DNA of 64,000 nucleotides from an uncultured bacterium (GTDB taxonomy: Bacteria; CAYUVA01). The stretch is from contig CAYUVA010000017.1 of NCBI GenBank assembly GCA_964448115.1, positions 1 to 64,000 of the forward strand, in the 5' to 3' direction. This document shows positions 1 to 64,000 of this stretch, piece by piece. The notes beneath the pieces were generated by a model that was not told the origin of the DNA, made no database searches, and saw only the letters and a program-made list of their open reading frames with translations. A program made the position numbers and the translations under genes. The first letter of the stretch is position 1, and every line of letters starts with the position of its first letter.

Positions 1-1801
<1,801 letters not shown>

Positions 1802-1976
1802 AACTGGTATCTAAGTATAATTGAATTATCTTTGCAAGTAAAATCATAAGAAGTCTTTAGATCACTTACCTATAAAGATAGCGCAATTTCGCGCGTCTTA
1901 ATTTTCATGCCTCCCGAATAGGGGGGGATCATCGCTGTTCTTGACATAAGATTTGTTTCGCCAACGGGCACCTCCA

Positions 1977-2029
1977 TGTCATTCCCGCAGCCCCTTCTGT
2001 CATTCCCGCGCAGGCGGGAATCCAGTTCC
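1977..2029 (+). repeat. TGTCA-tagged palindrome (ATTCCCGC...GCGGGAAT, dRS3/REP-like) preceded by a 21-nt partial copy
   Basis: TGTCATTCCCGCAGCCCCTTC (1977-1997) then TGTCATTCCCGCGCAGGCGGGAATCCAGTTCC (1998-2029); the latter is 30/32 identical to 13768-13799. Confidence 0.8.
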
Positions 2030-2112
2030 CTCAGCCATGAAATGGCGACATAATTTTAGCCAGGCGCGTAAGCACACGGAACGCTAGCCCCCCTATATTC
2101 CCCCCAGTTTGG

Positions 2113-2211
2113 GAGTCTGTCTCAAAATTCCCCAACATGTCATTGCGAGGAGTCCCGATAATTCGGGACGACGAGGCAATCTTCGTTATAATCAATAAGA
2201 TAGAGATTGCT
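2113..2211 (+). mobile_element. Truncated MITE-like composite: IS-like left end plus TGTCA-tagged REP-like palindrome
   Basis: GAGTCTGTCTCAAAA (2113-2127) is identical to 56240-56254. TGTCATTGCGAGGAG-[TCCCGATAATTCGGGA]-CGACGAGGCAATC (2138-2181) matches the reverse complement of the repeat downstream of the GIY-YIG gene. Partial inverted copy GAGATTGCT at 2203-2211. Confidence 0.65.
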
Positions 2212-2262
2212 CCAGGAACTGGTTCACATAAGAACCAGTTGAATACCTACCGAGCCACTTTC

Positions 2263-2286
2263 AACTGTTGCGGTGTCTCAACAGTT
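2263..2286. repeat. 24-bp dispersed hairpin repeat (copy 1)
   Basis: AACTGTTG-CGGTGTCT-CAACAGTT has a perfect 8-bp stem and is 21/24 identical to 57541-57564. Confidence 0.55.
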
Positions 2287-2424
2287 ATTAACTTGTCGGT
2301 TAGGACACTCTGCTCCCAAGCCGTGCGCATAAGCGAGCGTTTTTTTGTGTCCTGCACCCGAATTTAAAGGCGCCCTCGCATCTATTTTTCTTACAAACTA
2401 TAATGCAGACAGGATAATTAATCG

Positions 2425-4005
2425 ATGTTGCGGATGAAAAAGCGAGCTACTTTGATTCTAAGGATCACCTTAAGTGCAGTAATGGCGATTGAATGCCTCT
2501 ACTTCGCCATATCTGGTGATATACCTTTCCCTGACGAGGGCTTCTATCTCGCAGCAGCCCGCATGGTAACCGAAGGCAATATGCTTTATTGTCATTTCCC
2601 GTACTTCCAGGCGCCATTACTCCCGTTCATATACGGCATTCTGCTCAAGCCATTTGGCTATCATTTTTTACAGGGACGCGTCCTATCGGTCTTCTTCTCT
2701 GTGATAATGGTCTGGATATTGATCCTTATTGGGGAAAGGCTGGGTGGGGTTATCGGTGCTGCTGTAGCTGGCGTTTTTACCATAGCTTCGACCTTTCTAA
2801 TCCATGTTTTATCCTCGGTGGCGGCATATTCTCAGCCAGCCATGCTTGTCTTTGTATCCATCCTTTATCTACAGGTATCAATGAACCGCCAAACATGCGG
2901 TCTGAGAAGCACACAGCTAAAAAATAAACAAGCGCTTGTGTCATCGGCTCTGGGAGCGATATTGGTGGGCATCAGGAGTACCTTTTTACCGATCGTCCTG
3001 ATCTTGCTATACCCCCGAAGGAAAGCGGGATTTGCTGCCTTTACCCGTTCTTATGTTCCGCTGGTGATTTTTTCGATTGTAATCTGGACACCTGGTTTCA
3101 TCACCTGCCCGAAAAAGGTTTGGTTCCAGAACTTTATCGTTCATAGTAAGCGCGCATCCCAGATGCCTCTGTGGCAAGACTTGAATGCTGGATTCCACTT
3201 GGGAAATGCTATTAGGGTAACCGGCAGTCTGCTTGTACACAATTTTCCCCTACTTAGCCTTATTATTTTGTTGCTAGCCTTCTCGCGAGCAAAGGGACTC
3301 AAAGACAGCGATTCACCGATACCAATCGGAAACTGGGTGCTTGCCAGTAGCGTTCATTTCTTTGTACACCTGGCTCCAGTACCGATATGGGAGGTTTATT
3401 TCCTACCCTTGCTTGTGATGCTCATAAGCGCCTTAGCACGCCGAATATCCGTTCTTCTTGATAGAAAGGCAATTAACAAGGGAACAGCTTTTCTACTCAT
3501 CTGTTTAGTAGCGATCGCTACATTCCATTTAAATGGCGGCTTAACCTTTCTGGTCTCCAAGCCAACCCATCTCTCCAGGCTCTCCGAGATAGCTGATTAT
3601 CTGAGTAAGAATACCTCTGATGGTGATGAGATCTTTACCTTTATGACCCCAATAGCCATTGAGGCTGATAGGTTGGTCATGCCCAAGGCAGAGATGTCAT
3701 TCTTCGCCTGGTTTCCAGCCTATAGTAAAAAGCGTGCCCAAGAGGTCGGAATCTTCAACACCGAGATGATCATCGAATTTCTCCTTTCCGAGCAATGCCA
3801 GGCGGTGGTGCTAACTGATCTTTGCTTCGAGCAAGGCGTCAAGCCGTCGCCCAATGACTATCAGGCGCTCATGAGGGTTATCACAGGCAAATACTTCCTG
3901 GCAGCAGTTTTTGATAACTTCTATCATACCAGGGTATTTCTGCCCAAGAGGGTTCAACTAGATAAACGACAAAGGAAGCTGCTCAATCCTCCATCAGCTT
4001 ATTGA
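2425..4005 (+). CDS. Integral membrane GT-C fold glycosyltransferase (ArnT/PMT-like, family 39/83)
   Basis: N-terminal TM helix followed by PDEGFY (DE motif), many TM helices, soluble C-terminal domain. Confidence 0.7.
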   Translation: MLRMKKRATLILRITLSAVMAIECLYFAISGDIPFPDEGFYLAAARMVTEGNMLYCHFPYFQAPLLPFIYGILLKPFGYHFLQGRVLSVFFSVIMVWILILIGERLGGVIGAAVAGVFTIASTFLIHVLSSVAAYSQPAMLVFVSILYLQVSMNRQTCGLRSTQLKNKQALVSSALGAILVGIRSTFLPIVLILLYPRRKAGFAAFTRSYVPLVIFSIVIWTPGFITCPKKVWFQNFIVHSKRASQMPLWQDLNAGFHLGNAIRVTGSLLVHNFPLLSLIILLLAFSRAKGLKDSDSPIPIGNWVLASSVHFFVHLAPVPIWEVYFLPLLVMLISALARRISVLLDRKAINKGTAFLLICLVAIATFHLNGGLTFLVSKPTHLSRLSEIADYLSKNTSDGDEIFTFMTPIAIEADRLVMPKAEMSFFAWFPAYSKKRAQEVGIFNTEMIIEFLLSEQCQAVVLTDLCFEQGVKPSPNDYQALMRVITGKYFLAAVFDNFYHTRVFLPKRVQLDKRQRKLLNPPSAY

Positions 4006-4609
4006 ACCGATCTCGATAACTATATTTGCATCCGCAGTATTGTTGCCTGTAGAAGCCGTATTCCTTAGCTATCAGACAGCTTTTCTTGTAGCCGTCCTTT
4101 TTCTTGAAGTCAGCCTCCAGGAAGCTTATGCCATGTCTCTTCCCGACCTTTATCCCAACCTTGTTTATCAAGGAAGCATTCTTGTGCGGGCTAACGGTCA
4201 TGGTAGTGGTAATGAATCCTACCTGGTTTTCTTTTGCGAATCTGGCGGTGGCATCGAGACGAAAACGAAAGCATACCTCGCAGCGAGCGCCACCCTCTGG
4301 CTCATCCTCCAATCCCTTTATCGCTGAGTTGTATTCATCGATCCGATCATCTTCTAAGTACAATGCTATATTAAGACTCGTGAGTAGCCTTTTGACCTCG
4401 GCGAGGCGCAGCTCGAATTCCTTTTCAGGATAGATATTGGGATTGAAGAAGTACCCGATGACCTCGTAATCTCCTGTTAGCTCAGCGATCACGTGCCCGG
4501 CGCATGGCGCACAGCAGATGTGCAAAACCAACTGGGACTTCTTGCGCTCATCTAGGGAATCTTCCTCAGGTAACTCTAATGGCGAATATAATCTTTTTGC
4601 CATTGCCAT
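3983..4609 (-). CDS. queH: Epoxyqueuosine reductase QueH (DUF208)
   Basis: LHICCAPC, YFFNPNIYP, EPEGGARCEVCFRFRL, SPHKN, YRQQYCGCKYS. Confidence 0.92.
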   Translation of the reverse strand: MAMAKRLYSPLELPEEDSLDERKKSQLVLHICCAPCAGHVIAELTGDYEVIGYFFNPNIYPEKEFELRLAEVKRLLTSLNIALYLEDDRIDEYNSAIKGLEDEPEGGARCEVCFRFRLDATARFAKENQVGFITTTMTVSPHKNASLINKVGIKVGKRHGISFLEADFKKKDGYKKSCLIAKEYGFYRQQYCGCKYSYRDRFNKLMED

Positions 4610-4646
4610 CTAGGTAATAACTAACTATTCAATTTAGCTATTTATA

Positions 4647-6122
4647 TTATTTCCATATTTTATCTTTGAATCGTATCTTTTCGGCTGCTATCAAGGCAGC
4701 CCCGGAGATCATGTTGACCAGATCTCGATGATTCTTTAGCTTTTTAAGTCTCTCCAGAACATATCTTGGACGGGCGTAGAATGCTCTATTGGCTACAAAT
4801 AAACGATGGTTGATAACACTTAGCTTGGGACCGAGTCCGGTTTTGTTCATGAATGTTTCAAGGTCTCCGACCATGTATAGCTCGAACAAGTCCTCGTTGG
4901 TAATCAATCCCTGCTTCACCTTTCCTTGCACCATATTGGATTTGGGATCGGGAAGCAGTTGCCCATAAAGCACGAAATCAGGCTCCAAGGCTTGTACGAA
5001 GCGCAGCGTTTCATCAAATGCCCTATCATCCTCACCAGGGGCACCCAAAAGCATGTAAACTAGGGTTCTGATGCCGACTTTTTTGGTCGCCTCTATTGCC
5101 TTAAAAGAATGCTCCACCATGGATTGCTTGTTCAAGGCATCGAGAACAGCCTGGGAGCCGGATTCCACGCCATAAGATATCATGTAACACCCTGCTTCAG
5201 CCATTGACTTGAGCAAATCCTTGTTCACCGTATCCACCCTGGATTTGCAGGTCCATTTAAGGCTCAATCTTTCACTCAGTATCCTCTCGCATAACTGCAT
5301 AACCCGATCAGGGATTAGAGTGAAAGTCGGATCTACGAAGTAAACTTCCCTGATGCCAAAGTTTGCCTTGAGATGCCTGAGTTCCTCAACCAGGTACTCG
5401 ACTGATTTGACACGCAGTGTCTTATCCAGGGTGCAGAAGGTGCAGCCATACCCGCAACCACGCATCCCTTCAACGGTTGTAACAGGAGGATAAAGCCCGA
5501 ACGGCGGGTGAAAGCGATACCTAACATTGGGAAGCAGCTCCCGCGCTGGTAGTGGATTTGAGTCCAGGTTTATGTAACCTCTTGCTGGCGTCATTATCAC
5601 TTCACCAGCGGACTTGAAGGCAATGCCCTTGATATCTTCAAGGGATCTATCTCCCGTGGTCTGTTGGGCTATCTCGATAAGTGTTTCCTCACCTTCGCCG
5701 TAGCAGAAGATCAAAGATCCATCTGGTATCGACTTGTCATCAAAACCGGCAATGCACCGAGCAGAATAGATCAATCTAGGCTCGAAAAGCACCCCTGGAC
5801 CACCGATCACCACCTTTGCACCAGGTTGGCGCTTTATTATGATGCTAGCCAGCTCCAGCGCGCTTTTGAGGCTCAAGACAGTGCAACTTATGCCGTATAA
5901 ATCATACTTATTCTTGACCAGGCGCGGGAAGGCTTCAAGCGAGCCTCGCATTGCAGGCATATCAAGTATGGTCGGCTCATGTCCCTGTCGTTTAAGCACG
6001 GCAGCGAGCTGCGCAAGCCCCAAAGCCGGCATAGGATAGACACCGCTGAGATTGAACTTTAGCCGACTGAAGGGTGCCTGGATTAGCAATATTTTCTTAG
6101 AGTTGCTTTTATTCACCGTCAT
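4647..6122 (-). CDS. Cobalamin-binding radical SAM protein
   Basis: N-terminal B12-binding-like region (PALGLAQLAAVL, VVIGGP, YGEGEET), CxxxCxxC motif RGCGYGCTFC, GVESGSQ. Confidence 0.85.
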   Translation of the reverse strand: MTVNKSNSKKILLIQAPFSRLKFNLSGVYPMPALGLAQLAAVLKRQGHEPTILDMPAMRGSLEAFPRLVKNKYDLYGISCTVLSLKSALELASIIIKRQPGAKVVIGGPGVLFEPRLIYSARCIAGFDDKSIPDGSLIFCYGEGEETLIEIAQQTTGDRSLEDIKGIAFKSAGEVIMTPARGYINLDSNPLPARELLPNVRYRFHPPFGLYPPVTTVEGMRGCGYGCTFCTLDKTLRVKSVEYLVEELRHLKANFGIREVYFVDPTFTLIPDRVMQLCERILSERLSLKWTCKSRVDTVNKDLLKSMAEAGCYMISYGVESGSQAVLDALNKQSMVEHSFKAIEATKKVGIRTLVYMLLGAPGEDDRAFDETLRFVQALEPDFVLYGQLLPDPKSNMVQGKVKQGLITNEDLFELYMVGDLETFMNKTGLGPKLSVINHRLFVANRAFYARPRYVLERLKKLKNHRDLVNMISGAALIAAEKIRFKDKIWK

Positions 6123-7263
6123 TAGCCGCTTCCTCGAATCGAGATATATCTATGACCTCCTTTGGCAATGACAACCTGCCGCTCATCACCGCCGCTATAG
6201 CAACCGGCAGACTGGTTACAAAGACCTTTTGATCCTTTGCCAAAAGGGTATTGTTCACCGGCAAGGTGGTGATGATATTCTTCCCGACTGGTTGTTTGAC
6301 TAGCGGGCATTCCTTGCATTCTGGTCTGGTTATGATGCTTCCTTTATCAACCATGTATCCAAGCGAATCGTCCACCAATGCCATCATGGCTGTTCTTTTA
6401 GTTGCCGGGATGATCCACAGCTTGAGCTGGTGATGGATACCAGCTTGTCTAATCGCATCTGCCATCCATGCCAAGTCCTTATAATATCCTGTTGAACAAC
6501 CGCCAACAATCGCCTGGTCGATGGGGTGTCCAAGTAGGTCTTCGAGATACTCCGCTTTTACTTCATTGTTGCTCACGACGAAGAGCTGATGCTGCAAGCT
6601 CGCTAGGTCTATTTCCCGTGCGCATTTTTTGTTGCCAGCATCAGAAAGTACTGATGGATCGATATCAATAAGCTCGATATCAGAGGGGAGATCATCATCT
6701 GATTTATCGTAAAATAGCTCCATGTTATGGACTATATTGCTGCAAGTAACCGCAGCAAAACAATTGTCAAAGCACAGAATCTCAGGGTTCTTTATCTCAA
6801 AGGCGATGCGCCTATTACGATCCCGCAGGCATTCCCTGGAAAGTTCTATCATCAGGTCAAATTGGCTAATAAAACCTTCGTATAGACCAACAGTCTCCAC
6901 CATCGAGAACTCGGGCACTTGATAAGGCGCCCAAAACTTCCCCTGGCGAAGCTCTGGAGCTGACTCAATCCCCAGAGCGCCATTTGCTCCGCAAGGCTTC
7001 AAACATAATTCGCCAGCACAGACATCGCCCGGTCGTATCAGCCCCTTTTCGAGCGCTACTGCAATCGGGATTCCCTCGTATGCAGGGTGAATTAAGTGGC
7101 GAATATCCAACTTATTCAAGTCAATACTAGCCTCAAGGTCATTATTAGTAACATCTGATAGGAGGACGGATACACTCAAATTAGCGGTATCACCGGTTTC
7201 ATAAAAATCTAATCCGGAAGCAGTTTTGATTATGTTAGCCAGACTTGACATCTTTTTTAACAT
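6109..7263 (-). CDS. Divergent aconitase-family protein (LeuC/homoaconitase large-subunit-like)
   Basis: GLIRPGD, IDQAIVGGCSTG..DL, IIPAT, PECKEC (Fe-S Cys pattern), SLPVAIAAVMSGRL C-terminus. Confidence 0.6.
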   Translation of the reverse strand: MLKKMSSLANIIKTASGLDFYETGDTANLSVSVLLSDVTNNDLEASIDLNKLDIRHLIHPAYEGIPIAVALEKGLIRPGDVCAGELCLKPCGANGALGIESAPELRQGKFWAPYQVPEFSMVETVGLYEGFISQFDLMIELSRECLRDRNRRIAFEIKNPEILCFDNCFAAVTCSNIVHNMELFYDKSDDDLPSDIELIDIDPSVLSDAGNKKCAREIDLASLQHQLFVVSNNEVKAEYLEDLLGHPIDQAIVGGCSTGYYKDLAWMADAIRQAGIHHQLKLWIIPATKRTAMMALVDDSLGYMVDKGSIITRPECKECPLVKQPVGKNIITTLPVNNTLLAKDQKVFVTSLPVAIAAVMSGRLSLPKEVIDISRFEEAANDGE

Positions 7264-7530
7264 CCTTCGTTTCTGTATTTCCCTATCAAATCGAGGTGTA
7301 AAAAACCATTGATCAAGATTTTTCCCTTAATACAGACGCCCCCCTCGAAAGAGGCGACTTGCCCTTATAATATATTTTTTCCTATAACTTTACACCACTC
7401 TCACTAGTGAAGTTTATCATGCCTTTGTCTTGGTTTGCCTTAATTAGAAAAGCCACCAGGTGGCAAATGGTTATGCACTTGATATATAAATGCTTGTCTG
7501 AAATCATAGATATGGAGCAAATCTGCCTTT

Positions 7531-9642
7531 ATGTGCATAAAGACCATGAGAACGATATTGTTATTATTATTCATCTTGCTGATCATTGCCTTACCAACTA
7601 TATCTCTGTGCAAGCCAAGATACACTGCCGGCAGCTCGGTGGTCGAGGTTTCCTCCATGAAACCAGCGCCTGCCAGAGAGGATAGCCTCGGTGCGCCTGA
7701 TATCGAGATCGTCCCTTTTGTGCGCAATGTAACCAAGCATGGTAGGAAGGAATATACCATCAATGCTGATAAAGCGCTAGCTTACTTCAAGGAGAAGATG
7801 TACCTGCTGGTTGGCATCAGGCAAGCGGTCTTCTATCAAAAAAGCGAGCGCATAGAGATCCGCGCCGACCAGGGGCAGTGGTTCGAGGAGACCAGAACCA
7901 TCAAGCTAAAGGGTAATGTGAGCTGCCATATCACCGACCTTAAGGATGAGAATATAACCTATCAAATCCGCACCGATGAGGCGTTCTACAGCCAACAGAC
8001 CGGCGAGTTCAAGAGCGAGGCGCCTATCCACTTCGATAGCCCCGATATTACGGTGGATGGGATTGGATTACTTGGAAATGCCCAGAAAAAGGAGCTCAAG
8101 ATCCTCCAGGATGTGCGCATCTTAATAAAGAAACTTCCCAGCGATGCTGGATTGGATATCCAAGAAAAACTGGTGATCAAAAGCCAAACACTGGAATATA
8201 TCGGAGAGCGACAGCTTATTCAGCTTGAGGGGGCACCAATGGCTCTGCTTGGCCAGAGTCAACTGAGCGGGGAGATCTTCAAACTGTTTATCCACCCTAA
8301 TAATCGCTACCTGGAGATCATCAATGATGTAAAGCTAGATTATTATCTTGAGAAAGAGCATAAATGGATAAGGGCAAAGGCTAGCCGGCTGCGTGTGAAT
8401 CCAAATAGCGGGCTGATCAATCTATATGGCGCTCCGAGAATAATTTATGGCGAGTATGAATTAAAGGCTTTACAGCTTAATATCTTGCTAGATCCCGAGA
8501 CCAACAAGCCTATAGCACTCGATGCTAAAGGGGATGTGAAACTGAATAGTCCCGAATATAGCGGAAAAACGCGCGCATTGCTCTACAACTTTGTGGAGAG
8601 ATCAGCTATCTTTTCAGGGTATCCAACTCTCAGGCAAGGTAGCAATATCGTCTCTGCTCGACAGATCATCGTAACCGATGGTGGAGATCGCATATTATTG
8701 ATCGACCAGGTCAAGGGGCTCTACTTCGCTGATGAGGACCAAGCCAGAAAGTTACTGCCTGATGGGAGCAACCTCGAGGCTCTGACAAGCGGTGAAAAAC
8801 CGCTTACCATCACTGCTAACCACGGCGATATTGACCTGGCAACCGGCAGGGCGACCTTTAGAGACCAGGTGAAGATCACCAAAGGCGACACCGAGCTGTA
8901 CGCCCCCGTCCTGGAGGTGTCTTTCTTCCCCAAGGAGCAGCTCTACAAGGATAGAGTCAAGTGGATCGCAGCCTGGGGTGGTGTGCACCTGGCGCAGAAG
9001 AACATGAATGTCTATGGCGACAAAGCGCTTTACTACCAGCAGGAAGGTAAGGTGGTGCTTAGCGGCAATTGCAGAACCTGGCAGAGGGACAATAGCTTAA
9101 AGTGCGATCACCTGGCATACTTCCTGGATGGGGATTACCTTGCTGCCGATAGCAATGTTACCAGCCAACTGAACCTCAAGGGTTCAAAACAAGGTAGAGA
9201 TACGCCCTTTATCAATGGCAACCAACCTATAAATGTAACCGCAGCCAACTTCGAGTATTCTGATATAACTCGCAGTGGAAAATATTCTGGCCGAGTCATC
9301 GCCCGCCAGGAGGGAAGACTTATCAAGGCGGAAACCATAGAATTCATCCTGGCAGAGGAGGGGAGGGAGCTGGGCGCTCTGATCGCCAGCGGCAAGGTCT
9401 CCATCAGGGATAAACAAGGCAAGGCAGACTGCGAGCAGATGATATACAACCACCTGGAAGACAAGGTTATATTCTATGGGAATCCAGCCGAGGTCTGGGA
9501 TACCACCCAAGGCGCTCGTGGAGAGAGGATCACATACTTCCTCGACCAGAGAAGATTCAATGTTTACGGGGAACTTAGGGAGCGAGCATACAGCATCTAC
9601 CAGCCCTCGGGAAAGCAAGTGGATAAGGAATTCTCACAGTGA
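7531..9642 (+). CDS. LPS transport periplasmic protein: LptC-like N-terminus plus multiple LptA/OstA-like repeats
   Basis: N-terminal anchor helix; repeated beta-jellyroll signatures (IRADQGQW..IKLKGNV, AKGDVKL, ATFRDQVKITKG, AWGGVHLAQ, VVLSGNC, IASGKVSI, GERITYFL). Start may be ATG 7546. Confidence 0.75.
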   Translation: MCIKTMRTILLLLFILLIIALPTISLCKPRYTAGSSVVEVSSMKPAPAREDSLGAPDIEIVPFVRNVTKHGRKEYTINADKALAYFKEKMYLLVGIRQAVFYQKSERIEIRADQGQWFEETRTIKLKGNVSCHITDLKDENITYQIRTDEAFYSQQTGEFKSEAPIHFDSPDITVDGIGLLGNAQKKELKILQDVRILIKKLPSDAGLDIQEKLVIKSQTLEYIGERQLIQLEGAPMALLGQSQLSGEIFKLFIHPNNRYLEIINDVKLDYYLEKEHKWIRAKASRLRVNPNSGLINLYGAPRIIYGEYELKALQLNILLDPETNKPIALDAKGDVKLNSPEYSGKTRALLYNFVERSAIFSGYPTLRQGSNIVSARQIIVTDGGDRILLIDQVKGLYFADEDQARKLLPDGSNLEALTSGEKPLTITANHGDIDLATGRATFRDQVKITKGDTELYAPVLEVSFFPKEQLYKDRVKWIAAWGGVHLAQKNMNVYGDKALYYQQEGKVVLSGNCRTWQRDNSLKCDHLAYFLDGDYLAADSNVTSQLNLKGSKQGRDTPFINGNQPINVTAANFEYSDITRSGKYSGRVIARQEGRLIKAETIEFILAEEGRELGALIASGKVSIRDKQGKADCEQMIYNHLEDKVIFYGNPAEVWDTTQGARGERITYFLDQRRFNVYGELRERAYSIYQPSGKQVDKEFSQ

Positions 9643-9771
9643 TATAATACAGACACAAGTTCCGGGTGAGCTTGTTGTAGTTTTTTTGAAAAACGAATCG
9701 TCATTGTTCCTAAAGAGATGTTTTGTGTCCAGATACAGGTTGACTTGGTATGAGAAAGAAATATAGGGTGC

Positions 9772-9800
9772 TTGACACTGGACTATAATGCTGTTAAGAT
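9772..9800 (+). promoter_or_regulatory. Sigma70-like promoter upstream of the secreted protein gene
   Basis: TTGACA (9772-9777), 17-nt spacer, TAAGAT (9795-9800) with a TG extension. Confidence 0.5.
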
Positions 9801-9879
9801 GACATGTTGTTGGAAAAAAGAAGATAAATGATCTATAAATGGGCGTTGTTAACATAGAATCCAACAAGGAGAAGATAAT

Positions 9880-11679
9880 ATGATACGCAAGTTAGGCACA
9901 GTAGTACTGATTCTCAGCCTGGTATTATGGGTGGGGGTACTTTGCTTGTATGCCGAGCAAGAGAAAGAAGAAACTGCTACCCAAGAGAAGACTGAACAGG
10001 TCGAACAGAAAGTTCAAATTAAGCCCAAAGAGGCTCTGAAGAAGGAGAGCATCATCCTGTATGGACATGAAAACAAGGCTGTCTTCAAGCTCCCGGAGGG
10101 TGATATGCTCAAAAAAGACGATCAGCAAAAGCTGATCTCGCCTTATGCCTTCGAGTCAACCTACTCGCAAAAGGACTCCGAGTTCTATTCACTGTTTTCC
10201 GCGGTTGACATCACAGACTACGGCTACAACAACCCTCCCTACGAGCCTTCCAATCCAGATCCCCGCGATGGTGCGACCAATGTCCCCACCGACTCGATAC
10301 TCACCTGGGTCGGTGGCGACCCGGACTCTGGGGACACGGTCTATTACGATGTTTACTTCGAGAAGGATAATCCCAACCCGCAGGTCTTGGTAAAGCAAGG
10401 CATCACGGTAACCACCTACGATCCCAACGAGGAAGGCGGACCTGGCTTGGATCGTGCTTCGACCTATTACTGGAAGATTATCGCTGAGGATGATCACGGG
10501 GCGGTTACTCCTGGTAGAGTCTGGGCGTTCTCCACCGAGGGAAGCGTACCTGATACGCCGACGCCGACTCCGACCGGGCAAACCCCGGTGGTTACTCCAA
10601 CACCCACCGTTACCCCGACTGCGGAACCGGCGCCTGATGCGCCGGTGCTCGATGATGAGCCTCCTTATACAGCAGGCACCACTAACACGCTATCCTGGAG
10701 CAAACCCCAGTACGCGCACGAATTCAAGATCGAATGCCACAAGAGACCTGACATGACAGACCTGGTGGCTGACAGCGGCTGGATCACGCAGAGCAACTAC
10801 ACTTTCACCAACTTGCAGGATTCCACGACCTACTTCTACCGCGTCAAGGCGAGAAACAACGCCCGCGTGGAAAGCGCATGGTCTAACAGGGTCAGCTCCA
10901 CGCAGGATGCAAGCAAGCCGAAGATTTATCTCGCTGGCTACCTGAATACCAATGTAAGCCAGGCAACTGGAGGCGTGATCGAGATCGGCGCTTATGTGAT
11001 GGACAACATCGGGGTCGATAATGTCGAGGTTTACTACGACAAGTCTCCTACCGGCTTGTTCTTGCCCGAAGTGGCGCAGAAGGTTTATATAACCACGCTG
11101 AATGTTGGTCCGGGTGCTCCGGCAGGGCAGTACCTGCTTCAGGTAGTTGCCACAGATAATGCGGGCAACGAGAGCTTCATGTGGCCTTACCTTTACATAA
11201 CAGAACAAGCACAAGCACAGGCTGCCGAGGCACAGATCATGAGACTTGCAGAACCGATGCTTGCTGAGGATGTCATGGATGAGGAGCACCCCTGGCAGGT
11301 ATTACTACAGGCATCCATTGAAGGACTCGAAGCCAAGGCGGGCGAGAGACCGAGGATTCTGGCTGGCGGTTACTGGGATACCTACCTGTCCGAGGAAGCC
11401 GGCGGCAAGTTCAACTTCGTTGTCGCGGTTAATGATCCCAACGGATGGGCTGATATCAGCATCGTGGAGATCTACTTTGGCGGGCACAGAACCGGCGTGT
11501 TCCTCAAGGATGACGGTACCCAGGGCGATATGGCTGCGGGAGACGGTCTGTTCACCTTCAGCAGCATGATCACCCAGCCTCTGGGAGAGGGCACTGCCGG
11601 TGAGTACCTGTTAACCGTTGTTGCCACCGACCTGTCCGGTAACACCAGCTTCACCTATCCGTTCCTGAGAATTCAGTAG
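9880..11679 (+). CDS. Secreted fibronectin type III-like protein with Pro/Thr linker and tandem C-terminal domain
   Basis: Signal peptide, NNPP..PSNPDP.DG, TYYWKIIAED and TTYFYRVKARN FN3-like motifs, PTPTP linker, two C-terminal repeats ending WPYLYI and YPFLRIQ; AAGGAG RBS. Confidence 0.75.
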   Translation: MIRKLGTVVLILSLVLWVGVLCLYAEQEKEETATQEKTEQVEQKVQIKPKEALKKESIILYGHENKAVFKLPEGDMLKKDDQQKLISPYAFESTYSQKDSEFYSLFSAVDITDYGYNNPPYEPSNPDPRDGATNVPTDSILTWVGGDPDSGDTVYYDVYFEKDNPNPQVLVKQGITVTTYDPNEEGGPGLDRASTYYWKIIAEDDHGAVTPGRVWAFSTEGSVPDTPTPTPTGQTPVVTPTPTVTPTAEPAPDAPVLDDEPPYTAGTTNTLSWSKPQYAHEFKIECHKRPDMTDLVADSGWITQSNYTFTNLQDSTTYFYRVKARNNARVESAWSNRVSSTQDASKPKIYLAGYLNTNVSQATGGVIEIGAYVMDNIGVDNVEVYYDKSPTGLFLPEVAQKVYITTLNVGPGAPAGQYLLQVVATDNAGNESFMWPYLYITEQAQAQAAEAQIMRLAEPMLAEDVMDEEHPWQVLLQASIEGLEAKAGERPRILAGGYWDTYLSEEAGGKFNFVVAVNDPNGWADISIVEIYFGGHRTGVFLKDDGTQGDMAAGDGLFTFSSMITQPLGEGTAGEYLLTVVATDLSGNTSFTYPFLRIQ

Positions 11680-11701
11680 CCTTAACCATAGTACAATCAA
11701 G

Positions 11702-11735
11702 GGCAGCCTCTTTATATAGAGGGGCTGCCTTTTTT
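11702..11735 (+). terminator. Rho-independent terminator
   Basis: GGCAGCCTCT...AGGGGCTGCC stem followed by a T-tract, 22 nt after the stop codon. Confidence 0.7.
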
Positions 11736-11761
11736 AATGATCCTATGAAGGGAGAAATGAT

Positions 11762-12673
11762 ATGCTTTTCTTCCCTAAATGCCTAACTTGTGTCTTTGAT
11801 GACCTTGTCGGTGCCTTGCAGCTATTGGATCTGCCATCAGAGACCAAGGATGAGATAGTAAAGCAAAGCCTAAAGTACTGCGCCAATAACTATAGCAGGG
11901 ACAAGCTCCCTTCGCATTACATTACTAAGGTGCATCGGATATTAAAACAGGTCTCTGGTATTGAGACACCCTTTTCAGAGTTGCGTCGCGCCTGCAATGA
12001 TGTCGGTATCATCCTGGCAGAGAAGCTGCATAAGGAGATTCAAGTTCTATCTGACCGGTTTGAGCGTTTCCGGCTGCTGGTTCGCTGGGCGATTGCCGGC
12101 AATGTCCTCGATTTCAGAACCGTCGGCACCGGATACGGATTCGGCATTGAGCAGATCGAGGCTATGGTAAAAAAGCCATTTGATCAAGGGCTTGCGGTAG
12201 ATGACACCGAGGAGATCTTCGAGCTATTGGGCAAGCTGGATAATGTCCTGTATGTTCATGACAATGTCGGCGAGATCGCCCTGGACAAGATGCTGATAAA
12301 GGAATTGACTGAAAACATGGGCAAAACGGTGATCTCGGCGGTGCGCCGCGGTCCAATAACCAGCGATGCTACTTTCCAGGATGCCGAGTATGTGGGATTG
12401 AGCCATGCCGGCTGCTCCGTAATCATCGGCTGCGAAGATACCCTCGGCTTGCAGTGGGAGGAGCTGACCGATCAATTTCACCGGGCTCTCAAGGAGGCAG
12501 GCATGGTCATTACCAAGGGACAAGCAAACTACTATATTATGTCCGAGATAGGCAAGGACTTGGGTATTCCGATTGCTTGTCTATTCACCAGCAAGTGCGA
12601 TCCAGTCTCTGCCGAGTATGGACTTACAGGGAAGGTGAACATAGCCTCATTGTTAACCAAGCATAAGAAATAG
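11762..12673 (+). CDS. ARMT1-like / DUF89 damage-control phosphatase
   Basis: N-terminal CxxC, AIAGNVLDF, DNVGEIALD, PITSDAT, ITKGQANY, SKC. Confidence 0.85.
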   Translation: MLFFPKCLTCVFDDLVGALQLLDLPSETKDEIVKQSLKYCANNYSRDKLPSHYITKVHRILKQVSGIETPFSELRRACNDVGIILAEKLHKEIQVLSDRFERFRLLVRWAIAGNVLDFRTVGTGYGFGIEQIEAMVKKPFDQGLAVDDTEEIFELLGKLDNVLYVHDNVGEIALDKMLIKELTENMGKTVISAVRRGPITSDATFQDAEYVGLSHAGCSVIIGCEDTLGLQWEELTDQFHRALKEAGMVITKGQANYYIMSEIGKDLGIPIACLFTSKCDPVSAEYGLTGKVNIASLLTKHKK

Positions 12674-12691
12674 ACCCCTGAACATACTTGA

Positions 12692-13744
12692 ATGAAGCGG
12701 ACCTTGAAGGATGACAAGACCGATTCCCCGGGCATATCGGTGGTTATCCCCTTGAAGAATAATCTATCGACCATCGCCTGGTGCTTACAGAGCCTCGATG
12801 ATTCTGAATTCAAGGATTTCGAGACCATCGTGGTCGATGATGGTTCAGATGACGGCTCGCTAGAATTATTAAGTGCTTATTCGCCGCTTCGCTTGATAAG
12901 AAACCATGGGGTAGGCGTCTCCTCAGCGCGAAATACAGGGGCTAAAGCAGCCAACGGCGAGATCATCCTGTTCATCGATGCTGATATAATGGTTAGAAGA
13001 CAGACCCTGGGCAGAATCAAGGAAAAATTTGATAGCTATCCCGACCTTGACGGCTTGGTGGGAGTGCTCAGCGAGGATATCCCTTTCTTTAATTTCTCAA
13101 GCAATCTGAAAAATCTCTGGATGCGATATACTTACCTGCGCCTGGTCAATAGAAAATCGGTCAACCTTTTTTACACATCGCTGGCAGCCATTCGCCGAGG
13201 ACGATTTCTTCAGACCGATGGCTTTGATGAGCGCTATCGCAAGCCGGGGATAGAGGACACCGTCTTTGGGCATGCATTGGCAGCAAATGGCTTCAAGATA
13301 CGGGTATTCGATGATATTGAGGCTGCCCACCACAAGCGCTATAGCCTGCGCAGCCTTCTGGCAACCGATGTAGAGCGCTCTGCATCGCTGGTTCGGTTTG
13401 CCTTTTTTACACTAAGGCATCTAAAAAGAGTGGGTAATACATCCTCTGTGCCTACTGGATTCATGGCGAGCCTTATTTTAATCTTGCTTTCATTCATAAC
13501 ATTGGTTAGCTCGATATGCGGCTTTGGAATATCGATAATTGTGCCTCTGATCCTGCTGGCAGGCTTTTACCTGCTTAATCTAGATTACATAAGATTTCTA
13601 AAACAAGCCAAAGGATGGCTCTTTTTTATGCAATCCCTGTTATTTCTTCCCTTAGAGGGGCTTGCCGTGATGATCGGCATCGCTTGGGGATTGATATCGA
13701 TATTTCTTCTGGACAAGAGATCCGGATGCAGGCATGACAAATGA
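12692..13744 (+). CDS. Glycosyltransferase family 2 with C-terminal TM helices
   Basis: ISVVIP, VVDDGSDD, ARNTG, FIDAD, GFDE..IED. Confidence 0.85.
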   Translation: MKRTLKDDKTDSPGISVVIPLKNNLSTIAWCLQSLDDSEFKDFETIVVDDGSDDGSLELLSAYSPLRLIRNHGVGVSSARNTGAKAANGEIILFIDADIMVRRQTLGRIKEKFDSYPDLDGLVGVLSEDIPFFNFSSNLKNLWMRYTYLRLVNRKSVNLFYTSLAAIRRGRFLQTDGFDERYRKPGIEDTVFGHALAANGFKIRVFDDIEAAHHKRYSLRSLLATDVERSASLVRFAFFTLRHLKRVGNTSSVPTGFMASLILILLSFITLVSSICGFGISIIVPLILLAGFYLLNLDYIRFLKQAKGWLFFMQSLLFLPLEGLAVMIGIAWGLISIFLLDKRSGCRHDK

Positions 13745-14342
13745 GGGGGTGGACATAGCTTTCCAACTGTCATTACCGCGAAGGCGGGAATCCAGTTCCT
13801 ATCAACACTTACTTTGTGATCAAAATCAATTCTTCAGATCTGCCCAAGCCTTTTCTCAATTGACATTTATAGGTGGCTTCAATATTTTAAGATCTCGAGG
13901 TATTCTGATAGAAGGAAGAAATGCCGATGATGTAGCCGAGCGTTATCTGGGGGGATTTTACGCCAAGATGTACCTATCGCCATTGGATTTGCATTATGTA
14001 ATTTTCCCCTGTAACGGCGAAGTGGTAGGGAGTCTTCATTCGCCGGGAAGCGCTTTGCCGGTCATATTCTACAGATCTGCTGACATAAAGAATGAAAGAT
14101 TGACCACCGAGTACAAAACGCGCTTTGGCTTTAACATGCTGATCGCGATGATCGGCTCCTTCGCGGTCAATGCCATAGAGCGAAATTACCAGGTTGGCGA
14201 GAGCTACTCGCAGGGGGATATCCTGGGCAGGTTTCTGATCGGCTCCACGGTGCTGTTGATCTTTCCACCCGATTCAGCGGAGATGCTTATCAAGGTAGGC
14301 AAGAAGGTGAAGCTCTACCAGCCGCTAATCAAGCCGATATAA
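13734..14342 (+). pseudogene. psd: Phosphatidylserine decarboxylase C-terminal fragment (probably 5'-truncated)
   Basis: YLSPLDLH, KNER and GRFLIGSTV (self-cleavage GST motif) are present. The N-terminal SPxDG region is absent, and the first ~55 codons are non-homologous and include a REP-like palindrome. Confidence 0.6.
13768..13799 (+). repeat. TGTCA-tagged palindrome (dRS3/REP-like)
   Basis: TGTCATTACCGCGAAGGCGGGAATCCAGTTCC, 30/32 identical to 1998-2029. Confidence 0.8.
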
Positions 14343-14362
14343 GCGGCAGTTGAGGATATTCG

Positions 14363-17035
14363 ATGAATGAAAATGATATGAAGGATCAATCCGACTTCCC
14401 AAGAGATCCATTTCAAATATTGGATCCGGAAATAAGATGGGTGCCGTCTGCAAAAGAGCTGAAAGAAAAAGCTTATGATCACTTATTACCCCCTTTAGTG
14501 CATAAGATCCGTATTCAGGTTAAACAATGGCGGGATTTTAGGTATAGAGGCGCTTCGCCAACCTCGATTGCCCTGTTGAATTACTGGTTTAATACCGAAC
14601 ATAAGAACGGAGATGATTACTTTCAGTACTATTTCGCTCAGCGAGAAGCGGTTGAATCGGTAATATATTTATATGAGGTTGCAAAGGCTAGAGAAAAACA
14701 TGAACTAATCCAATTTGATTCATCAGAGCGAGTTAGCAAGGGTATGTTTCTAGGTAACTGGACTCGCTATGTTATAAAAATGGCGACAGGAACTGGAAAA
14801 ACTAAGGTAATTAGCCTTGTTTTGGCTTGGTCTTATTTCCATAAATTATATGAAGAGGATTCAGATCTTTCCAGAAATTTCCTTATAATTGCACCGAATA
14901 TTATAGTCTTAAACAGACTTAGAAAAGATTTCGATGATCCTACTATCTTCAGACAAGACCCAATTATCCCCGAAAATGGATATCAAGATAGAGATTGGAG
15001 AAATGATTTCCAGTTAACTTTGCATATACAGGATGAGCTAAAGCCTATAACAGGTGAAGGTAACCTCTTTCTTACCAATATTCATAGAGTTTATCTGAAT
15101 GAGCCATTTGCTACTATCGAAGAGGAATTTCTTGGCAAGAGACCTGCACCGGATGCTGATACCTCAAAGGGTGCTGACCTAGGCAAAGTTGTAAGAAGCG
15201 ATAAGATCAAAGACCTTGTCGTGTTCAACGACGAGGCACACCATATTCATGATGAACAATTGCAGTGGTTCCAAAGCATCGAGGATGTTAATAATCAGAT
15301 GAAACTGAAGACTGGGCATGGGATCGCACTTCAATTGGATACGACTGCGACACCAAAACATTCAGATGGATCTATCTTTGTGGAAACAATATGTGATTAC
15401 CCTCTCGTAGAGGCTATCAGACAGAATGTGGTGAAATCACCAGTATTGCCGGATGAGGTATCCCGAGCAAAAATAACTGAACAGACATCGGATAAGTTCG
15501 TCGAAAGATATAAGAATTTTATTGAACTAGGATATATTGAATGGGAGCAACAATATGAGGAACTTAAGAACCATAAAACACCCATCCTCTTTGTCATGAC
15601 AAATGTAACTAGCGAAGCTGATGAGACAAAAGAATATCTGGAAAGAATATATCCTAAGCTCAAAGGAGCTGTTCTAGTAATCCATACGAATAGAAGTGGC
15701 GATATTTCAGAAAGTGGATCAACCAAAAAGAAAAAAGAAGAACTGGAAAAACTGAGGGAAGCAGCAGATAACATAGACTCTGACCTCTCAAAGTACAAAG
15801 CAGTTGTATCTGTGATGATGCTCAGAGAAGGATGGGATGTTAAAAATGTAAGCACCATCGTAGGATTACGCCCCTATGGATCACCTGCAAGGATACTGCC
15901 GGAACAAACCCTAGGCAGGGGTTTGCGAAAGATGTTCGGCAGAGATGTAAAAGAAGAATTGGTGGTAGTTGGAACACCTGCTTTCATTGAATTCGTTGAA
16001 TCGATTAAAACCGAAGGGGTTCAGCTTGGCTACAGAAAAATGGGACCTAATGTCAAATCACAACAGCCTTTGATTATCGAAGTAGATTCCGATAATGCAA
16101 ATAAAGATATAGATAAACTTGATATTCAGATCCCAATTTTAACATCTCGAATATATAGAGAATATAAGAATCTTGAGGAAATTGATGTATATGCAATGAA
16201 AGTTGATCCTTTAACATTAAATGAATATACAGAAGAAGAACTTAAACAAATAATATTTAGAGATATCGACGATAATATCTCTCATACAACAGTTTTTTCC
16301 GATGCAAACATAGACTATAGGAATGTTATCGGTTTTTTCACTCAAAGCATAATGAAAGAAAACCGACTGGTAAGTGGATTTAATATCCTTTATCCGAAAG
16401 TGGAAGTATTTATTCGTATGAAACTATTCGGTAAAGAAGTTGACCTACAAGATCGACAGATAATTAGAAACCTTTCTGAAATAAATACAAGGGTTGCCAT
16501 TTTTACTGCTTTCAAAAATGCTATCAATGAGTTAACAATTAGAGATAAGGGTTCTGCTGAAGTTCGTAACTTTATTTCTTTGAAAAATACACGGCCAACT
16601 GTAGTTAATAATCAAAGATATCTAATACCTCAAAAAAGCATATTTAATAAAATAGTTGGAGATAGCGATTTTGAGCTTGAATTTGCTGCTTTCCTTGAAC
16701 AATGTAATGATATTATATCTTTTGCAAAAAACAATGAAAAAATTGTATTCAAAATAGAATACCAGGCTGATGATGGGAATATAAAATTATTTATACCTGA
16801 TTTCTTTGTTAAGGCAACCGAAAATGAACATTATATTATTGAGACAAAAGGAAGAGAAGATTTAGATGATATACGAAAAAGAAATCGCCTTATAACCTGG
16901 TGTAATGATGTGAACCATGTACAGGATAAAATTAAATATAATCCTCTTTATGTAAAACAAGAAATATGGGAAAAATACCGAGATAGCTTAAAGAACTTTA
17001 GAGATGTTATAGGGCTGGGAAAAATTAATGAATAA
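14363..17035 (+). CDS. res: Type III-like restriction enzyme Res subunit (SF2 helicase plus PD-(D/E)XK nuclease)
   Basis: YYFAQREAVE, MATGTGKT, DEAHH, TATP, LREGWDVKNV, EQTLGRGLR; C-terminal FIPDFFV..IIETKG; AT-rich. Confidence 0.88.
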   Translation: MNENDMKDQSDFPRDPFQILDPEIRWVPSAKELKEKAYDHLLPPLVHKIRIQVKQWRDFRYRGASPTSIALLNYWFNTEHKNGDDYFQYYFAQREAVESVIYLYEVAKAREKHELIQFDSSERVSKGMFLGNWTRYVIKMATGTGKTKVISLVLAWSYFHKLYEEDSDLSRNFLIIAPNIIVLNRLRKDFDDPTIFRQDPIIPENGYQDRDWRNDFQLTLHIQDELKPITGEGNLFLTNIHRVYLNEPFATIEEEFLGKRPAPDADTSKGADLGKVVRSDKIKDLVVFNDEAHHIHDEQLQWFQSIEDVNNQMKLKTGHGIALQLDTTATPKHSDGSIFVETICDYPLVEAIRQNVVKSPVLPDEVSRAKITEQTSDKFVERYKNFIELGYIEWEQQYEELKNHKTPILFVMTNVTSEADETKEYLERIYPKLKGAVLVIHTNRSGDISESGSTKKKKEELEKLREAADNIDSDLSKYKAVVSVMMLREGWDVKNVSTIVGLRPYGSPARILPEQTLGRGLRKMFGRDVKEELVVVGTPAFIEFVESIKTEGVQLGYRKMGPNVKSQQPLIIEVDSDNANKDIDKLDIQIPILTSRIYREYKNLEEIDVYAMKVDPLTLNEYTEEELKQIIFRDIDDNISHTTVFSDANIDYRNVIGFFTQSIMKENRLVSGFNILYPKVEVFIRMKLFGKEVDLQDRQIIRNLSEINTRVAIFTAFKNAINELTIRDKGSAEVRNFISLKNTRPTVVNNQRYLIPQKSIFNKIVGDSDFELEFAAFLEQCNDIISFAKNNEKIVFKIEYQADDGNIKLFIPDFFVKATENEHYIIETKGREDLDDIRKRNRLITWCNDVNHVQDKIKYNPLYVKQEIWEKYRDSLKNFRDVIGLGKINE

Positions 17036-17315
17036 AGCATATTTTGTATATATAATGACTAATAAGAATAATGCTGTTCTTTATACTGGAGTAACCAATA
17101 ATCTAAAACGAAGAATCTATGAACATAAAAATAAAATAATTCAGGGATTTACAAGCAGGTATAATATTGTGAAGCTCGTTTATTATGAAATGTATAATGA
17201 TATTTACATGGCAATTAACCGGGAAAAGCAGATTAAAGCAGGTCCAAGAAAGAAGAAAATTGATTTGATTAATGGCATGAATCCTGAGTGGAAGGATTTA
17301 TACGATGGTTTATAA
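17028..17315 (+). CDS. Small stand-alone GIY-YIG nuclease (YhbQ/UPF0213-like)
   Basis: FVYIMTN..VLYTGVTNNLKRRIYEHK, AINREKQIK, NPEWKDL; start overlaps the end of res. Confidence 0.9.
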   Translation: MNKAYFVYIMTNKNNAVLYTGVTNNLKRRIYEHKNKIIQGFTSRYNIVKLVYYEMYNDIYMAINREKQIKAGPRKKKIDLINGMNPEWKDLYDGL

Positions 17316-17331
17316 TGAGATTATGAGATAT

Positions 17332-17784
17332 GAGATTGCTTCGTCGCTACGCTCCTCGCAATGACAATGGCGTGAATGGTTGCTTCNNNNNNNNNNNNNN
17401 NNNNNNNNNNNNNNNNNNNNNNNNNNNNNNNNNNNNNNNNNNNNNNNNNNNNNNNNNNNNNNNNNNNNNNNNNNNNNNNNNNNNNNATCCCATTGTACTG
17501 TTATGGAGATTGCTTCGTCGCTACGCTCCTCGCAATGACAATGGCGTGAATGGTTGCTTCCCCCTTTCACTGTCATTGTGTCCCCCCACCTTGTCATTGT
17601 GTCCCCCCACCTTGTCATTGTGTCCCCCCACCTTGTCATTGCGAGCAAAGCGAAGCAATCCCATTGTACTGTTATGGAGATTGCTTCGTCGCTACGCTCC
17701 TCGCAATGACAAAGAAGGGAACCTCAATGACAAAGAATGGACTCGCAAAGACAACGAAAGGAACCGCGTTGGCAAAGAAGGCTT
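17332..17784. repeat. Array of TGTCA-tagged REP-like palindromes with 21-bp tandem flanks (contains assembly gap)
   Basis: Identical 35-mer GAGATTGCTTCGTCGCTACGCTCCTCGCAATGACA at 17332, 17506 and 17677 (171-bp period); inverted partner TGTCATTGCGAGCAAAGCGAAGCAATC at 17634; TGTCATTGTGTCCCCCCACCT x3 (17571-17633); degenerate 21-mers 17701-17784. Confidence 0.9.
17387..17486. other. Assembly gap (100 N) inside the repeat array
   Basis: Run of N flanked on both sides by copies of the 171-bp unit, so probably a collapsed tandem repeat. Confidence 0.95.
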
Positions 17785-17861
17785 GGGCATTGATGGACAT
17801 AATATCAAACAAATATGATATAATATTCGGTAACTACCACAAAAGAAAGGAACAATAAAAA

Positions 17862-20800
17862 ATGACAAAAATAAATCTTACCGATAAAGAAAAGGAAATC
17901 TTAATCAGCTACATCAAACAAGGTAGAGCAATACCCAAGAAATATATATACAAACTCTATGCCGACCAGGAGGATGTCTTCCTGTTCTGGAATGGTAGAA
18001 ATGAGAATGTAATAAACGCAGTCCTTCCATTCCACTCCATCGAACATATAGACGAACCCAGAGAGGATTCATCCGTCAATCCACTGCTCGACTCAATGAC
18101 CGGCAGGCAGATTAAAGGCTGGACAAACAAGCTGATCTGGGGCGACAACAAGCTGGTGCTATCATCGCTAGTCAACGGACCAATGCGCGAGGATATCGAA
18201 AGAGAAGGCGGACTCAAGCTAATCTATATAGATCCGCCGTTCGCTGTCGGAGCTGACTTCTCGCACAACATCAAAATAAACGGAGAGGATGTTACCAAGA
18301 AGCAATCGGTCATCGAGGAGATAGCCTACAGAGATACATGGGGCAGGGGGATATCTTCATACCTGACAATGATGTACGAGAGATTGAAGCTCATGCACCA
18401 ACTGCTCGCAGAGGATGGGAGTATTTATGTGCACATAGATTGGAGAATCAATATCTATATGAGGTTGATACTAGATGATATCTTTGGCAAATATAATTTC
18501 AACAGAGAGATTACATGGAATACAGGATGGCCATTAGGATTTAAAACCTCTACAGATAATTGGATAAAACAACATGATACAATCTTTTATTATAGGAGAA
18601 ATAATAATTATTATATTTTTAATAAGCAATATATTCCGTATGAGATAGATTACCAAAAACGAGCTAGGAAGGATCCTGATGGGAGATTATGGGTTGATCA
18701 AAGTTTGGGTTATATCTCTGATGAAAAATTAGAACAAATGAAAAAAGAAGGAAGAGTTTTCCGGACCAAGAGAGGTGGCTGGAGGAAAAAACAATATTTG
18801 GATGAGATGCCGGGATTAATGGTTGGTGATATATGGACAGATATTGATCCTATAAATTCACAAGCATCTGAGAACCTCTTTTTCCCCACCCAAAAGCCTG
18901 AAGCTCTTTTAGAGCGTATCATCAAGGCATCCTCTAATGAGGGTGATCTGGTAGCTGATTTTTTCTGTGTTGCTGCGGGGACGAGAGTGTTGGTGCAATC
19001 CCCCACCCCAGCCCTCCCCGTGAACGGGGAGGGAGCAGATTCCCCCCCGTTCACGGGGGGGATCAAGGGGGGGGGATATTCCCCCCCGTTCACGGGGGGG
19101 ATCAAGGGGGGGGGATATTCCCCCCCGTTCACGGGGGGGATCAAGGGGGGGGATATTGCCCCCCGTTCACGGGAGGGATCAAGGGGGGGGATATTTCCCC
19201 CCCGTTCACGGGAGGGATCAAGGGGGGGGATATTTCCCCCCCGTTCACGGGGGGGATTAAGGGGGGGGATACTCCCCCCCCCACATTCCAACGAAAACAT
19301 ATACCTCCTCAACATAGAACAAATCCAACCTGGCGACTATGTTTTTTCGCATGATGGTTTTGCCCATAAAGTTATCAGAACAATCTCAAGGCAATACAAA
19401 GGATTGATGATCGGCATAAAACATAATCTAACTGATTCCACGCTTTGGTTAACGGCAGATCATAAGGTTTTAGCAAAAATTCGCCCTCGTACTTTAGGCG
19501 GAAAGCGTGATTGGAGTGCTGGTCCAATTGAAAATCTGGATCGTAGAAAAAAGCTGAGGAATAAGGCAACTGAAACTGAGAGGCTTTTATGGAAAAGAAT
19601 ATGCAGCAGACAATTGGGTTATAAATTTCGAAGACAACATCCAATTGGACCGTATATTGCTGATTTTTATTGTCGAGATGCCCATTTGGTAGTCGAACTT
19701 GATGGAGATTCACATTTTACCCCTGAATCGAAAGTTTATGATAACGAGCGAGATTTGTACATGGAATCACTTGGCATAGAAGTGATACGGATAAATAATT
19801 CAGAGGTAAAACATAACATTGAGGGAGTACTTCAAGTGCTTTATTCTAAATGTGTTGAGAGATGTGAATCAAAAGAAGATGCCAAATGGGTCGAAGCACG
19901 CAATCTTAAGCCTGGTGATTTAGTTTTTTGGGGAATTGAGCAAGAGTCATTAGAAATCAAGTCGATTGAAAGGAAATACACTGAAGAATGTGTTTATGAT
20001 ATTGAAGTGAATGATTCGCACTCATTCATTACCGATGTTTGTACGGTTCATAATTGCGGTTCAGGGACTACAGCAGCAGTGGCAGAGAAGCTGGGTCGCA
20101 AGTGGATCGCTTGTGATCTGGGACGCTTTGCCATACATACGACACGAAAACGAATGATTCAAGTCCAGCGCGAACTGAAGGCGGAAGGTAAGAATTTCCG
20201 CGCCTTTGAGGTGCTGAATCTAGGTAAATATGAGCGTCAGTTTTTTATGGGGATACCCGCCGATATACCCAAGGATCAACAGGAACAACTTCTTGCGGAA
20301 AAAGAAGAAAAGTATATCAAACTCGTATTGGAGGGTTACTCTGCACAACCGATCAAAGGTTATCGATTATTGCATGGTAAAAAATCAAATCGAATGGTTC
20401 ATGTCGGTCCTCTAAGCGTCCCAGTAACTAAAACATTGGTTGAAGAAATCTTCAACGAATGCAAAGAAAAACTTGTAACTCAGGTCGATGTACTCGGATT
20501 CGAGTTCGAGATGGGATTAGTTCCATTCATACAAGATGAGCTACAAAAAGAAGGAGTTTCAGTCAGATTCAGGAGCATACCAAGGGAAGTTTTCGATAAA
20601 AGAGCAGTGGAAAAAGGACAAGTCAAATTTTACGATGTTGCTTATCTTGAAGTACAACCTCATATCATCGGTCGAAAAGTCAAAATTGAGCTAACTAATT
20701 TCGTAACTAATTATACGCAAGATGATCTGGAAGAGTTGGAGAAGAGTCTTAAAAAAGGCAGTTCTAAGGTAATAATTGAAGATGGAAAAATTATCAAATT

Positions 20801-21128
20801 GAGCAAGGATAAAAATGGAATTCTGCAAAGAGAACTTTTAACTGATAACTGGGTAGATTGGATTGACTATTGGGCGGTTGATTTCGATTATCAAAATAAA
20901 AAAGAGATTATCCGAATAGGTAAGAATGGAGCAGATAAAGAAATATGGACAGGTAATTATATATTTGAAAATGAATGGCAATCTTTCAGAACAAAAAAGA
21001 ATCCAAATATTGAACTTATAACTTCCTCACATCTTTATGACAAACCTGGGAATTATAAAATTCTTGTAAAAGTGGTGGATATCTTAGGCATTGATACCTC
21101 AAAGATAATTGAGATCAATCTTGTTTAG
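17862..21128 (+). CDS. mod: Type III-like Mod subunit, beta-class amino-methyltransferase, intein-containing
   Basis: NKLIWGDN, motif IV LIYIDPPF, PTQKPEALLERII, motif I DFF/CGSGTT split by an intein; predicted spliced product 725 aa. Confidence 0.9.
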   Translation: MTKINLTDKEKEILISYIKQGRAIPKKYIYKLYADQEDVFLFWNGRNENVINAVLPFHSIEHIDEPREDSSVNPLLDSMTGRQIKGWTNKLIWGDNKLVLSSLVNGPMREDIEREGGLKLIYIDPPFAVGADFSHNIKINGEDVTKKQSVIEEIAYRDTWGRGISSYLTMMYERLKLMHQLLAEDGSIYVHIDWRINIYMRLILDDIFGKYNFNREITWNTGWPLGFKTSTDNWIKQHDTIFYYRRNNNYYIFNKQYIPYEIDYQKRARKDPDGRLWVDQSLGYISDEKLEQMKKEGRVFRTKRGGWRKKQYLDEMPGLMVGDIWTDIDPINSQASENLFFPTQKPEALLERIIKASSNEGDLVADFFCVAAGTRVLVQSPTPALPVNGEGADSPPFTGGIKGGGYSPPFTGGIKGGGYSPPFTGGIKGGDIAPRSREGSRGGIFPPRSREGSRGGIFPPRSRGGLRGGILPPPHSNENIYLLNIEQIQPGDYVFSHDGFAHKVIRTISRQYKGLMIGIKHNLTDSTLWLTADHKVLAKIRPRTLGGKRDWSAGPIENLDRRKKLRNKATETERLLWKRICSRQLGYKFRRQHPIGPYIADFYCRDAHLVVELDGDSHFTPESKVYDNERDLYMESLGIEVIRINNSEVKHNIEGVLQVLYSKCVERCESKEDAKWVEARNLKPGDLVFWGIEQESLEIKSIERKYTEECVYDIEVNDSHSFITDVCTVHNCGSGTTAAVAEKLGRKWIACDLGRFAIHTTRKRMIQVQRELKAEGKNFRAFEVLNLGKYERQFFMGIPADIPKDQQEQLLAEKEEKYIKLVLEGYSAQPIKGYRLLHGKKSNRMVHVGPLSVPVTKTLVEEIFNECKEKLVTQVDVLGFEFEMGLVPFIQDELQKEGVSVRFRSIPREVFDKRAVEKGQVKFYDVAYLEVQPHIIGRKVKIELTNFVTNYTQDDLEELEKSLKKGSSKVIIEDGKIIKLSKDKNGILQRELLTDNWVDWIDYWAVDFDYQNKKEIIRIGKNGADKEIWTGNYIFENEWQSFRTKKNPNIELITSSHLYDKPGNYKILVKVVDILGIDTSKIIEINLV
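18999..19282 (+). repeat. In-frame poly-C/poly-G hairpin array inside the intein (one inverted unit plus six ~39-bp tandem units)
   Basis: Unit TCCCCCCCG-TTCA-CGGGGGGG-ATCAA-G8/9-ATAT starting at 19041, 19080, 19119, 19157 and onward; preceded by the inverted form CCCTCCCCG-TGAA-CGGGGAGGG. Confidence 0.92.
19542..19850 (+). other. DUF559 (Vsr-like) endonuclease domain within the intein
   Basis: RRKKLRNKATETERLLWKRI..LGYKFRRQHPIGPYIADFYC..LVVELDGDSH..YDNERDLYMESLGIEVIRINNSEV..NIEGVL. Confidence 0.9.
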
Positions 21129-21210
21129 ATAATCCTATAAAAGATATGATTCGACGGAGACTCAACATCTATTAGATGTCTCCTTATGGAAAACGGGTAT
21201 TTTTCAAGTC

Positions 21211-22911
21211 ATGACTATGAGCAAAGTTATTAAGATCACCGATCTTGGATTTAGGTATCGAAACACGACCGAGTTTGCTATAGATAATATCTCCCTTGAA
21301 GTTGAGCCTGGAGAGCTGGTGGTTATCATGGGGCATGGTGGTGCAGGTAAATCTTCCTTCTGTTTCTGTCTAAATAGGATTATCCCTTGTATCTTACAAG
21401 GAGAGCTAAAAGGAAGCATTATTCTTCAAGGCGAGTCTATAGAAAAAAGTCAACCACATGACCTGACCGGACAGGTAGGCATCGTATTCCAGGACTTCGA
21501 GGTTCAGCTTATATCGGTCAGCGTTGCCCAAGAGGTCGCATTCCCCTTGGAGAATCTCGGCATAGAGCGTTCCGAGATGCTCAAACGGATCAAGGAATCA
21601 CTGGAAAAAGTCGATCTGGTCGGATATGATGACAGGACACCGACCACCCTATCCGGGGGACAGAAGCAGAGACTGGCCATCGCCTCTGTGCTCGCCACCC
21701 ATCCGCGGCTCCTTATCCTCGATGAGCCGACCACAGATCTCGATCCGCTCGGTAAAAGCCATATCTTCGAGATCGCCTCCAGGCTGAAGGGACATCAAAC
21801 AATAATCATCGTAGAACATGAGACCGAGAAGATCATCGGTGCTGATCGACTGATCATCTTTCATCAGGGCAAGCTTCACGCACAAGGGAAGCCTCGACGA
21901 TTGCTGGCTGATACCAGGATGCTCGTGGATTGCGGCATAAAGCCGCTTGAGGTCATAGAGATAGCAGAACTTCTTGGATTAGATGCCTCACCCATCACGG
22001 TCGATGAGTGCTGCCGGAAGCTTAAAGCGGGCAATGTCTCGCTTGATATGGAGAAATTCAAAGAGCTGAGGGCTAAAGAGCGCCAGGTTATAGACAACTA
22101 CGGCGAAGAGGTGATCAACATCTCGAATTTGAGTTACAGATACCAGGACACATCGCAACCTGCCTTAAATGGCATTGATTTGACAGTTCGCCGGGGCGAG
22201 TTCATCGCCATTTTAGGACAGAATGGCAGCGGCAAGACTACGCTAGCAAAGTTGATGAACGGGCTTTTGCGACCTGAGGCTGACAGGGTTATGGTCATGG
22301 GAGAAGATGCATCAACAGCAGGTCTTCGTCGTCTGTGTCAGCATGTCGGGTATGTGTTCCAGAACCCTGACCACCAACTGTTTGCCCGCACCGTCTGGGA
22401 GGAGGTCTCCTTTGCTCCACGCATGTTCGGGCAGGACGAAAAGCAGATCGAGGAGTCGGTCAAGCTCGCCCTTGTTAGCGTAAAGATGCTGGAATACAAG
22501 GACAAAGATCCTCTATCGCTTCCCAAGGGGATGCGCCAACGAGTGGCAGTTGCATCAATACTAGCATCGCAGCCTGAGATAATAATTCTCGATGAACCGA
22601 CCACCGGCTTGGACTACAATCAACTCAACTCAATGATGGAGCTTATTAGCAGTCAAAACCACTGCGGCAGAACCATCATTATGATCACGCATAGCGTATG
22701 GGTTGCAGCCAGGTGGGCACATCGGATCTTGATAATGAATCAGGGGCGAATTATCGCTGACGGCAGCCCCAGAGATATACTTGCTGATTTTGAGCTGCTA
22801 AAAGAGACAAGCTTGGAGGCTCCGGACTCTGTATTAGTATCGCAAGGATTATTCAAAGAGACGCTGTTATCGCCTGTCGAATTCAAGATGGTCTGTCGTG
22901 TTGAGAGCTGA
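21211..22911 (+). CDS. ecfA: Energy-coupling-factor transporter ATPase (two fused ABC domains)
   Basis: Two Walker A motifs (GHGGAGKS, GQNGSGKTT), LSGGQKQR, DEPTT twice, VFQNPDHQLF. Confidence 0.88.
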   Translation: MTMSKVIKITDLGFRYRNTTEFAIDNISLEVEPGELVVIMGHGGAGKSSFCFCLNRIIPCILQGELKGSIILQGESIEKSQPHDLTGQVGIVFQDFEVQLISVSVAQEVAFPLENLGIERSEMLKRIKESLEKVDLVGYDDRTPTTLSGGQKQRLAIASVLATHPRLLILDEPTTDLDPLGKSHIFEIASRLKGHQTIIIVEHETEKIIGADRLIIFHQGKLHAQGKPRRLLADTRMLVDCGIKPLEVIEIAELLGLDASPITVDECCRKLKAGNVSLDMEKFKELRAKERQVIDNYGEEVINISNLSYRYQDTSQPALNGIDLTVRRGEFIAILGQNGSGKTTLAKLMNGLLRPEADRVMVMGEDASTAGLRRLCQHVGYVFQNPDHQLFARTVWEEVSFAPRMFGQDEKQIEESVKLALVSVKMLEYKDKDPLSLPKGMRQRVAVASILASQPEIIILDEPTTGLDYNQLNSMMELISSQNHCGRTIIMITHSVWVAARWAHRILIMNQGRIIADGSPRDILADFELLKETSLEAPDSVLVSQGLFKETLLSPVEFKMVCRVES

Positions 22912-23669
22912 TGGATATTTTCCTGTACAGGTCGGTCGATAGTTTCTATCATGGTCTCGATCCGCGCACCAAGATGCTGCTTGTCGCCGGTGGACTGGTA
23001 TTGTTTCTGTTCAGTTATGATCTTCTGTATATAATTATTCTAAGCATCCTAACCGCAATCTGCCTGGTGATGACCAAGGCATACCAAAATTTGCGCCGGG
23101 TATGGTTCATCCTGGTTACTATCGCTGTGTTTACCATGTTAATCTGGAGCACAATAACCCCTGGCGAAAAGGTTATCTGGCGCTTCATAACCGAAGAGTC
23201 GGTAATATTTGCCACTATGACCACGCTGAAGATCGTTTTCATGATACTCTGGGGCTTGGTATTTCTTAGCACCACCCGCAACGAGGAGATAATCTTCGGC
23301 TTAGTCAAGGTAAGAATCCCCTATCCGCTTGCCTTTGCCTTCAGCACCGCGCTTCGGCTGGTGCCGACATTCCTAGGCGCTGGAGCAACCGTAGCCCAGG
23401 CACAACGATCTCGCGGACTCGAGCTTGGCAGCGGCAATATCTTTCAACGAATCAAAAGATACATTCCCTTGCTAGCTCCCATATTCCTCATCTCATTGCG
23501 CAATACGGATCAGCTTGCAATGGCTCTGGAGTCCAAGGGGTTTGGCAGGAAGGGAAAGCGAACCTTTTACCTTGAATCTCGATTTGGATATAGGGACTTG
23601 GTTGCACTATTTTTATTTGCACTTGTTGCTCTCATGCCGTTGATTATTGAAAAACTAAGAGTACTCTAA
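22911..23669 (+). CDS. ecfT: ECF transporter transmembrane component T
   Basis: LDPRTK, ALRLVP, AQRSRG, AMALESKGF motifs; coupled to the ATPase gene. Confidence 0.9.
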   Translation: MDIFLYRSVDSFYHGLDPRTKMLLVAGGLVLFLFSYDLLYIIILSILTAICLVMTKAYQNLRRVWFILVTIAVFTMLIWSTITPGEKVIWRFITEESVIFATMTTLKIVFMILWGLVFLSTTRNEEIIFGLVKVRIPYPLAFAFSTALRLVPTFLGAGATVAQAQRSRGLELGSGNIFQRIKRYIPLLAPIFLISLRNTDQLAMALESKGFGRKGKRTFYLESRFGYRDLVALFLFALVALMPLIIEKLRVL

Positions 23670-26053
23670 AATGCACCCTTGCCTAGAATTACCATCGGGA
23701 TAGTCTTTAAGAGTATAATAATATCGAGCAGTATCGACTGGTTTTTTATGTAGTAGAAGTCATACTGCAGGTTATCTGCCAATGGTCTCTCTTTCCTGCC
23801 CAGTATCTGCCATAGCCCGGTTACTCCTGGCTTTACTTCGAGGCGTTTCAACTGCCACTTGTCGTATTTCTCTACAATCTGGGGCATCTCTGGCCTGGGA
23901 CCGACCAGGCTCATATCCCCTTTAAGGACATTGATTAGCTGTGGCAGCTCATCAAGGCTGGTGCGGCGAAGATAAGCTCCGAATTGGGTGATGCGAGAGT
24001 CGCACTTGTCGTTGGGCGCATCCTGGTAGGGATCGCAGTCAACTGTCATGGTGCGGAACTTGATTATCCTGAAAGGCTTTCCCTTGTAGCCTATGCGAGT
24101 ATGAATGAAGAAGACAGGACCTGGGCTGTCTCGCTTGATTAAATATGCGATGATTAGCCAGAAGGGAAGGCTAAGCAGCAATAATACAAGTGAAATGATT
24201 ATGTCCATGAATCTCTTTACTGCTTTCCTGAAAAAGCCGAATTTGCGAGATGCCAGGTCAACGACCGGGATGTTTCCCGCTCGCTCTAGGGTAATATTGC
24301 TGGTAATTATGTCGAACAGGTCACTTACTATCTTGAAGCTGACCCGCGCTTCCTCGCAAGATACTACTATGTTGAGTATCTCCTTGTGGGGGAGAGCCGG
24401 CTTGGCGATGAGCACCTCGTCAATGGCGTTGGAGCGGATTACATCGAGCAACTCATCCGTACTTCCCAGTATCTTTACTCCAGGTAGTACCTCGCTGTCC
24501 TTCTGGCAGCCATCGTCCACGAAGCCAACTATATGATATCCGAGTGCGGTCTCCTTGACCATCTGGTTATAGACCACCTTGCCGGTTTCACCGGCACCGA
24601 GAATCACGGCTCGAATAGCATTGTATCCCTTTTGGAGCATGTTTTGTTGCAGGTTGCGGATAAAATGCCTGAAGATATTGGTGATCACCATTGAATTGAA
24701 CCAGAACAACACGATCATCGGTCGCGAGAACTCGAACTTAATTAGAAACGAGCCGGTAACTACGGTGAGCGTTACCAGGCTGCAAGCCTTTATCACCTGC
24801 AGATACTCGATGAGTCGGCTCATGCTCCTGCCCGATGTATAAAGGTGCATAAAAGCAAAGATGGTAAGCCAGAAAGCCATTACGAAAGGAAAGAGGATCA
24901 CATATACCTTAAGCGGATGCTCGAAGGGAGGCAGTTGATCCTGGAAGAAGATGACCAACAAGACCGACCGCATCCAGTAAGCGCCGAAGTATGATATCGC
25001 ACAAGAGACGATGTCAGCGAGGATAAGCAGCGTGGGGAAAAGCAGATCTTCCTTGGAGCGAGAGAGCGTTCCGGCAGCTACTCCAACCGCAAAGACAACC
25101 GAGCGAAGAAATATGAACCCCGGCGCCACCAAGGCTACCTTGGGATCTCGTTTTAACGCCTTGATAACCAGCGGTATAGTGCTGAGCAGGAATATCGCAG
25201 CCGAGAAGAGAAACACCTTGAACCAAAAACTACTCAGGATGCTTAATGCAAGTGCTATAAGAGCAATAAAAGCTAATAGGATCTGCAACTTTAGCGTCTG
25301 AGGCGTGTATGAATCCTGCAGCACCTTTGATGGATATCGCTTATAGACCATCAGCCTCCAGTAGGCACGGAGAAATTTGACCCGCAAATACTCTTTTAGG
25401 GTCGATGGATGCTGGTGATAAACGATCGCCTTTGGATTGAAGACCATCCGATAGCCCTTATTGGATAGCTTGTATGACAGATCCACATCCTCATTGTTAG
25501 CTACCGGAAAATGGGGGTCGAAGCCGCCGACGGATAGATAAGCCTCCTTATCGAAGCCGGCGCTGTGTGAATCAACGAAGTCTATATTATCACGCCTCTT
25601 GAGTAGATCATATCGATCCTCGAACTCTATCTGGGCAAAGCGAGCTGCAAGCTGATCCTGATGCGTCCTGTAGATCCCCTTCACGCCGATCGCTTGACCT
25701 TCCAGTATCGGCTTGGAGAGCTGCTCGACCCAGTGAAAATCAGGCTGGCAGTCAGCGTCGGTGAACAGGATCACTCTGCCTTTGGATATCTTGACCCCGT
25801 TATTGCGTGCGGCTGCGGGACCTTGATTATCCTGGCAGATAAGCTTCACCCAACTGAATTGCTTGACCATCTCGGTTGTGCCATCGGTGGAGCCGTCATC
25901 GACCACGATCACCTCGTATTTATCAGCCGGGAAGCTCTGCTCGGAAAGGGCACTAAGGCATGCGTTTATATGCTCAACCTCGTTATAGGCAGGGATGATG
26001 ACTGAGACAAGCACCTCGTTTTTATCAATCTCGTTTTGCTCCAGGTCGCTCAT
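23666..26053 (-). CDS. Fusion of a GT2 glycosyltransferase and a WcaJ/WbaP-like polyprenyl-phosphate sugar phosphotransferase
   Basis: N-terminal [23 protein letters not shown]; middle ILGAG..GFVDD; C-terminal [46 protein letters not shown]. Confidence 0.88.
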
Positions 26054-26143
26054 GACATGATATACTAATCCTGATGGTTATGGAGTATAGATAAATGCAC
26101 TCCGGTTGACAAGAATGTCATTACCTTGTGAGCCTGGCGAATG

Positions 26144-27067
26144 CTAGTGAGGAACTCGGAAGTACTCGGCGGTTTTCTTAATTCCCTCGCTTAATCTTAC
26201 CCTTGGCTCCCAGCCAACAAGGTCCTTAATCTTCTGGTAAGATACCGAGCTGGTGCGCAGGTCGCCGGGTCTTTCGGGTCCATAAATAGGATTTTTCTTA
26301 AAGCCGGTTGCCTCCCCAATGGCATCATAGAGCTGGCGATTAGTTGTGGTTATCCCAGTTCCCACATTGAAGGCTTGATTGTCTCCCTTATCTATACACA
26401 AAACATTCGCCTGCACCACATCATCGACATATACATAGTCCCTTGAATGCAAGCCATCGCCATTTATGGTCGGTGTCTCCGCGGCGAGCATTTTCTTGGT
26501 AAATATTGCGACCACTCCAGCCTCGCCGTGGGGATCTTGCCTGGGTCCATAGACATTGGCATAGCGAAGCGAGGTGTATCTCAAGCCGTATTGCATCTGG
26601 TAGTATGGCAGGTAATACTCGATGGCTATCTTGGAGATACCGTAAGGAGACAAGCCGGATAAAGGCATCTCCTCAGTTGCCGGCCAGGATGGTGCATTGC
26701 CGTAAACAGTACCTCCCGAGGATGCAAAGATGATCTTTCTCACCTCGTACTTGACGCAACTCTCCAGGATATTCAATGTCCCGCATACATTGATATCTGC
26801 ATCTTCTACCGGGAAGCGCACCGAGTATGCCACCGACATCTGGGCTGCGAGATGAAATACCACCTGGAAGCGATGGCGCATGAAGATCTGCTCGATCGCT
26901 ACATCACGGATATCCATCTCGTAGAATTCAGCCTTTGGATTGACATTCTCCAGCTTGCCTGAGGAAAGATTGTCCAGTATAGCGACCCGGTATCCAAGCT
27001 CAACAAGGCGATCAGCCAGATGTGAGCCGATAAAGCCAGCGCCACCAGTTACCAGAACAGGAAACAT
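26144..27067 (-). CDS. NAD-dependent epimerase/dehydratase (UDP-glucose 4-epimerase-like)
   Basis: VTGGAGFIGSH, HLAAQ, SSGGTVYG, YGISK, RYANVYGPRQ; start set at ATG 27067 behind an AGGA RBS. Confidence 0.9.
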   Translation of the reverse strand: MFPVLVTGGAGFIGSHLADRLVELGYRVAILDNLSSGKLENVNPKAEFYEMDIRDVAIEQIFMRHRFQVVFHLAAQMSVAYSVRFPVEDADINVCGTLNILESCVKYEVRKIIFASSGGTVYGNAPSWPATEEMPLSGLSPYGISKIAIEYYLPYYQMQYGLRYTSLRYANVYGPRQDPHGEAGVVAIFTKKMLAAETPTINGDGLHSRDYVYVDDVVQANVLCIDKGDNQAFNVGTGITTTNRQLYDAIGEATGFKKNPIYGPERPGDLRTSSVSYQKIKDLVGWEPRVRLSEGIKKTAEYFRVPH

Positions 27068-27153
27068 ATCAACCATCCTTCGAGCTGGTAATAACAAGCC
27101 CCTGTCTTACCAGGGGCTTCAATAAGACCAGCCTTGTAAGGTAGATGAACCTT

Positions 27154-27726
27154 CTATTCTTGAGTATTGCCCTGGAAGGATGCGCTGAACTGCGTCTGAG
27201 CGCCGATATCACCCTCCAGGCAGTACGATTGACCAAGCTCTGTATAATAAAAGACGGTCTGAGCCTCGACGATACCGGTTGCATTGATCGCGTAGTTGAA
27301 CTTGCCAACAATGGTGCCGGTTATCGGTTGGCCGCACTCGACATCAGCGATATTTCGGTAAATATCCAATGTAAAATGCTCACCATCAGCTCTGCCTGAG
27401 ATGTCGCAAGTATAGGACTTGTTGCTTACCGCGTTATAGCTTCCGTTAGCATCGGCGTGTCCAACCTTGAAGGTTACGGTTCCGGTGATCGTGTTGTTAG
27501 CATCGAGATTGAAAAAGATCCTGCCGGTATTTTTTCTATATGGAGGGAAGGATTGATCGATCAAGCCTCTCCAGGGACCTATCCAGGGATCGTTTGGTGG
27601 CGAAGTGATCTCGCTTTCAATACATCCTGCTATGAAGATGGCAACTGTGATAAGCGATATAGCAAGAGCTGAGAGCCTCAGTGCCGTTGCTTCTGATATC
27701 CTCATTTCTTTCTCCTTGCAAAACAT
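27154..27726 (-). CDS. Hypothetical lipoprotein
   Basis: Hydrophobic leader ending in lipobox IAGC; beta-rich mature part. Confidence 0.6.
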   Translation of the reverse strand: MFCKEKEMRISEATALRLSALAISLITVAIFIAGCIESEITSPPNDPWIGPWRGLIDQSFPPYRKNTGRIFFNLDANNTITGTVTFKVGHADANGSYNAVSNKSYTCDISGRADGEHFTLDIYRNIADVECGQPITGTIVGKFNYAINATGIVEAQTVFYYTELGQSYCLEGDIGAQTQFSASFQGNTQE

Positions 27727-27826
27727 ATCTTTTTTTTACTTGGTTCATACATGTTATCTCAAGATTATCCAAGTGTCAATAATTTTTCAACCGCACGGTT
27801 AACAAAAGAATGATATCGGTTAATAA

Positions 27827-28840
27827 TCATTTTCCTTTGGGCATGAATATGTTTAACCTTGCTGGCTTTGCTCCCTTTTGCTCCTCGAATATATACTTCT
27901 CCATGGCTGGTAGCAGCTCTTCCATGGCTTCGATATAGAATTTGACAGCGGTTGCATCGCCTCCACTATGGAATCTTTTCTTAATATCGAGGAATTTCTC
28001 GGTGTCCCCCTTGGCTTTATTTATTTGCTGACTTTTATATGCCTTGGCTTCCTGTATGATCTTCGATGCTTCCGCTTTTGCCTCGGGGATAAGGCTATTG
28101 TAGTACCTTTCAGCCTCGTGAACCAGAGTCAGCCTTTCTTCCTGAGCATTTATGACATCCTTGAAGGCTTGACTGGTGGGACCGGGAGGCCTGACATTCT
28201 TAACATTTACTGAAACAGGCATGATACCGACATCAAGCTCATCGAGTCTTTTTTTAAGGTCATTATATAATCTTTGTTGAAGCAGTATCTTGCCAGTGGT
28301 CAATACTTCATCGACCTTAATCTTTGCTACATTGACCAGGATCGAATTTTGGATCAAATTCAAGAAGACCGATTTAGGCTCCTTGAAGCTGAAGAGATAT
28401 TCTGCCGCATCGCTAACCTTATACTGAACTACCACAAGTATATGTATAATGTTCTTATCAGCGGTGATGCAGTATGGCACTACAAATGTTCCATAAGTTA
28501 AGGTAGATAGCGCTCCATACTGTCTTTCTATCTCAGCGACATCTTCAGGCTTAGCGCCGAAGCCAGCCTGGGCGCGATGGATAGCGGTAACCGGCACGCA
28601 TAAGACCTCATCGACCGGCCAGGGCAGATGATAATGGATGCCTGGTGGTATATGTGTACCTTTTATCTTACCGAATCTTAGAAGTATCCCCTCCTCGTTT
28701 ACCTTGACAACATAGATCCCGGAAAGAATATAACCGAGAAGAATCAATATGAGGGCAATAAGTATGATGAATCGTAGCAGTCCACTGAGTGTCTTTATCT
28801 CGTCGGTGAATTCGCTCTTGCCAGTTGTCTTAGCTCTCAA
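27827..28840 (-). CDS. hflK: HflK-like SPFH protein
   Basis: TM helix, GILLRFGK..PGIHYHLPWPVD, ITADKNII, PP..AFKDVINAQ, YYNSLIPEAKAEA. Confidence 0.85.
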   Translation of the reverse strand: MRAKTTGKSEFTDEIKTLSGLLRFIILIALILILLGYILSGIYVVKVNEEGILLRFGKIKGTHIPPGIHYHLPWPVDEVLCVPVTAIHRAQAGFGAKPEDVAEIERQYGALSTLTYGTFVVPYCITADKNIIHILVVVQYKVSDAAEYLFSFKEPKSVFLNLIQNSILVNVAKIKVDEVLTTGKILLQQRLYNDLKKRLDELDVGIMPVSVNVKNVRPPGPTSQAFKDVINAQEERLTLVHEAERYYNSLIPEAKAEASKIIQEAKAYKSQQINKAKGDTEKFLDIKKRFHSGGDATAVKFYIEAMEELLPAMEKYIFEEQKGAKPARLNIFMPKGK

Positions 28841-28873
28841 ACCTACTCCCTTTGCTCCCTGGTTTTCATTGTT

Positions 28874-29761
28874 TTATTCTCCCTCTATGCTGTAGAGGTA
28901 CTTGAAGAGGTCCGATTCAGTGGAGAGCACCAGGGTAGTATTTTGTTTCAACATCTTCTTGTAAGCCTCCAGCGTGCGCATGAAGCGGAACAATTCAGGA
29001 TCGCTTGCATATACTTGCCCGTAAATCTCCATTGCTTTAGCCTCTCCCTCGCCCCTGATTATCTGGCTTTGGCGGTATGCATCGGCGAGGATCTGGCTTC
29101 TTTCTCTATCAGCCTGTGCTCTGATTTTAGCTGCCTCCTCTTTACCCAATGCTCGATATTCATTGGCGATAGTGGAGCGCTCGGCGATCATTCTCTTATA
29201 CACGCTTCGGGCATTATCCTCGGGCAACGCCAGCCTGCTTATCCCAACTGTCTCAATTGCGATACCATAATCCTTCGAGGTCTTTTTATTTGCGCTCTCG
29301 GTTATACTTTTTTCTATCTGTTCGATCTTCACATCATCTGGTTTAGTCGAGATGAGATTGGTAATAAGGTAATCTCCAAGGGTAGAGCCAAGCAACGACT
29401 GGACGATATCATCTATCTTCTGTTCGGCGTTCTCACTGGAGTGAACTGACTCGAAGAAGTGCAAAGGATCGACTATTCTCCAGCAGACAAACGACTGGAT
29501 AATGATATTCTTCTTATCCTTGGTTAGATATTCGACCAGCCTTGAGTTGTAGATCTGCACCTTTTTGTCAAAGCGATTTATCACCTGTATAGGGGCTGGA
29601 ACCTTCAGATACAGTCCAGGCTCTACACGCGTTGCCACCGCCTTGCCGAACTGGGTTACAATGACGAACTGGTCGGTTCGCACCGTGTAAAAGATCTGCC
29701 ATGCTATAAGCAGAAGTGCCGCTATTACAGCAGCTATTATCATCACCTTTTTAGGTGTCAT
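28874..29761 (-). CDS. hflC: HflC-like SPFH protein
   Basis: IVTQFGK..PGLYLKVP, LTKDKKNII, VYKRMIAER, IRGEGEAKA, DPELFRFMRTLEAY. Confidence 0.88.
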   Translation of the reverse strand: MTPKKVMIIAAVIAALLLIAWQIFYTVRTDQFVIVTQFGKAVATRVEPGLYLKVPAPIQVINRFDKKVQIYNSRLVEYLTKDKKNIIIQSFVCWRIVDPLHFFESVHSSENAEQKIDDIVQSLLGSTLGDYLITNLISTKPDDVKIEQIEKSITESANKKTSKDYGIAIETVGISRLALPEDNARSVYKRMIAERSTIANEYRALGKEEAAKIRAQADRERSQILADAYRQSQIIRGEGEAKAMEIYGQVYASDPELFRFMRTLEAYKKMLKQNTTLVLSTESDLFKYLYSIEGE

Positions 29762-29782
29762 ATTTTGATCACCTCCGCTGGT

Positions 29783-31546
29783 TTACTGTTTCTCTTTGCT
29801 TCCATCCGCTAGGCTTCCCGGCAAGCCACCGAGCCAAAGCTCCACGGGATTTCCTTTCCTGGATGGGGGAAGAATTACCTTGTCTATTCCAGGCAAGGTC
29901 TCCTCCAGTGTATTCAAGTAAAGAAGCACTTCGAGTATCTCTTTATATTGCTTGAAGGCTTTGTTTTTCTCCTGAAAGGCTAGGACCTCCCCGCGAGTAG
30001 CTGATGATCTTCTATGTCTGAAGGCAACTGCGACCTGTACATCCTCGTATCCTTGTGCTCTGGTCTGGGGAATGATGTTCTTAGTGTATCCCCTGGCTTG
30101 CTCGATAAAGGTCTCATACTCCTCCTGGGCGCTGACCACTTCCTCGAAGGCTGGTGCTACATCGATAGGAGGATGTATATCCCTGAAGCAGACATTTACC
30201 ACCTCGATGCCCGCCTTACGGCTGTCCAGCTCCGATTGTAACTGTTGTTTGATTTTTTCTTCCAAGGTATCTCTTTGGAAGGTTAGCACTTTAAATGTCT
30301 CCGAGCTACCGATGGAGTCGCGCAGCTTCCAGTAACCGAGGGCTGCTATTAGACTCTCGGTTCGGGAGCAGGAGTAAAGATAATTGTAAAGATCGCTGAT
30401 CCTATAATGCAGGTGCATTGCAAAATCCAAAAATGTATTCTCGCCGGTCAATATCCTGAACTCCTCCCTGTAATGGGCGTTTGTCCAGAAGATATATTCG
30501 GAGCTTCGGTCTGTCTTGTAGCCGATAACCATGCGTCTAATGCTTCGGCAATCAGCCTTGAAGACCTTGTCGATAGGATACGGCAAGGCATAGTGAATAC
30601 CCGGCTGAATGGGATTATCTGGTGACAGAGGTTTTCCTAGCCTTTCAACTATAGCTCTTTCGCTTATTCCCACCGAGTAAAATCCGCTTGCAAGATAGAC
30701 TACAATCCCAGCGAGAACTACCATAACCATTAATTTTTTAATAATCCTCTCCCTAAAGCGGTGGTCTTCAAGATCAACTCGAACAATGCCGGCGAGCGTT
30801 CTCCATACCAGATCGCTTATTAAGGGAAAGTAGGTACTGATGATTTTGACCAGAAAGCCTTCTATGATGCCCAGGTTCTCCTTAGAGAAGTCCCTTGTTC
30901 CAAACGAGGAACGCAGGCTTATATACAAGACATTCAGCGAATTTAGCAGGATGAAAAGTCCTATGATCCCAGCAGCTGCCCTATCGAGTCCGATCCCCAA
31001 GTAGCTACCGAGCAAACTGATCAGCACCAGCAGTGCCGTGTACATATCGACCTTGCTGTGATTGCCATCTGCAATAAGAGCAGCCGAGTTTTCCTTTTCA
31101 CCCACTTGAACCTCGAAACGATACAAGAAGTAAGACATGATACAAATAATGCCCAGCAGGGCGCTGACTATCAATGGGTGGCGAATCTGGTAGCTGGTCG
31201 GGCTGATTACATTGCCCATGATACCTATGGCGATGAATAAAAGGAAAAAACCGATAACCAATGCAACCCGGTTATCCCACGAGGTCCTTCGCGTTTGGCT
31301 TTTTTTGCCGATTGTATCATCACTCCCCCTTGCCTCCCCTTCCTCATCCTTTTGTCTTTTAGATTCGTGTTTATCCTGGTAGATTGCCCAAAATACGAAA
31401 ACCGAGGAGAGGATATCAGAGAAGGAATGCCAGGCTTCAGCTAGTAGCGCTATGCTACCTGATAAGGAAGCTAAGATAAACTTGAGGACAGTTAAAAGGA
31501 CGGTAACAATGGTGGCTATGAGGGCTGTCTTCTCTTTTTTATTCAT
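29783..31546 (-). CDS. Cation diffusion facilitator TM domain fused to an HflK-like SPFH domain
   Basis: CDF motifs GSIALLAEAWHSFSD and SAALIADGNHSKVD; C-terminal half has ERLGK..PGIHYALPYPID, LTGEN, HPPIDVAPAFEEVVSAQ. Confidence 0.85.
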   Translation of the reverse strand: MNKKEKTALIATIVTVLLTVLKFILASLSGSIALLAEAWHSFSDILSSVFVFWAIYQDKHESKRQKDEEGEARGSDDTIGKKSQTRRTSWDNRVALVIGFFLLFIAIGIMGNVISPTSYQIRHPLIVSALLGIICIMSYFLYRFEVQVGEKENSAALIADGNHSKVDMYTALLVLISLLGSYLGIGLDRAAAGIIGLFILLNSLNVLYISLRSSFGTRDFSKENLGIIEGFLVKIISTYFPLISDLVWRTLAGIVRVDLEDHRFRERIIKKLMVMVVLAGIVVYLASGFYSVGISERAIVERLGKPLSPDNPIQPGIHYALPYPIDKVFKADCRSIRRMVIGYKTDRSSEYIFWTNAHYREEFRILTGENTFLDFAMHLHYRISDLYNYLYSCSRTESLIAALGYWKLRDSIGSSETFKVLTFQRDTLEEKIKQQLQSELDSRKAGIEVVNVCFRDIHPPIDVAPAFEEVVSAQEEYETFIEQARGYTKNIIPQTRAQGYEDVQVAVAFRHRRSSATRGEVLAFQEKNKAFKQYKEILEVLLYLNTLEETLPGIDKVILPPSRKGNPVELWLGGLPGSLADGSKEKQ

Positions 31547-31655
31547 CAGGATACGGCTGGACTATACCAATAAAATGGAAAATTTCAATATGACTTCTAA
31601 CATAAGTCCCCAGGCACTGGTTAAGGCAAGAGATACCTTGCAAAGAAGAGGTTGC

Positions 31656-32021
31656 CTAAGGATACAAGGTCTGATGGATCATCTTGAGCAGCTTGCCGAT
31701 ATCGGGTGGCTTGTCGAGGTAACCGATTATGTTAGCCTTGAAGAATGAATAATCATCGCGCAGCTTTGACTTGGAGGTGCTGATTATAAGCGGCAGCTCC
31801 GGATTAAGCTCGGTGAGCTTGCTTACCAGCTCCAGCCCGGTCATCCTGGGCATCTTGATGTCAACAATGGCAAGGTCTGGCATCTGCTTGAGCACCATAT
31901 CCAACCCCTCCTTGCCATTAGTCGCCTCCAGCACATTGTATTCCTCATCCCGGAGGAGTTCCCCGATAACCTTGCGATAGTCGTCATCGTCATCGATGAT
32001 GATTATGGTCTTTGTGGTCAT
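31656..32021 (-). CDS. Single-domain response regulator (CheY-like)
   Basis: IIDDDDD, AIVDIKMPRMTG, YLDKP; start moved to ATG 32021 behind GAAGGGG. Confidence 0.85.
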   Translation of the reverse strand: MTTKTIIIIDDDDDYRKVIGELLRDEEYNVLEATNGKEGLDMVLKQMPDLAIVDIKMPRMTGLELVSKLTELNPELPLIISTSKSKLRDDYSFFKANIIGYLDKPPDIGKLLKMIHQTLYP

Positions 32022-32134
32022 TTCCCCTTCCACGATCTCTCCCCAGTACAGGTTAATTCCATATTTCAGGCACCTGGATGTTGAAAGATAAACGGCGCTA
32101 GCGCTATCCATCATTCAAATCACCGGCGCCCCGA

Positions 32135-32206
32135 TAGGCACGAGGGGTTTCGAACCCCTGACCCCTACCGCGTCAAGGTAGTGCTCTCCCACTGAGCTAC
32201 GTGCCT
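32135..32206 (-). tRNA. tRNA-Val (GAC)
   Basis: Reverse complement AGGCACGTAGCTCAGTGGGAGAGCA-CTACC-TTGACGC-GGTAG-GGGTC-AGGGGTTCGAAACCCCT-CGTGCCT-A; full cloverleaf, CCA not encoded. Confidence 0.95.
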
Positions 32207-32219
32207 AACTTCATCAGAT

Positions 32220-32248
32220 AAGATAGGAAATCTATTGCCTCCTGTCAA
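32220..32248 (-). promoter_or_regulatory. Sigma70-like promoter for tRNA-Val
   Basis: Minus strand TTGACA (32248-32243), 17 nt, TATCTT (32225-32220), 13 nt upstream of the tRNA. Confidence 0.5.
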
Positions 32249-32302
32249 GGATTTTTGCTGCTTTCAAAAACAGCGCCATTCCTGCTATCATCTTATCGCA
32301 TC

Positions 32303-34939
32303 ATGGCAAAGGGAAAAGAAAGTCTGACGCCAGCAATGCGCCAGTACAAGGCGATAAAGAAGCAGTATCCGGATGCGCTGCTTTTATTTCGCATGGGAGA
32401 CTTTTACGAGATATTCTACCAGGATGCGATAATTGCCTCTAAGGCGCTCGATATAGCGCTTACATCTCGCAATAAAAGCAGCGACGATCCCATACCCATG
32501 TGCGGAGTGCCATATCACGCGCTGGACAATTACCTTGCCATGTTGATCAAGCAAGGATACACCGTGGCGATTTGCGAGCAGGTTGAAGATCCCAAGAAAG
32601 CAAAGGGTTTAGTAAAGAGGGAATTGGTGCGCATCATCACCCCTGGAACCATCTGCTCGCCGGAGCTTATGGAGTCAAAGGAATATAACTACCTGGCTTC
32701 AGTATTCTTTGGACAGCAGGCGATCGGATACGCCTTCGTAGATATCTCGGTGGGCAACTTCTGGACTACCGAGTTCACAGGTGCCAAGCGAGAAGAACAG
32801 CTTAGAGAGGAACTAGGGAGGCTCAGCCCAAAGGAGATTCTAGTCCCTCAGGGGCAAAAGGGGCGAATAGGGGCAATTGTGGGTGATGGGTCCCTGCTCA
32901 AGCCGCTGCCGGATTGGCAGTTCGGCAAGGAAAACGCCATTGATAAGATCAAGGATCACTTCGGGGTCAGCTCACTCAGAGGCTTTGGATGCGAGGATCT
33001 CACCGTAGGGCTGAATGTCGCCGGCGCAGTGCTCGAATACCTTATGGAGACCCAGCGCAGCAAGCTCAGGCATATACGCAAAATAAAGCGTTATCGCTTC
33101 GAGGATTACATGGTGCTTGATGAAGCCACTCGGCGCAACCTTGAGCTGGTGCGTTCCCTGTGGAGTGAAACCAGGGAGAATACGCTCCTATCAACTATGG
33201 ACCGAACGGTTACCCCGATGGGAGCGCGCAAACTCAAGGATTGGTTGCTGCATCCGCTTCTCAAGGCGCAACGAATAAAAGAGCGCTTGGATGCAGTAGG
33301 GCTTTTTTTCAGCTCACTTATTCTTCGCGACCATCTTACATCAATGCTCAAGGGGATCTGCGACCTGGAACGGGTAGCATCTAAGATATCTGTCGGCACC
33401 GCCAATCCTAGGGATCTTATACAGCTTCTTGGTTCCATAAAGATTATCCCCAGAGTAAGGAAGCTGCTTGGTGGCGTTGAGGTACCTCTGATCAAGCAGC
33501 TTATTGAAAGCCTGGATATCCTTGCAGACATCAAAGAGCTTATCGAGAAAAGCATCATGGAACATCCACCGATCAGCATCCGAGAAGGGGGCTTCATTCG
33601 TAACGGATACAACCCTAAGGTCGATGAGCTTAGGCGGATATCAAGGGAGGGGAGATCCATTATTTTATCAATGGAGGCAGATGAGAAACGACGCACCGGC
33701 ATCCCAAACCTGAAGATAAAATATAATAAGGTCTTCGGATACTTCATCGAGATCAGCAAGGCTCAACTACACCTGGTGCCACAGGACTATATAAGGAAAC
33801 AGACCCTGGTCAATGCCGAGCGTTTCATCACACCACAACTCAAGGAATTCGAGGAGAAGGTGCTCACCGCCCAGGAAAGGCTGGAGGAACTGGAATACGA
33901 GCTTTTCGTGCAGGTGAGAGAACAGGTGGCTGATCGTTCGCATCGCATCCTTGCCTGCGCTGATATCCTCGCTACCATCGATGTAATGGCTGCATTAGGG
34001 GCATTAGCCGCTGAACAGAGATACTGTAAGCCGATTATCGATGAGGGCGATAGGATCTCGATCAAGGATGGAAGACACCCGGTCATGGAAAAATCCCCCC
34101 ATATTAAGGGCTTTATCCCAAACGATTGCCGAGTCGATTCGAGCAAGGATCAAATACTCATCATCACCGGTCCCAACATGGCAGGTAAATCGACCTATAT
34201 CAGGCAGGTCGCCCTGATCGTCCTCATGGCACAGATAGGGAGCTTCGTTCCCGCCTCCGAGGCTCACATCGGTTTAGTTGACCGGATCTTCACCAGGGTC
34301 GGCGCATCCGATAACATCGCCGGCGGTGAGAGCACCTTCATGGTGGAGATGACCGAGGCTTCCAATATCATAAACAACGCCACTGATAAGAGCCTGATCA
34401 TCCTAGATGAGATTGGTAGAGGAACCAGCACCTTCGATGGCATGAGCATCGCCTGGGCTACCGTCGAGTATCTCCACAAAGGAAAAAGTAAAGGTCCCAG
34501 GACCCTTTTCGCCACCCACTACCACGAGCTGACCGACCTGGCTGTAACCCATAAAAGGGTGAAAAACTACACAATGGACATCGCCGAGCAGGGAAAGGAT
34601 GTCGTCTTTTTACGAAAAGTGGTGCCCGGCAAGGCAAACAAGAGCTATGGAATCCATGTGGCACGACTTGCCGGAATGCCACCAGAGATCATCCAACGGG
34701 CTGAGGAGATCCTTCAAAACCTCGAGAAACAAGAGTTCGATATCGACGGCAAACCTACCATCGGAGCATCACAAAAACAAAGAAAACAACTACAAAATGC
34801 GGTGCTGAGACAACAGGTTACAATATACGAGGAGATAACCTCGCAGATCCGCCAGAGACTAAAAAGTATCGATATCACAAGATTAACACCACTTGAGGCG
34901 ATGAAGATACTCGATGAACTGAAAAAGTTAGCTGAATAG
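32303..34939 (+). CDS. mutS: DNA mismatch repair protein MutS
   Basis: TPAMRQY, FRMGDFYE, ITGPNMAGKSTY, STFMVEM, DEIGRGTST, FATHYHEL, SYGIHVA; start set at ATG 32303. Confidence 0.97.
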   Translation: MAKGKESLTPAMRQYKAIKKQYPDALLLFRMGDFYEIFYQDAIIASKALDIALTSRNKSSDDPIPMCGVPYHALDNYLAMLIKQGYTVAICEQVEDPKKAKGLVKRELVRIITPGTICSPELMESKEYNYLASVFFGQQAIGYAFVDISVGNFWTTEFTGAKREEQLREELGRLSPKEILVPQGQKGRIGAIVGDGSLLKPLPDWQFGKENAIDKIKDHFGVSSLRGFGCEDLTVGLNVAGAVLEYLMETQRSKLRHIRKIKRYRFEDYMVLDEATRRNLELVRSLWSETRENTLLSTMDRTVTPMGARKLKDWLLHPLLKAQRIKERLDAVGLFFSSLILRDHLTSMLKGICDLERVASKISVGTANPRDLIQLLGSIKIIPRVRKLLGGVEVPLIKQLIESLDILADIKELIEKSIMEHPPISIREGGFIRNGYNPKVDELRRISREGRSIILSMEADEKRRTGIPNLKIKYNKVFGYFIEISKAQLHLVPQDYIRKQTLVNAERFITPQLKEFEEKVLTAQERLEELEYELFVQVREQVADRSHRILACADILATIDVMAALGALAAEQRYCKPIIDEGDRISIKDGRHPVMEKSPHIKGFIPNDCRVDSSKDQILIITGPNMAGKSTYIRQVALIVLMAQIGSFVPASEAHIGLVDRIFTRVGASDNIAGGESTFMVEMTEASNIINNATDKSLIILDEIGRGTSTFDGMSIAWATVEYLHKGKSKGPRTLFATHYHELTDLAVTHKRVKNYTMDIAEQGKDVVFLRKVVPGKANKSYGIHVARLAGMPPEIIQRAEEILQNLEKQEFDIDGKPTIGASQKQRKQLQNAVLRQQVTIYEEITSQIRQRLKSIDITRLTPLEAMKILDELKKLAE

Positions 34940-35017
34940 TTTATTGTTATTTTCTTTTTTGTTACTTAGTTTTTTGTTTATGGTTTTTTGCTTGCTAGTT
35001 ACTCATTATTAGTCTTT

Positions 35018-38000
35018 TTATTTCTGGTCAGGTAGTTTGTTGATTGGCTGGTCGATGATCTTCAAATGTACTGCAAGTAAGCCGGTACACAAAATAAATC
35101 CGCTATCTACAGCAGAACAGAATTGATGAAACTGTATATCAGACGGAATGATCTGCGGGACCTTTAGTCCATGGCTAAGCATCGGTACCAGAGCATAACC
35201 ATGATTGTCAATAACCAGCGGTTTATCCTCATGAAACATAATAAAATAACCGTTCGAGTCCATGGCAGCATCCATGTAGATAGGTCCTGGCTTCGGAAAG
35301 TTCATCCTTTCAACCAGCGTTCCATCAGGCAGATAGAAATGAAGATATTGTTTAAGTATATCATATACAACCACTCTACCAAGCGGATCGATCATAAGTT
35401 CCCAGGGACGCAGCCATCGATCTTCGTTGAAACCATACCCTCCCCAATAATTCAAGATCTCCAACTTACCGTTCAGACGATATAAATTGGTAGAAGTGGT
35501 CAGAACATAAAGATCTCCCTCAAGCCCTTGCTTTACCCTGAATGGTACCTGCCTTTCCACCGGCATGGTCAATTTCTCCAGTTTCTTTTCATGATACCTG
35601 TATAGCTCCTTTCTCCAGATTAGATAGATCTCTCCAAAGTCTCCACAGCATATATCGACAGGAAACTCGGAGACAAATCCAGGATCTGGCGGCAAAGGAT
35701 ATACTGCATTGAGATCCCCCTGACTGCCGAAGCTCAACAGCCTGTCATTATAGGTGTCGATCATGGTAAGCCCACAGCCGGGGCATTCAGCCACGCCTGC
35801 AATATAGCTTGGTCCGAGATTACCAATATCTAGTTCGATCTTGTTTAATGTAAAAGAGCTTTCAGGCAGCTCCCGTGAAGGTACTGCACTCAAGATGCCC
35901 CAGTCTATTTGATTGATGAGATTCCCTGCTGGAATGGGAGCTATATTAAGCGGATCTTGCCCCCAGCCGATGATACCCAGCCTACTGGGCAAGCGGGCTG
36001 CATTGCCTCTTAGGCTAATCTTCAGGTGATGCACTCCCGGAAGAAGATACTTGTAGTGCAACCATCCATCGGATGCTGCAAGGTTGATCAGATCTTGATT
36101 ATCGAGGGTTACCTGTAGATCAAAGCTCTCATCCTGGGGAAGGTCGAAGTAATAATAACCATCCTCATCCACCAGCAATCCACCCTCCCAGGAGATAACC
36201 AGGTTGATATGGCTCAAGGCGCTTATATCAGGCAATGTTAGGTAGTTATGCTCATCGGAATGATAAAACTCCTCATTGTAGTCAGGCTTTTCAGTTCTGA
36301 TGATACATTTCAATCCACTAAGCGCTGCCAGGTCTTGAGCAGGAACAAACAGGATTGCGTCCGTACCATTTTTCGTAAGCTGCATATTAGGATATCTTTG
36401 TCTGACCTCATTTATGAATACAGTGTAAGCATCCAGGTTATCGATCATCACCACCGCACATTTTGAACCTGTCCCTCTTATTGGCAAGACCGACAGCACA
36501 TCCAGGTTCTTGTAATATTCCTTATCCTTGGTATGGGAATAGGCATAGAAATTTAATCTAGTTTTATTGATAGTGTCATTAGATAAAAGGAAGCTGTCGC
36601 ATTCATCCAGATATTGCTCGAATTGCATCCACATCTCATGATAATGCTCAAGGTATGCTCCATGGTGTTTAAGCCAGCCGTTGTAATACTCATTCAGCTC
36701 CTGGTGGGTATGACTGGCAAATATGGGGATCAACAATAATATTGACATCCAAGGCTTGAAACCAAGCCGCTGATGGGCGTAGAACAAGACCCGCTCCATG
36801 CCAAAGGATGCAATGAGCAGCGCAACTGGAATAATATTTGTATATCTGCGGGGGAATGGGAAGTATAAAATAAGCGGGATAAGGCTGATAAGTAACCATG
36901 ATAAGAGGATTTGACTTCTCTTGGTGAAAAATTGAAGAAAGCAAAGGATCAGCCCAACCAGGAAAAAGCCTGCTACCATGAATGGTAAGAATGTATTTCT
37001 GAAATAAACTACAAACCAGGGATCCCTGGTGCTCTCGAAATTGAAGCTCTTCAATGTAAGAAGTAAATTATTCTTTATCTTTTCAATATTTTCTTTTTTC
37101 TCAAGATCGATAACCGGCTTGATGACACTGGGAGAGAAAAAATTATGTTGTTGTTTATCATAACTGTAGGCAGGGATGAGAATACTAACAGTAATAACTC
37201 CAAGTAAGATAATTCCCCCTATCATTCTTAGAATGTTGGAAAAACTGAATTTAAGGTGAACGAGCCAGGTCCAAAGGACTATTATCGGCATCACCCGGAA
37301 TGTCGGGTATGTATAAAAGCCGAGACCCAAAGCTATCCCGGCGAAGATATACCAATAAAACCCCTTTTGTCGAATGGCTCTCAATAGGCAATAGATGGTC
37401 AGCAAAACAAACGGAGTAACCAGGTAAGTGCGGATGTTCTCCAGGCTGAACCTGATGTGAAAATAAGAAAATCCAAGCAGAAATAGCGATACTATCGCAC
37501 AACGGCGCCCCAGCAGCTCATGTGCTAGCAGATATATTAAAACCAGCGATATCATGCCCCAAAACAGGGCAACTAGCTTGATGGTAATGACATTAACTCC
37601 CAGTAACTTGAAACCAAGAAATAAGAAGAAATGCAGCAGCCCTTCCCGCTGAGAGGAAGCATCGTGATAGACAACACTCGGCGCCTTGCCTTGAAGGATC
37701 TCGATTGCCCGGTAAGCATTGAGCACACCATCGAGATGAATGCCCATCAGGGTGCTGTTTATACGATAAACCCGCACCCCAAAAGCGGCTATGAGAATTA
37801 TTATCGCGATCAGAACCTCAAGGCGATGATTCTTGGCTATATTCTCTTGGGATTCGCTGCTGGATTGTCGGAGACGATTGTCCCTTGAAATAAAGAACCA
37901 GGGTACTATGGATAAAGCCAGCAAAATCAAGCCATATATAGCCTTTTGATTTGAAAGAGAAAGCTGCGCGAAAAAAGTCAGAGTTATCCCAGTTATCAAG

Positions 38001-38119
38001 GGGAGAGCCTTAAGAATTCTTCGCCTGGAAAATAGGATCAGCAAAAAAAGCAGGCATAAAAGAGCGATTAAGCCATAGTACTCGAAACTGCCTATATATT
38101 CGGTGAAATATCTTTGCAT
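35018..38119 (-). CDS. Large GT-C (ArnT/PMT-like) membrane glycosyltransferase with PA14-like and NHL/beta-propeller C-terminal domains
   Basis: Many TM helices with GIALGLGFYTY; WEGGLLVDEDGYYYF..LLPGVHHLKI (PA14-like); WGGYG..RPWELMIDPLGRVVVYD (NHL-like). Confidence 0.65.
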   Translation of the reverse strand: MQRYFTEYIGSFEYYGLIALLCLLFLLILFSRRRILKALPLITGITLTFFAQLSLSNQKAIYGLILLALSIVPWFFISRDNRLRQSSSESQENIAKNHRLEVLIAIIILIAAFGVRVYRINSTLMGIHLDGVLNAYRAIEILQGKAPSVVYHDASSQREGLLHFFLFLGFKLLGVNVITIKLVALFWGMISLVLIYLLAHELLGRRCAIVSLFLLGFSYFHIRFSLENIRTYLVTPFVLLTIYCLLRAIRQKGFYWYIFAGIALGLGFYTYPTFRVMPIIVLWTWLVHLKFSFSNILRMIGGIILLGVITVSILIPAYSYDKQQHNFFSPSVIKPVIDLEKKENIEKIKNNLLLTLKSFNFESTRDPWFVVYFRNTFLPFMVAGFFLVGLILCFLQFFTKRSQILLSWLLISLIPLILYFPFPRRYTNIIPVALLIASFGMERVLFYAHQRLGFKPWMSILLLIPIFASHTHQELNEYYNGWLKHHGAYLEHYHEMWMQFEQYLDECDSFLLSNDTINKTRLNFYAYSHTKDKEYYKNLDVLSVLPIRGTGSKCAVVMIDNLDAYTVFINEVRQRYPNMQLTKNGTDAILFVPAQDLAALSGLKCIIRTEKPDYNEEFYHSDEHNYLTLPDISALSHINLVISWEGGLLVDEDGYYYFDLPQDESFDLQVTLDNQDLINLAASDGWLHYKYLLPGVHHLKISLRGNAARLPSRLGIIGWGQDPLNIAPIPAGNLINQIDWGILSAVPSRELPESSFTLNKIELDIGNLGPSYIAGVAECPGCGLTMIDTYNDRLLSFGSQGDLNAVYPLPPDPGFVSEFPVDICCGDFGEIYLIWRKELYRYHEKKLEKLTMPVERQVPFRVKQGLEGDLYVLTTSTNLYRLNGKLEILNYWGGYGFNEDRWLRPWELMIDPLGRVVVYDILKQYLHFYLPDGTLVERMNFPKPGPIYMDAAMDSNGYFIMFHEDKPLVIDNHGYALVPMLSHGLKVPQIIPSDIQFHQFCSAVDSGFILCTGLLAVHLKIIDQPINKLPDQK

Positions 38120-38202
38120 TCCAACCTGAGATAGATCTCTATTATCAGGCTATTTTACAGACGCAGAGCTTTTCCCAGATAAGGGAATCTATGCCCTTTG
38201 CT

Positions 38203-38955
38203 CTATTCTTTTGTTATTTTCTTGAATACCTCGAACAGGTCGATCGGGATCGGGAAAAGTGTTGTCGAGTTGTTCTCGGAAGCGACCTCTCGCAGGGTTT
38301 GCAGGTAGCGCATCTGGAGCGCCATCGGGTGGGGTTCGATTATCTTCGCTGCTTCCATCAGCTTATTTGCAGCCTGGAACTCACCCTCGGCGGCGATCAC
38401 CTTGGCGCGTCTTTCTCTCTCCGCCTCTGCCTGTCGAGCCATAGCTCTTTGCATCTCGGAAGGAAGATCGACATGCTTCACCTCGACATTGGATACCTTT
38501 ATGCCCCAGGGATCGGTATGTTCATCAAGAATCTGCTGGAGATGGGAGTTGATCTTATCTCTTTCTGCGAGAAGTTCGTCCAGCTCCGCCTGTCCAAGCA
38601 CCGATCGCAGGGTGGTCTGTGAAAGCTGCGAGGTGGCGAACAGGTAATTCTCAACCTCGACAACCGCCTTATTGGGATCCATCACCCTGAAATAGACCAC
38701 CGCATTGACCTTTATTGAGACATTATCCTTGGTGATCACATCCTGTGGCGGCACATCCATGGTAACTAGCCTTAGACTAACCTTCACCATCCTATCGATA
38801 ACCGGGATGATAATGACCAAGCCTGGTCCCTTTGCCTTGGGGAGCATTCTTCCTAGCCTGAAGACAACACCTCTCTCGTACTCGTTCAGGATCTTGATAG
38901 CGCTCCAGAGAAAGGCGAGGAATATTACGATGACAGCAATTAAAAAGTTGCTCAA
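38203..38955 (-). CDS. Stomatin/slipin SPFH protein
   Basis: [57 protein letters not shown]. Confidence 0.93.
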
Positions 38956-39030
38956 TTCAAGCCCTCCTTATTTTTCTTGTTTCTTTCATGTTTTAACCCT
39001 TTATTTACAAGGCAGCCACCATTCGGGCTG

Positions 39031-40509
39031 TTATTTTCTTTTGACCTTCAGCTTAAATCCATCCTTGCCGATGACCAGAATTTCATCGCCATTCTTTATA
39101 TCCTGGTCGCTAATAGCGGACCAAAGCTCTCCGTGTACTAGCACCAATCCCTTGCCCTCTGAAAAGTCCTTCTTGGCAGTGCCTGCCATGCCGATCAGCC
39201 CTTCATCACCAGTAGTGGTCTTTTTGGTATGAACCTTGGTTATGGCTATTATCATAAGGACAATAATCGCTGATATGGCAAAAACGACTCCGAAGACAAG
39301 ACCTCTTGACACACCGATGCCTGGCGCCTCACTGCCGCCATAAAGCATCAAGGATCCTATTAGAAGGGATATGATCCCTCCCACGGACAATAAACCATAG
39401 CTTTGCACCTTGATCTCCATGATGAATAGGATGATTGCCAGGATTATCATTGCAACTCCTGCATAGTTTACTGGCAGGAACTGGAAGGCATAGATGGCGA
39501 TTATTGAGCATATACCGCCGATGACGCCGGGGAAGATGGCGCCGGGATGGTAAAGCTCGATAAGGATACCTAAAAAACCTAGGCTCATGAGTAGATAGGC
39601 TATGTTTGGATTGGTGATCACAGCGAGGAATTCCTGGCGAAAGCTCATCTTCTTTTCCACCACTTGAACCCTGGAAGTATCGATGGTGAAATTGCCGTCA
39701 GCGGTCTTTACTGATATGCCGTTTATCCTTTCCAAAAGCTCGTCCACATCAGGGCATATCATGTCTATGACATCCTTTTCGAGAGCTTCCTCGGCGGTAA
39801 TCGAGCTGCTTTTAGTAACCGCCTCGACTGCCCATTTTTCGTTTCTACCACGCATCCTGGCGATCCCGCGCACCCATGCCAGTGTGTCCTGCATGATCTT
39901 CTGCCCCATGATATTTTCGTATTCGGGCTGCTCGGCACCCTCTTGTTCGCTTGGTTCCTTTTGAGCGATCTGCTGGTTCAGGTCGGCGTCCTTTCGCTTG
40001 GCAAGCTCCTTCAAGCCCTTTATAAGAGGGCTTTCCTGGTCTTGTTCCTCTTGTTTCTTCTTCATCTGTTTGAACAGGTCCTCGCCGAAGTTCTCCATGC
40101 CGGTTATCACCGGGTGGGCTGCTCCAATGTTCGTGCTAGGTGCCATGGCGGCGACATGCGATGCTAGCGTAATGAAAACCCCAGCCGAGGCTGCCCTGGC
40201 TCCGCGCGGGGCAACGAAAACGACCACAGGAACCCTTGCATTAAGGATATCCTTGACCATTTCCCGAGTTGTGTCCAAGAAACCGCCCGGCGTATCCATC
40301 TGAAGGATGAGACAGGCTGCCTTGCTACTCTCCGCCTGGTGTAATGCCTCTCGAAAGTGTTCCAGGGTTACCTGGTTAATAATCCCCTCCACCTTGACCA
40401 GAACAACGCTATTGGGGGCTTGAGCCACGGTGGTCGAAGCCAATAAAAAGGCGATGAGGATGGTTACGGTAAGTGGTGCCCGATATTCTGCATGTCGATC
40501 TTCGATCAT
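39031..40509 (-). CDS. nfeD: NfeD family membrane-bound ClpP-class serine protease (long form)
   Basis: DTPGG, GARAASAG, MAPSTNIGAAHP, RGRN..WA, TM block, C-terminal OB domain VHGELWSA; paired with the stomatin gene. Confidence 0.92.
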   Translation of the reverse strand: MIEDRHAEYRAPLTVTILIAFLLASTTVAQAPNSVVLVKVEGIINQVTLEHFREALHQAESSKAACLILQMDTPGGFLDTTREMVKDILNARVPVVVFVAPRGARAASAGVFITLASHVAAMAPSTNIGAAHPVITGMENFGEDLFKQMKKKQEEQDQESPLIKGLKELAKRKDADLNQQIAQKEPSEQEGAEQPEYENIMGQKIMQDTLAWVRGIARMRGRNEKWAVEAVTKSSSITAEEALEKDVIDMICPDVDELLERINGISVKTADGNFTIDTSRVQVVEKKMSFRQEFLAVITNPNIAYLLMSLGFLGILIELYHPGAIFPGVIGGICSIIAIYAFQFLPVNYAGVAMIILAIILFIMEIKVQSYGLLSVGGIISLLIGSLMLYGGSEAPGIGVSRGLVFGVVFAISAIIVLMIIAITKVHTKKTTTGDEGLIGMAGTAKKDFSEGKGLVLVHGELWSAISDQDIKNGDEILVIGKDGFKLKVKRK

Positions 40510-40940
40510 CGATTACCTCGTTTTTAGCATCATAATATCGCATATCACTAAAAAGACAAGTGCACAGACAAGTATATGAATATATACTCATGCCTTGCGT
40601 TCCCCTGTATGTTTGTGGTTTGATAACCTGGGTGTACAACCAAATAATTAAATCTTTGGGTAATGAAAATTGCTCTTGAATCCTAGTTGAATTATGCTAA
40701 TATGTCTTTTAGTTGAATTCGATTATTCAAAATCGAATACCTGAAAAGCAAGTATGAACAGACGGAGCAAAGGCGAAGAGAGGCAATCAGTAAGCATTAG
40801 ACACACGCCTGGCTCAAGACGCTTCCTGCCCCTTATCGATAGAGCTTGGGCAACAAGATGATGCGCTTTAACTTTAAGGAAGCAGACTGTGGAATTGCAA
40901 CTTATGGCATTGAAATTATGATCCGTAAGGAGGCTAAGTA

Positions 40941-43358
40941 ATGGGATTCAAGATCGAGAAGGTCGCCGTACTAGGCGGCGGAGTAATGGGAAGCGGAATA
41001 GCCGCTCATCTCGCCAATGTGGGCATTCCCTGTTACATCCTTGACATCGTACCTGGCGAGCTTACCGACCAGGAGAAGGAAAAGGGATTGACCCTGGATA
41101 GCCCACAGGTGAGGAATCGGCTCTCCGAGGCTGGCAAAGAGGCTGCCATAAAAGCCAAGCCGGCTGCACTGTATGACAAGAGTTTCGCTGACCTTATCAC
41201 CTGCGGTAACTACCAGGATAATATCGAGTGGCTATCTGAGGTCGATTGGATCGTGGAAGCTGTGGTAGAGAACCTCGCCATCAAGAAAAAGGTCTTCAAG
41301 ATGGTGGAGCAGAACCGTAAACCCGGCAGCATAGTAAGCTCCAACACATCAGGAATCTCGGTCGAGGCAATGGTCGAGGACTGCTCTGATGAGTTTAAGA
41401 GGCACTTTTTGGTAACCCACTTCTTCAATCCGGTTAGATACATGAGGCTGCTAGAGCTGGTGGCGCACCCCATGACCGACAAGGAAGTGCTCGAATTCAT
41501 CGCCGAGTTTGGTGAGAAAACGCTGGGCAAGGGGATCGTCTGGGCAAAGGACACACCCAACTTCATCGCCAACCGCATCGGCATCTTCTCAATGATGTAC
41601 ACCATTAAGACCATGCTCGAAGATGGTTATACCGTCGAGGAGGTCGATAAGATCACCGGTCCAGCCACTGGCAAGCCAAGCTCGGCGGCATTCGGCACCG
41701 CCGACCTGGTCGGTCTCGATACCTTTGTCCATGTGGCTGACAATGTCTATGAGGCAGTTGTCGATGACGAGATGAGAGAGGTCTTCAAGGTCCCCGACTT
41801 CATCAGGAAGATGGTCGAAAAGGGTATGCTTGGTCGCAAGGCAAAGGCTGGCTTCTATACCGTGGAAAAGACCGCCCAGGGCAAGCAGAAGAAGTTCATC
41901 GACTACAATACTCTGGAATATCGCGATGTCCAGAAGCCAAAGTTCCCCTCGCTGGATAAAGCTAAGAACATCGATGATGTGGGCAAAAGACTGCGCAATG
42001 TTCTATATGCCGATGACCGAGCCGGCAAGTTTGCCTGGAAAACCACTGCCCAAACCCTCATTTACACAGTGAACCGACTCGGCGAGATCGCTGATGATAT
42101 CGTGAACATCGACAACGCGATGAAATGGGGCTTCAACTGGGCGATGGGTCCCTTCGAGGGATGGGATGCCATCGGAGTCAAGGAATCGGTCGAGAAGATG
42201 AAGGCTGATGGCTTCGAGATTCCTGCCAAAATGGAAAAGTTCCTCGCCCAGGATATGCCCAGCTTCTACAAGGTCATCGAGGGCAAGAAGCACTACTACT
42301 GCTTTGCCAAGAATGACTACCTACCGATGGAAGACAAGCCTCACATGATCTTTTTGGCTGATGTAAAGACCGATAAAGCAAGGATCATCAAAAAGAACAT
42401 GGAATCGAGCTTGATCGACATCGGCGACGGCGTACTCTGCCTTGAATTTCACTCCAAGATGAACGCCATCGGGCAGGATATCATCGATATGATCAACTTC
42501 GCGGTAACCGAGCTTGAGGAGAAGGACTGGGTCGGCTTGGTGGTCGGCAACCAGGGCGAGCACTTCTCGGTAGGCGCAAACCTGATGATGATCATGCTCG
42601 CTGCTCAGCAGAAGCAGTGGGAGACGCTCGATAAGGTGGTAAGGGAGTTCCAGAGCGCCAACATGCGCCTGAAGTATAGCTGCAAACCGGTAGTGGTCGC
42701 ACCGCATGGCTTCACCTTCGGCGGTGGCTGCGAGGTCTCCATGCATGGCGATGCCATACAGGCTGCTGCCGAGACCTACATCGGTCTGGTAGAGGTCGGA
42801 GTGGGAGTCATACCCGCTGGTGGCGGAACCAAGGAGGTGCTACTGCGCAACCTTCCTGAAGAGGTCAAGAGGGTCGCTGATGCTGATATAATGCCCTTTT
42901 TGATCAACGCCTTCCAGACCATAGCCATGGCAAAGGTCGGCACCAGCGCCCAGGAAGGGATGAACATCGGATACCTAAATCCCCATACCGATGGATATAG
43001 CATAAACAAGGATATGCTTATCGCCGATGCCAAGAAGAAGGTGATCGGACTGTCTGGAACATACAAGACTCCTCGCATGGTCAATGATCTAAGGCTGCCT
43101 GGACCCGAGGGTGCGGCGACATTGAAGCTCGGCGCCTGGGGCTTCAAGATGGGCAAGTTCATCACCGAGTTCGAGGAAGTGATCGCTGGACACTTAGCAA
43201 GGATCCTCACCGGTGGAGAGACCTCCAAGTACAACACGGTCGATGAGTGGCATATTCTCGACCTGGAACGCGAGGCATTCCTCTCCTTGTGCGGTGAACA
43301 GAAGGCTATCGAGCGCATGCAGCACATGCTGATGTACAACAAGCCGCTGCGCAACTAG
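40941..43358 (+). CDS. fadN: 3-hydroxyacyl-CoA dehydrogenase / enoyl-CoA hydratase (FadN-type)
   Basis: VAVLGGGVMGSGIA, SSNTSG, THFFNPVRYM, KDTPNFIANRIG, crotonase part FSVGANL, GGGCE, ETYIGLVEVGVG; ends KPLRN. Confidence 0.93.
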   Translation: MGFKIEKVAVLGGGVMGSGIAAHLANVGIPCYILDIVPGELTDQEKEKGLTLDSPQVRNRLSEAGKEAAIKAKPAALYDKSFADLITCGNYQDNIEWLSEVDWIVEAVVENLAIKKKVFKMVEQNRKPGSIVSSNTSGISVEAMVEDCSDEFKRHFLVTHFFNPVRYMRLLELVAHPMTDKEVLEFIAEFGEKTLGKGIVWAKDTPNFIANRIGIFSMMYTIKTMLEDGYTVEEVDKITGPATGKPSSAAFGTADLVGLDTFVHVADNVYEAVVDDEMREVFKVPDFIRKMVEKGMLGRKAKAGFYTVEKTAQGKQKKFIDYNTLEYRDVQKPKFPSLDKAKNIDDVGKRLRNVLYADDRAGKFAWKTTAQTLIYTVNRLGEIADDIVNIDNAMKWGFNWAMGPFEGWDAIGVKESVEKMKADGFEIPAKMEKFLAQDMPSFYKVIEGKKHYYCFAKNDYLPMEDKPHMIFLADVKTDKARIIKKNMESSLIDIGDGVLCLEFHSKMNAIGQDIIDMINFAVTELEEKDWVGLVVGNQGEHFSVGANLMMIMLAAQQKQWETLDKVVREFQSANMRLKYSCKPVVVAPHGFTFGGGCEVSMHGDAIQAAAETYIGLVEVGVGVIPAGGGTKEVLLRNLPEEVKRVADADIMPFLINAFQTIAMAKVGTSAQEGMNIGYLNPHTDGYSINKDMLIADAKKKVIGLSGTYKTPRMVNDLRLPGPEGAATLKLGAWGFKMGKFITEFEEVIAGHLARILTGGETSKYNTVDEWHILDLEREAFLSLCGEQKAIERMQHMLMYNKPLRN

Positions 43359-43403
43359 AAAGAGCCTTGCCTACCAATAGAAAACCACAGGAGGTTTAAG
43401 ATA

Positions 43404-44591
43404 ATGAGAGAAGTCGTAATAGTTGAGGGTTGCAGGACCGCTGCTGGCAGAGCCAAGAAAAACGGCTCCCTGCTGGAGACCCGTCCTGATGACCTTACAG
43501 CAGCAGTGCTCAAGGGCTGCCTGGAAAGAGTACCCCAGATAAAACCTGAAGATCTTGATGATATAATCATCGGCTGCGCGATGCCCGAGGGCGAGCAGGG
43601 CATGAATGTGGCTCGAATATCAATGTTTCGCGCCCAGATCCCATATTCTGTGCCGGCTATGACGGTGAATCGCTTCTGTTGCAGCGGCATCCAGACCGTC
43701 TCCATCGCACAGAATCAGATCGCCTGCGGACTTTCGGATATAATCATCGCTGGCGGAGTGGAGAGCATGACCATGGTGCCGATGGGTGGACAGCGTCCGG
43801 CTCCCAATCCATGGCTGGTGGAGAACTATCCTGAAGCTTACACTGCAATGGGCATAACCGCAGAACTGCTGGCAGAGAAATATAATATCACCAGACAAGA
43901 GTGTGATGAGTTCGCCTATAACAGCCATCAGAAGGCGCTAAAAGCCATAAAAGAGGGGAAGTTCAAGGACGAGATCGTCCCGGTCAACGCCAAGCTGCAT
44001 GTAAAAGAGAATGGGAAAGTTACGGTAAAGGAATTCGTCTTCGACACTGATGAGTGCCCCCGCGAGGGACCACTTGAAGGCTATGCCAGGCTGAAGCCTG
44101 TCTTCAAGCAGGGTGGCGTGGTTACCGCAGCCAACTCCTCGCCGATAAACGATGGCGCAGCGGCGGTCGTGGTCATGTCAAAGGAAGTCGCTGATAAGCT
44201 CGGTATCAAGCCGATAGCCAAGCTGCTCACCTACCAGGTCGCCGGCGTACCCCCTGAAATCATGGGCATAGGTCCCGTGGAGGCTATCCCCAAGGCGTTC
44301 AAGAAGACCGGTCTCACCTTTGATGATATGGATATCATCGAGCTGAACGAGGCATTCGCTGCCCAGTCATTGGCTGTAATCAAGGAGCTTAATCTTCCGT
44401 TGGACAAGACCAACATCAACGGTGGCGCAATAGCTTTAGGACACCCGCTGGGATGTACCGGCGCCAAGCTGCTCGTCCAACTCCTCTACGAGATGAAGCG
44501 TCGCAGTGACATCAAGTACGCCCTGGAGTCGATGTGCATCGGCGGTGGCATGGGAGCTGCCGGCATATTGCAGAACCTGTATCACGAGTAA
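43404..44591 (+). CDS. fadA: Acetyl-CoA acyltransferase (3-ketoacyl-CoA thiolase)
   Basis: [43 protein letters not shown]. Confidence 0.93.
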
Positions 44592-44616
44592 GGATCCAAG
44601 GAAAAGAACAACTGGT

Positions 44617-44662
44617 GGGGCTTGACTCCCTTTTCTCAAGGGTAATCAAGCCCCGTTTTTTT
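44617..44662 (+). terminator. Rho-independent terminator after fadA
   Basis: GGGGCTTGA...TCAAGCCCC 9-bp stem followed by G and T7. Confidence 0.75.
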
Positions 44663-44784
44663 ATTATCCATAGTTTAAGATACACTTACCCCGGTGAGTG
44701 GCAAAGAATAGGACTTAATCAATCGGTTTGACAAATTTTTCATGACCATTATAAGGTAAAATATGTACGAAGCTATACATAAAA

Positions 44785-45222
44785 TTGACAACCGGTTTTT
44801 CATTAAGATACATGACCGCCGATGACATTGTTACTCAAAAGAAAGGAGCAAAATGCATTACTCTGGTATTGAAATCAGTTGTTATTATTTTAAGTATTAT
44901 TATTTTAGTAAACTTGATAACAGCAATCAGGATGAATCAATCCAAGAACTACAATCCCTATTGTGAGATCTGCCATAGCATGACCTACAAGATGCTCAAA
45001 GAAGATAAGGTGCTCAATCAGCTATACTGCACCGATTGTCATGGCTATTCTACGAGGCATCAAAGACTAGAGGGAAGGCTCCTAGCTCCACCGACCATTC
45101 GTAAACCCTCCAGGAGACAGATAAAAAAAGTTCTCAATCAACATGAGATCGATTTACAGTTATATCAAATATTGCCGGTTCATAAAAATGTAAGATTCGA
45201 TTTTAATAATGCCAATTTCTAG
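44785..45222 (+). CDS. Small membrane-anchored diheme c-type cytochrome
   Basis: TM helix followed by two CXXCH motifs (CEICH, CTDCH); start uncertain (ATG 44812 possible). Confidence 0.6.
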   Translation: MTTGFSLRYMTADDIVTQKKGAKCITLVLKSVVIILSIIILVNLITAIRMNQSKNYNPYCEICHSMTYKMLKEDKVLNQLYCTDCHGYSTRHQRLEGRLLAPPTIRKPSRRQIKKVLNQHEIDLQLYQILPVHKNVRFDFNNANF

Positions 45223-45260
45223 ACAATAATATATCTGATCGATCTTTTTCAAAGGAGATC

Positions 45261-46376
45261 ATGATGAAAAGAAGGGATTTTCTTAAGATAGCCGGGGGCA
45301 TAGTAGCTGGAGCATTTGTTGCCGGATCCGGATACTTTGGCCTGAACAAGTTCCAAACCCGGAAAGTTCTTAAGAGCCTTGGTTCTTTGCATAAGAATCA
45401 AGACTTTATCGACCGGATTGAATACAGGACACTTGGGAATACTGGATTGAAGATAAGCTCAATAGGGCTTGGCGGACATTCATATATGTCTAACTGCAAG
45501 ATGAGACCGCCATCGAGATTTTATTGGGGGTCATTATTGAATCGCGGAAAGATTATAAAATGCGCATACGAGCATGGGATTAACTACTTTGACTCTGCTG
45601 GATTGTTTGAATGCGAAGATTATGGATATCATATAAAAAGATGGGGGCTGGCAGATAAAGTCTATCTGGCAACATGGATACCCTATACAAAAGAGCCTAC
45701 TTATGAATTCACTGAGAATTTCATAGCCAAAGCAATAAAAAACTACGGAGTTGATCATATCGATGTTGCAAGGATCACATTCACTAAATATATTCACGAT
45801 TGGGAGCTTCATGGAAAATATTTCTTCGAGGCATTAGATATCGTCAAACGGCTTAAAGAAAAAGGAATCGTCCGTTTCATAGGATACACAGAACACTCCT
45901 TCGATGTCTTCTCGCATTTGATAGACAATTACAAGATCTTGGATCATATTGATGTCATTCAATTCCCTTATAATTATCTGCTTCAAGCTGCAAGAGAAAA
46001 GGTTATACCCCTGGCACATCAAAAAGGAGTAGGAATTATCGTTAAAAAAATATTCGGAAGCGGTTTTCTAATTACAGATGATCGAGGAAGTGATGAGTTT
46101 TTCAATGTTACTAATGATGAGAAGTCATTTTTAAAACAGAGGTTGGGAGATGAACAAAAAGAAATTACTGCTGGATTGGTACGATTCGCGGTTGAGGATA
46201 AAAGGATAACATGTGCGCTTGTTGGCGTCGCCAATGAGGCTGAACTGAAGTTTGATTTGATGGCTGCCAATAACTTGATAAATAATGGCAATTGGCAGGC
46301 TTGTCTTAGAGAAAAATTAAAAGCTAATAAGTTGGACAATATACATGGATATGAATGGTTTAAGACCTGGGCTTGA
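45261..46376 (+). CDS. Aldo/keto reductase family protein with Tat signal
   Basis: KRRDFLK twin-arginine leader; YRTLGNTGLKISSIGLG, GINYFDSA, KEKGIVRFIG, IQFPYN; AAGGAG RBS. Confidence 0.85.
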   Translation: MMKRRDFLKIAGGIVAGAFVAGSGYFGLNKFQTRKVLKSLGSLHKNQDFIDRIEYRTLGNTGLKISSIGLGGHSYMSNCKMRPPSRFYWGSLLNRGKIIKCAYEHGINYFDSAGLFECEDYGYHIKRWGLADKVYLATWIPYTKEPTYEFTENFIAKAIKNYGVDHIDVARITFTKYIHDWELHGKYFFEALDIVKRLKEKGIVRFIGYTEHSFDVFSHLIDNYKILDHIDVIQFPYNYLLQAAREKVIPLAHQKGVGIIVKKIFGSGFLITDDRGSDEFFNVTNDEKSFLKQRLGDEQKEITAGLVRFAVEDKRITCALVGVANEAELKFDLMAANNLINNGNWQACLREKLKANKLDNIHGYEWFKTWA

Positions 46377-46539
46377 TTTTATTGTTTAGCCAGGGCTACT
46401 TTCACGATTATCGACAGATAGCTCAGCGACCTCGATGACATGGGCAGGCTCATTCCGCAAATGATCGATAAACTTTGAACTTTGAATCTCAAGCTTGTAG
46501 AATAGTTACCTGGATCTTTACAAATAAAGGAGAGCTACT

Positions 46540-47724
46540 ATGGAAATAGCAATCTGTGCGTTGAATCGAACCGCTATCGGCAAGTTTGGAGGCACTATCT
46601 CCAAGATACACCCCTCGCAGATGGGAGCCGTATGCATCAAGGACATTCTAAAAAGAGCCAACCTGAACGATGTAACTGCCATTGACGAGATCATCGGCGG
46701 AGTCGTAGTGCAAGCAGGCTTGGGACAGAACCCGGCTCGACAGGCAGCTATCTGGGCAGGACTTCCTCCCGAGCTTAATTCTTTTACCATCAACAAGGTA
46801 TGCGGAAGCGGGCTTAAGGCAGGGATGCTGGCTGCCCAGGCAATAAAAGCCGGGGATGCTGAGGTCATTATTGGAGTCGGAATGGAGAGCATGAGCCTGG
46901 TTCCACATTACATAATGAATCAGAAATTCAAAGGTTTTGGCTACGGCGATGCCAAGATAATTGATGGGCTTATATATGACGGGCTTTCCTGCATATTCAA
47001 CGATGGAGTCCACATGGGTGTGCTTGGCGATTGGACCGCCAAAGAGGCGGGGCTAACTAAGGATGACTGCGATCAGTTCGCGCTTCAAAGTCAGACTAAG
47101 GCACAAAATGCCCTATCCGACGGCTGGTTCGATGCTGAGATAGTTCCAATCGAGATCCAGCAGAGAAAGGGCGATCCCATCATCTTCAAGGTCGATGAGT
47201 GCCCAAGAGCGACTACCATGGAAGCCTTGCAGCGGTTGAAGCCTGTATTTACCCAAGATGGCGTTATCACTGCCGGAAACGCCTCTCAGCTTTCCGATGG
47301 GGCTGCCTGCGGGCTGTTTGCCAGCGGTGAGGCGGTAAAGAGATATCAGTTGAACAGGATAGCTACCATAGTCGGTTATCAATCTGCGCATGTCGAGCCG
47401 AAACGGCTTTTCTTTGCTCCCCCAAAGGCTATAAACCGATTGCTGGAAAGGATCGGCTGGAAAAAGGATGATGTTGATCTATGGGAGCTTAACGAAGCCT
47501 TCAGCTCCCAATCGGTAGCTAACATCCGCGAGCTTGACATCGACCCGAACATGGTCAATATCGGAGGCGGCGCCATTGCGCTGGGACACCCGATTGGAGC
47601 CAGCGGAATGCGCATCCTGGTCACCCTGGTGCATCACCTCAAAAGGCTGAGCAAGAAAAAGGGTATTGCCTCTGCCTGCCTGGGCGGCGGCGGTGCAGTT
47701 GCAATGGCTGTTGAGATAGAATAG
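46540..47724 (+). CDS. Acetyl-CoA acetyltransferase (thiolase)
   Basis: [44 protein letters not shown]. Confidence 0.93.
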   Translation: MEIAICALNRTAIGKFGGTISKIHPSQMGAVCIKDILKRANLNDVTAIDEIIGGVVVQAGLGQNPARQAAIWAGLPPELNSFTINKVCGSGLKAGMLAAQAIKAGDAEVIIGVGMESMSLVPHYIMNQKFKGFGYGDAKIIDGLIYDGLSCIFNDGVHMGVLGDWTAKEAGLTKDDCDQFALQSQTKAQNALSDGWFDAEIVPIEIQQRKGDPIIFKVDECPRATTMEALQRLKPVFTQDGVITAGNASQLSDGAACGLFASGEAVKRYQLNRIATIVGYQSAHVEPKRLFFAPPKAINRLLERIGWKKDDVDLWELNEAFSSQSVANIRELDIDPNMVNIGGGAIALGHPIGASGMRILVTLVHHLKRLSKKKGIASACLGGGGAVAMAVEIE

Positions 47725-47792
47725 CCAAAATTAAAAAATCCCAAAGGGATCGGAACTTAGTTAACAATGTAGTATAATAAAAGTCTAATTGT

Positions 47793-48536
47793 ATGAAGAA
47801 GATGCCTGTATTCAAAAGGGTGATGATCAAGCTAAGCGGAGAGGCTCTAGCTGGCGACAAGCAGTTCAGCATCGATCCCAACATGCTCTCCTACATAGCG
47901 GATGAGCTTATTAGCATCCACCAGCTTGATGTTCAGATCGGCGTTGTGGTCGGCGGGGGAAACATTTTCAGGGGTATTGGCTCTGAATCGCTGGGGCTGG
48001 AGCGCACGGTGGTCGATCAGATGGGAATGCTAGCCACGGTGATTAATGCCCTGGCGCTTCAGAATGCACTGGAGCAAAAAGGCTGTGCTACCAGGGTTCA
48101 GACCGCCATCGAGATGAGCAAGGTCGCCGAGCCTTTTATCAGGAGGAGAGCCATTCGGCACATGGAAAAACGGAGAATAGTCATCTTTGCCGCCGGCACC
48201 GGCAATCCTTATTTTACTACCGATTCGGCTGCTGCCCTGCGTGGTATCGAGATCGGAGCCGATGTGGTGCTGAAGGCGACCAAGGTCGATGGCGTCTATA
48301 CCTCGGACCCCGAATTCGACAAGGCTGCCACCCTTTTATCCGAAATAACTTATATGGATGTTCTGCGCCTGAACCTGAGGGTAATGGACATGACTTCGGT
48401 AACCCTGTGCCAGGAAAACAAGCTGCCGGTAATCGTTTTTAATATCTTCACCAAAGATAACCTGAAGAAAATCATACTCGGAGAGCACCTAGGCACCATC
48501 GTTCGCGAGGGAAATCAAACAGCTAACATGCAATAG
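47793..48536 (+). CDS. pyrH: Uridylate kinase
   Basis: KLSGEAL, VVGGGNIFRG, GMLATVIN, GNPYFTTD, KATKVDGVY. Confidence 0.97.
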   Translation: MKKMPVFKRVMIKLSGEALAGDKQFSIDPNMLSYIADELISIHQLDVQIGVVVGGGNIFRGIGSESLGLERTVVDQMGMLATVINALALQNALEQKGCATRVQTAIEMSKVAEPFIRRRAIRHMEKRRIVIFAAGTGNPYFTTDSAAALRGIEIGADVVLKATKVDGVYTSDPEFDKAATLLSEITYMDVLRLNLRVMDMTSVTLCQENKLPVIVFNIFTKDNLKKIILGEHLGTIVREGNQTANMQ

Positions 48537-48607
48537 GAACATATATAAAACCAGATTGTTTTCAACATAAAACGAACAAGAATTCCATAATCAGGAGGGA
48601 TTGATAG

Positions 48608-49165
48608 ATGCTTGAAGATGTCTATTCCATGGTCGAAGAGGAGATGAAAAAGACGCTTGATAAGATGAAAAAAGAGTTCGCCAAGATTCGCACCGGGCGG
48701 GCGTCGCCAGCGCTCCTCGACGGTGTGAAGGTGGTCTATTACGGCGTTCCCACCCCATTGAATCAGACCGCAACCATCTCGGTGCCAGAGCCGAACCTGA
48801 TCGTTATTCAGCCATGGGATCTATCCATCATCGCAGATATAGAGAAAGCTATCCAGAAGGCTAACCTTGATGTAACCCCGATGAATGACGGAAAGTTGAT
48901 CCGCATCCCCATACCACCGCTTACCGAGGAGACAAGAAAAGAGATAGTGAAAAATATAAAAAAACTCGCCGAGGACTACCGGGTATCAGTGCGCAATCAC
49001 CGCAGGGATGGGATCGAGATGGCTAAGGAGATGGAGAAGAACAAGGAGATCTCCGAGGACGACCTGTTCAGAGCCAAGGATAAGATCCAGGGCATTACAG
49101 ATGAGTATATCAAAAGCATCGATGAGCTGCTGGATAAGAAGATCGAAGAGATAATGAAAATATAG
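48608..49165 (+). CDS. frr: Ribosome recycling factor
   Basis: IRTGRASP, YYGVPTPLNQ, NDGKLIRIPIPPLTEETRK. Confidence 0.97.
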   Translation: MLEDVYSMVEEEMKKTLDKMKKEFAKIRTGRASPALLDGVKVVYYGVPTPLNQTATISVPEPNLIVIQPWDLSIIADIEKAIQKANLDVTPMNDGKLIRIPIPPLTEETRKEIVKNIKKLAEDYRVSVRNHRRDGIEMAKEMEKNKEISEDDLFRAKDKIQGITDEYIKSIDELLDKKIEEIMKI

Positions 49166-49193
49166 GAATTTTACTAATGATAAGGATATTGAG

Positions 49194-50021
49194 GTGAAGA
49201 TCGGCGCAAGATATATCACTGTAATTGTACTTTTTCCAATAGTAGCTTACCTGGTTTTCTGGGCATCATCTACCGCTTTCGACATCGTGATCACCCTGCT
49301 TATATTAGCAGCCACCAAGGAGCTGTACGAGATCCTCGCCATACGCGGCTTGAAGCCACTAAAGGTACAAGGTTATCTATATTCTATTGTCGGATGTTAC
49401 CTATTTCACAAGGGCAATATGGATGCCTTCTGGGTCTTAATTACCGTCATGGTTGCCACCCTGTTCATAGAGCGAATCTTTTGGCGTGAGGAGCTTCCGC
49501 GTGTCCCGGTCGATATCGCCTCGACTCTGATGGGCTTCTTTTATATCACCTGGTTCGGTGGTCATCTGATGCTGCTCAGGCAATACAGCGCAGATGTGAT
49601 CATTGGTAAGGGATTGATCGTGGTATTTCTAGTCATAATCTGGATGGGCGATACCGGCGCCATGCATGTCGGCAAGCGGCTAGGTAAGAACAAACTAGCA
49701 CCCATCTTGAGTCCCAACAAGACACAGGAGGGAGCACTGGGCGGGCTTTTATCCTCAATGGTTTTTGCAATTATATTCGGCTGGATAGCCTGCCCTTATA
49801 TTAAGGTGGCTGACCTGATGTTTCTCGGCTTGATAGTCGGCGCGGTGGGACAGATAGGAGACCTGGCTGAATCGATGCTCAAGCGAAGCGTTGCCATAAA
49901 GGACTCCGGGGCGATATTCCCTGGGCATGGCGGAGCCATGGATCGTATCGATTCTTTATTCTTCGCTGCTCCTGCATTTTATTACTATCTCAAGTTCTTT
50001 ATCGGACCGCTTAGCGTTTAG
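49194..50021 (+). CDS. cdsA: Phosphatidate cytidylyltransferase
   Basis: DTGA..G..LGK.KLAP.LSPNKTQEG, GDLAESMLKR..IKDSG.IFPGHGG.MDRIDS. Confidence 0.95.
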   Translation: MKIGARYITVIVLFPIVAYLVFWASSTAFDIVITLLILAATKELYEILAIRGLKPLKVQGYLYSIVGCYLFHKGNMDAFWVLITVMVATLFIERIFWREELPRVPVDIASTLMGFFYITWFGGHLMLLRQYSADVIIGKGLIVVFLVIIWMGDTGAMHVGKRLGKNKLAPILSPNKTQEGALGGLLSSMVFAIIFGWIACPYIKVADLMFLGLIVGAVGQIGDLAESMLKRSVAIKDSGAIFPGHGGAMDRIDSLFFAAPAFYYYLKFFIGPLSV

Positions 50022-50058
50022 CCAAGCAAATCAAGGGCATCTTAACCTTGAACTTTGA

Positions 50059-51648
50059 TTAGCTAACCACCTTTTTTCGTATATCAGCCGGGAAGGAGGT
50101 TACCGGTAACAAGACCTCGAAGGTAGAGCCTTTGCCAACCTTGGTCTTTACATTTATCTTTCCCCCGTGCTTGGCAACGATCCCTTGTGATACCGATAAT
50201 CCTAAGCCGGTACCCTTTTTCCTCTCCTTGGTGGTAAAAAATGGGTCGAATATGGAGCCGAGAATATGGTCGGGAATGCCGGAGCCGAAATCGGTTACCT
50301 TGACGCTAATGAACTTGGGATCATCAGATAATGAGACATCGATAAGGATCTTACCGTTCTTTTCGGTAACATCTAGGGCGTTGAGGATGAGGTTTAAAAA
50401 AACCTGGCAGAGCTGCTGTTTGTCTCCATAGATCCTCGGTAGCTCATCATCTACATTGAGCTCTATCCTAACGCCCTTGAGAGTTACTTGGTTCTTAGCC
50501 AGGTTCCAGGTTTCTCTTGTAACATCCGAGATATCTAGCGGCTCCATTTTGCTCTTGCTTTCTCTTGCGAAGTCGAGCAAGTTGCTTACTATTCTCTGCG
50601 AGCGGTCGCTTTCATTGATGATGTCTTTAATCATATCCTTTTTCTCTTCATCGGAGAGCTGATCATAATCCTCGTACATTAAATGCGCGGTCAGGGTGAT
50701 GTTATTTATTGGATTGTTAAGCTCATGGGCTACGCCGGCGGTAAGGGTGCCGACAGCTCTCATCTTGTGCGACTCAATAAGATAGTCCTGCCTTCGATCT
50801 AGCTCCTTGATCATCTGGTTGATGGCAATAGCAAGCTGTGAGAACTCGTCTCGATAGCGTCTTGCCGGCATGATCGGGGTGAAATCCCCGGCTGCTATCC
50901 GGTGAGTATAATTGAGGAACCGGTTGATTGGGTTGAGTATTCTTCTTCCCAGGAAATAGGTAATAAAGGCGATAAATAAAAATAGAAACAGGAACGAGAC
51001 AATATGTATTCGCCTTGATGTTGTGAGCATCCTTTCCAGTGCCGCCTTCTCCTTAGCCAACACCTCCTGTGCGATAGAGAGTATGAGGTGCCCGTATCGC
51101 CTGACCTCACCCTCAACTTCAGCTATAGATGCAGCGTACTCAGGTTTGTCCTTATTCGATTGCAGGGAAATAAGATCCTGCAACATTCTGTCATACCTGG
51201 CGAAATTGAGCACCATCTGGTCGTACTTGTCCCTGCCGATGACATTTATCCATTCCTCCCTGTTCTCTAGGAGCATCTTGTTAGCTATCCTTATGTTATC
51301 CATGGCATCATCAAGATTGGTGCCATACAAAAAGAAGTTCTTCTCGAATCGCCTTGCCTGCTGTACCTCGAAGAGGAACAGGTTGGAGGACTCCAAGAAT
51401 CTTATCTTAGACTCCATCTTATAGATATTGACCAGGTGTGCGGTGGCGATGCCTAGTATCACCACGAATGAGAAGATGAAGCTGAAGTATATCTGCATCC
51501 TGATGCTTAGCTTAGGTCGCTCCTTAAGCGCCTTGAATGCCATCTCTGCCATCTCAGCCTTGCTTTTAGGCGCCTTCCTGGCAGAGGGCTCTGCATTAGC
51601 CTTGTTAAGCGACCTAGAAATCTCAGGATTTTCTTCTGGTTTGGTCAT
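50059..51648 (-). CDS. HAMP-domain sensor histidine kinase
   Basis: Two TM helices, HAMP (DEFSQLAIAINQM), H-box AHELNNP, NLILNA, DFGSGI, FDPFFTTK, GTGLGL. Confidence 0.93.
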   Translation of the reverse strand: MTKPEENPEISRSLNKANAEPSARKAPKSKAEMAEMAFKALKERPKLSIRMQIYFSFIFSFVVILGIATAHLVNIYKMESKIRFLESSNLFLFEVQQARRFEKNFFLYGTNLDDAMDNIRIANKMLLENREEWINVIGRDKYDQMVLNFARYDRMLQDLISLQSNKDKPEYAASIAEVEGEVRRYGHLILSIAQEVLAKEKAALERMLTTSRRIHIVSFLFLFLFIAFITYFLGRRILNPINRFLNYTHRIAAGDFTPIMPARRYRDEFSQLAIAINQMIKELDRRQDYLIESHKMRAVGTLTAGVAHELNNPINNITLTAHLMYEDYDQLSDEEKKDMIKDIINESDRSQRIVSNLLDFARESKSKMEPLDISDVTRETWNLAKNQVTLKGVRIELNVDDELPRIYGDKQQLCQVFLNLILNALDVTEKNGKILIDVSLSDDPKFISVKVTDFGSGIPDHILGSIFDPFFTTKERKKGTGLGLSVSQGIVAKHGGKINVKTKVGKGSTFEVLLPVTSFPADIRKKVVS

Positions 51649-51678
51649 AACATAATTAGAAGGTAGAAGGATGCTCGA

Positions 51679-52050
51679 TCATTCTTGGCTAATCGCTTTG
51701 GCGACGATAGCTCGCAGCTCATCAGGTGTAAACGGCTTGGCTATGAAATCGAAAGCCCCCTTTTCCATCGCCTTTCTCGCTACCTCCATCATGGCGTAAC
51801 CGGTTATCATGATCACCCTTGAGCGCGGAGAGACCTTCTTGACATGCTCTAGGATCTGTATGCCATCGATATTCTCCATATAGATATCGGTAATTACTAT
51901 ATCGAATTCCTTCTCATCAAGCCGTTTCATCGCCTCTATTGGGCTTTCGAAGCTTTCCACTTTATAGCCGAACTTCTCCAGCGCCGGTTTGAGTCTTTTG
52001 CCCACGATAGGCTCATCATCCAAGACCAAAATCTCAACATCAGAAGCCAT
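51679..52050 (-). CDS. Single-domain response regulator
   Basis: LVLDDE, VITDIYM, MITGY, FIAKPF. Confidence 0.92.
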   Translation of the reverse strand: MASDVEILVLDDEPIVGKRLKPALEKFGYKVESFESPIEAMKRLDEKEFDIVITDIYMENIDGIQILEHVKKVSPRSRVIMITGYAMMEVARKAMEKGAFDFIAKPFTPDELRAIVAKAISQE

Positions 52051-52116
52051 TGCCCGTATCCCCCCTGATAGCTTATTATTGCTAAAGTTCCTACAATATA
52101 TTGAAGTTTTCTATGA

Positions 52117-52497
52117 TTACTTGCCTTTCAGCTCCTTGATCGCCCGGTTGACTATCTCCCTCAGATCCGAGGGTTTGAACGGCTTGGCGATACAGTCAAA
52201 TGCGCCCTTAGCCATAGCCTCCCTAGCCATCTCAATGGTTGCATAACCGGTGATCAGGATAACTTTTGTCTGCTTGGACCTGGACATGATCTCTTCCAAG
52301 ACCTGTATTCCATTCAAGCCGGGCATTCGTACATCGGTAACCACTATATCAAAGTGTTTCTCGTTGATCCGTTTTAAGGCAGAGCTTCCGTCCTCAAAGG
52401 TCTCCACCTCGAAGCCATCCTTTTCGAGAGCTTGTCTTAGCCTTTTCAGTACGATTGCCTCGTCGTCGATAATGATCAGTTTGAGTTGGTCGTCCAT
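52117..52497 (-). CDS. Single-domain response regulator (paralog of the neighbour)
   Basis: IIDDE, VVTDVRMPG, LITGY, IAKPF. Confidence 0.92.
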   Translation of the reverse strand: MDDQLKLIIIDDEAIVLKRLRQALEKDGFEVETFEDGSSALKRINEKHFDIVVTDVRMPGLNGIQVLEEIMSRSKQTKVILITGYATIEMAREAMAKGAFDCIAKPFKPSDLREIVNRAIKELKGK

Positions 52498-52530
52498 GTC
52501 ATGTTACTCCGCCATGATAAGTGAGTATAA

Positions 52531-53643
52531 TTATTTATGGGTCGCTGCCTCGCTCTTTATGGTCAAGGAGGACTGTATTCTCATCCTTTGACGATACGCC
52601 TTGAAGACATTGTACAAGATAAGCCCGGCTCCACTTAGACCAGCGGCGAATAGCATCAGCTTGCTGCCACCGTTGAAGTATTTATCCCAGCCGGCATCGT
52701 AAGATAGGTATCCCATCTCCCTTAAGTACATGGGAGTTGCTATCAGGCGGCTTAAAACGCACAGGAAAATCACTACACCAGTAACCAACCTGATGAAAAC
52801 CTCGCGCACCACCTTTGTACCATAGGCTCCAATGTGAATGCCAATAAGGGATCCCAGGTATAAAAGCATGGTCAAACGAAGGTCGATCAAGCCTTCCATT
52901 GCATAGTTGATGGCTCCCCAAGCCCCCATGAACATGGCAAGGTAAAGCTCGGTGCCAGCAGCCACCGCGGTCGGTACGCCGAATATATAGATCATCGAGG
53001 GCACACCGATGAAGCCACCCACACCAATAGTCCCTGCCAGGTAACCGGTCGCCAGACCACATATAGCGATTACCCAAAGGGAGACCTTCACATCTGCCAC
53101 CGGAAAGTAAATCATCGGGTATAGCTTCAATGAACCAAGATATTCAGCGATCTTTGTCGAAGGACCCCCCTCTTCGGTCGCCTCCCTTTTTCTAAGAGCA
53201 TCTCGCAGAATGGACAGCGAAACTATCGACAGGACAAAGATGAATATCATGCTGATATAAAGATCGGAGACCGCGCTGCCTCCTCCCTCACCATGACCAC
53301 CTACCTCTCCCTTGAAAAGGGTGCTGTTGATCCACACGGCTATCCTGATGCCGATAAAGGAGGTTATTAACATGAAAAATGCCAGCTTCCTGTCCACATG
53401 CCCCATCTTGCCGTGTGCCTTGGAGCCGACCATAGCCTTGCCAAACTTATGAGTTATATTACTAGCTACCGAGACAACTCCTGGCACTCCCAGGTTCATC
53501 ATTCCTGGTGTCATAAAAAAGGCACCACCGCTGCCAATGAAGCCGCTAAGCACTCCACCTATTAGCCCCAACAGTACAACCTGCAATGCATCGAGTAGAG
53601 TTATGTGAATGAACTGGTTGAATATTAGATCCTGCATGGACAT
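52531..53643 (-). CDS. TSUP / TauE-SafE family sulfite exporter-like permease
   Basis: GLIGGVLSGFIGSGGAF, GYLAGTIGVGGFIGVP..AVAAGT; internal duplication, all TM. Confidence 0.88.
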   Translation of the reverse strand: MSMQDLIFNQFIHITLLDALQVVLLGLIGGVLSGFIGSGGAFFMTPGMMNLGVPGVVSVASNITHKFGKAMVGSKAHGKMGHVDRKLAFFMLITSFIGIRIAVWINSTLFKGEVGGHGEGGGSAVSDLYISMIFIFVLSIVSLSILRDALRKREATEEGGPSTKIAEYLGSLKLYPMIYFPVADVKVSLWVIAICGLATGYLAGTIGVGGFIGVPSMIYIFGVPTAVAAGTELYLAMFMGAWGAINYAMEGLIDLRLTMLLYLGSLIGIHIGAYGTKVVREVFIRLVTGVVIFLCVLSRLIATPMYLREMGYLSYDAGWDKYFNGGSKLMLFAAGLSGAGLILYNVFKAYRQRMRIQSSLTIKSEAATHK

Positions 53644-53661
53644 TACCTCTTCTTTACTGTC

Positions 53662-55176
53662 TTATTCAATCTTTATCAGCTTCAAGAACAAGCTCGCTGT
53701 CTTGCCCCATAAATATGATATAAAAGGCACGAAACCGAGGATAAACAGCACCGAAAGTACTCGCATTCCACCCTCTAGTCTCGTCAGTTTCAGTACTGGT
53801 ATCTGATTGGAGAATACCAGGTAATAAATGACAGCAACAGCCACTAATTGGGAGATCAGGATAATCAACTGTTTCTTTCCAAAAAGGAACTGCTGTTTTA
53901 GTTCATTCGCCTGCACAACCGGAACCTTAAGCTGCTCCATGAGAAAGAAAACCAACTCATTGGTCAACCGTGTCCTGCTGGCATGACCCTTGGATAAAAA
54001 CACATCGCCAACCACCACCAGGCTATACTTGATCCCCTCTTGCATAGACTGCAAAAGCCCACGCGGTGAGCCTTTGACTATACGGGTTATACCAGCGTGT
54101 CCGGCTGATATCAGCTTGTTATAGGTCTCTACAAGTTGCTTATCCTCGGGTGCCGGTGTAGGTGTTTCAGGTTCGTCCTCGATACCTCCATTATATTGTC
54201 CTGATTCATCTGGAGTCTTTATGCCATTGGCGAAAGTGGAGAGCACTTCGGTTGTCTCTTGTCCAGGCACCAGCTTGGTCAGTTCCACGGCTGCGCCCCA
54301 TTTATCAGCAATCTTGATGATATCATTAAGCGTCTCAGACTGGGGATCGAATCTTTCCTGCACCCACAATATATTAGTTTGCGCCATAGTGCAGAGGATC
54401 TCCTTGACCCCATCCACCGTGCTGACCGCTTCGGTTATAGCTTCGACATACTGTGCCTGTTGTGGGGGGTAGGTTACCATCACCTTGCCGCCATCAGCTC
54501 GAACATTCACTTGTACAGCGTAGGTTATTGGATTATCGAAGACTGCAAGACGGCACCTGGCTGACAGATAAAGGTCTTCCATTGCTTTTTTCGAGGCTGG
54601 GGTGAACTGGAACTCAGGCAGTTCAACCATATTGCATAAGGCAATGGCGGCGTTTTCCACGGTCAGATGGTCGGTATTTACTATGATATCGTACTGGGAG
54701 TATTCATCCCAATCGACATTGTAGAATACACGAACCCATCTTTCCCTGTCCTCCTCGACCTGCTCGATATATTTTTTCGCTTTTGTCCGATCCAGCCCCA
54801 GTTTTTGCTCTACATAGTCAATGCGGCTATCCATATCAGCGACCACGCGAACTCGCATGATATTGCGAACACCTGGCAACAATAGATGCCCCGCCCTTCC
54901 ATGATAGATCAGATTCTGCTTGAAGGAATGTTCGCAGATAATCGCGGCAGCCAACGCCTTGTAGTGCTCCTTCTCAAGCGCAAAACGCTCCAGGAAGGTA
55001 TGAGGTTTGATCATCGCCATCTCCATCTTCCCCACAGGGATGCCGCGTTCGGTGGCCCGCTCCAGAAGCTCCTCTCTGCTCAAACAATAATAACCCAGCT
55101 TATTCGCAAGGCTCTCCGCAAGTTCTTTTCCCTTACTATAGCTCCCTCTGGATACGCATATCAGTCTCATCTTCAC
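53662..55176 (-). CDS. Cytidylate-kinase-like family protein with BON-like domain and C-terminal TM helices
   Basis: ICVSRGSYSKGKELAE..LGY, IYHGRAG, VRVVAD..RI, YDIIVNT; VNVRADGGKV..VDGVKEI (BON-like). Confidence 0.75.
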   Translation of the reverse strand: MKMRLICVSRGSYSKGKELAESLANKLGYYCLSREELLERATERGIPVGKMEMAMIKPHTFLERFALEKEHYKALAAAIICEHSFKQNLIYHGRAGHLLLPGVRNIMRVRVVADMDSRIDYVEQKLGLDRTKAKKYIEQVEEDRERWVRVFYNVDWDEYSQYDIIVNTDHLTVENAAIALCNMVELPEFQFTPASKKAMEDLYLSARCRLAVFDNPITYAVQVNVRADGGKVMVTYPPQQAQYVEAITEAVSTVDGVKEILCTMAQTNILWVQERFDPQSETLNDIIKIADKWGAAVELTKLVPGQETTEVLSTFANGIKTPDESGQYNGGIEDEPETPTPAPEDKQLVETYNKLISAGHAGITRIVKGSPRGLLQSMQEGIKYSLVVVGDVFLSKGHASRTRLTNELVFFLMEQLKVPVVQANELKQQFLFGKKQLIILISQLVAVAVIYYLVFSNQIPVLKLTRLEGGMRVLSVLFILGFVPFISYLWGKTASLFLKLIKIE

Positions 55177-55504
55177 TCGCTCCCTAATTGATTACTGATA
55201 CCGTTTTACAAAAAGAAATTAATTTTTTATCAAAAAGCATTCAACATCCATACCCACATCGGGCAATCTGATTATTACGAGTATCTTTTATCACAGTAAA
55301 AAATAGAAGACAACCTCGCATAAGGAATTCTTCGTGTTAGTCGATCATGTAGGTTACGGTTATTTTGCTCTCCTAGAACAATTCCAACATAAATTGTGCT
55401 ATCATTACTCACGGTCGGTCTTTTATTAACATAAAGTGAGTAATGAACCTTACGGTTCGATTCTCGATACCCTGTTCAGTATTACTCCTATGAACGGTTT
55501 TAAG

Positions 55505-56176
55505 ATGGACTCTAAAGGCAAAAAGTGCAGCCATCGCGGTTTTACCCTGCTAGAGCTTCTGGTTACGATCGCTATAGCTGGGCTTATCTTCAGTATCGTG
55601 TATGTAACTTTATTTCAGAGTATTAAGGTACAGCAGGATGTCATTGAAAGCCGGCGCAGCTATCGTCTCATACAGATGATATTGCACCAAGTTTTCTATG
55701 ATCTGCTCTGCGTTTACTCAGTTGAGCCTTATGAACAAATGCCGCTTATTGGCAGGTCGAATGTAATGGGAGACCGAAGGTATGATTCGATCGTTTTCAC
55801 TGCCGCAAACAATTATCCTGGCTACGGGCGTTTGCGAGGCTCAGACCTGGTGGAGACAGCCTACTACTGTCGTGAAAGCGAAACAGAGAACAAGGGTGAT
55901 GAAAGGGGAAAGGGGCTATTTGTTCTTTATAAACGCATCCAATCGCCACCTGCCGAGCCGTATGATTCCGGCGGTTATGCATTCGACTTTACTGATAAGA
56001 TACTTGAGTTTAAGCTAGAATATTTTGACGGAGAATCCTGGCGTGATGAATGGGACTCGGCTCTCATGCAGCGCCTGCCTAGACAGATCAAGGTTACAGT
56101 AACATTAGCCAACGAACAAGAGAATGAGATTCGTCTGTCAACTACTGTGGAACTACCTCTAACACACGATATATAG
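55505..56176 (+). CDS. gspJ: Type II secretion minor pseudopilin GspJ-like
   Basis: Prepilin cleavage site G|FTLLELLVTIAI; C-terminal YFDGESWRDEWDS..LPRQIKVTV; ORF track start is 55436. Confidence 0.8.
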   Translation: MDSKGKKCSHRGFTLLELLVTIAIAGLIFSIVYVTLFQSIKVQQDVIESRRSYRLIQMILHQVFYDLLCVYSVEPYEQMPLIGRSNVMGDRRYDSIVFTAANNYPGYGRLRGSDLVETAYYCRESETENKGDERGKGLFVLYKRIQSPPAEPYDSGGYAFDFTDKILEFKLEYFDGESWRDEWDSALMQRLPRQIKVTVTLANEQENEIRLSTTVELPLTHDI

Positions 56177-56214
56177 AGTAATAGAATAATGCTTTTCACT
56201 TTACAGATAAAAGA

Positions 56215-56448
56215 CCCTCACCCCAGCCCTCTCCCAGCAGAGTCTGTCTCAAAATGTCCAAGAAGTCCCATACCCTGTCATTCCGAGCGAGCGAGTCGAG
56301 GAATCCCCTCCCCCTATTTTCCCCCCAAGTTGGGGGAAAGAGATCCCTCGACTTGGTCCCTTTTTAAGAAAAAGCGGGACTCCGCTCGGGATGACACGGT
56401 GTGAGGGTTTTGAGGCAGACTCCTTTTGGGAGAGGGTTAGGGAGAGGG
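56215..56448. repeat. Outer C-rich/G-rich inverted repeat enclosing a MITE-like element
   Basis: CCCTCACCCCAGCCCTCTCCCA (56215-56236) vs TGGGAGAGGGTTAGGGAGAGGG (56427-56448): 19/22 complementary; shares CACCCCAGCCCTC with the intein array (19004-19016). Confidence 0.75.
56240..56422. mobile_element. 183-bp MITE-like element with IS-like 15-bp terminal inverted repeats carrying a TGTCA-tagged palindrome pair
   Basis: GAGTCTGTCTCAAAA ... TTTTGAGGCAGACTC (14/15 inverted match); inside are TGTCATTCCGAGCG..GAGGAATC (56276) and the inverted AGATCCCTCGAC..CGCTCGGGATGACA (to 56396). Confidence 0.75.
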
Positions 56449-56503
56449 CATTTTTAAGCAAACAACTTCAAAATACTTAAGTTAATAGCATTAGGCTTAA
56501 GGC

Positions 56504-57529
56504 ATGAAGGAAAAAGTAAGGATAAGGATAAGGACAAGGACAAGATTGAATAATCGACGGTCTAAAGGCTCTCAGGATAAGATAGGGACAATCCTCAAGC
56601 ATCTAAAAAAGCATAACGGGGTCGCAGTCTTACTGGTGCTTCTCATCGTAGCGGTGATGACCTCCATGGCGGTGCGTTTTGCATACCTGGTGCGCTCAGA
56701 TTTGAATATGGTGGAGAACCTTGGGTCATCGCAGCGGGCATATTATCTGGCAAAATCAGGCATCTATGCGGCAGCACGATATCTTCGCATGGACAATCCG
56801 CAAATAGATCACCTCGGCGAATACTGGGCTTCAGAGCCTCTAAACATCGCTTTCGACTACGGCGAGGCTTCGCTTAAGGTCATAGATGGCGAAAGGAAGC
56901 TGGGTGTAAACAAGGTGCTGAATAAAAACGATGTCATTGATGAATGGTATCAAGAGGCTTTGATGCGCGTCTTCGAGATGATCGGCTTGGAGCCGATGAG
57001 CGTCGATGTCATCCTCGATTGGATAGATAAGGATGATTATCCGCGTCCCTATGGCGCAGAGTCGGAGTACTACGGTAGCCTACCTCAGCCTTATGACCCG
57101 CGCAATGCACCGATGCTAACTGATATGGAGCTGCTGTTGCTCAAGGGGATAACGCCTGAAATATATTATCCCAGGGAGGAGCTTCCCTGTCTTTCGCAAC
57201 TTATCACCGTCAATTCAAGCGGTAGCATAAATATCAATACGGCTTCGGAGCTTGTCCTTAGATCCATGGATGAGGGGATTACCGAGTCGATTGCACAGAA
57301 TATCATCAATTATCGCGCTGAAAATCCCTTCCAGTCCCCCATTGATCTAAAGAAAGTTCCTGGTATCGATGACCGCATATATGGCAATCTGGTGGGAAGG
57401 ATCCGGGTCTTTAGCGAGTACTTCGAGATCCGATCCACCGGGATCGTCTCCGGGCTGGAGAGAACCATCAAGGCAGTGGTGCATCGCCAGGGGAACCAAG
57501 TGAAAATAATATACTTCAGGGTAATCTAG
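56504..57529 (+). CDS. gspK: Type II secretion minor pseudopilin GspK
   Basis: G|VAVLLVLL, QRAYYLAKSG, DHLGEYWA, ILDWIDKDD..GAESEYY, ININTAS, helix-hairpin-helix; true start may be downstream. Confidence 0.88.
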   Translation: MKEKVRIRIRTRTRLNNRRSKGSQDKIGTILKHLKKHNGVAVLLVLLIVAVMTSMAVRFAYLVRSDLNMVENLGSSQRAYYLAKSGIYAAARYLRMDNPQIDHLGEYWASEPLNIAFDYGEASLKVIDGERKLGVNKVLNKNDVIDEWYQEALMRVFEMIGLEPMSVDVILDWIDKDDYPRPYGAESEYYGSLPQPYDPRNAPMLTDMELLLLKGITPEIYYPREELPCLSQLITVNSSGSININTASELVLRSMDEGITESIAQNIINYRAENPFQSPIDLKKVPGIDDRIYGNLVGRIRVFSEYFEIRSTGIVSGLERTIKAVVHRQGNQVKIIYFRVI

Positions 57530-57540
57530 TTCAGCTCGTT

Positions 57541-57564
57541 AACTGTTGCGGCGTCGCAACAGCT
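57541..57564. repeat. 24-bp dispersed hairpin repeat (copy 2), possibly terminator-like
   Basis: AACTGTTGCGGCGTCGCAACAGCT, 21/24 identical to 2263-2286; lies 11 nt after the gspK stop. Confidence 0.55.
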
Positions 57565-57619
57565 AAATAAAAGATTTTTTTGATTGGATGATAAAAGGAC
57601 TATAATCTAAGAGATTAGA

Positions 57620-57886
57620 ATGAGACTGGATAAATTTCTATCGCAATCGAGAATTATCAAGCGTCGTACACTAGCCAAACAATACTGCGATCAGGGATTG
57701 ATTAAGGTCAACGGTTCCATTGCCAAGGCGGGAAAGGAAATAAACAACGGCGATCGGATAACTGTCATCGCCAAGGGCTGGGAGCTTGTATTCGATGTCC
57801 TCGAGGTGCCGCAAGGCAATGTCCCCAAAAAGAGGGCAGGGGAGCTTTACCAGGTGCTCTCAAAAAGGAAGCTGGACGAGCGGTGA
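57620..57886 (+). CDS. S4-domain RNA-binding protein (YabO/RqcP/Hsp15-like)
   Basis: MRLDKFL..SRIIKRRTLAK..CDQG.I.VNG..AKAGKEI..GDRI. Confidence 0.9.
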   Translation: MRLDKFLSQSRIIKRRTLAKQYCDQGLIKVNGSIAKAGKEINNGDRITVIAKGWELVFDVLEVPQGNVPKKRAGELYQVLSKRKLDER

Positions 57887-60777
57887 GCGACAATACGGAT
57901 CAAACAATAAGGCGGTTCATCAGCCGACTTAAGCGAAGCAGCATAGCTAACTATATAAGCAGCACGCACTATATCCCCTTGCAAGCCGAGCGATACTTCC
58001 AGGGGAAACTCAAGCTGGATAAAAGGCTCATCGATGCCCTCAAAACAGAGGGAATACAGAACCTGTACAGCCACCAAGGGGAGGCTATAGAGCATATCCT
58101 AAAGGGGGATAATGTTCTGGTAACCACTCCCACAGCCAGCGGTAAGACGCTGGTTTACAACCTCCCCGTGCTCGAAGCCATGCTGAAAGATCCCTCGGCA
58201 AAGGCATTATACCTGTTTCCCTATAAAGCATTGGGGCAGGATCAGCACAAAACGCTTCAGGGATTGATCGAACGCATCCAAATGAAGGGGAAGATATCGG
58301 TCGGCATCTACGATGGAGATACATCGAGCTATCAGAGGAAAAAGCTGCGCATGAATCCGCCGAACATCATCATATCTAACCCTGATATGCTTCACTACGG
58401 GATGCTGGCATACCATGAGCTTTGGGAGGATTTCCTCAAGGAGCTTCGTTTCGTGGTAGTTGATGAGCTTCATGTCTATCGGGGTATCTTCGGCTCCAAC
58501 TGCCTTCAGATCTTTCGGCGCCTGCGCAGGATCTGCAATTACTATGGTTCGGCACCTCGCTACATATCCCTGAGCGCCACCATCTCAAATCCGACCGATT
58601 TCGTCAGCTCGCTATTCGATCTCCCCTTTCATGTGATAGATAAGAGCGGGGCGCCAGCGCGGGGAAGACATTTCATGTTCATAGATAGCGACCTAAGCAT
58701 CAACACCGTGGCTGCCGATTTGTTCATCTTGGCTATAAAACAGGGTTTAAAAACCATCGTCTTTACTAAAGCGAGGCGGATTACAGAGATCATCTACCGG
58801 CGGGTGGTACAACGAATGCCGCAGTTGCGGGATAAGATTAGCTCCTATCGGGCTGGTTTTCTCCCCGAAGAGCGCCGTGAGATAGAACAAGCGTTGTTCA
58901 ACGATCGCCTCAAGGGAGTCATATCGACCAGCGCCCTTGAGCTCGGTGTCGATATAGGTGGACTCGATGTCTGTATTCTAGTTGGTTATCCCGGCACCAT
59001 AACCAGCACCTTCCAGCGCAGCGGGAGAGTGGGGCGAGGGGATAGGGAGAGCCTAACTGTCCTGCTGGCACACCAGGATGCGCTAGATCAATACTTCATA
59101 CGCAATCCACAGGCGCTTTTCTCCTCCAAGTACGAGGGTGCGGTGGTCGATCCCCGGAATATTCCCATTCTCAAGAATCACCTGGTTTGCGCAGCTGCCG
59201 AATTGCCCTTGCTTTCCCCTGAAGAGGAGCCGTTCAGTGAGGTGATGAGGCAAGCGGTGCAGCAACTCGAAGCCGAGGGAGCGCTTATCCGCGATCACGA
59301 GGATGCAATATGGTACTCAACAAGGAAACACCCGCAGATCGATGTAAACATACGTTCCATCGGCGATACCTATTCCATCGTGGATACAAAATCGAACTCC
59401 ATTATCGGCACCATAGACGGCATTCGTGTATTTTATGAGTGTCATCCTGGCGCGATCTATCTTCACCGCGGAATGCAATACCAGGCGATAAATATCGATA
59501 CCGAGAGGCATCTGGTCTATGTCAAGCCGACCCATGAGCAGTACTACACGGAGATACGATCTGCCACGGAGACAGAGATCCTCGATGTAAAACAAAAAAA
59601 GCCGGTGAAGAACTTCATCGCCCACTTCGGTACCGTCAAGGTTACCGAGCAGATCCACGGTTATGTAAAGAAGAAAATCCAGACCGGCGAACAACTAGGT
59701 ACTTTCACGCTCGATTTGCCCCCCATCATATTCGAGACCACCGCGCTTTGGATACGGGTGGAGAACTTCATCAAGGACAAGATCGATGAGGAGAACTTAC
59801 ACTTCATGGGAGGTCTCCATGCAACCGAGCACTGCGCCATATCGGTCTTTCCGCTCTTTGCGCTCTGCGATCGCTATGATATCGGTGGGATCAGCTTTAA
59901 TTATCATCCCCAGCTCGGTTGTGGGGCGGTATTCATCTATGACGGGTACCCGGGTGGAATAGGCTTAGCCAATCGAGGATATGAGATGGTCGAAGAGCTG
60001 CTCAAAACCAGCCTTACGGTCATAAATGATTGCGATTGCGAGGTCGGCTGCCCGGCTTGTATATACTCACCCAAGTGCGGAAGCGGTAATAAGCCTTTGG
60101 ACAAGGAGGCTGCTGCCAGAGTGCTGCAATGCCTGCTCAATATGAAACCGCTCAAGGAGCAAACAAGCAGTAAGAAGCCAGCCAACAAGGATCAACCTAT
60201 AAAAAAACTTGAAAAACCAAAAGGGATTAAGGTTGTCGTCTTCGACCTGGAGACGCAGCGCAGCGCAGAGGAGGTCGGCGGTTGGCAGAACGCTCACCTT
60301 ATGGGGGTCAGTGTCGGGGTTGTCTGGGACTCCTCTGATCAGCAATATCATGTATATCATCACCACCAGGTCGATAAGATAATAGAGCATCTGAAATCGG
60401 CTGATCTCGTGGTCGGCTTCAACCAGGTACGCTTCGATTACAAGGTGCTTAGCGGCTACAGCGCATTCGACTTCTCAAAGCTCAATTCGCTCGACATCCT
60501 CGCCCATGTCAAGAAGCGTATCGGCTTCAGGTTGAAACTGGAACAACTGGCAGAACACACGCTCAATGAACATAAGGCTGGCGATGGATTGCAAGCGCTG
60601 AATTGGTGGGCACAAAAGAAGTTAGATAAGCTGGTAGAATACTGCAAGAAGGATGTGGAGATCACGCTTAGGCTTTATCAGCACGGATTAAACAAGGGGT
60701 ATCTTGTATATCGTAACAAGGACAAGAAAAAGGTAAGGTTGCCGGTTGACTTCAGGCAAACAAATAATGAGCAATAA
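57883..60777 (+). CDS. MrfA/YprA (Hrq1-like) DEAH helicase with DUF1998, fused to an RNase H-like exonuclease domain
   Basis: LYSHQ, TPTASGKT, NPDMLH, DELHVY, SALELGVDIG, QRSGRVGR, YDGYPGGIG, CDCEVGCPAC..C; C-terminal VFDLETQ..GFNQVRFD..YCKKDV. Confidence 0.9.
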   Translation: MSDNTDQTIRRFISRLKRSSIANYISSTHYIPLQAERYFQGKLKLDKRLIDALKTEGIQNLYSHQGEAIEHILKGDNVLVTTPTASGKTLVYNLPVLEAMLKDPSAKALYLFPYKALGQDQHKTLQGLIERIQMKGKISVGIYDGDTSSYQRKKLRMNPPNIIISNPDMLHYGMLAYHELWEDFLKELRFVVVDELHVYRGIFGSNCLQIFRRLRRICNYYGSAPRYISLSATISNPTDFVSSLFDLPFHVIDKSGAPARGRHFMFIDSDLSINTVAADLFILAIKQGLKTIVFTKARRITEIIYRRVVQRMPQLRDKISSYRAGFLPEERREIEQALFNDRLKGVISTSALELGVDIGGLDVCILVGYPGTITSTFQRSGRVGRGDRESLTVLLAHQDALDQYFIRNPQALFSSKYEGAVVDPRNIPILKNHLVCAAAELPLLSPEEEPFSEVMRQAVQQLEAEGALIRDHEDAIWYSTRKHPQIDVNIRSIGDTYSIVDTKSNSIIGTIDGIRVFYECHPGAIYLHRGMQYQAINIDTERHLVYVKPTHEQYYTEIRSATETEILDVKQKKPVKNFIAHFGTVKVTEQIHGYVKKKIQTGEQLGTFTLDLPPIIFETTALWIRVENFIKDKIDEENLHFMGGLHATEHCAISVFPLFALCDRYDIGGISFNYHPQLGCGAVFIYDGYPGGIGLANRGYEMVEELLKTSLTVINDCDCEVGCPACIYSPKCGSGNKPLDKEAAARVLQCLLNMKPLKEQTSSKKPANKDQPIKKLEKPKGIKVVVFDLETQRSAEEVGGWQNAHLMGVSVGVVWDSSDQQYHVYHHHQVDKIIEHLKSADLVVGFNQVRFDYKVLSGYSAFDFSKLNSLDILAHVKKRIGFRLKLEQLAEHTLNEHKAGDGLQALNWWAQKKLDKLVEYCKKDVEITLRLYQHGLNKGYLVYRNKDKKKVRLPVDFRQTNNEQ

Positions 60778-61516
60778 AATAAGGTTGCAGAAATACCTAT
60801 CCCAGGCTGGAGTTTGTTCACGCAGGCAAGCTGAACAGCTCATAAAACAGGGGAGGATAACCATAAATGGCAAGCGCACCTTTCAACTTGGAACCAAGGT
60901 CGAACCCAATAGGGACAAGGTATGCGTTGACGCTGAAGTTGTTGCCCCGGATGCAGAGAAAATTTATATTGCCTTGTACAAGCCAAAAAAGTACATAACA
61001 TCGCTTAAAGATCCAAGGGGGAGACGAACCATAAAGAAGTTTACCTATGATCTCCCTTCGCGGGTATTTCCTATTGGCAGGCTGGACTATCACAGCGAGG
61101 GGTTGCTTCTCTTAACCAATGATGGCGAGTTCGCTAACCTGGTCATGCATCCGTCATCGCAGATACCAAAGACTTATCAGGTGAAGATCCAGGGAAAACT
61201 GAGCACACAGCATAAAAGGAGCCTGGAAGAAGGGCTTGTTATTCGAGGGAGAAAGACCTCGCCGGCAAAGCTAGATTTCATCTCAAGCACCACGAGCAAC
61301 CAATGGTGGGAGATAACAATAGTCGAGGGAAGAAACCGCCAGGTAAGACGCATGTTCGAGGCACTCGGTTACAGAGTAAGCAAGCTCAAACGAGTAAGCA
61401 TCGGTCCGGTTACACTGAAAAAACTATCTCCCGGACAGATGAGACCGCTTACTAAGAAAGAGATCGATGGTTTAATCGCCCTGGCAACGGAGAAACAACT
61501 AAAAGAGAATGACTAG
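60767..61516 (+). CDS. rluB: rRNA pseudouridine synthase (RluB/RsuA family)
   Basis: RLQKYLSQAGVCSRR (S4), PIGRLDYHSEGLLLLTNDG, EGRNRQVRRMF. Confidence 0.9.
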   Translation: MSNKIRLQKYLSQAGVCSRRQAEQLIKQGRITINGKRTFQLGTKVEPNRDKVCVDAEVVAPDAEKIYIALYKPKKYITSLKDPRGRRTIKKFTYDLPSRVFPIGRLDYHSEGLLLLTNDGEFANLVMHPSSQIPKTYQVKIQGKLSTQHKRSLEEGLVIRGRKTSPAKLDFISSTTSNQWWEITIVEGRNRQVRRMFEALGYRVSKLKRVSIGPVTLKKLSPGQMRPLTKKEIDGLIALATEKQLKEND

Positions 61517-62261
61517 ATTTTCCCAGCTACCTGTAATAATGCTTATGCTTTCCTGCAACCTGTGCGTATTTATTGGCTCATGCCACAAACGAGATAGCGC
61601 CTTTGAGCGGGACCTTTTGGATGTCAACTGGCAAGAGATAGTGGATCTGGCAAACGGCTCCGAGGTGCAGATATTGATGCAACAAGGGAATGATGCAGCC
61701 GGCAAGTGGATCGATACCTACCTTTTAAGCAGCATGAAGATACTCTACAACATCAAGGTAAACCGGATCCAGGTGCCATTATCTCAGCTAGAATCGATAA
61801 TCGATGGCAAGGGTACGACCAAGTGCGAGCTTATATGGATCAACAGCCAACAGGTGGCATCGATGCTGGATCGCACAAAGCTGTACGCTCCCATTGAAAA
61901 CCTGCTGCCCGCGGTTGTCGAATTTATGAGGCTGAATATGCCATGCCTGAATTATCCATATCATTCCAGCCACTCTGCCTATGTTGTTCCGTGGGGTAGA
62001 AGCATATCAGGAGAAAGCACAATACCTCACTTCTTGGGTGTGCTTGAATCATCGGATAACAAGCCCGGCGGGTTAGTTACATTAAACTTCATGCTCACCC
62101 CGCAGGCTCAGCTATCAAAGTACGATCCCGATTATTGGGGGGACCTTCCTGTAATTTGCCTTGAAACAAGCCTGGATAAAAACAACCTTGAGAGGCTGAA
62201 AATAATAAATTCAAGATACGGGAAACCTCCAGTGGAGCTTCTAATGCAATGTTGTCCATAG
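61509..62261 (+). CDS. Shortened periplasmic solute-binding protein (YnjB-like), probable lipoprotein
   Basis: Leader ending IGSC; WQEIV..ANG..V..LM, ELIWIN, VVPWG, NFMLTPQAQLSKYDP.YWGD.PV resemble YnjB-type binding proteins, but the protein is only 250 aa. Confidence 0.55.
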   Translation: MTRFSQLPVIMLMLSCNLCVFIGSCHKRDSAFERDLLDVNWQEIVDLANGSEVQILMQQGNDAAGKWIDTYLLSSMKILYNIKVNRIQVPLSQLESIIDGKGTTKCELIWINSQQVASMLDRTKLYAPIENLLPAVVEFMRLNMPCLNYPYHSSHSAYVVPWGRSISGESTIPHFLGVLESSDNKPGGLVTLNFMLTPQAQLSKYDPDYWGDLPVICLETSLDKNNLERLKIINSRYGKPPVELLMQCCP

Positions 62262-62305
62262 GTTACACAATTGCCAAGAGAAAAGCCTACTGTAAGAGAA
62301 GTGGC

Positions 62306-64000
62306 TTATTCTATCGTAAGGTAAGGCCAGGGCAGGCTTGTGTTGCCAGCATTATCGGTGGCTACTAGCTCCAACAGGTAAATCCCCGACATGCCCTCCA
62401 ATTCGCCCTGCGGGAAATAGATCCTGAATCCGAACACGCCATCCTGGCTCTCAAAGTCTCCGTGTAGTCCATCATCATGCAATAGGATACCAGTCGGTTC
62501 ACCGTTATAGAGAACCTCCAGGCGTTGGATATCCTCGATTCCCTGGCGATCGCCGACTACTGCCAGGATAATGAAAGCGCCAGCTTCATCCTCGACCAAG
62601 AAGGTGTTGTAGTAGCCGGCAGCATAAATCACCGGGCGATCCATGGAATCTTTCCCTTCTGACATTATCAGACGATGATAGAATACCTCCCAGGATTGGG
62701 GGAGCGCTGGCTCCAAGTCGGCTGAATATGACCCCCCACTAGCATGATTGATGGTTAGATAAGGCCAGGTGAGGCTTACTGCCCCGGGGATGCTTATAGC
62801 CTGCAACTCCAGTAGATACTCCTTCGGCTGCAAGCCGGGAGCGACCTCGACACCAGACAGCCAGAAGACATCCGGATTGCCCTCCCAGCGAGGCAAAGTA
62901 ACTCCGGTCGGAGCGCCCCCGTAAAGAATATTAACCTTGCTTACTCCCTGTCCCTGCGGATCCGAGACCCAGGCTATCATGTCAAATATCCCGCCGGCTT
63001 CCCAGGTTATACTTGTGTTCATGTACCCTGCCATCAGTATGTAAGGCTTGGAGAATCGGGGATCAGAGGGGGTATAGGTAAGCGTCGGGGTAGCGCTTAT
63101 TGCTTCTGTGGGGGTAACTGTTGGCGTTGCTGTGGGCGTCGGGGTTACCGTCCTCGATATGATGAAGAAGCTGTAAATGTCGGTAGGCATGGAGATCCCG
63201 TTCCAGTCTGAGCAATCGATGGTTACATTGACCACCTGATCGAACTGGAAGGGATACTCCGGGTAGTGTGTCAGATGCAGGTTGAAGTCCGAGCCGCGAA
63301 GATTATAGGTAACATCCACATCCTCGACGGTCATCCGTATTGAGTGCCGGTTCACTCCGCTGTCATCATCTTTTATCCTCAGGGAGATATTGCAATCCGG
63401 CGGCACTGATCTCTGGTTCTTTGCTGGATCGTGTCCATCGGTGTAAGGTGAGGATGGGTGCGGGGTGCGCGTGGGGGTAGCAGTCGGAAATATTGATCCA
63501 GTGGCGGTCGGGGTCAGGGAGTATTCGATGGTGAAATAATAGACCTCGCGCAGCATGGGATTGTGGTTGATGTCAGAGGCATCCACCGTGATGGTTACCC
63601 TTTGTCCATATCTAAAGGGCTGGGGAGGCTGATATGACACATGAAAGCCACCGCCGATGGCGCTGAGGTTCGGCGTTACTAGCTCCCCGTTTACCGTCAT
63701 CGATATCGATGAGCCATCTACTTGGCTATCGTCGAGGATATCGAACTCGATGGATGTATTGGCAGGCACATCCTCAGCATACCTCTCGGGATGATGGTTG
63801 GTTACAAATGGTGGTTCTGAATCGCCAGAGCCGAGGCAGTAAAGCACATTGGAGCCTTGCTGCCCGACTAATAAGCTGCCGTCCTCAGCCACTGCCAGAG
63901 AGCCGGCTATCTCCATGCCTGATTGGAGAGCTTCGCTCCACCTTCCGAATCCGTCGTTATCCAATGCATAAACGATGCCCCCAGAGCTGCCAAAGTACAT
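62306..64000 (-). CDS. Large secreted protein (C-terminal part): propeller repeats, Ig-like domains, Pro/Thr linkers and tandem C-terminal domain
   Basis: YFGSSGGIVYALDNDG (PQQ-like propeller), two PP.V....P....VP....I...DD Ig-like repeats, PTPT linkers, two C-terminal repeats ending WPYLTI; starts outside the window. Confidence 0.75.
   Translation of the reverse strand: MYFGSSGGIVYALDNDGFGRWSEALQSGMEIAGSLAVAEDGSLLVGQQGSNVLYCLGSGDSEPPFVTNHHPERYAEDVPANTSIEFDILDDSQVDGSSISMTVNGELVTPNLSAIGGGFHVSYQPPQPFRYGQRVTITVDASDINHNPMLREVYYFTIEYSLTPTATGSIFPTATPTRTPHPSSPYTDGHDPAKNQRSVPPDCNISLRIKDDDSGVNRHSIRMTVEDVDVTYNLRGSDFNLHLTHYPEYPFQFDQVVNVTIDCSDWNGISMPTDIYSFFIISRTVTPTPTATPTVTPTEAISATPTLTYTPSDPRFSKPYILMAGYMNTSITWEAGGIFDMIAWVSDPQGQGVSKVNILYGGAPTGVTLPRWEGNPDVFWLSGVEVAPGLQPKEYLLELQAISIPGAVSLTWPYLTINHASGGSYSADLEPALPQSWEVFYHRLIMSEGKDSMDRPVIYAAGYYNTFLVEDEAGAFIILAVVGDRQGIEDIQRLEVLYNGEPTGILLHDDGLHGDFESQDGVFGFRIYFPQGELEGMSGIYLLELVATDNAGNTSLPWPYLTIE

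Follow-up and report, generated by a model that had tools for sequence, protein, structure and literature searches.

What spreads short palindromic repeats through bacterial genomes, and why should two small nuclease domains, each close to its own family of dispersed palindromes, sit inside a single restriction-modification (R-M) locus? REP and REPIN elements go with RAYT (Y1, IS200/IS605-like) transposases, an association reportedly set out by Bertels and Rainey in 2011. Records of BoxC/PIT/TM repeats go back to the 1990s and cover E. coli, cyanobacteria and hundreds of further genomes, and we know of no enzyme that is associated with them; DUF559 is a very large protein family of unknown function. 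The locus described here lies in a window of 64,000 nucleotides (the whole stretch of DNA that was analysed), part of a 94%-complete bacterial genome assembly of 7.95 Mb. Its R-M operon has in all likelihood been colonised twice by small nuclease-plus-hairpin modules, one made up of ssnA and a repeat array, the other of an intein with a DUF559 domain and a TM array.

The region is a type III-like R-M operon bearing two nuclease-plus-hairpin modules. The original prediction of two nuclease/palindrome units in a defence locus is borne out in its outline, with ssnA at the res-mod junction and the predicted intein within mod:

14363..17035, plus strand: res, type III-like restriction subunit, 890 aa (Pfam ResIII E 5.6e-16, RE_endonuc)
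17028..17315, plus strand: putative ssnA-family GIY-YIG gene, 95 aa (Pfam PF01541 E 2.6e-16)
17387..17486, no strand: run of 100 N, read as a scaffold gap within the repeat array
17862..21128, plus strand: mod, N6/N4 DNA methyltransferase, 1088 aa, intein-split (Pfam N6_N4_Mtase E 2.9e-38, in two stretches)
18966..20054, plus strand: predicted intein, 363 aa, Cys1 ... His-Asn, Cys+1, at motif I of mod between DFF and CGSGTT
19539..19850, plus strand: DUF559 (Vsr-like PD-(D/E)xK) endonuclease domain in the intein's usual endonuclease position (Pfam PF04480 E 4.9e-30)

As in type III R-M systems, Res (ResIII helicase plus nuclease) and Mod (N6/N4 MTase) are adjacent and co-oriented, a pair kept in 54 related loci; the locus departs from them in its res-to-mod order, in the nuclease gene and repeat array between the two, and in the intein within mod. 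None of the 80 related res loci (res identity 46-69%) carries ssnA, and in 12 of the 43 res-to-mod loci the first aligned mod residue lies at most 60 nt from the res end, so that ssnA is best read as an insertion. The ssnA-free junctions that were inspected have either a TAATG overlap or a spacer of 9-22 nt. More generally, the res-mod junction of relatives has gathered varied cargo.

The 95-aa product is a single domain, Pfam GIY-YIG covering residues 5-75. NCBIfam offers no specific model for it, a search of solved structures gave weak matches only (nearest GIY-YIG 1zg2, E 0.12), and the one other GIY-YIG match in the genome lies within a 615-aa frame. Judging from the sequence, the gene appears to be an SsnA-family member and the TGTCA-headed palindromes to be Ssn-related motifs (SRM). 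The GIY-YIG/TGTCA pairing is the published, already known SsnA/SRM (NTS) system (cd10448), with which it shares a single-domain GIY-YIG protein of about 94 aa, GTCATT-headed oriented hairpins inverted around the gene, and dispersed gene-less copies, here of canonical NTS type at 1998 and 13768. In the original report, SsnA has 94 aa, an NTS consensus is given, and an SRM lies near 71% of homologues and on both sides of 42% (Chenal 2025, PMC11893778). That work describes ssDNA-specific cleavage and an effect on transformation, transposition not being among its results (PMC11893778), and it already draws the analogy with IS and RAYT/REP (Chenal et al., Nat Commun 2025, PMC11893778).

TGTCA palindromes had been predicted 16 nt past the GIY-YIG gene, and this is where they begin: the stop ends at 17315, and the first arm, starting at 17332, reads GAGATTGCTTCG...CTCGCAATGACA. 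The array on this side consists of the following elements:

17332..17366, minus strand: GCGAG-type SRM-like arm TGTCATTGCGAGGAGCGTAGCGACGAAGCAATCTC, 16 nt past the ssnA stop
17506..17540, minus strand: second copy of the GCGAG-type arm
17571..17641, plus strand: tandem 21-mers, 3.4 copies with 100% matches, the arm head TGTCATTG opening each
17634..17711, no strand: 78-nt stretch with a REPIN-like doublet of two inverted GCGAG-type arms (76 nt at 17635-17710)
17700..17781, plus strand: degenerate tandem repeats of 21/42 nt that come from the arm end (CGCAATGACAAAG...)

A single GCGAG arm folds weakly (-2.5 kcal/mol, z +0.98, no better than shuffles); the 78-nt stretch, folded as DNA, reaches -24.5 kcal/mol (z -7.27, equalled by 0 of 200 shuffles). 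All three genome copies of GATTGCTTCGTCGCTACGCTCC are at this array. Runs of N occur across the assembly in two sizes (7 of 100 N, 10 of 10 N), a pattern that matches scaffold gaps; the run at 17387-17486 is therefore read as such a gap, and the array around it is seen incompletely. The published SRM pattern, HGTCWYN(0-2)YYVSBRHN(0-5)WNVSBRGN(0-2)RNCYNB, has no match in the GCGAG-type arms beside ssnA. Compared with that pattern alone, the arm (GTCATTGCGAG...GAAGCAATC) would be an SRM variant outside the published search, one that widens the published motif space and places such modules inside defence operons. The locus also differs from the SsnA/SRM system in that an upstream arm is absent from the window and that ssnA overlaps res translationally, its ATG and the res stop overlapping by 8 nt.

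The TGTCA-headed relatives anticipated elsewhere in the window were located at 1998-2025, 2138-2182, 13768-13795 and 56276-56396, within these elements:

1998..2025, plus strand: canonical NTS-type SRM TGTCATTCCCGCGCAGGCGGGAATCCAG, matched by the published SRM pattern, with a partial copy at 1978
2138..2215, plus strand: GCGAG-type arm with a nested hairpin (TGTCA-headed part 2138-2182), then a truncated inverted arm
13768..13795, plus strand: NTS-type SRM variant TGTCATTACCGCGAAGGCGGGAATCCAG (-7.8 kcal/mol, z -3.6)
56215..56452, no strand: nested composite with an outer TM-type unit CCCTCACCCCAGCCCTCTCCC ... GGGAGAGGGTTAGGGAGAGGG

The copy at 1998 agrees with the published NTS consensus at 27 of 28 positions (DNA fold -9.7 kcal/mol, z -5.5). 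The 2138 copy and the 17332 arm, once the latter is reverse-complemented, have in common the 15 nt TGTCATTGCGAGGAG and 12 of 13 3' nt, just as predicted, and full 92-nt versions of the element at 2138 stand at C1:105677 and C2:58718. Inward of its outer unit the composite holds a GAGTCTGTCTCAAAAT inverted pair, a TGTCATTCCGAGCG doublet and, innermost, a TTCCCCC hairpin; the part at 56276-56397 folds at -33.5 kcal/mol (z -6.7), with a TM-like record at 56319. The sequence thought to be common to distant C/G hairpins is likewise present, as CACCCCAGCCCTC at 19004 and 56219.

Counted genome-wide on both strands, the repeats are clearly more frequent than the roughly two occurrences expected by chance for an 11-mer in 7.95 Mb at equal base frequencies, which agrees with the predicted dispersal: GTCATTGCGAG has 20 copies (5 beside the GIY-YIG gene), GTCATTCCCGC 40 and CCCCCCGTTCACGGG 13 (6 at this locus). 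The published SRM pattern gave 35 genome matches against about 22 expected, the 1998 copy among them. The full NTS consensus has no exact genome match because the copies here begin with T instead of C. A scan for hairpins after GTCAT returned 165 sites, most of them chance, and only the GTCATTCCCGC, GTCATGCCCGC and GTCATTCCCGT groups form real families; these account for 24, 8 and 3 of the approximately 35 NTS-type copies. The genome thus has one ssnA and one DUF559, yet dozens of repeats in several subfamilies, and for the NTS-type copies and three other TM subfamilies no cognate gene was found in the assembly. A tRNA was the sole Rfam match in the window at gathering thresholds, so the repeats fall outside the curated RNA families.

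Among relatives of the GIY-YIG gene, inverted TGTCATT arms bracket the coding region. Homologues at 54-57% identity carry TGTCATTCCCGCGAAAGCGGGAATCCAG and its inverse on the two sides, and a 68%-identity homologue has GCGAG-type arms on both; at the present locus a single flank is occupied, by the arm past the stop and then the array. The 80 closest metagenomic relatives have a forward GCGAG arm upstream in 44 cases and a reverse arm downstream in 46 (both in 31, either in 59), figures for which the control is weak because arms pointing the other way (28 upstream, 40 downstream) and arms more than 300 nt away (0.21 per 130 nt, both orientations counted) are also common.

The claim that the window lacks a transposase or RAYT agrees with a scan of 35 ORFs in it, none of which matched a transposase family. 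Nor did a RAYT turn up elsewhere: in the 94%-complete genome there are no matches to Y1_Tnp (PF01797; the control search was positive in 6 of 14 known genomes), TnpB, DDE_Tnp_1 or rve. IS and RAYT genes are often left unassembled in draft genomes. The modules resemble REP/RAYT systems in their single-copy nuclease gene, inverted flanking hairpins and dispersed copies that are often inverted doublets. They differ in the absence of a Y1 transposase from the genome, in their GIY-YIG and PD-(D/E)xK folds, in lacking the GTAG head and, for one repeat type, in a third, triplex-type block.

The second module lies within mod, and its boundaries are exact. The alignment of mod relatives covers residues 1-368 and 732-1088 and passes straight from one stretch to the other, residue 368 being joined directly to 732 in 54 of 54, and an intein match is absent from all 80 related loci. 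The insert has the splicing residues of an intein (C at residue 1, VHN at the end, C at +1); TIGR01443 intein_Cterm scores 20.1 bits (cut-off 15.6) and Pfam Intein_splicing 22.5 bits, under its cut-off of 35.8. An AF2 model (mean pLDDT 78.7, at least 90 for most of residues 1-12 and 110-363) combines a HINT fold with a Vsr-like domain, and Foldseek matches it at probability 1.00 to the RadA, RecA, DnaB and gp41-1 inteins and to BIL domains. The 363-aa insert, located in the SAM-binding motif I of mod, is thus predicted to be a HINT intein and to splice. At E <=1e-30 it matches 91 cluster representatives, and among the 26 that were scanned 7 are N6_N4 methylases broken at profile position 188-190.

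The DUF559 domain, the only one in the genome, scores 104.1 bits against a cut-off of 20.6 and resembles PDB 3hrl (E 1.4e-17; Foldseek TMt 0.87). Fifteen columns are invariant across 31 sequences, and all but G146 fall within the domain (R198, E205, W209, F221, R222, Q224, H225, D233, F234, E244, D246, G247, D259 and R275). It had been described as a small nuclease about 260 nt from C/G hairpins. The distance holds (259 nt from the array at 19039-19280), but the picture of a nuclease beside its hairpins has to be revised: the domain is the endonuclease domain of the intein in mod, and the array runs in frame in the same intein, both within one ORF:

19000..19036, minus strand: TM/BoxC-like unit, hairpin CCCTCCCCG-TTCA-CGGGGAGGG (-11.1 kcal/mol) with G-tail GGGGTGGGGG
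19039..19280, plus strand: tandem array of 39 nt x 6.3 (score 413), hairpin plus G-tail, in frame

The 39-nt unit reads TCCCCCCCG-TTCA-CGGGGGGGA-TCAA-GGGGGGGG, and copies of the preceding unit stand at C1:71706 and C5:113767/113809. The energies are those of duplexes, as the folding tool models duplex hairpins only. The intein units have the TM architecture of a C-stem, a loop of 3-6, a complementary G-stem, a loop of about 3 and a second G-stem, for which the genome has 54 strand-specific records. By this block architecture, the C/G hairpins would be BoxC/PIT/TM-type triplex repeats, carried in frame in an intein loop. The same succession of blocks, in dispersed and clustered copies, characterises BoxC/PIT/TMECO repeats in the accessible parts of the published description (Holder 2015, PMC4666352). 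The intein units differ from TMECO as presented there in being translated in frame and in having CCCCCCC/GGGGGGG stems instead of CCCTCNCCC; literal CCCTCNCCC stems occur only in other copies of this genome, such as C7:106879, an exact copy of the TMECO pattern.

The TM array starts 24 nt into the 5' end of the intein and belongs to the intein lineage, since all 10 family members keep a P/G-rich insert of 29-112 aa after block A, and since two other genomes, G271 and G109, have the same order at the DNA level of one C-head unit followed by tandem G-tail units. In G271 a near-identical counterpart of the unit at 19000-19036 occupies the same intein position.

Outside inteins, and in many phyla, stand-alone DUF559 cassettes have TM-type units as their inverted ends: inverted C-run/G-run hairpins bracket the gene and the flanking unit fits the published TMECO pattern. 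In 69 DUF559 loci from 39 other genomes a hairpin lies within 150 nt upstream in 39, downstream in 43, on both sides in 28 and on either side in 54. The controls give 3 of 112 for other ORF ends at the same loci and 27 of 2437 for random windows, so the predicted enrichment is found. These counts come from a scanner that allows one mismatch and misses long-loop and G-containing stems (e.g. L028, L059 and L074). A strict perfect-stem version, which under-called hairpins (16 and 17 of 29), was replaced by it. Each nuclease family has a repeat type of its own, as the low cross-control counts indicate: C/G hairpins at 2 of 20 ssnA-like loci, SRM-type sites at 4 of 69 DUF559 loci. The upstream flank of a DUF559 gene compared with its own inverted downstream flank has a median score of 34, against 17 for other loci, and at 43 of 67 loci the own-flank score exceeds the 95th percentile of non-cognate pairs. 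Between genomes, moreover, the flanks are more alike where the nucleases are more alike (Spearman 0.34, a value reached in 0 of 500 permutations), in keeping with the predicted co-variation, which would also follow from simple co-inheritance of the cassette. The notion that each nuclease is paired with its own palindrome family thus stands as an association across genomes without RAYT; its GIY-YIG half, however, had already been published.

How might such pairs work? By the biochemistry published for its homologues, the SsnA-family enzyme of the first module would bind its own hairpin in ssDNA and cut beside it. Each nuclease might nick at its cognate hairpin and so promote the copying of gene-bearing units and gene-less hairpins alike, and the DUF559 domain of the intein could double as a homing endonuclease against intein-free mod alleles. 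Mobilisation of the repeats by either nuclease is what we infer. A mere coincidence, in which generic REP-like hairpins accumulate in dispensable DNA with nuclease genes nearby, would account for the presence of both repeat kinds far from either gene, and for a res-mod junction that collects varied cargo in relatives. It is hardly credible in view of the hairpin frequency at DUF559 loci relative to control ORF ends and the specificity of repeat type for nuclease family, and the published SsnA statistics agree in direction with the enrichment (PMC11893778). It is unlikely, though far less so, that the repeats came first, spread by a host-encoded or other route, and that the nucleases are homing-type parasites or domesticated tools which target them; SsnA, for instance, could act as an ssDNA restriction factor on incoming DNA, as in Neisseria. 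The role published for N. meningitidis SsnA is modulation of transformation and not transposition (PMC11893778), the genome has repeat subfamilies that lack a cognate gene, and the nuclease genes occupy the loop enclosed by two arms, the position expected of a gene that homed into a palindrome. Against this order of events, the two ends match each other locus by locus and vary together with the nuclease, and there are identical multi-copy gene-plus-end units, such as the three identical copies with inverted ends of about 60 nt in G038. Matched ends and multi-copy units fit movement of the whole unit, though they would be compatible with homing too.

For the intein, one may ask whether its hairpin array is a passive, slippage-prone, low-complexity insert in a surface loop, next to a DUF559 domain that is an ordinary homing endonuclease. 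The array coincides with a low-confidence, disordered loop (intein residues 29-109, pLDDT <50), the number of units varies (6 here, 3 in G271 and G109), and in G271 the TM subfamily of the intein is confined to it, with none dispersed elsewhere in the genome, an observation as much in line with a passive passenger as with a functional partner. We nevertheless regard this explanation as rather doubtful, because the insert is kept at exactly this loop throughout the family, the first unit agrees with that of G271 at all but 3 of the 36 positions compared, despite a protein identity of 51% between the two inteins, the units are of the type that flanks stand-alone DUF559 genes, and in P0093 such segments directly flank DUF559 on both sides within its intein. 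Tentatively, and with the doubt still somewhat outweighing the confidence, we propose that DUF559 is the missing partner of the BoxC/PIT/TM repeats and forms with them a third nuclease-plus-hairpin mobile class after RAYT-REP and Ssn-SRM, one lineage having been taken over by an intein as its homing endonuclease; this intein would retain a TM array at its 5' end and target motif I of DNA methyltransferases. If true, the R-M operon would be parasitised at once on the DNA, protein-splicing and repeat levels.

A DUF559-BoxC/PIT/TM link did not surface in the literature covered, which excluded subscription journals, and within the same coverage DUF559 in connection with inteins receives no more than a passing mention. 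The accessible parts of the TMECO study report no transposase or integrase remnants near the sites and do not mention DUF559 (Holder et al., NAR 2015, PMC4666352), whereas the units flank DUF559 here and in 39 other genomes. A DUF559 intein carrying triplex-type repeats is likewise undescribed in that literature and hints at what spreads BoxC/PIT/TM repeats. A specific DUF559-TM pairing would make both puzzles, that of the repeats and that of the protein family, testable by simple nuclease and mobility assays, much as SsnA did for dRS3/NTS.

The predicted intein shares with homing-endonuclease inteins the HINT fold, an endonuclease between the splicing lobes and a conserved catalytic motif as its site; its host, a DNA methyltransferase, and the repeat array after block A set it apart. 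Its nuclease domain is structurally similar to I-Bth0305I (3r3p, TMt 0.76). In the published account of the EDxHD enzymes, each has an ORF of its own, which lies between the halves of a split intein, within a group I intron or free-standing (Taylor 2011, PMC3239194), whereas here DUF559 is fused within a contiguous intein. With this form the range of known inteins gains a fused Vsr-like endonuclease, in a compact natural construct that unites nuclease, cognate repeat array and a defined homing site.

The region at 17028–19850, in which the original prediction had placed two small nucleases each beside its own dispersed palindrome family, contains three co-oriented genes according to an ORF map and Pfam scan, and all the coordinates and shared strings given in that prediction are present in the window.

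Genes of the res–ssnA–mod operon and the repeat units within mod
14363–17035, co-oriented with the GIY-YIG gene and mod: res, ResIII helicase plus endonuclease domain (Pfam)
17028–17315, co-oriented: GIY-YIG gene, 95 aa, its ATG overlapping the res stop by 8 nt
17862–21128, co-oriented: mod, 1088-aa ORF whose N6_N4 methyltransferase domain is in two parts
19000–19036: first array unit, C-head plus hairpin
19039–19280: tandem array, 6.3 units of 39 nt, hairpin plus G-tail

Pfam also finds DUF559 (E 4.9e-30) in the mod ORF, together with weak matches for intein splicing. The 546 nt separating the GIY-YIG gene from mod consist of repeats broken by 100 N, a run that we take for a scaffold gap within the array; the assembly has seven such 100-N runs and ten of 10 N. 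Rfam finds only a tRNA in the window, and no transposase is among the 35 other window ORFs scanned.

DUF559 had been taken for a small free gene; judging from sequence and structural model it is instead the predicted endonuclease of a 363-aa intein in mod. The protein reads ...DLVADFF/CVAAGTRV...CTVHN/CGSGTT..., the slashes delimiting an insert (18966–20054) in motif I, and mod residues 368 and 732 are contiguous in 54/54 related loci with both halves; an intein match was found at none of the related loci. TIGR01443, the profile for intein C-termini, scores above its cut-off. An AlphaFold model built with 31 sequences is confident at residues 1–12 and 110–363 and disordered at 29–109, and its Foldseek hits include many inteins and BIL domains; for the inserted domain they include the DUF559 structure 3hrl (TMt 0.87; sequence E 1.4e-17) and I-Bth0305I, a Vsr-like homing endonuclease (TMt 0.76). 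The DUF559 intein is a recurring type: it matches 91 cluster representatives at E 1e-30 or better, and of 26 matching representatives scanned, 7 are N6_N4 methylases interrupted at the same place in the profile. It is carried by two of 400 other genomes compared, all 400 of them kin to the genome of the window (G000) at domain level only; the window's LPS-transport and type II secretion genes suggest that the bacterium is a diderm. In the parts of the literature consulted (PMC3239194), Vsr-like EDxHD endonucleases have ORFs of their own between the halves of split inteins, lie in introns or are free-standing, whereas the DUF559 domain here lies within a contiguous intein, an arrangement of which we found no description in the literature.

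The C/G hairpin array is translated as a disordered loop of this intein. A Pro/Gly-rich insert of 29–112 aa is present at the array loop in all ten family members in which both landmarks were located, and in two genomic relatives (G271 and G109) the order of units is kept at the DNA level; between the window and G271 the first unit shows just 3 differences over the 36 positions of our own comparison, though the inteins are 51% identical in protein. Within the intein of P0093, DUF559 is bordered on either side by hairpin-like segments. In G109 (contig C34, L252/L032) a single methylase-like open frame of 1485 aa contains an intein-type DUF559, 48% identical to the mod intein, and about 1 kb further a second DUF559 without intein, directly in frame and flanked by hairpins of the triplex (TM) type.

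The association of DUF559 with hairpins extends beyond inteins. PF04480 was searched in 151 phylogenetically scattered genomes and matched in 46 including G000, with 87 matches in total; 69 of the 86 outside G000, from 39 genomes, were analysed, and 17 partial or low-scoring ones were left out. Counting hairpins of a C-arm and a G-arm within 150 nt of DUF559, 39 of the 69 loci have one upstream, 43 downstream, 28 on both sides and 54 on at least one side, compared with 3/112 other ORF ends in the same loci and 27/2437 random windows. C/G hairpins occur at 2/20 ssnA-like loci and SRM-type sites (Ssn-related motifs) at 4/69 DUF559 loci; each nuclease family has a repeat type of its own. The flanks of a DUF559 locus are inverted copies of one another (median score 34; mismatched loci, 17), and the own-flank match exceeds the 95th percentile at 43/67 loci. 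Repeat and nuclease also co-vary, flank similarity rising with nuclease similarity between genomes (Spearman 0.34; 0/500 permutations as high), but mere co-inheritance of the cassette would give the same result. DUF559 cassettes without intein lie in frame within large R-M-like ORFs at four loci (L032, L034, L047, L085), and the latter three have hairpin ends and flanking translations that, read by eye, resemble type I HsdM/HsdR and type IIG-like methylases. The DUF559 half of the system is of the nuclease-plus-hairpin kind, in the window embedded in an intein, and we likewise found no published account of it. Its repeats are of the BoxC/PIT/TM type: the hairpin-plus-G-tail unit of the C/G hairpins corresponds to the TMECO pattern, CCCTCNCCC N3-6 GGGNGAGGG N3 GGGNGAGGG, near which transposase or integrase remnants were never found (Holder et al. 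2015, PMC4666352); the portions of that article consulted make no mention of DUF559.

The other pairing, of the GIY-YIG gene with TGTCA palindromes, also stands. Among homologues taken from 11 other genomes, the closest are bracketed by inverted TGTCATT-type arms, one having TGTCATTCCCGCGAAAGCGGGAATCCAG immediately 5' of the start codon and the inverse immediately 3' of the stop. Gene and arms of this kind are those of the SsnA/SRM system of Chenal et al. (2025, PMC11893778), as far as the sections consulted describe it, and this pairing was already in print. SsnA, a single-domain GIY-YIG enzyme of 94 aa, cleaves ssDNA exclusively, beside the NTS hairpin CGTCATTCCCGCGMAVGCGGGAATCYRG; its homologues have an SRM nearby in 71% of cases and on both sides in 42%, and the authors liken NTS–ssnA–NTS to an IS and draw a parallel to RAYT/REP. 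In the window, the copy at 1998 fits the published degenerate SRM pattern and, by our own comparison, agrees with the consensus at 27/28 positions. The arms adjoining the gene, however, are a GCGAG variant (GTCATTGCGAG...GAAGCAATC) without a match to the published pattern. A lone GCGAG arm folds no better than shuffles, but an inverted pair of arms gives a strong hairpin of 76 nt (z -7.3). Among the 80 closest metagenomic relatives (59–74% identity) arms are found forward upstream at 44, reverse downstream at 46, both at 31 and either at 59, counts for which the control is weak, as these short loci also often have arms in the opposite orientation or at distances above 300 nt. In one genome (G038) an ssnA-like gene is present three times (L010, L011, L012) with no difference in protein sequence; each copy lies between inverted ends of ~60 nt that belong to a different repeat type, and this unit looks recently active. 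At 17571–17641 in the window lies a perfect 21-nt tandem repeat (x3.4) in which every unit opens with TGTCATTG, the SRM head, and continues with TGTCCCCCCACCT; the head is thus duplicated while the remainder of the arm is not.

Comparison with related operons indicates that ssnA is an insertion. None of 80 loci with Res relatives encodes it; at 12/43 res-then-mod loci the first aligned mod residue lies no more than 60 nt from the res end, and the short junctions inspected have a TAATG overlap or a 9–22 nt spacer. At 26/43 such loci (L092–L170, res relatives) the junction holds more than 400 nt of other cargo, and the res–mod junction is a cargo slot. By eye, the translations look like PIN, GxxExxY, BrnT/BrnA-like, Fic-like and large ATPase-like proteins, and at L110 like a RayT-like Y1 transposase. 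At L118 a solo TM-type unit (CTCCCTCTACCTTGATGGGAGAGGGTTGGGGTGAGGG) stands directly 3' of the res stop in a relative's junction.

Counted genome-wide, the repeat families amount to 20 copies of GTCATTGCGAG (5 adjoining the GIY-YIG gene), 40 of GTCATTCCCGC, 13 of CCCCCCGTTCACGGG (6 within mod) and 6 of CACCCCAGCCCTC, far above chance. There is an exact TMECO copy in G000, with several subfamilies and 54 strand-specific TM-like records, and both TM subfamilies of the intein recur on contigs C1, C4, C5, C33 and C46. Four of the seven 100-N runs lie in or beside SRM/TM arrays (C17:17387, C33:30076, C46:20730, C66:4026), which makes the repeat copy numbers counted in this assembly minimum values.

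How the repeats might spread can be sketched on the anatomy of the two modules, their status as insertions and the specific nuclease–repeat association across genomes, all of which are established. By extension from published work on homologues, in the parts consulted, SsnA would bind its own hairpin in ssDNA and cut beside it, and DUF559 may likewise act at its own TM units; both nucleases could thereby promote the copying of gene-bearing and gene-less units, and the intein DUF559 might also cut intein-free mod alleles. Several observations speak against so simple a picture: the genome has one gene of each kind but dozens of repeats, some from subfamilies without a cognate gene; the upstream arm is lacking at ssnA in the window; and the intein TM units of G271 are not dispersed elsewhere in its genome. 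The original prediction was right that each nuclease goes with its own palindromes without a RAYT; a search of G000 for Y1, TnpB, DDE_Tnp_1 and rve found none, although a draft assembly 94% complete leaves room for unassembled elements. The original interpretation as a whole is partly supported, mobilisation being a step that we infer.

At 56215–56452, between type II secretion pseudopilin-like genes (55436–56176 and 56504–57529), four repeat families are each nested in the loop of the next. At C46:20440–20960 and C4:62940–63030 the left hairpin arm and a T/C-rich stretch are repeated as half-unit arrays with a complete hairpin only at the end, which suggests slippage or abortive copying at the hairpin.

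Follow-up and report, generated by a model that had tools for sequence, protein, structure and literature searches.

A probable class-1 intein with an in-frame DUF559 nuclease domain in motif I of a Type III Mod methylase

Canonical class-1 inteins carry in-frame endonucleases of the LAGLIDADG type (e.g., PI-SceI), with HNH enzymes in some phage inteins; to our knowledge, the in-frame intein endonucleases reported so far belong to one or other of these two types. DUF559 is a very large protein family without an assigned function, and we know of no demonstrated biochemical activity that can be cited for it. Type III mod genes that are phase-variable are known as phasevarions.

The closest described systems involve the EDxHD, or Vsr-like, endonucleases, which include I-Bth0305I, and the 'fractured gene' loci with split inteins described by Dassa et al. 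(2009, PMC2677866); the model given in that paper foresees that an endonuclease of this type could become part of an intein in frame. Antisense Vsr-like homing endonucleases (HENs) have been described in actinophage inteins (bioRxiv 10.1101/2025.01.02.630785), and by the account of that preprint Vsr-like enzymes had until then been found alongside inteins solely at split-intein loci, as ORFs of their own. It lists PF01555 methylases as intein hosts in actinobacteriophages, and the non-canonical HENs that it enumerates are placed in DNA polymerase, minor capsid, terminase and thymidylate synthase, not in methylases. DUF559 or Vsr-like cases are treated both there and in PMC9403480. In the open literature, one passing mention of a DUF559-intein family was found.

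The interrupted mod gene

The window, i.e., the whole stretch of 64,000 nt that was analysed, contains a mod ORF of 1088 aa on the forward strand (17862–21128). The original prediction placed an intein in its motif I, at residues 369–731, within a Type III restriction-modification system. The features concerned were as follows:

14363..17035 (+), res, 890 aa, Type III restriction subunit that pairs with the interrupted Mod (Pfam, PADLOC)
17862..18965 (+), mod N-extein, aa 1–368, ending ...GDLVADFF, with motif IV (DPPF) and the variable region (orthologue alignment, PADLOC)
18966..20054 (+), probable class-1 intein, 363 aa, Mod aa 369–731 (orthologue gap, AF2, Foldseek, relatives)
18966..18995 (+), block A, CVAAGTRVLV, with the C1 nucleophile (sequence; pLDDT 98 over the first ten residues)
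19452..19463 (+), block B, T163-A-D-H166 (T163 and H166 identical in all 16 aligned members)
19884..20054 (+), C-terminal half of the Hint domain, containing blocks F (VYDIEVNDSHSF) and G (VCTVHN) (TIGR01443, partial PF14890, pLDDT)
20055..21128 (+), mod C-extein, aa 732–1088 and the stop codon, opening on the +1 Cys of CGSGTT and holding the rest of motif I (sequence, alignment)

The insert reads CVAAGTRV...VCTVHN and splits methylase motif I, in frame, between DFF and CGSGTT. When its 363 residues are taken out, a Mod of 725 aa remains in which F-C-G-S-G is intact again, so that the predicted restoration of motif I (FxGxG) was borne out; motif IV (DPPF, aa 124–127) lies ahead of it. The boundaries were confirmed by comparison with intein-free orthologues, which map the insertion site to DFF/CGSGTT. 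In each of 12 aligned orthologues the alignment gap was exactly 363 residues and DFF was joined directly to C/SGSGTT, the +1 position being Cys in 10 and Ser in two. Among the matches listed, the insert was absent from 119 of 119 orthologues (652–764 aa), to which the N-extein was 56–68% identical. The C-extein was conserved over its full length with intein-free orthologues, as well as with the Mod at locus L050 of the genome scan described below, and together the exteins hold every position that is invariant in the 12-orthologue alignment. Orthologues of Mod were spread over many phyla.

The Type III context stood up equally well. Mod matched PF01555 (N6_N4_Mtase, 2.9e-38) and the PADLOC model MTase_III (PDLC03633, 9.5e-114), each in two stretches. 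Res, encoded upstream, matched ResIII in Pfam (5.6e-16) and REase_III in PADLOC (3e-17), with a match to RE_endonuc (2.2e-4) that fell under its cut-off. The end of res is 827 nt from mod, and a GIY-YIG ORF, repeat families and an assembly gap lie between them.

All of the Hint blocks named in the original prediction were found, and the class-1 residue set is complete: C1, T163-x-x-H166, the terminal H362-N363 and the +1 Cys. Across 16 aligned members of the intein family, T163, H166, D345, H352, H362 and N363 were invariant, and the +1 Cys was conserved at a level of at least 90%; block A is kept as C[VL]RKGT in canonical intein relatives. A chance origin of this pattern is not plausible. Comparison with Hint and DUF559 profiles had been put forward as a check, and its outcome was mixed, since PF04480 (a full DUF559 domain) and TIGR01443 (intein_Cterm, 20.1 bits against a cut-off of 15.6, NCBIfam) matched while PF14890 (Intein_splicing) reached only 22.5–25.3 bits against 35.8, over the C-terminal part alone. 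N-terminal intein models were absent among the NCBIfam matches listed for Mod. The AF2 model of the intein had a mean pLDDT of 79.7, rising above 90 outside a loop (i.e., over residues 1–11 and 112–363), with strands at 7–11, 112–171 and 307–362 surrounding a helix/strand domain at 189–301. Foldseek searches with this model recovered the gp41-1 intein (TM 0.73), the RadA, RecA, DnaB and Prp8 inteins and BIL domains, giving 14 matches at E≤0.001. The intein is predicted to be competent for splicing, and we consider it likely that the insert is a genuine class-1 intein in motif I with a DUF559 endonuclease, which splices and then homes in the manner proposed.

The DUF559 domain and the intein family

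19539..19850 (+), DUF559 domain (Vsr-fold, PD-(D/E)xK-type), intein aa 192–295, Mod aa 560–663 (Pfam, 3hrl, conservation)

The endonuclease position was said to hold a complete, in-frame DUF559 domain, and this was upheld. The match to PF04480 (E 1.3e-30 to 4.9e-30; 105.9 bits against a gathering score of 20.6) spans profile positions 5–107 of 109, and the DUF559 structure 3hrl was matched both by sequence (E 1.4e-17) and by Foldseek (TM 0.90, rmsd 1.6, 38% identity). Over 58 sequences D233 and D246 were invariant, while E244, H250, D259 and R262 were conserved in at least 90%. D233, H250 and D259 are spaced like D196, H213 and D222 of the enzyme in PMC3239194, a likeness of spacing and not of aligned residues. 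Membership of the EDxHD family proper was not supported: the nuclease is an ordinary DUF559, no NUMOD family was found in Mod or its intein by Pfam at E≤0.1, and I-Bth0305I (3r3p) was recovered by Foldseek with a TM of 0.76 (E 3.8e-3) at 21% identity. Nor was anything found in favour of the suggestion that the released intein is a second defence nuclease; when it was compared alone with the PADLOC models no match was obtained at E≤1e-5, and its identification as a known defence protein was rejected on that basis.

The original prediction treated the case as singular, which it is not: the intein belongs to a large family whose members are unlabelled as inteins in the databases. There were 91 related cluster representatives at E≤1e-30, and 196 related proteins of 637–2000 aa in the protein collection at E≤1e-20. 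PF01555 was found in eight of 40 relatives scanned, broken at or near profile position 188–190. A genome scan, for which 16 closer sequences served as the query, kept 80 loci (the window's own genome not being among them), of which 62 were taken as family. These 62, each from a different species genome and together covering 14 named phyla, have inteins with the same nuclease, inserted at an identical point of motif I in PF01555 methylases; the C-terminal junction is HN|C in 57 of them, followed almost always by GSGTT. The family is plentiful in cyanobacteria, Chloroflexota, Planctomycetota and others. The remaining 18 loci (L063–L080) were rejected, as they matched only the last ~50–70 residues and had other junctions, and were taken as other inteins or unrelated hits; L063 and L067 matched longer stretches with E of at least 4e-6 (L067 covering residues 116–300), and the HN junction was missing in L067 and L076.

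Several homologous Mod-Res operons carry the same intein. At L050 the identity was 38–39% for Mod and 36% for Res (over 837 aa), the latter following the intein-bearing Mod. Gene order varied, with mod preceding res in L024, L050, L033, L016, L045 and L017, and res upstream of mod in L041 as in the window, where repeats have been inserted between the two. In the source databases relatives are called 'DUF559 domain-containing protein' in Planktothrix agardhii, Microcystis, Roseiflexus castenholzii and Nitrospira, and some are called 'very-short-patch-repair endonuclease/DNA modification methylase'; 'intein' did not occur among the names listed. Because of these names the methylases resemble fusion proteins, and they may be misinterpreted when restriction-modification systems are catalogued from genomes.

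The window's intein was 38–57% identical to those of the 62 loci over the best aligned segment, and 39–59% identical to the long relatives in the protein collection. Its closest relative in the intein tree was 56% identical and it stands on a terminal branch of length 0.76; with no close relative and a branch of this length, it is not possible to demonstrate that this copy moved recently. Across the tree, extein type is scattered (nine rows requiring nine changes), and L007 and L017 have nearly identical inteins in different phyla. Decay is also apparent in L034, L035, L047, L051 and L054, and Hint-DUF559 ORFs without exteins occur in which C1 and HN have disappeared; the decayed or frameshifted relatives imply that some copies are non-functional. 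The homing interpretation is strengthened, although indirectly, by the use of one site across methylase subfamilies and 14 named phyla, by the lack of clustering by extein type and by the decayed alleles.

The alternative that survives best, and is nevertheless unlikely, is that the intein splices but that its DUF559 domain is not a homing enzyme; it would instead be a relic without activity, serve to bind DNA, or act as a nickase with a role for the host, such as repair or defence, after its release. Such a role would suit the ~50% identity of the domain to stand-alone DUF559 proteins of 120–140 aa, which are not known as mobile, and the existence of the extein-less ORFs; Vsr itself is reported as a nickase (PMC3239194). 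It is at odds with the conservation of catalytic-type residues over 58 sequences, with strictly site-specific occurrence in unrelated methylase subfamilies across these phyla, with the unclustered extein types and the nearly identical inteins of L007 and L017, and with the lack of a PADLOC match.

The G-C-rich loop within the splicing domain

18996..19301 (+), disordered Pro/Gly-rich loop, intein aa 11–112 (102 aa), between block A and the Hint strand that follows (AF2, GC)
19039..19280 (+), tandem array of a 39-nt unit, 6.3 copies (TRF)

The original prediction did not mention this loop or its tandem repeat. Its G-C content was 0.66, against 0.38 in the remainder of the intein, and residues 29–107 had pLDDT below 50 in the AF2 model. 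Each unit consists of a C7-GTTCAC-G7 hairpin and a tract of G8–9; the direct repeats were spaced by 39, 39, 38, 39 and 39 nt, and the array contained 17 G/C homopolymers of 6–9 nt each. The hairpin core occurred seven times in the window (expected 0.02), in every case between 19016 and 19252, and the array gave a folding energy of -104.7 kcal/mol (z -6.35). The peptide frame of the array changes at 19145; as so homopolymer-rich an array is prone to error in both sequencing and assembly, its exact frame is to be read as that of a single assembly. Three other accounts of the region were considered and rejected: a repeat dispersed through the window, as no copy of the core was found elsewhere and a repeat search gave no further copy of the unit; a known RNA family at the hairpins, as a search of Rfam over 17000–20100 at a permissive threshold returned 30 weak matches, all far below gathering scores and attracted by the G-C hairpins; and minus-strand genes, as the two ORFs (18710–19315, 201 aa; 19375–19713, 112 aa) were judged to be by-products of stop-poor, G-C-rich repeats.

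An equivalent repeat loop was present in 20 of 20 full-length relatives inspected, reaching 149 aa (L030) with exteins intact; in the window the array has been homogenised to C7/G7–9 tracts. Where block A could be followed (39 loci), the loop was in frame in 35 and frameshifted within the loop in four, and the preponderance of in-frame loops implies selection on read-through. Most simply, the loop is a tolerated passenger, disordered and removed together with the intein.

The loop lies inside the Hint domain and could slow or block folding. A second alternative is that the element descends from a true intein but has been inactivated in this copy, with splicing prevented by the 102-aa repeat expansion and mod, together with the Type III system, left inactive and decaying. 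The unstructured array in the splicing domain, the GIY-YIG ORF, repeat families and assembly gap between res and mod, and the decayed or frameshifted alleles among relatives all accord with this. We consider it quite unlikely, since the 1088-aa ORF is intact with all splicing and nuclease residues present, loops as long or longer occur in relatives with intact exteins, 35 of 39 loops are in frame, and the window's exteins retain every orthologue-invariant position.

It is also conceivable, if distinctly improbable, that the loop is a functional, conserved module, a contingency locus in which slippage at the G/C tracts would change the reading frame within the intein and toggle the Type III system (Mod, and with it Res), and/or in which the hairpins, as DNA or RNA, would control expression of the nuclease or promote its mobility. 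A control of this kind has likewise been proposed for the hairpins that precede Vsr-like endonuclease ORFs at fractured-gene loci. If this were true, a mobile intein would be carrying phase variation into the restriction systems that it invades, and the family would also be the first class of intein described with an in-frame homing nuclease of the Vsr fold (DUF559). The family-wide hairpin-repeat loop could be a new kind of switch.

The least probable alternative by far, that the insert is a permanent, non-splicing domain making a Mod-nuclease fusion (e.g., with a built-in restriction or repair nuclease), draws on the fusion-like names of relatives and the PF14890 score under cut-off, but it is contradicted by the breaking of the F-x-G-x-G loop of the Rossmann fold, by the (near-)invariant initial Cys, final His-Asn and following Cys, by the Hint fold seen with Foldseek and by the 119 of 119 listed orthologues that work without the insert.

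Proposed mechanism and comparison with known systems

Under the preferred reading, that of a splicing and homing intein, the 1088-aa precursor would be translated first, after which the Hint domain would excise the 363-aa intein by means of C1, T163/H166, N363 and C+1. DFF would be ligated to CGSGTT, producing the 725-aa Mod with its Rossmann motif intact, and only this spliced form would have methylase activity and, being the partner that recognises DNA, would license Res; restriction should thus also depend on splicing. The freed Hint-DUF559 protein would act as the homing endonuclease of the element. Its predicted nuclease activity would be directed at intein-free methylase genes, at the conserved DNA encoding DLVxDxx|CGSGTT, the intein then being copied into the cut gene during repair.

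If correct, an in-frame DUF559 in a contiguous intein would add a further nuclease type to those of inteins. The DUF559 family would gain a concrete candidate activity, namely site-specific cleavage at the sequence encoding methylase motif I. The locus would represent a selfish element within a selfish element, where a protein-splicing step controls methylation and presumably restriction; both inteins and nucleases might serve as tools for protein and genome engineering.

Compared with phasevarions, the locus likewise has a Type III mod ORF with slippage-prone simple repeats, the 17 G/C tracts, but these lie within the intein rather than the extein. The phage methylase inteins share a host of the N6/N4 methylase family, whereas the present host is a cellular Type III Mod and the nuclease a DUF559. 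With the other members of the unnamed DUF559-intein family, the locus has in common the same intein, motif-I site and repeat-bearing loop, differing in its long private branch and homogenised array. Canonical class-1 inteins are alike in the Hint fold, C1, TxxH, HN and +1 nucleophile, in the nuclease placed between the splicing halves, in having the active-site motif of a DNA-metabolism enzyme as insertion site, and in sporadic distribution; they are unlike it in that the nuclease here is of the DUF559/Vsr-fold PD-(D/E)xK type, not LAGLIDADG or HNH, and that a long G-C-rich tandem-repeat loop has been added after block A. Finally, the EDxHD, or Vsr-like, endonucleases appear to have a similar Vsr-type catalytic fold and are likewise associated with inteins. 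They occur, however, as ORFs of their own, located between the halves of split inteins, within group I introns or on the antisense strand, and have NUMOD DNA-binding motifs; here, in contrast, the domain is in frame within a contiguous intein, without NUMOD, and its sequence is that of an ordinary DUF559.

Insertion and architecture of the Mod intein

The mod reading frame of the window (17862–21128, + strand) encodes 1088 aa, and its methylase domain PF01555 was split over two stretches (Pfam, 2.9e-38). At nt 18966–20054 and its edges, Mod reads ...GDLVADFF / CVAAGTRV ... VCTVHN / CGSGTT..., so a 363-aa insert (Mod aa 369–731) lies between the N-extein and the C-extein, i.e., the parts of the methylase before and after it. 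The N-extein (residues 1–368) was searched against 5.8 billion proteins and 8000 candidates were scored; the best 120 comprised the window's own protein and 119 others of 652–764 aa, with 56–68% identity, and neither the insert nor a DUF559 domain was present in any of these 119 orthologues. When 12 orthologues were aligned, the gap corresponded exactly to the 363 insert residues, while DFF was followed directly by CGSGTT (10) or SGSGTT (2) in all 12. Therefore, once the insert is excised, the F-x-G-x-G AdoMet motif is whole again and the protein is 725 aa long, in agreement with the original prediction.

The Type III assignment was likewise sustained: PADLOC identified Mod as MTase_III (9.5e-114, two stretches) and the 890-aa gene upstream, res, as REase_III (3e-17), the latter also containing ResIII and a weak match to RE_endonuc in Pfam.

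A DUF559 domain had been proposed in the endonuclease position, and the insert contained a complete one (PF04480, 4.9e-30, profile positions 5–107 of 109). The expected Hint profile matches were obtained in part. The NCBIfam intein C-terminal model passed its cut-off (20.1 against 15.6); Intein_splicing in Pfam matched at the C-terminal end only and was sub-threshold (25.3 bits against 35.8), and no N-terminal intein model was among the NCBIfam matches listed for Mod. Structure and comparison are stronger evidence of intein identity than these matches. AlphaFold2, given 58 family sequences, produced a model (mean pLDDT 79.7; above 90 at residues 1–11 and 112–363, below 50 at 29–107) with β-strands 7–11, 112–171 and 307–362 around an α/β domain at 189–301. 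Foldseek matched this model in the PDB to the DUF559 structure 3hrl (TM 0.90, 38% identity), to numerous inteins and bacterial intein-like domains, among them gp41-1 (TM 0.73), RadA, RecA, DnaB and Prp8, and to 3r3p, which is the catalytic domain of I-Bth0305I, an EDxHD homing endonuclease (TM 0.76, E = 3.8e-3). A sequence search of the PDB also returned 3hrl (1.4e-17), and two inteins matched weakly. The class-1 splicing set was complete (C1, T163-x-x-H166, H362-N363, C+1; intein numbering), and T163, H166, H362 and N363 were invariant among 16 aligned relatives. Similarly, among 58 sequences the nuclease residues D233 and D246 were invariant, while E244, H250, D259 and R262 were at least 90% conserved.

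Distribution and probable mobility of the family

The case had been treated as singular, which was not borne out. When 1.84 billion cluster representatives were searched exhaustively with the intein (phmmer), 91 proteins were obtained at E ≤ 1e-30, most of them aligned from the Hint half after the loop, through DUF559, to the C-terminal Hint half; lower-ranked matches were ordinary stand-alone DUF559 proteins, about 50% identical across the nuclease domain alone. DUF559 was present in all 40 matches scanned with Pfam and PF01555 in eight of these, broken at or near profile position 188–190, which is the same site as in the window. Canonical relatives had the junctions DPT/C[VL]RKGT ... VHN/CGSGTT. 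A search for longer proteins produced 196 relatives (637–2000 aa, E ≤ 1e-20) from sources including Planktothrix agardhii, Microcystis, Synechococcus/Thermostichus, Roseiflexus castenholzii, Nitrospira, Chloroflexi, Armatimonadetes and Gemmataceae; they were named 'DUF559 domain-containing protein' or simply methyltransferase, among others, and none of the source names listed carried the label 'intein'. The family is widespread, though its members do not carry the intein label, and the window's copy is a new and divergent addition to it.

In a scan covering one genome for each GTDB species, 115 loci were confirmed and 80 of them kept. Relatives of the intein accounted for 62 (L001–L062); the remainder (L063–L080) were other inteins or unrelated matches, most aligning to the last ~50–70 residues only. 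A phylum was named for 54 of the 62 relative loci, giving 14 phyla with Chloroflexota commonest (20). HN followed by Cys, nearly always as CGSGTT, marked the C junction in 57 of 62, and the reconstituted empty site was DLVxDxx/CGSGTTA in all 34 alleles with both junctions available, such that site specificity held across methylase subfamilies. Intein-split genes homologous to the window's Mod were followed downstream by Res at L024, L050, L033 and L016 (for the L050 pair, Mod was 38–39% and Res 36% identical to the window's). Another, commoner methylase subfamily (C-extein ...AYVAEQWG...) had a ResIII neighbour in three of seven loci; overall, Res was a neighbour in 7 of 14 loci inspected.

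Some proteins departed from this arrangement. In P0124, VHN was followed by CGCGT and the downstream part matched Mrr_cat/NA-iREase1 and not PF01555, which may indicate a different C-extein context. A 1445-aa PF01555 protein (L040:5077–9411, P0271) had a second DUF559 domain at aa 983–1088, and P0227, an Eco57I/N6_Mtase-type enzyme, had two; the additional domains may mark other intein sites, or these proteins may be fusions. Extein-less ORFs of 250–350 aa held the whole Hint-DUF559-Hint module, with Met then G/S replacing C1 and the terminal HN lost (P0131, P0136, P0140, P0145, P0149, P0152–P0154, P0160, P0162, P0165, P0167, P0179, P0183, P0188, P0195, P0197, P0204, P0234, P0258 and others). 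They represent either decayed remnants or a free-standing family of intein-derived nucleases.

A quick maximum-likelihood tree was estimated from the last ~250 intein residues (52 rows), leaving out the 11 of 62 loci in which no single unbroken match began at residue ≤125 and reached ≥360. The nine inteins of the window's Mod subfamily needed nine label changes on this tree, with shuffled labels no worse, and starred branches alone forced at least five; therefore, inteins were not grouped by extein subfamily. Near-identical inteins (L007/L017 and L012/L015, branch lengths 0.01–0.05) occurred in differently labelled genomes (Bacterium HR16, Bacteroidota), those of L007 and L017 being assigned to different phyla; the cause is either transfer in recent times or mis-binning of MAG contigs. 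Five alleles were decayed, with broken exteins or HN lost (L034, L035, L047, L051, L054). A homing cycle would be expected to leave scattered extein types, near-identity across phyla and decayed alleles, and these comparisons of sequence point to it indirectly; transfer of whole restriction-modification genes would produce some of the same signatures. The window's copy itself is isolated on the tree, at the end of a private branch of length 0.76 and with a best identity of 56%; the signs of mobility therefore concern the family and not the timing of this copy's arrival.

The repeat loop and the res-mod interval

The original prediction concerned a real element and was essentially right about its exact insertion, Hint-DUF559 architecture and Type III context, but missed a GC-rich repeat loop after block A. 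This loop (intein residues 11–112, nt 18996–19301) separates block A from the next strand of the Hint fold; its GC content is 0.66, compared with 0.38 for the remaining intein sequence and 0.39 for the exteins. Its core is a 39-nt unit in 6.3 copies (19039–19280), each with a C7-GTTCAC-G7 hairpin and a G8-9 tract; the loop has 17 G/C homopolymers of 6–9 nt, and the hairpin core had no copy elsewhere within the 64 kb. The array folded at -104.7 kcal/mol (z = -6.35), far stabler than shuffled sequence. Where a G9 tract is replaced by G8 in mid-array, the repeat peptide switches frame, SPPFTGGIKGGGY giving way to PRSREGSRGGIF, but the overall frame is restored; a shift of +1 or +2 on entering the array would lead to a stop at 19258 or 19352, respectively.

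Loops filled with repeats at this position characterize the family. Each of the 20 full-length relatives that were inspected had a long, Pro/Gly-rich tandem-repeat loop, the units differing but often being variants of PSPFTGR(V/A)G(E/V)G. Across 35 loci, median loop length was 62 aa (L002 was mis-parsed in that set, being 83 aa on inspection), GC was 0.68 in the loop versus 0.53 in the rest of the intein, and GC hairpins (stem ≥6 bp) occurred in the loop of 34, at 36 per kb versus 0.77 per kb elsewhere (overlapping registers counted in both). Many contigs in the genome scan started within the loop, as expected of repeats that are hard to assemble. The simplest explanation is that the repeats are a tolerated passenger in a disordered loop, leaving with the intein; less probably, they would function as a switch or in expression control. 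Frame was kept through the loop in 35 of 39 loci with block A found upstream. In the other four (L014, L019, L022, L048) a shift inside the repeats separated block A from the frame of the remaining intein; the candidate explanations are a frameshifted allele, an 'off' state and a homopolymer assembly error.

L050:5080–8106 and L054 had an extra GC-rich repeat insertion beside the post-block-A one; it follows the PGDxV strand, in a loop of the C-terminal Hint half. In P0213 the post-block-A loop was short and Pro/Gly hairpin-type segments stood on either side of the DUF559 domain, an arrangement suggestive of joint arrival of the nuclease cassette and its hairpins.

The window's gene order is res, a 95-aa GIY-YIG ORF (Pfam 2.6e-16) overlapping the end of res, repeats with a run of N, then mod. 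The elements between res and mod lie within 17028–17860.

Repeats between res and mod (+ strand numbering)
17313, 17487, 17658: 64-nt repeat, three copies
17388–17486: run of N
17571–17641, 17702–17781: 21-nt tandem arrays, two

The res-mod block (14400–21200) had a GC content of 0.28–0.41, the intein loop excepted, while the flanks, with housekeeping-type genes (Lpt, glycosyltransferases, ECF/ABC transporter), were at 0.45–0.53; this AT-richness suggests a horizontally acquired island. A 33-nt GC-rich palindromic repeat occurred twice (1997–2029 and 13767–13799, 94% identity), the second copy just upstream of res.

Proposed function and known systems

Following established intein knowledge, translation would yield a 1088-aa precursor, from which C1, N363 and C+1 would excise the intein, ligation giving an active 725-aa Mod. 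Type III Res depends on Mod for DNA recognition, and restriction would thus also wait on splicing. The distribution of the family suggests that the freed Hint-DUF559 protein would cut intein-free motif-I DNA and thereby drive homing.

PMC2677866 and PMC3239194 describe Vsr-like (EDxHD) homing endonucleases as ORFs that stand alone, located in group I introns and between the halves of split inteins, and the model of Dassa (PMC2677866) foresees in-frame integration of such an endonuclease into an intein. A 2025 preprint on actinophage inteins (10.1101/2025.01.02.630785) states that Vsr-like endonucleases lack intein-associated reports except in split inteins, adds antisense-encoded examples, and includes PF01555 methylases among intein hosts. 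Full-text searches of the open literature turned up one relevant line, in PMC9403480, where a 'DUF559-containing gene' is entered under intein-containing genes of two Thermosynechococcus strains, the entry itself giving no further description; an earlier account may exist in subscription journals or InBase. The family of the window intein is apparently undescribed. The window nuclease differs from the EDxHD family in being an ordinary DUF559 without NUMOD motifs and only 21% identical to I-Bth0305I, and was therefore not placed in that family proper; it probably works like an EDxHD enzyme.

Follow-up and report, generated by a model that had tools for sequence, protein, structure and literature searches.

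G/C hairpin repeats in the intein of a Type III-like mod gene as a probable ancestral component of the intein lineage

The G/C-rich hairpin array read in frame within a Type III-like mod gene of an uncultured bacterium (lineage CAYUVA01) is probably an ancestral, fixed part of the DUF559-intein lineage that carries it, a reading to which we assign a probability of roughly 60%. On this reading, switching of mod is an expected by-product of the repeats and not the reason for them. The original prediction, made from the window (the 64,000-nt stretch of contig CAYUVA010000017.1 analyzed here), took the array to be a phase-variation switch for the restriction-modification (R-M) system. As the reason for the array, this was not upheld, since the whole intein lineage carries the repeats, relatives with interrupted G-runs among them, and since repeats of this type are associated with DUF559 genes in general. 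Feature coordinates are given in Table 1.

Table 1. Features of the mod locus, in window coordinates.
Feature	Position	Strand	Remarks
res-like gene, 890 aa	14363..17035	+	ResIII helicase PF04851, E 5.6e-16
Type III-like mod gene, intein-containing precursor, 1088 aa	17862..21128	+	PF01555, E 2.9e-38, split by intein
Intein, residues 369-731, 363 aa	18966..20054	+	splits SAM-binding motif I between DFF and CGSGTT
Inverted unit: C-run CCCCCACCCC, AG, hairpin CCCTCCCCGT-GA-ACGGGGAGGG	19000..19032	+	mirror of forward units
Six tandem units C7-GTTCAC-G7-ATCAA-G8/9-ATAT(T), terminal C9 run	19039..19282	+	
Intein-borne DUF559 nuclease domain (EDxHD-type, Vsr-fold)	19539..19850	+	PF04480, E 4.9e-30
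+1 Cys and remainder of methylase motif I (CGSGTT), C-extein start	20055..20072	+	

The array consists of six tandem units of about 39 bp and one inverted unit, as first described, and this layout was recovered by Tandem Repeats Finder, a core search, and coordinates. Tandem Repeats Finder reported a period of 39, 6.3 copies, 95% matches, and a score of 413 for 19039-19280; units start at 19042, 19081, 19120, 19158, 19197, and 19236, with lengths of 39, 39, 38, 39, 39, and 38 nt. Each is laid out as C-stem, loop, G-stem, loop, and G-stem, a triplex-type motif. The inverted unit contains the hairpin CCTCCCCGTGAACGGGGAGG at 19013-19032 and forms with the first forward unit a pair of 33-nt arms (19000-19032 and 19042-19074) that are 76% complementary. 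A 20-nt core, searched with up to three mismatches, occurred 12 times (both strands, seven places), all within 19013-19255, compared with 0.00 occurrences in 100 shuffles, and 26 of the 27 G7/C7 matches in the window lay in 19042-19282 (shuffles, 8.0 +/- 3.6). We counted 16 homopolymer runs of 7-9 nt in the array (C7 x5, G7 x4, G8 x4, G9 x2, and C9 x1), in line with the "more than a dozen" previously noted. Folded as single-stranded DNA with a tool that considers hairpins only, the array gave -104.7 kcal/mol, compared with -78.2 +/- 4.2 for shuffles (z = -6.35). No Rfam family reached its gathering score in 16800-21300, where 27 sub-threshold G/C-hairpin matches were found; in 17300-19800, there were no terminator-like sites (shuffles, 2.5 +/- 1.5) and no excess of promoter-like sites over chance.

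The gene that carries the array has the attributes of a Type III Mod, namely an N6/N4 methylase core, likeness to EcoP15I Mod, and an adjoining gene for a ResIII helicase-nuclease. A profile of its family matches EcoP15I Mod 4zcf (E 1.1e-30) and Mod 6k0w (E 8.6e-38), and the res-like gene has a weak endonuclease-domain match under its cut-off (PF19778, E 2.2e-4). The gene order is res, then mod; mod, then res is the usual order in Type III R-M systems.

By sequence and predicted fold, the insert in mod is a real intein, for which we infer splicing. It begins with Cys (CVAAGTRV) and ends in VHN followed by Cys, and the splicing residues C1, TADH (H166), H362-N363, and the +1 Cys are all in place, in columns that are invariant or nearly so across 36 sequences. 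Two intein-less orthologues (G021:C13 and G011:C12) match the precursor up to residue 369 and from residue 732 contiguously, so that the insertion is exact and in frame when set against homologues without an insert, and the earlier statement that the array is in frame inside a genuine intein thus holds. At 74 of 80 genome loci, GDxVxDxxC was present without the intein C-junction motif (HN joined to CGSG), and these were taken as uninterrupted; the motif I columns CGSGTT are near-invariant in the alignment. Foldseek matches to the Hint fold comprised RadA, RecA, and gp41-1 inteins and a BIL domain (E 1e-5 to 5e-4), with 4e2u, 2lwy, and 3ifj among them. The AlphaFold model of the intein has a pLDDT of 97 over residues 1-10, drops under 50 over residues ~12-110, and exceeds 90 beyond; the array, which encodes residues ~380-474 of the precursor, is predicted to form a disordered loop after splicing block A. 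The DUF559 domain, the only DUF559 match in a search of the source genome (G000), resembles 3hrl (TMt 0.76) and I-Bth0305I 3r3p (TMt 0.75), and its residues E244, H250, and D259 are invariant in the alignment, with D246 nearly so.

The case for an ancestral repeat comes from related inteins. In all 17 homologous loci for which both intein junctions were present (L030-L032, L110-L122, and L125), 102-699 nt of G/C hairpin repeats lay at the array site, after block A and ahead of the 'xPIExLxPGD' strand. At the protein level, an insert of 29-152 aa (median 67) occupied this site in 63 of 63 anchored proteins, with a repeated 6-mer inside it in 37; these were the proteins, among 83 related ones, that either of two anchor patterns recognized. 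Because the repeats are at the same spot in every measured relative, we interpret them as part of the selfish element, with a switch at most secondary. Stems vary among loci with complementarity kept (CCCTCCCCG/CGGGGAGGG, TCCCCCCG/CGGGGGGA, CCCCCTCTCCA/TGGAGAGGGGG, and CCCCTTCCCCAA/TTGGGGAAGGGG). Hairpin density, although inflated in homopolymer stems by register variants, was 25.6/kb in the variable region versus 2.3/kb in flanks, with at least one hairpin in 18 of 18 loci, and in low-GC hosts GC3 was 0.70, 0.68, and 0.43 in the repeat region versus 0.32, 0.27, and 0.30 in the rest of the intein. Stem complementarity, hairpin density, and GC3 point towards constraint on the repeats at the DNA level. 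One relative (L110) has a near-identical ~37 nt of the inverted unit, yet its intein is just 56% identical in protein sequence. As for closer strains, among genomes that at their closest share the domain of the source, the P0001 90% cluster had one member, on one contig, and metagenome contigs contained no stretch that fits a degenerate DNA pattern of DFFCVAAGTRV.

We propose that an inverted pair of hairpin repeats is ancestral to, and fixed in, the whole DUF559-intein lineage of Type III-like Mod genes, and that the array would have arisen by six-fold tandem amplification of one such G/C-rich repeat, a hairpin of the kind termed 'intrastrand triplex'. The repeats would be maintained at the DNA level and translated as a disordered Pro/Gly-rich loop after block A, which would be excised from the protein along with the intein. 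Since the loop would leave with the intein, array length can drift, as comparison with homologues shows, and the idea of the intein as a harbor for in-frame changes is borne out by the low pLDDT (below 50) of the loop and by repeat lengths of 102-699 nt in the 15 homologous loci that are in frame. Alternatively, universal retention of the repeats could reflect some service to the intein or nuclease.

Change in the array would probably occur by unit duplication and slipped-strand mispairing, as unit variants and close relatives suggest. Instability in the lineage is real: two related loci (L115 and L116) have flanks that are 96-98% identical and length differences of -1, +102, and -21 nt, all inside the repeat region. 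Within the array, G8 in place of G9 in unit 3 alters the peptide from SPPFTGGIKGGGY to PRSREGSRGGIF and introduces no stop, as had been reported. Stems in the source genome consist purely of C7/G7-G9 runs, which should make slips of a single base frequent, and instability of the array in the source population is a prediction from these runs. On translation, a net -1 slip leads to a stop at 19315 and a net +1 slip to a stop at 19352, 10 or 22 codons beyond the array, in agreement with the earlier claim that such slips inactivate mod; any net +/-1 change would therefore remove Mod. Type III Res requires Mod, so its loss would abolish restriction too. R-M on/off switching would be an expected by-product of the repeats, possibly exploited by the host.

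The array unit is not confined to mod. A search of the whole source genome with up to two mismatches found 16 forward and 12 reverse matches (control, 0), and with up to three mismatches there were 12 clusters on 11 contigs, with the unit at about 10 loci other than the array. One copy (contig C14) is in frame inside another gene's ORF, and the remaining copies are non-coding by appearance. The dispersed copies have ATTAA, with TAA in one frame, where the array has ATCAA. The unit C7/GTTCAC/G7/ATCAA/G8-9 has three blocks in the order C-G-G, and passages of Holder et al. (2015, PMC4666352) define intrastrand triplex motifs by this order, stems of 6-15 nt, and loops of 1-6 nt, and describe inverted pairs as well. 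The same passages describe BoxC/PIT/TM(ECO) repeats with the array unit's succession of C-stem, loop, G-stem, short loop, and G-stem, many copies per genome, loops more variable than stems, and loci rearranged between close strains (PMC4666352). Over-represented, dispersed copies are likewise found in G000. TM(ECO) is there described as always intergenic in E. coli, with no mobile-element link (PMC4666352), whereas the mod array and the C14 copy are not intergenic. Also unlike TM(ECO), the array is translated, tandem, intein-borne, fixed at a site in the lineage, and DUF559-associated, and its stems are homopolymers of 7-8 nt compared with CCCTCNCCC in BoxC/PIT/TM. Overall, the array unit fits the BoxC/PIT triplex pattern, with the triplex structure itself putative.

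Hairpins of this type are also found beside DUF559 genes at large. A perfect G/C hairpin (stem of at least 7) lay within 300 nt of DUF559 at 54 of 64 unrelated metagenome loci, often one per side with mirrored loops, and hairpin density was 3.04/kb near DUF559 versus 0.65/kb elsewhere. Across 40 genomes from 40 different families, counts of CCTCCCC-loop-GGGGAGG tracked DUF559 counts (Spearman 0.59, p 6e-5; backwards control pattern, 0.03). This raises a tentative possibility, that hairpin/triplex repeats are sites bound or cut, and copied, by DUF559 nucleases in a REP/RAYT-like manner, with solitary copies as non-autonomous offspring and with the intein retaining its repeats for use by its own nuclease. 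The source genome, with the intein's DUF559 as its single one and about 10 other unit loci, is consistent with this, as are a second array on the opposite side of DUF559 in one relative (L123) and, in another (L030), a 101-nt repeat copy (96% identity) that lies in the C-extein, 1.4 kb downstream. However, the support is purely correlative, and the 2x2 thresholds for hairpin versus DUF559 counts were picked after the counts had been seen. Exceptions run in both directions, with two genomes hairpin-rich and without a strong DUF559 (G013 and G035) and three the reverse (G012, G016, and G022). The array itself is 255 nt from DUF559, with Hint strands between, and the 3' side has no array. In addition, a strict hairpin pattern occurred at only 0-2 places in each of five other intein-bearing genomes (G041-G045), three of them at the intein locus in G041 and G042 and one in G044, so genome-wide dispersal is not general in intein hosts.

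REP/REPIN-RAYT systems (PMC3116915 and PMC3337134) resemble this arrangement in that short G/C palindromes are scattered through the genome, also as inverted doublets, and flank an enzyme gene present in a single copy. Unlike them, the copies examined here have no GTAG/CGTC head, and a DUF559 nuclease of PD-(D/E)xK type takes the place of the transposase as candidate enzyme. A RAYT/IS200 transposase was rejected as the mobilizer, since Y1 transposase/RAYT (PF01797) had no matches in G000 (94.45% complete), with the control positive in 6 of 14 genomes. A DUF559/EDxHD nuclease as the intein's homing endonuclease has a parallel in the EDxHD family of I-Bth0305I (PMC3239194), and inteins that invade N6/N4 DNA methylase genes are described in parts of PMC9403480 and PMC9957025, the latter with no mention of hairpins or palindromes in those passages. 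Our search of the openly accessible literature found nothing on hairpin or triplex repeats in inteins or beside DUF559. We offer as speculation that DUF559 nucleases and BoxC/PIT-type hairpin repeats may together make up a mobile system of two parts that is widespread but undescribed, with a nuclease in the role that RAYT has for REP, and in which hairpins would be the cis sites, the G000 nuclease would have seeded its ~10 solitary loci, and the array would act as a hypermutable R-M fuse.

Phase-variable Type III mod genes (phasevarions) are well known, and the array resembles them in placing simple-sequence tracts in the frame of a Type III-like mod, where +/-1 slips would turn the gene off; the tracts comprise two G9, four G8, one C9, and nine 7-nt runs. 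A dedicated switch, with tracts kept for host-beneficial stochastic ON/OFF expression of mod, restriction, and a methylation-dependent regulon, and with the intein as harbor, is nonetheless unlikely in our view. The number of runs and the early stops after slippage are as such a switch would have them, and so is the scarcity of stops within units, where dispersed copies carry ATTAA. The consensus unit had been described as stop-free, which is true of units 1-5 in all three forward frames but not of the whole array, where one forward frame has two stops, TGA in the inverted unit and TAA in unit 6 ('ATTAAG'). Against this, ATCAA represents one substitution spread via unit duplication and counts as a single event. 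Known switches have one tract in an extein, compared with 16 tracts in a structured repeat within an intein here, where switching is hypothetical. The repeats are also retained in relatives with interruptions in the G-runs (GGGGAGGG and GGGAGAGG), which would make slippage inefficient, and the hairpin type also flanks DUF559 genes unrelated to R-M. Two of the 17 homologous loci, L031 and L116, lose the reading frame precisely at the repeats, as switching would predict. Both are metagenome assemblies, for which a pseudogene or assembly error is conceivable. Frame is kept in 17 of 17 loci over the ~0.8 kb of intein beyond the repeats, and a further locus (L124) has a frame break inside the DUF559 part, away from the repeats.

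Independent contigs bear on whether the array is assembled correctly. Those of X1, a public run probably from the source sample, join both array edges to unique flanks with zero differences (18600-19068 and 19239-19700). None of the contigs of X1-X3, which represent a single sample, spans the array within 18600-19700, and the number of units and the precise length of each run therefore depend on the assembly alone. Omissions of 1 nt at 19106 and 19249 were found in contigs with other flanks; at their loose ends these contigs agree with copies elsewhere in the genome or run into unknown flanks, which makes the omissions uninformative for the array locus, and one 20-nt loose-end flank is absent from the source genome. 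Although unspanned, of a unit family whose other arrays in G000 (C46, C66, C1, and C33) are broken by N gaps, and of a length that would be in frame one-third of the time at random, the array is very improbably a short-read assembly artefact or part of an already dead gene whose frame is open by chance, given its anchored edges, the same architecture in 17 independent assemblies, and the intact catalytic and splicing residues and otherwise confidently folded model.

Rickettsia palindromic elements, other in-frame palindromic inserts, and yeast mitochondrial G+C clusters are small palindromic selfish repeats. Like them, the array and the C14 copy lie in frame in genes without breaking them. The array unit is unrelated to these elements in sequence and measures 39 nt compared with 100-150 nt; the array further differs in its tandem amplification, its place within an intein, and its link to a nuclease family.

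Inteins are commonly viewed as protein-level parasites, with DNA that is nothing beyond coding information. The lineage described here, in contrast, has throughout retained a DNA repeat that is structured and changes fast, always at the same loop. In passages of Holder et al. (2015, PMC4666352), BoxC/PIT/triplex motifs have no assigned function and no link to mobile elements. With the DUF559 association observed at 54 of 64 loci and in the 40-genome comparison, the role of DUF559 and the origin of triplex repeats both become testable, and a two-part mobile system, if true, would give DUF559 a function and BoxC/triplex repeats an origin. For the organism itself, 16 slippery tracts in the sole mod copy imply that Type III restriction should be highly unstable, which would bear on how this sparsely sampled bacterium resists phages and exchanges genes.

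The array lies within an intein of the Type III-like methylase (mod) gene, downstream of the helicase-nuclease (res) gene. The splicing residues Cys1, TADH, terminal HN and +1 Cys are all present and are invariant or nearly so across 36 aligned relatives, and residues 369 and 732 are exactly contiguous in intein-less orthologues. Related genome loci usually had the N-junction motif without the intein C-junction motif (74 out of 80) and were taken as uninterrupted. A structure model of the intein resembles solved inteins and, over residues ~560–663, two nucleases: 3hrl, which is a DUF559 protein, and I-Bth0305I, an EDxHD homing endonuclease. The array codes for residues ~380–474, which fall between the first block A beta-strand and the following strand, in agreement with the intein anatomy of the original prediction. 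AlphaFold pLDDT was 97 for residues 1–10 of the intein, below 50 for ~12–110, and above 90 for most others.

The surrounding R-M region (window 14000–22000) has 32%–44% G+C compared with 48% for the genome, consistent with a horizontally acquired island. A small GIY-YIG ORF is located between res and mod, with ~50-nt repeat copies (GAGATTGCTTCGTCGCTACGCTCCTCGCAATGACAA...) downstream of it, followed by an N gap and by two 21-nt tandem arrays whose cores are mutually inverted. The interval 17028–17860 is a second nuclease-plus-repeat patch beside the same R-M system.

Features of the R-M region in the window and of related hairpin copies on other contigs of the same genome
Feature	Position	Description
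ResIII-type res gene	14363-17035	upstream of mod ORF
GIY-YIG ORF	17028-17312	PF01541, E 2.6e-16
N gap	17388-17486	
21-nt tandem array	17571-17641	TGTCATTG...
21-nt tandem array	17702-17781	...CAATGACA; before mod
Type III-like Mod ORF	17862-21128	1088 aa, contains array; PF01555 E 2.9e-38; EcoP15I Mod matched by family profile at 1.1e-30
Intein	18966-20054	363 aa, residues 369-731; interrupts Mod motif I between DFF and CGSGTT
DUF559 domain in intein		Pfam E 4.9e-30
Mirror-image unit	19000-19032	upstream of array; C-run, two bases, hairpin CCCTCCCCGT-GA-ACGGGGAGGG
Tandem array	19039-19280	period 39, 6.3 copies, 95% matches
Array unit starts	19042, 19081, 19120, 19158, 19197, 19236	lengths 39, 39, 38, 39, 39, 38 nt
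Tandem arrays of hairpin family	C46:20440-20970, C66:3870-4200, C1:71700-72130, C33:30020-30075	abutting N runs
Single in-frame unit (L190)	C14:30418-30450	minus strand; 1003-codon ORF

Each array unit reads C7-GTTCAC-G7-ATCAA-G8/9-ATAT(T), and a C9 run closes the array. The G9 to G8 change in unit 3 shifts the peptide from SPPFTGGIKGGGY to PRSREGSRGGIF with no stop, as had been predicted. The array stretch has ~70% G+C and holds 26 of the 27 G7/C7 matches in 64 kb, as well as all 12 occurrences (both strands) of a 20-nt unit core that appeared in none of 100 shuffles. Arms 19000–19032 and 19042–19074 are 76% complementary over 33 nt, and folding of the stretch as single-stranded DNA gave -104.7 kcal/mol, compared with -78.2 +/- 4.2 for shuffles (z = -6.35). 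In contigs of a public run, probably from the source sample, both array edges were joined to their unique flanks with zero differences, and an assembly artefact or a dead gene is a very improbable explanation. None of these contigs spans the array, so its unit number and exact run lengths are assembly-based.

With its C-stem, loop and G-stem, then a short loop and another G-stem, the array unit has the layout of BoxC/PIT/TM "intrastrand triplex" motifs. It falls within the stems of 6–15 nt and loops of 1–6 nt given as search criteria in Holder et al. 2015 (PMC4666352), where the G/C-rich consensus is CCCTCNCCC-N3-6-GGGNGAGGG-N3-GGGNGAGGG. That paper describes triplex motifs as occurring in inverted pairs and their loci as more rearranged among close E. 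coli strains, and reports neither a known function nor a mobile-element link for them. Unlike those motifs, the array unit is translated and arranged in tandem.

Hairpins at the same site are a general property of this intein lineage. A search with residues 340–760 returned many DUF559-intein methylases at 41%–54% identity; their records carry the labels Chloroflexi, cyanobacteria, Armatimonadetes, Nitrospira, Chloracidobacterium and Roseiflexus. When the best 83 were aligned, each sequence covering the array site had a variable, repeat-rich, Pro/Gly-rich segment there. Insert length could be measured with two anchor patterns in 63 of these (8 lacked the N-terminal anchor and 12 were missed by the second pattern); it ranged from 29 to 152 aa (median 67), never falling below 29 aa, and 37 of the 63 contained a repeated 6-mer. 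All 17 homologous DNA loci with both splice junctions (L030–L032, L110–L122 and L125) carry G/C hairpins at the array site, over 102–699 nt. The minimal form, L110, has one inverted and one forward unit, and the first ~37 nt of its hairpin region are nearly equal to those of the window, with an intein protein identity of only 56%.

Stem sequences vary by locus while complementarity is kept (CCCTCCCCG/CGGGGAGGG, TCCCCCCG/CGGGGGGA, CCCCCTCTCCA/TGGAGAGGGGG, CCCCTTCCCCAA/TTGGGGAAGGGG), and most of the hairpins listed have another G-rich block behind them or, in the mirrored unit, a C-rich block ahead of them. Perfect hairpins numbered 25.6/kb in the variable region (a value inflated by homopolymer register variants) compared with 2.3/kb in the flanks, and each of 18 loci had one or more in the region. 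In low-GC hosts, third-codon-position GC (GC3) was higher in the region than in the rest of the intein (window 0.70 versus 0.32, L115 0.68 versus 0.27, L032 0.43 versus 0.30). Complementary stem changes, hairpin density and GC3 excess together indicate that constraint on the repeat region acts at the nucleic-acid level, not on the peptide alone.

Hairpin modules also duplicate locally. In a Nitrospira MAG (L030:4268-4430), the mod gene has a 101-nt second copy of the intein module, 96% identical, in its C-extein, 1.4 kb downstream of the first and past a conserved motif, GPFTVE; the reading frame of mod appears to shift on the way from the intein to this copy. In L123, a homologous intein, another array (~850–1030), made of PHPTSPVDGVSY repeats followed by SLPVDGEGWGG, occupies a loop in the C-terminal half of Hint, beyond DUF559, so that repeats lie on both sides of that domain. 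Two decayed inteins, L034 and L035, have undergone large internal deletions and frame changes but retain block A and the hairpins.

The genome holding the window contains the unit core 16 times forward and 12 times in reverse (at most 2 mismatches; control 0); at most 3 mismatches gave 12 clusters over 11 contigs, frequently tandem. Most dispersed copies appear non-coding, and N gaps adjoin four clusters, whose arrays include units with the variant loop ATTCAT as well as a 62-nt composite unit. Because these arrays break the assembly, copy numbers there hold only as assembled. The genome has a second translated copy in the C14 unit, which sits in a linker between repeated modules (Ig-like and C-terminal) with the peptide IPPLNPPRERKGVP, in an ORF with only a weak Big_7 match. 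In five other intein-bearing genomes the strict hairpin pattern occurred at 0–2 places each (the intein locus itself in G041 and G042, a single match in G044); relative to these five, genome-wide spread is therefore special to this organism.

The association of hairpins with DUF559 extends beyond inteins. Among 64 metagenome loci from unrelated contexts that matched the DUF559 part only, 54 had a perfect G/C-rich hairpin (stem at least 7) within 300 nt of the domain, of the same stem types (CCCTCTCCC/CCTCCCCC-type) and often one per side with mirrored loops. Hairpin density was 3.04/kb near the domain (120 in 39,425 nt) versus 0.65/kb elsewhere (108 in 166,220 nt). Across 40 genomes from 40 different families, counts of CCTCCCC-N2-8-GGGGAGG correlated with DUF559 counts (Spearman 0.59, p 6e-5), compared with 0.03 for the backwards control pattern; a 2x2 table (8/2/3/27) gave Fisher p 8e-5, with thresholds set post hoc on counts already seen. 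The openly accessible literature searched held no account of hairpin repeats in inteins or beside DUF559 genes. It is possible, though we consider it doubtful, that the DUF559 nuclease and the hairpins, as its cis sites, form a REP/RAYT-like system, which would be compatible with an ancestral lineage module. The genome holding the window has exactly one DUF559 domain, within the intein, and a Y1/RAYT transposase was not found in it.

The original prediction was of a phase-variation switch, and called for comparison of related strains. Between L115 and L116, which come from related assemblies, flanks are 96%–98% identical over 1.4–1.6 kb and the repeat region differs by -1, +102 and -21 nt, leaving L116 out of frame. 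L031 is likewise out of frame within its two hairpins, so that the frame is broken exactly at the repeats in two of the 17 loci and is intact over the following ~0.8 kb of intein in all of them; L124, which lacks the N junction and is therefore not among the 17, is broken elsewhere, in the DUF559 part. In the window, translation reaches a stop at 19315 after a net -1 change (10 codons on) and at 19352 after a net +1 change (22 codons on). Overall, the array is confirmed as originally described, and its reading as a switch is partly supported. A selected switch is an unlikely reason for the array, since repeats are universal in the intein lineage, runs are interrupted and poorly slippery in many relatives, and the repeat type is associated with DUF559 generally.

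We favour, with a probability of about 0.6, an ancestral, DNA-level hairpin/triplex module of the DUF559-intein lineage that has been amplified six-fold in the window, with pure homopolymer stems. The repeats may be tolerated because they lie in a predicted disordered loop that would be removed with the intein, and hypermutability would arise as a by-product. Homopolymer tracts slip often, and a Type III system without Mod does not restrict. Frequent slips are expected from the 16 runs of 7–9 nt in the array, and with early stops following net slips in either direction, stochastic ON/OFF behaviour of the R-M system is a fair prediction.
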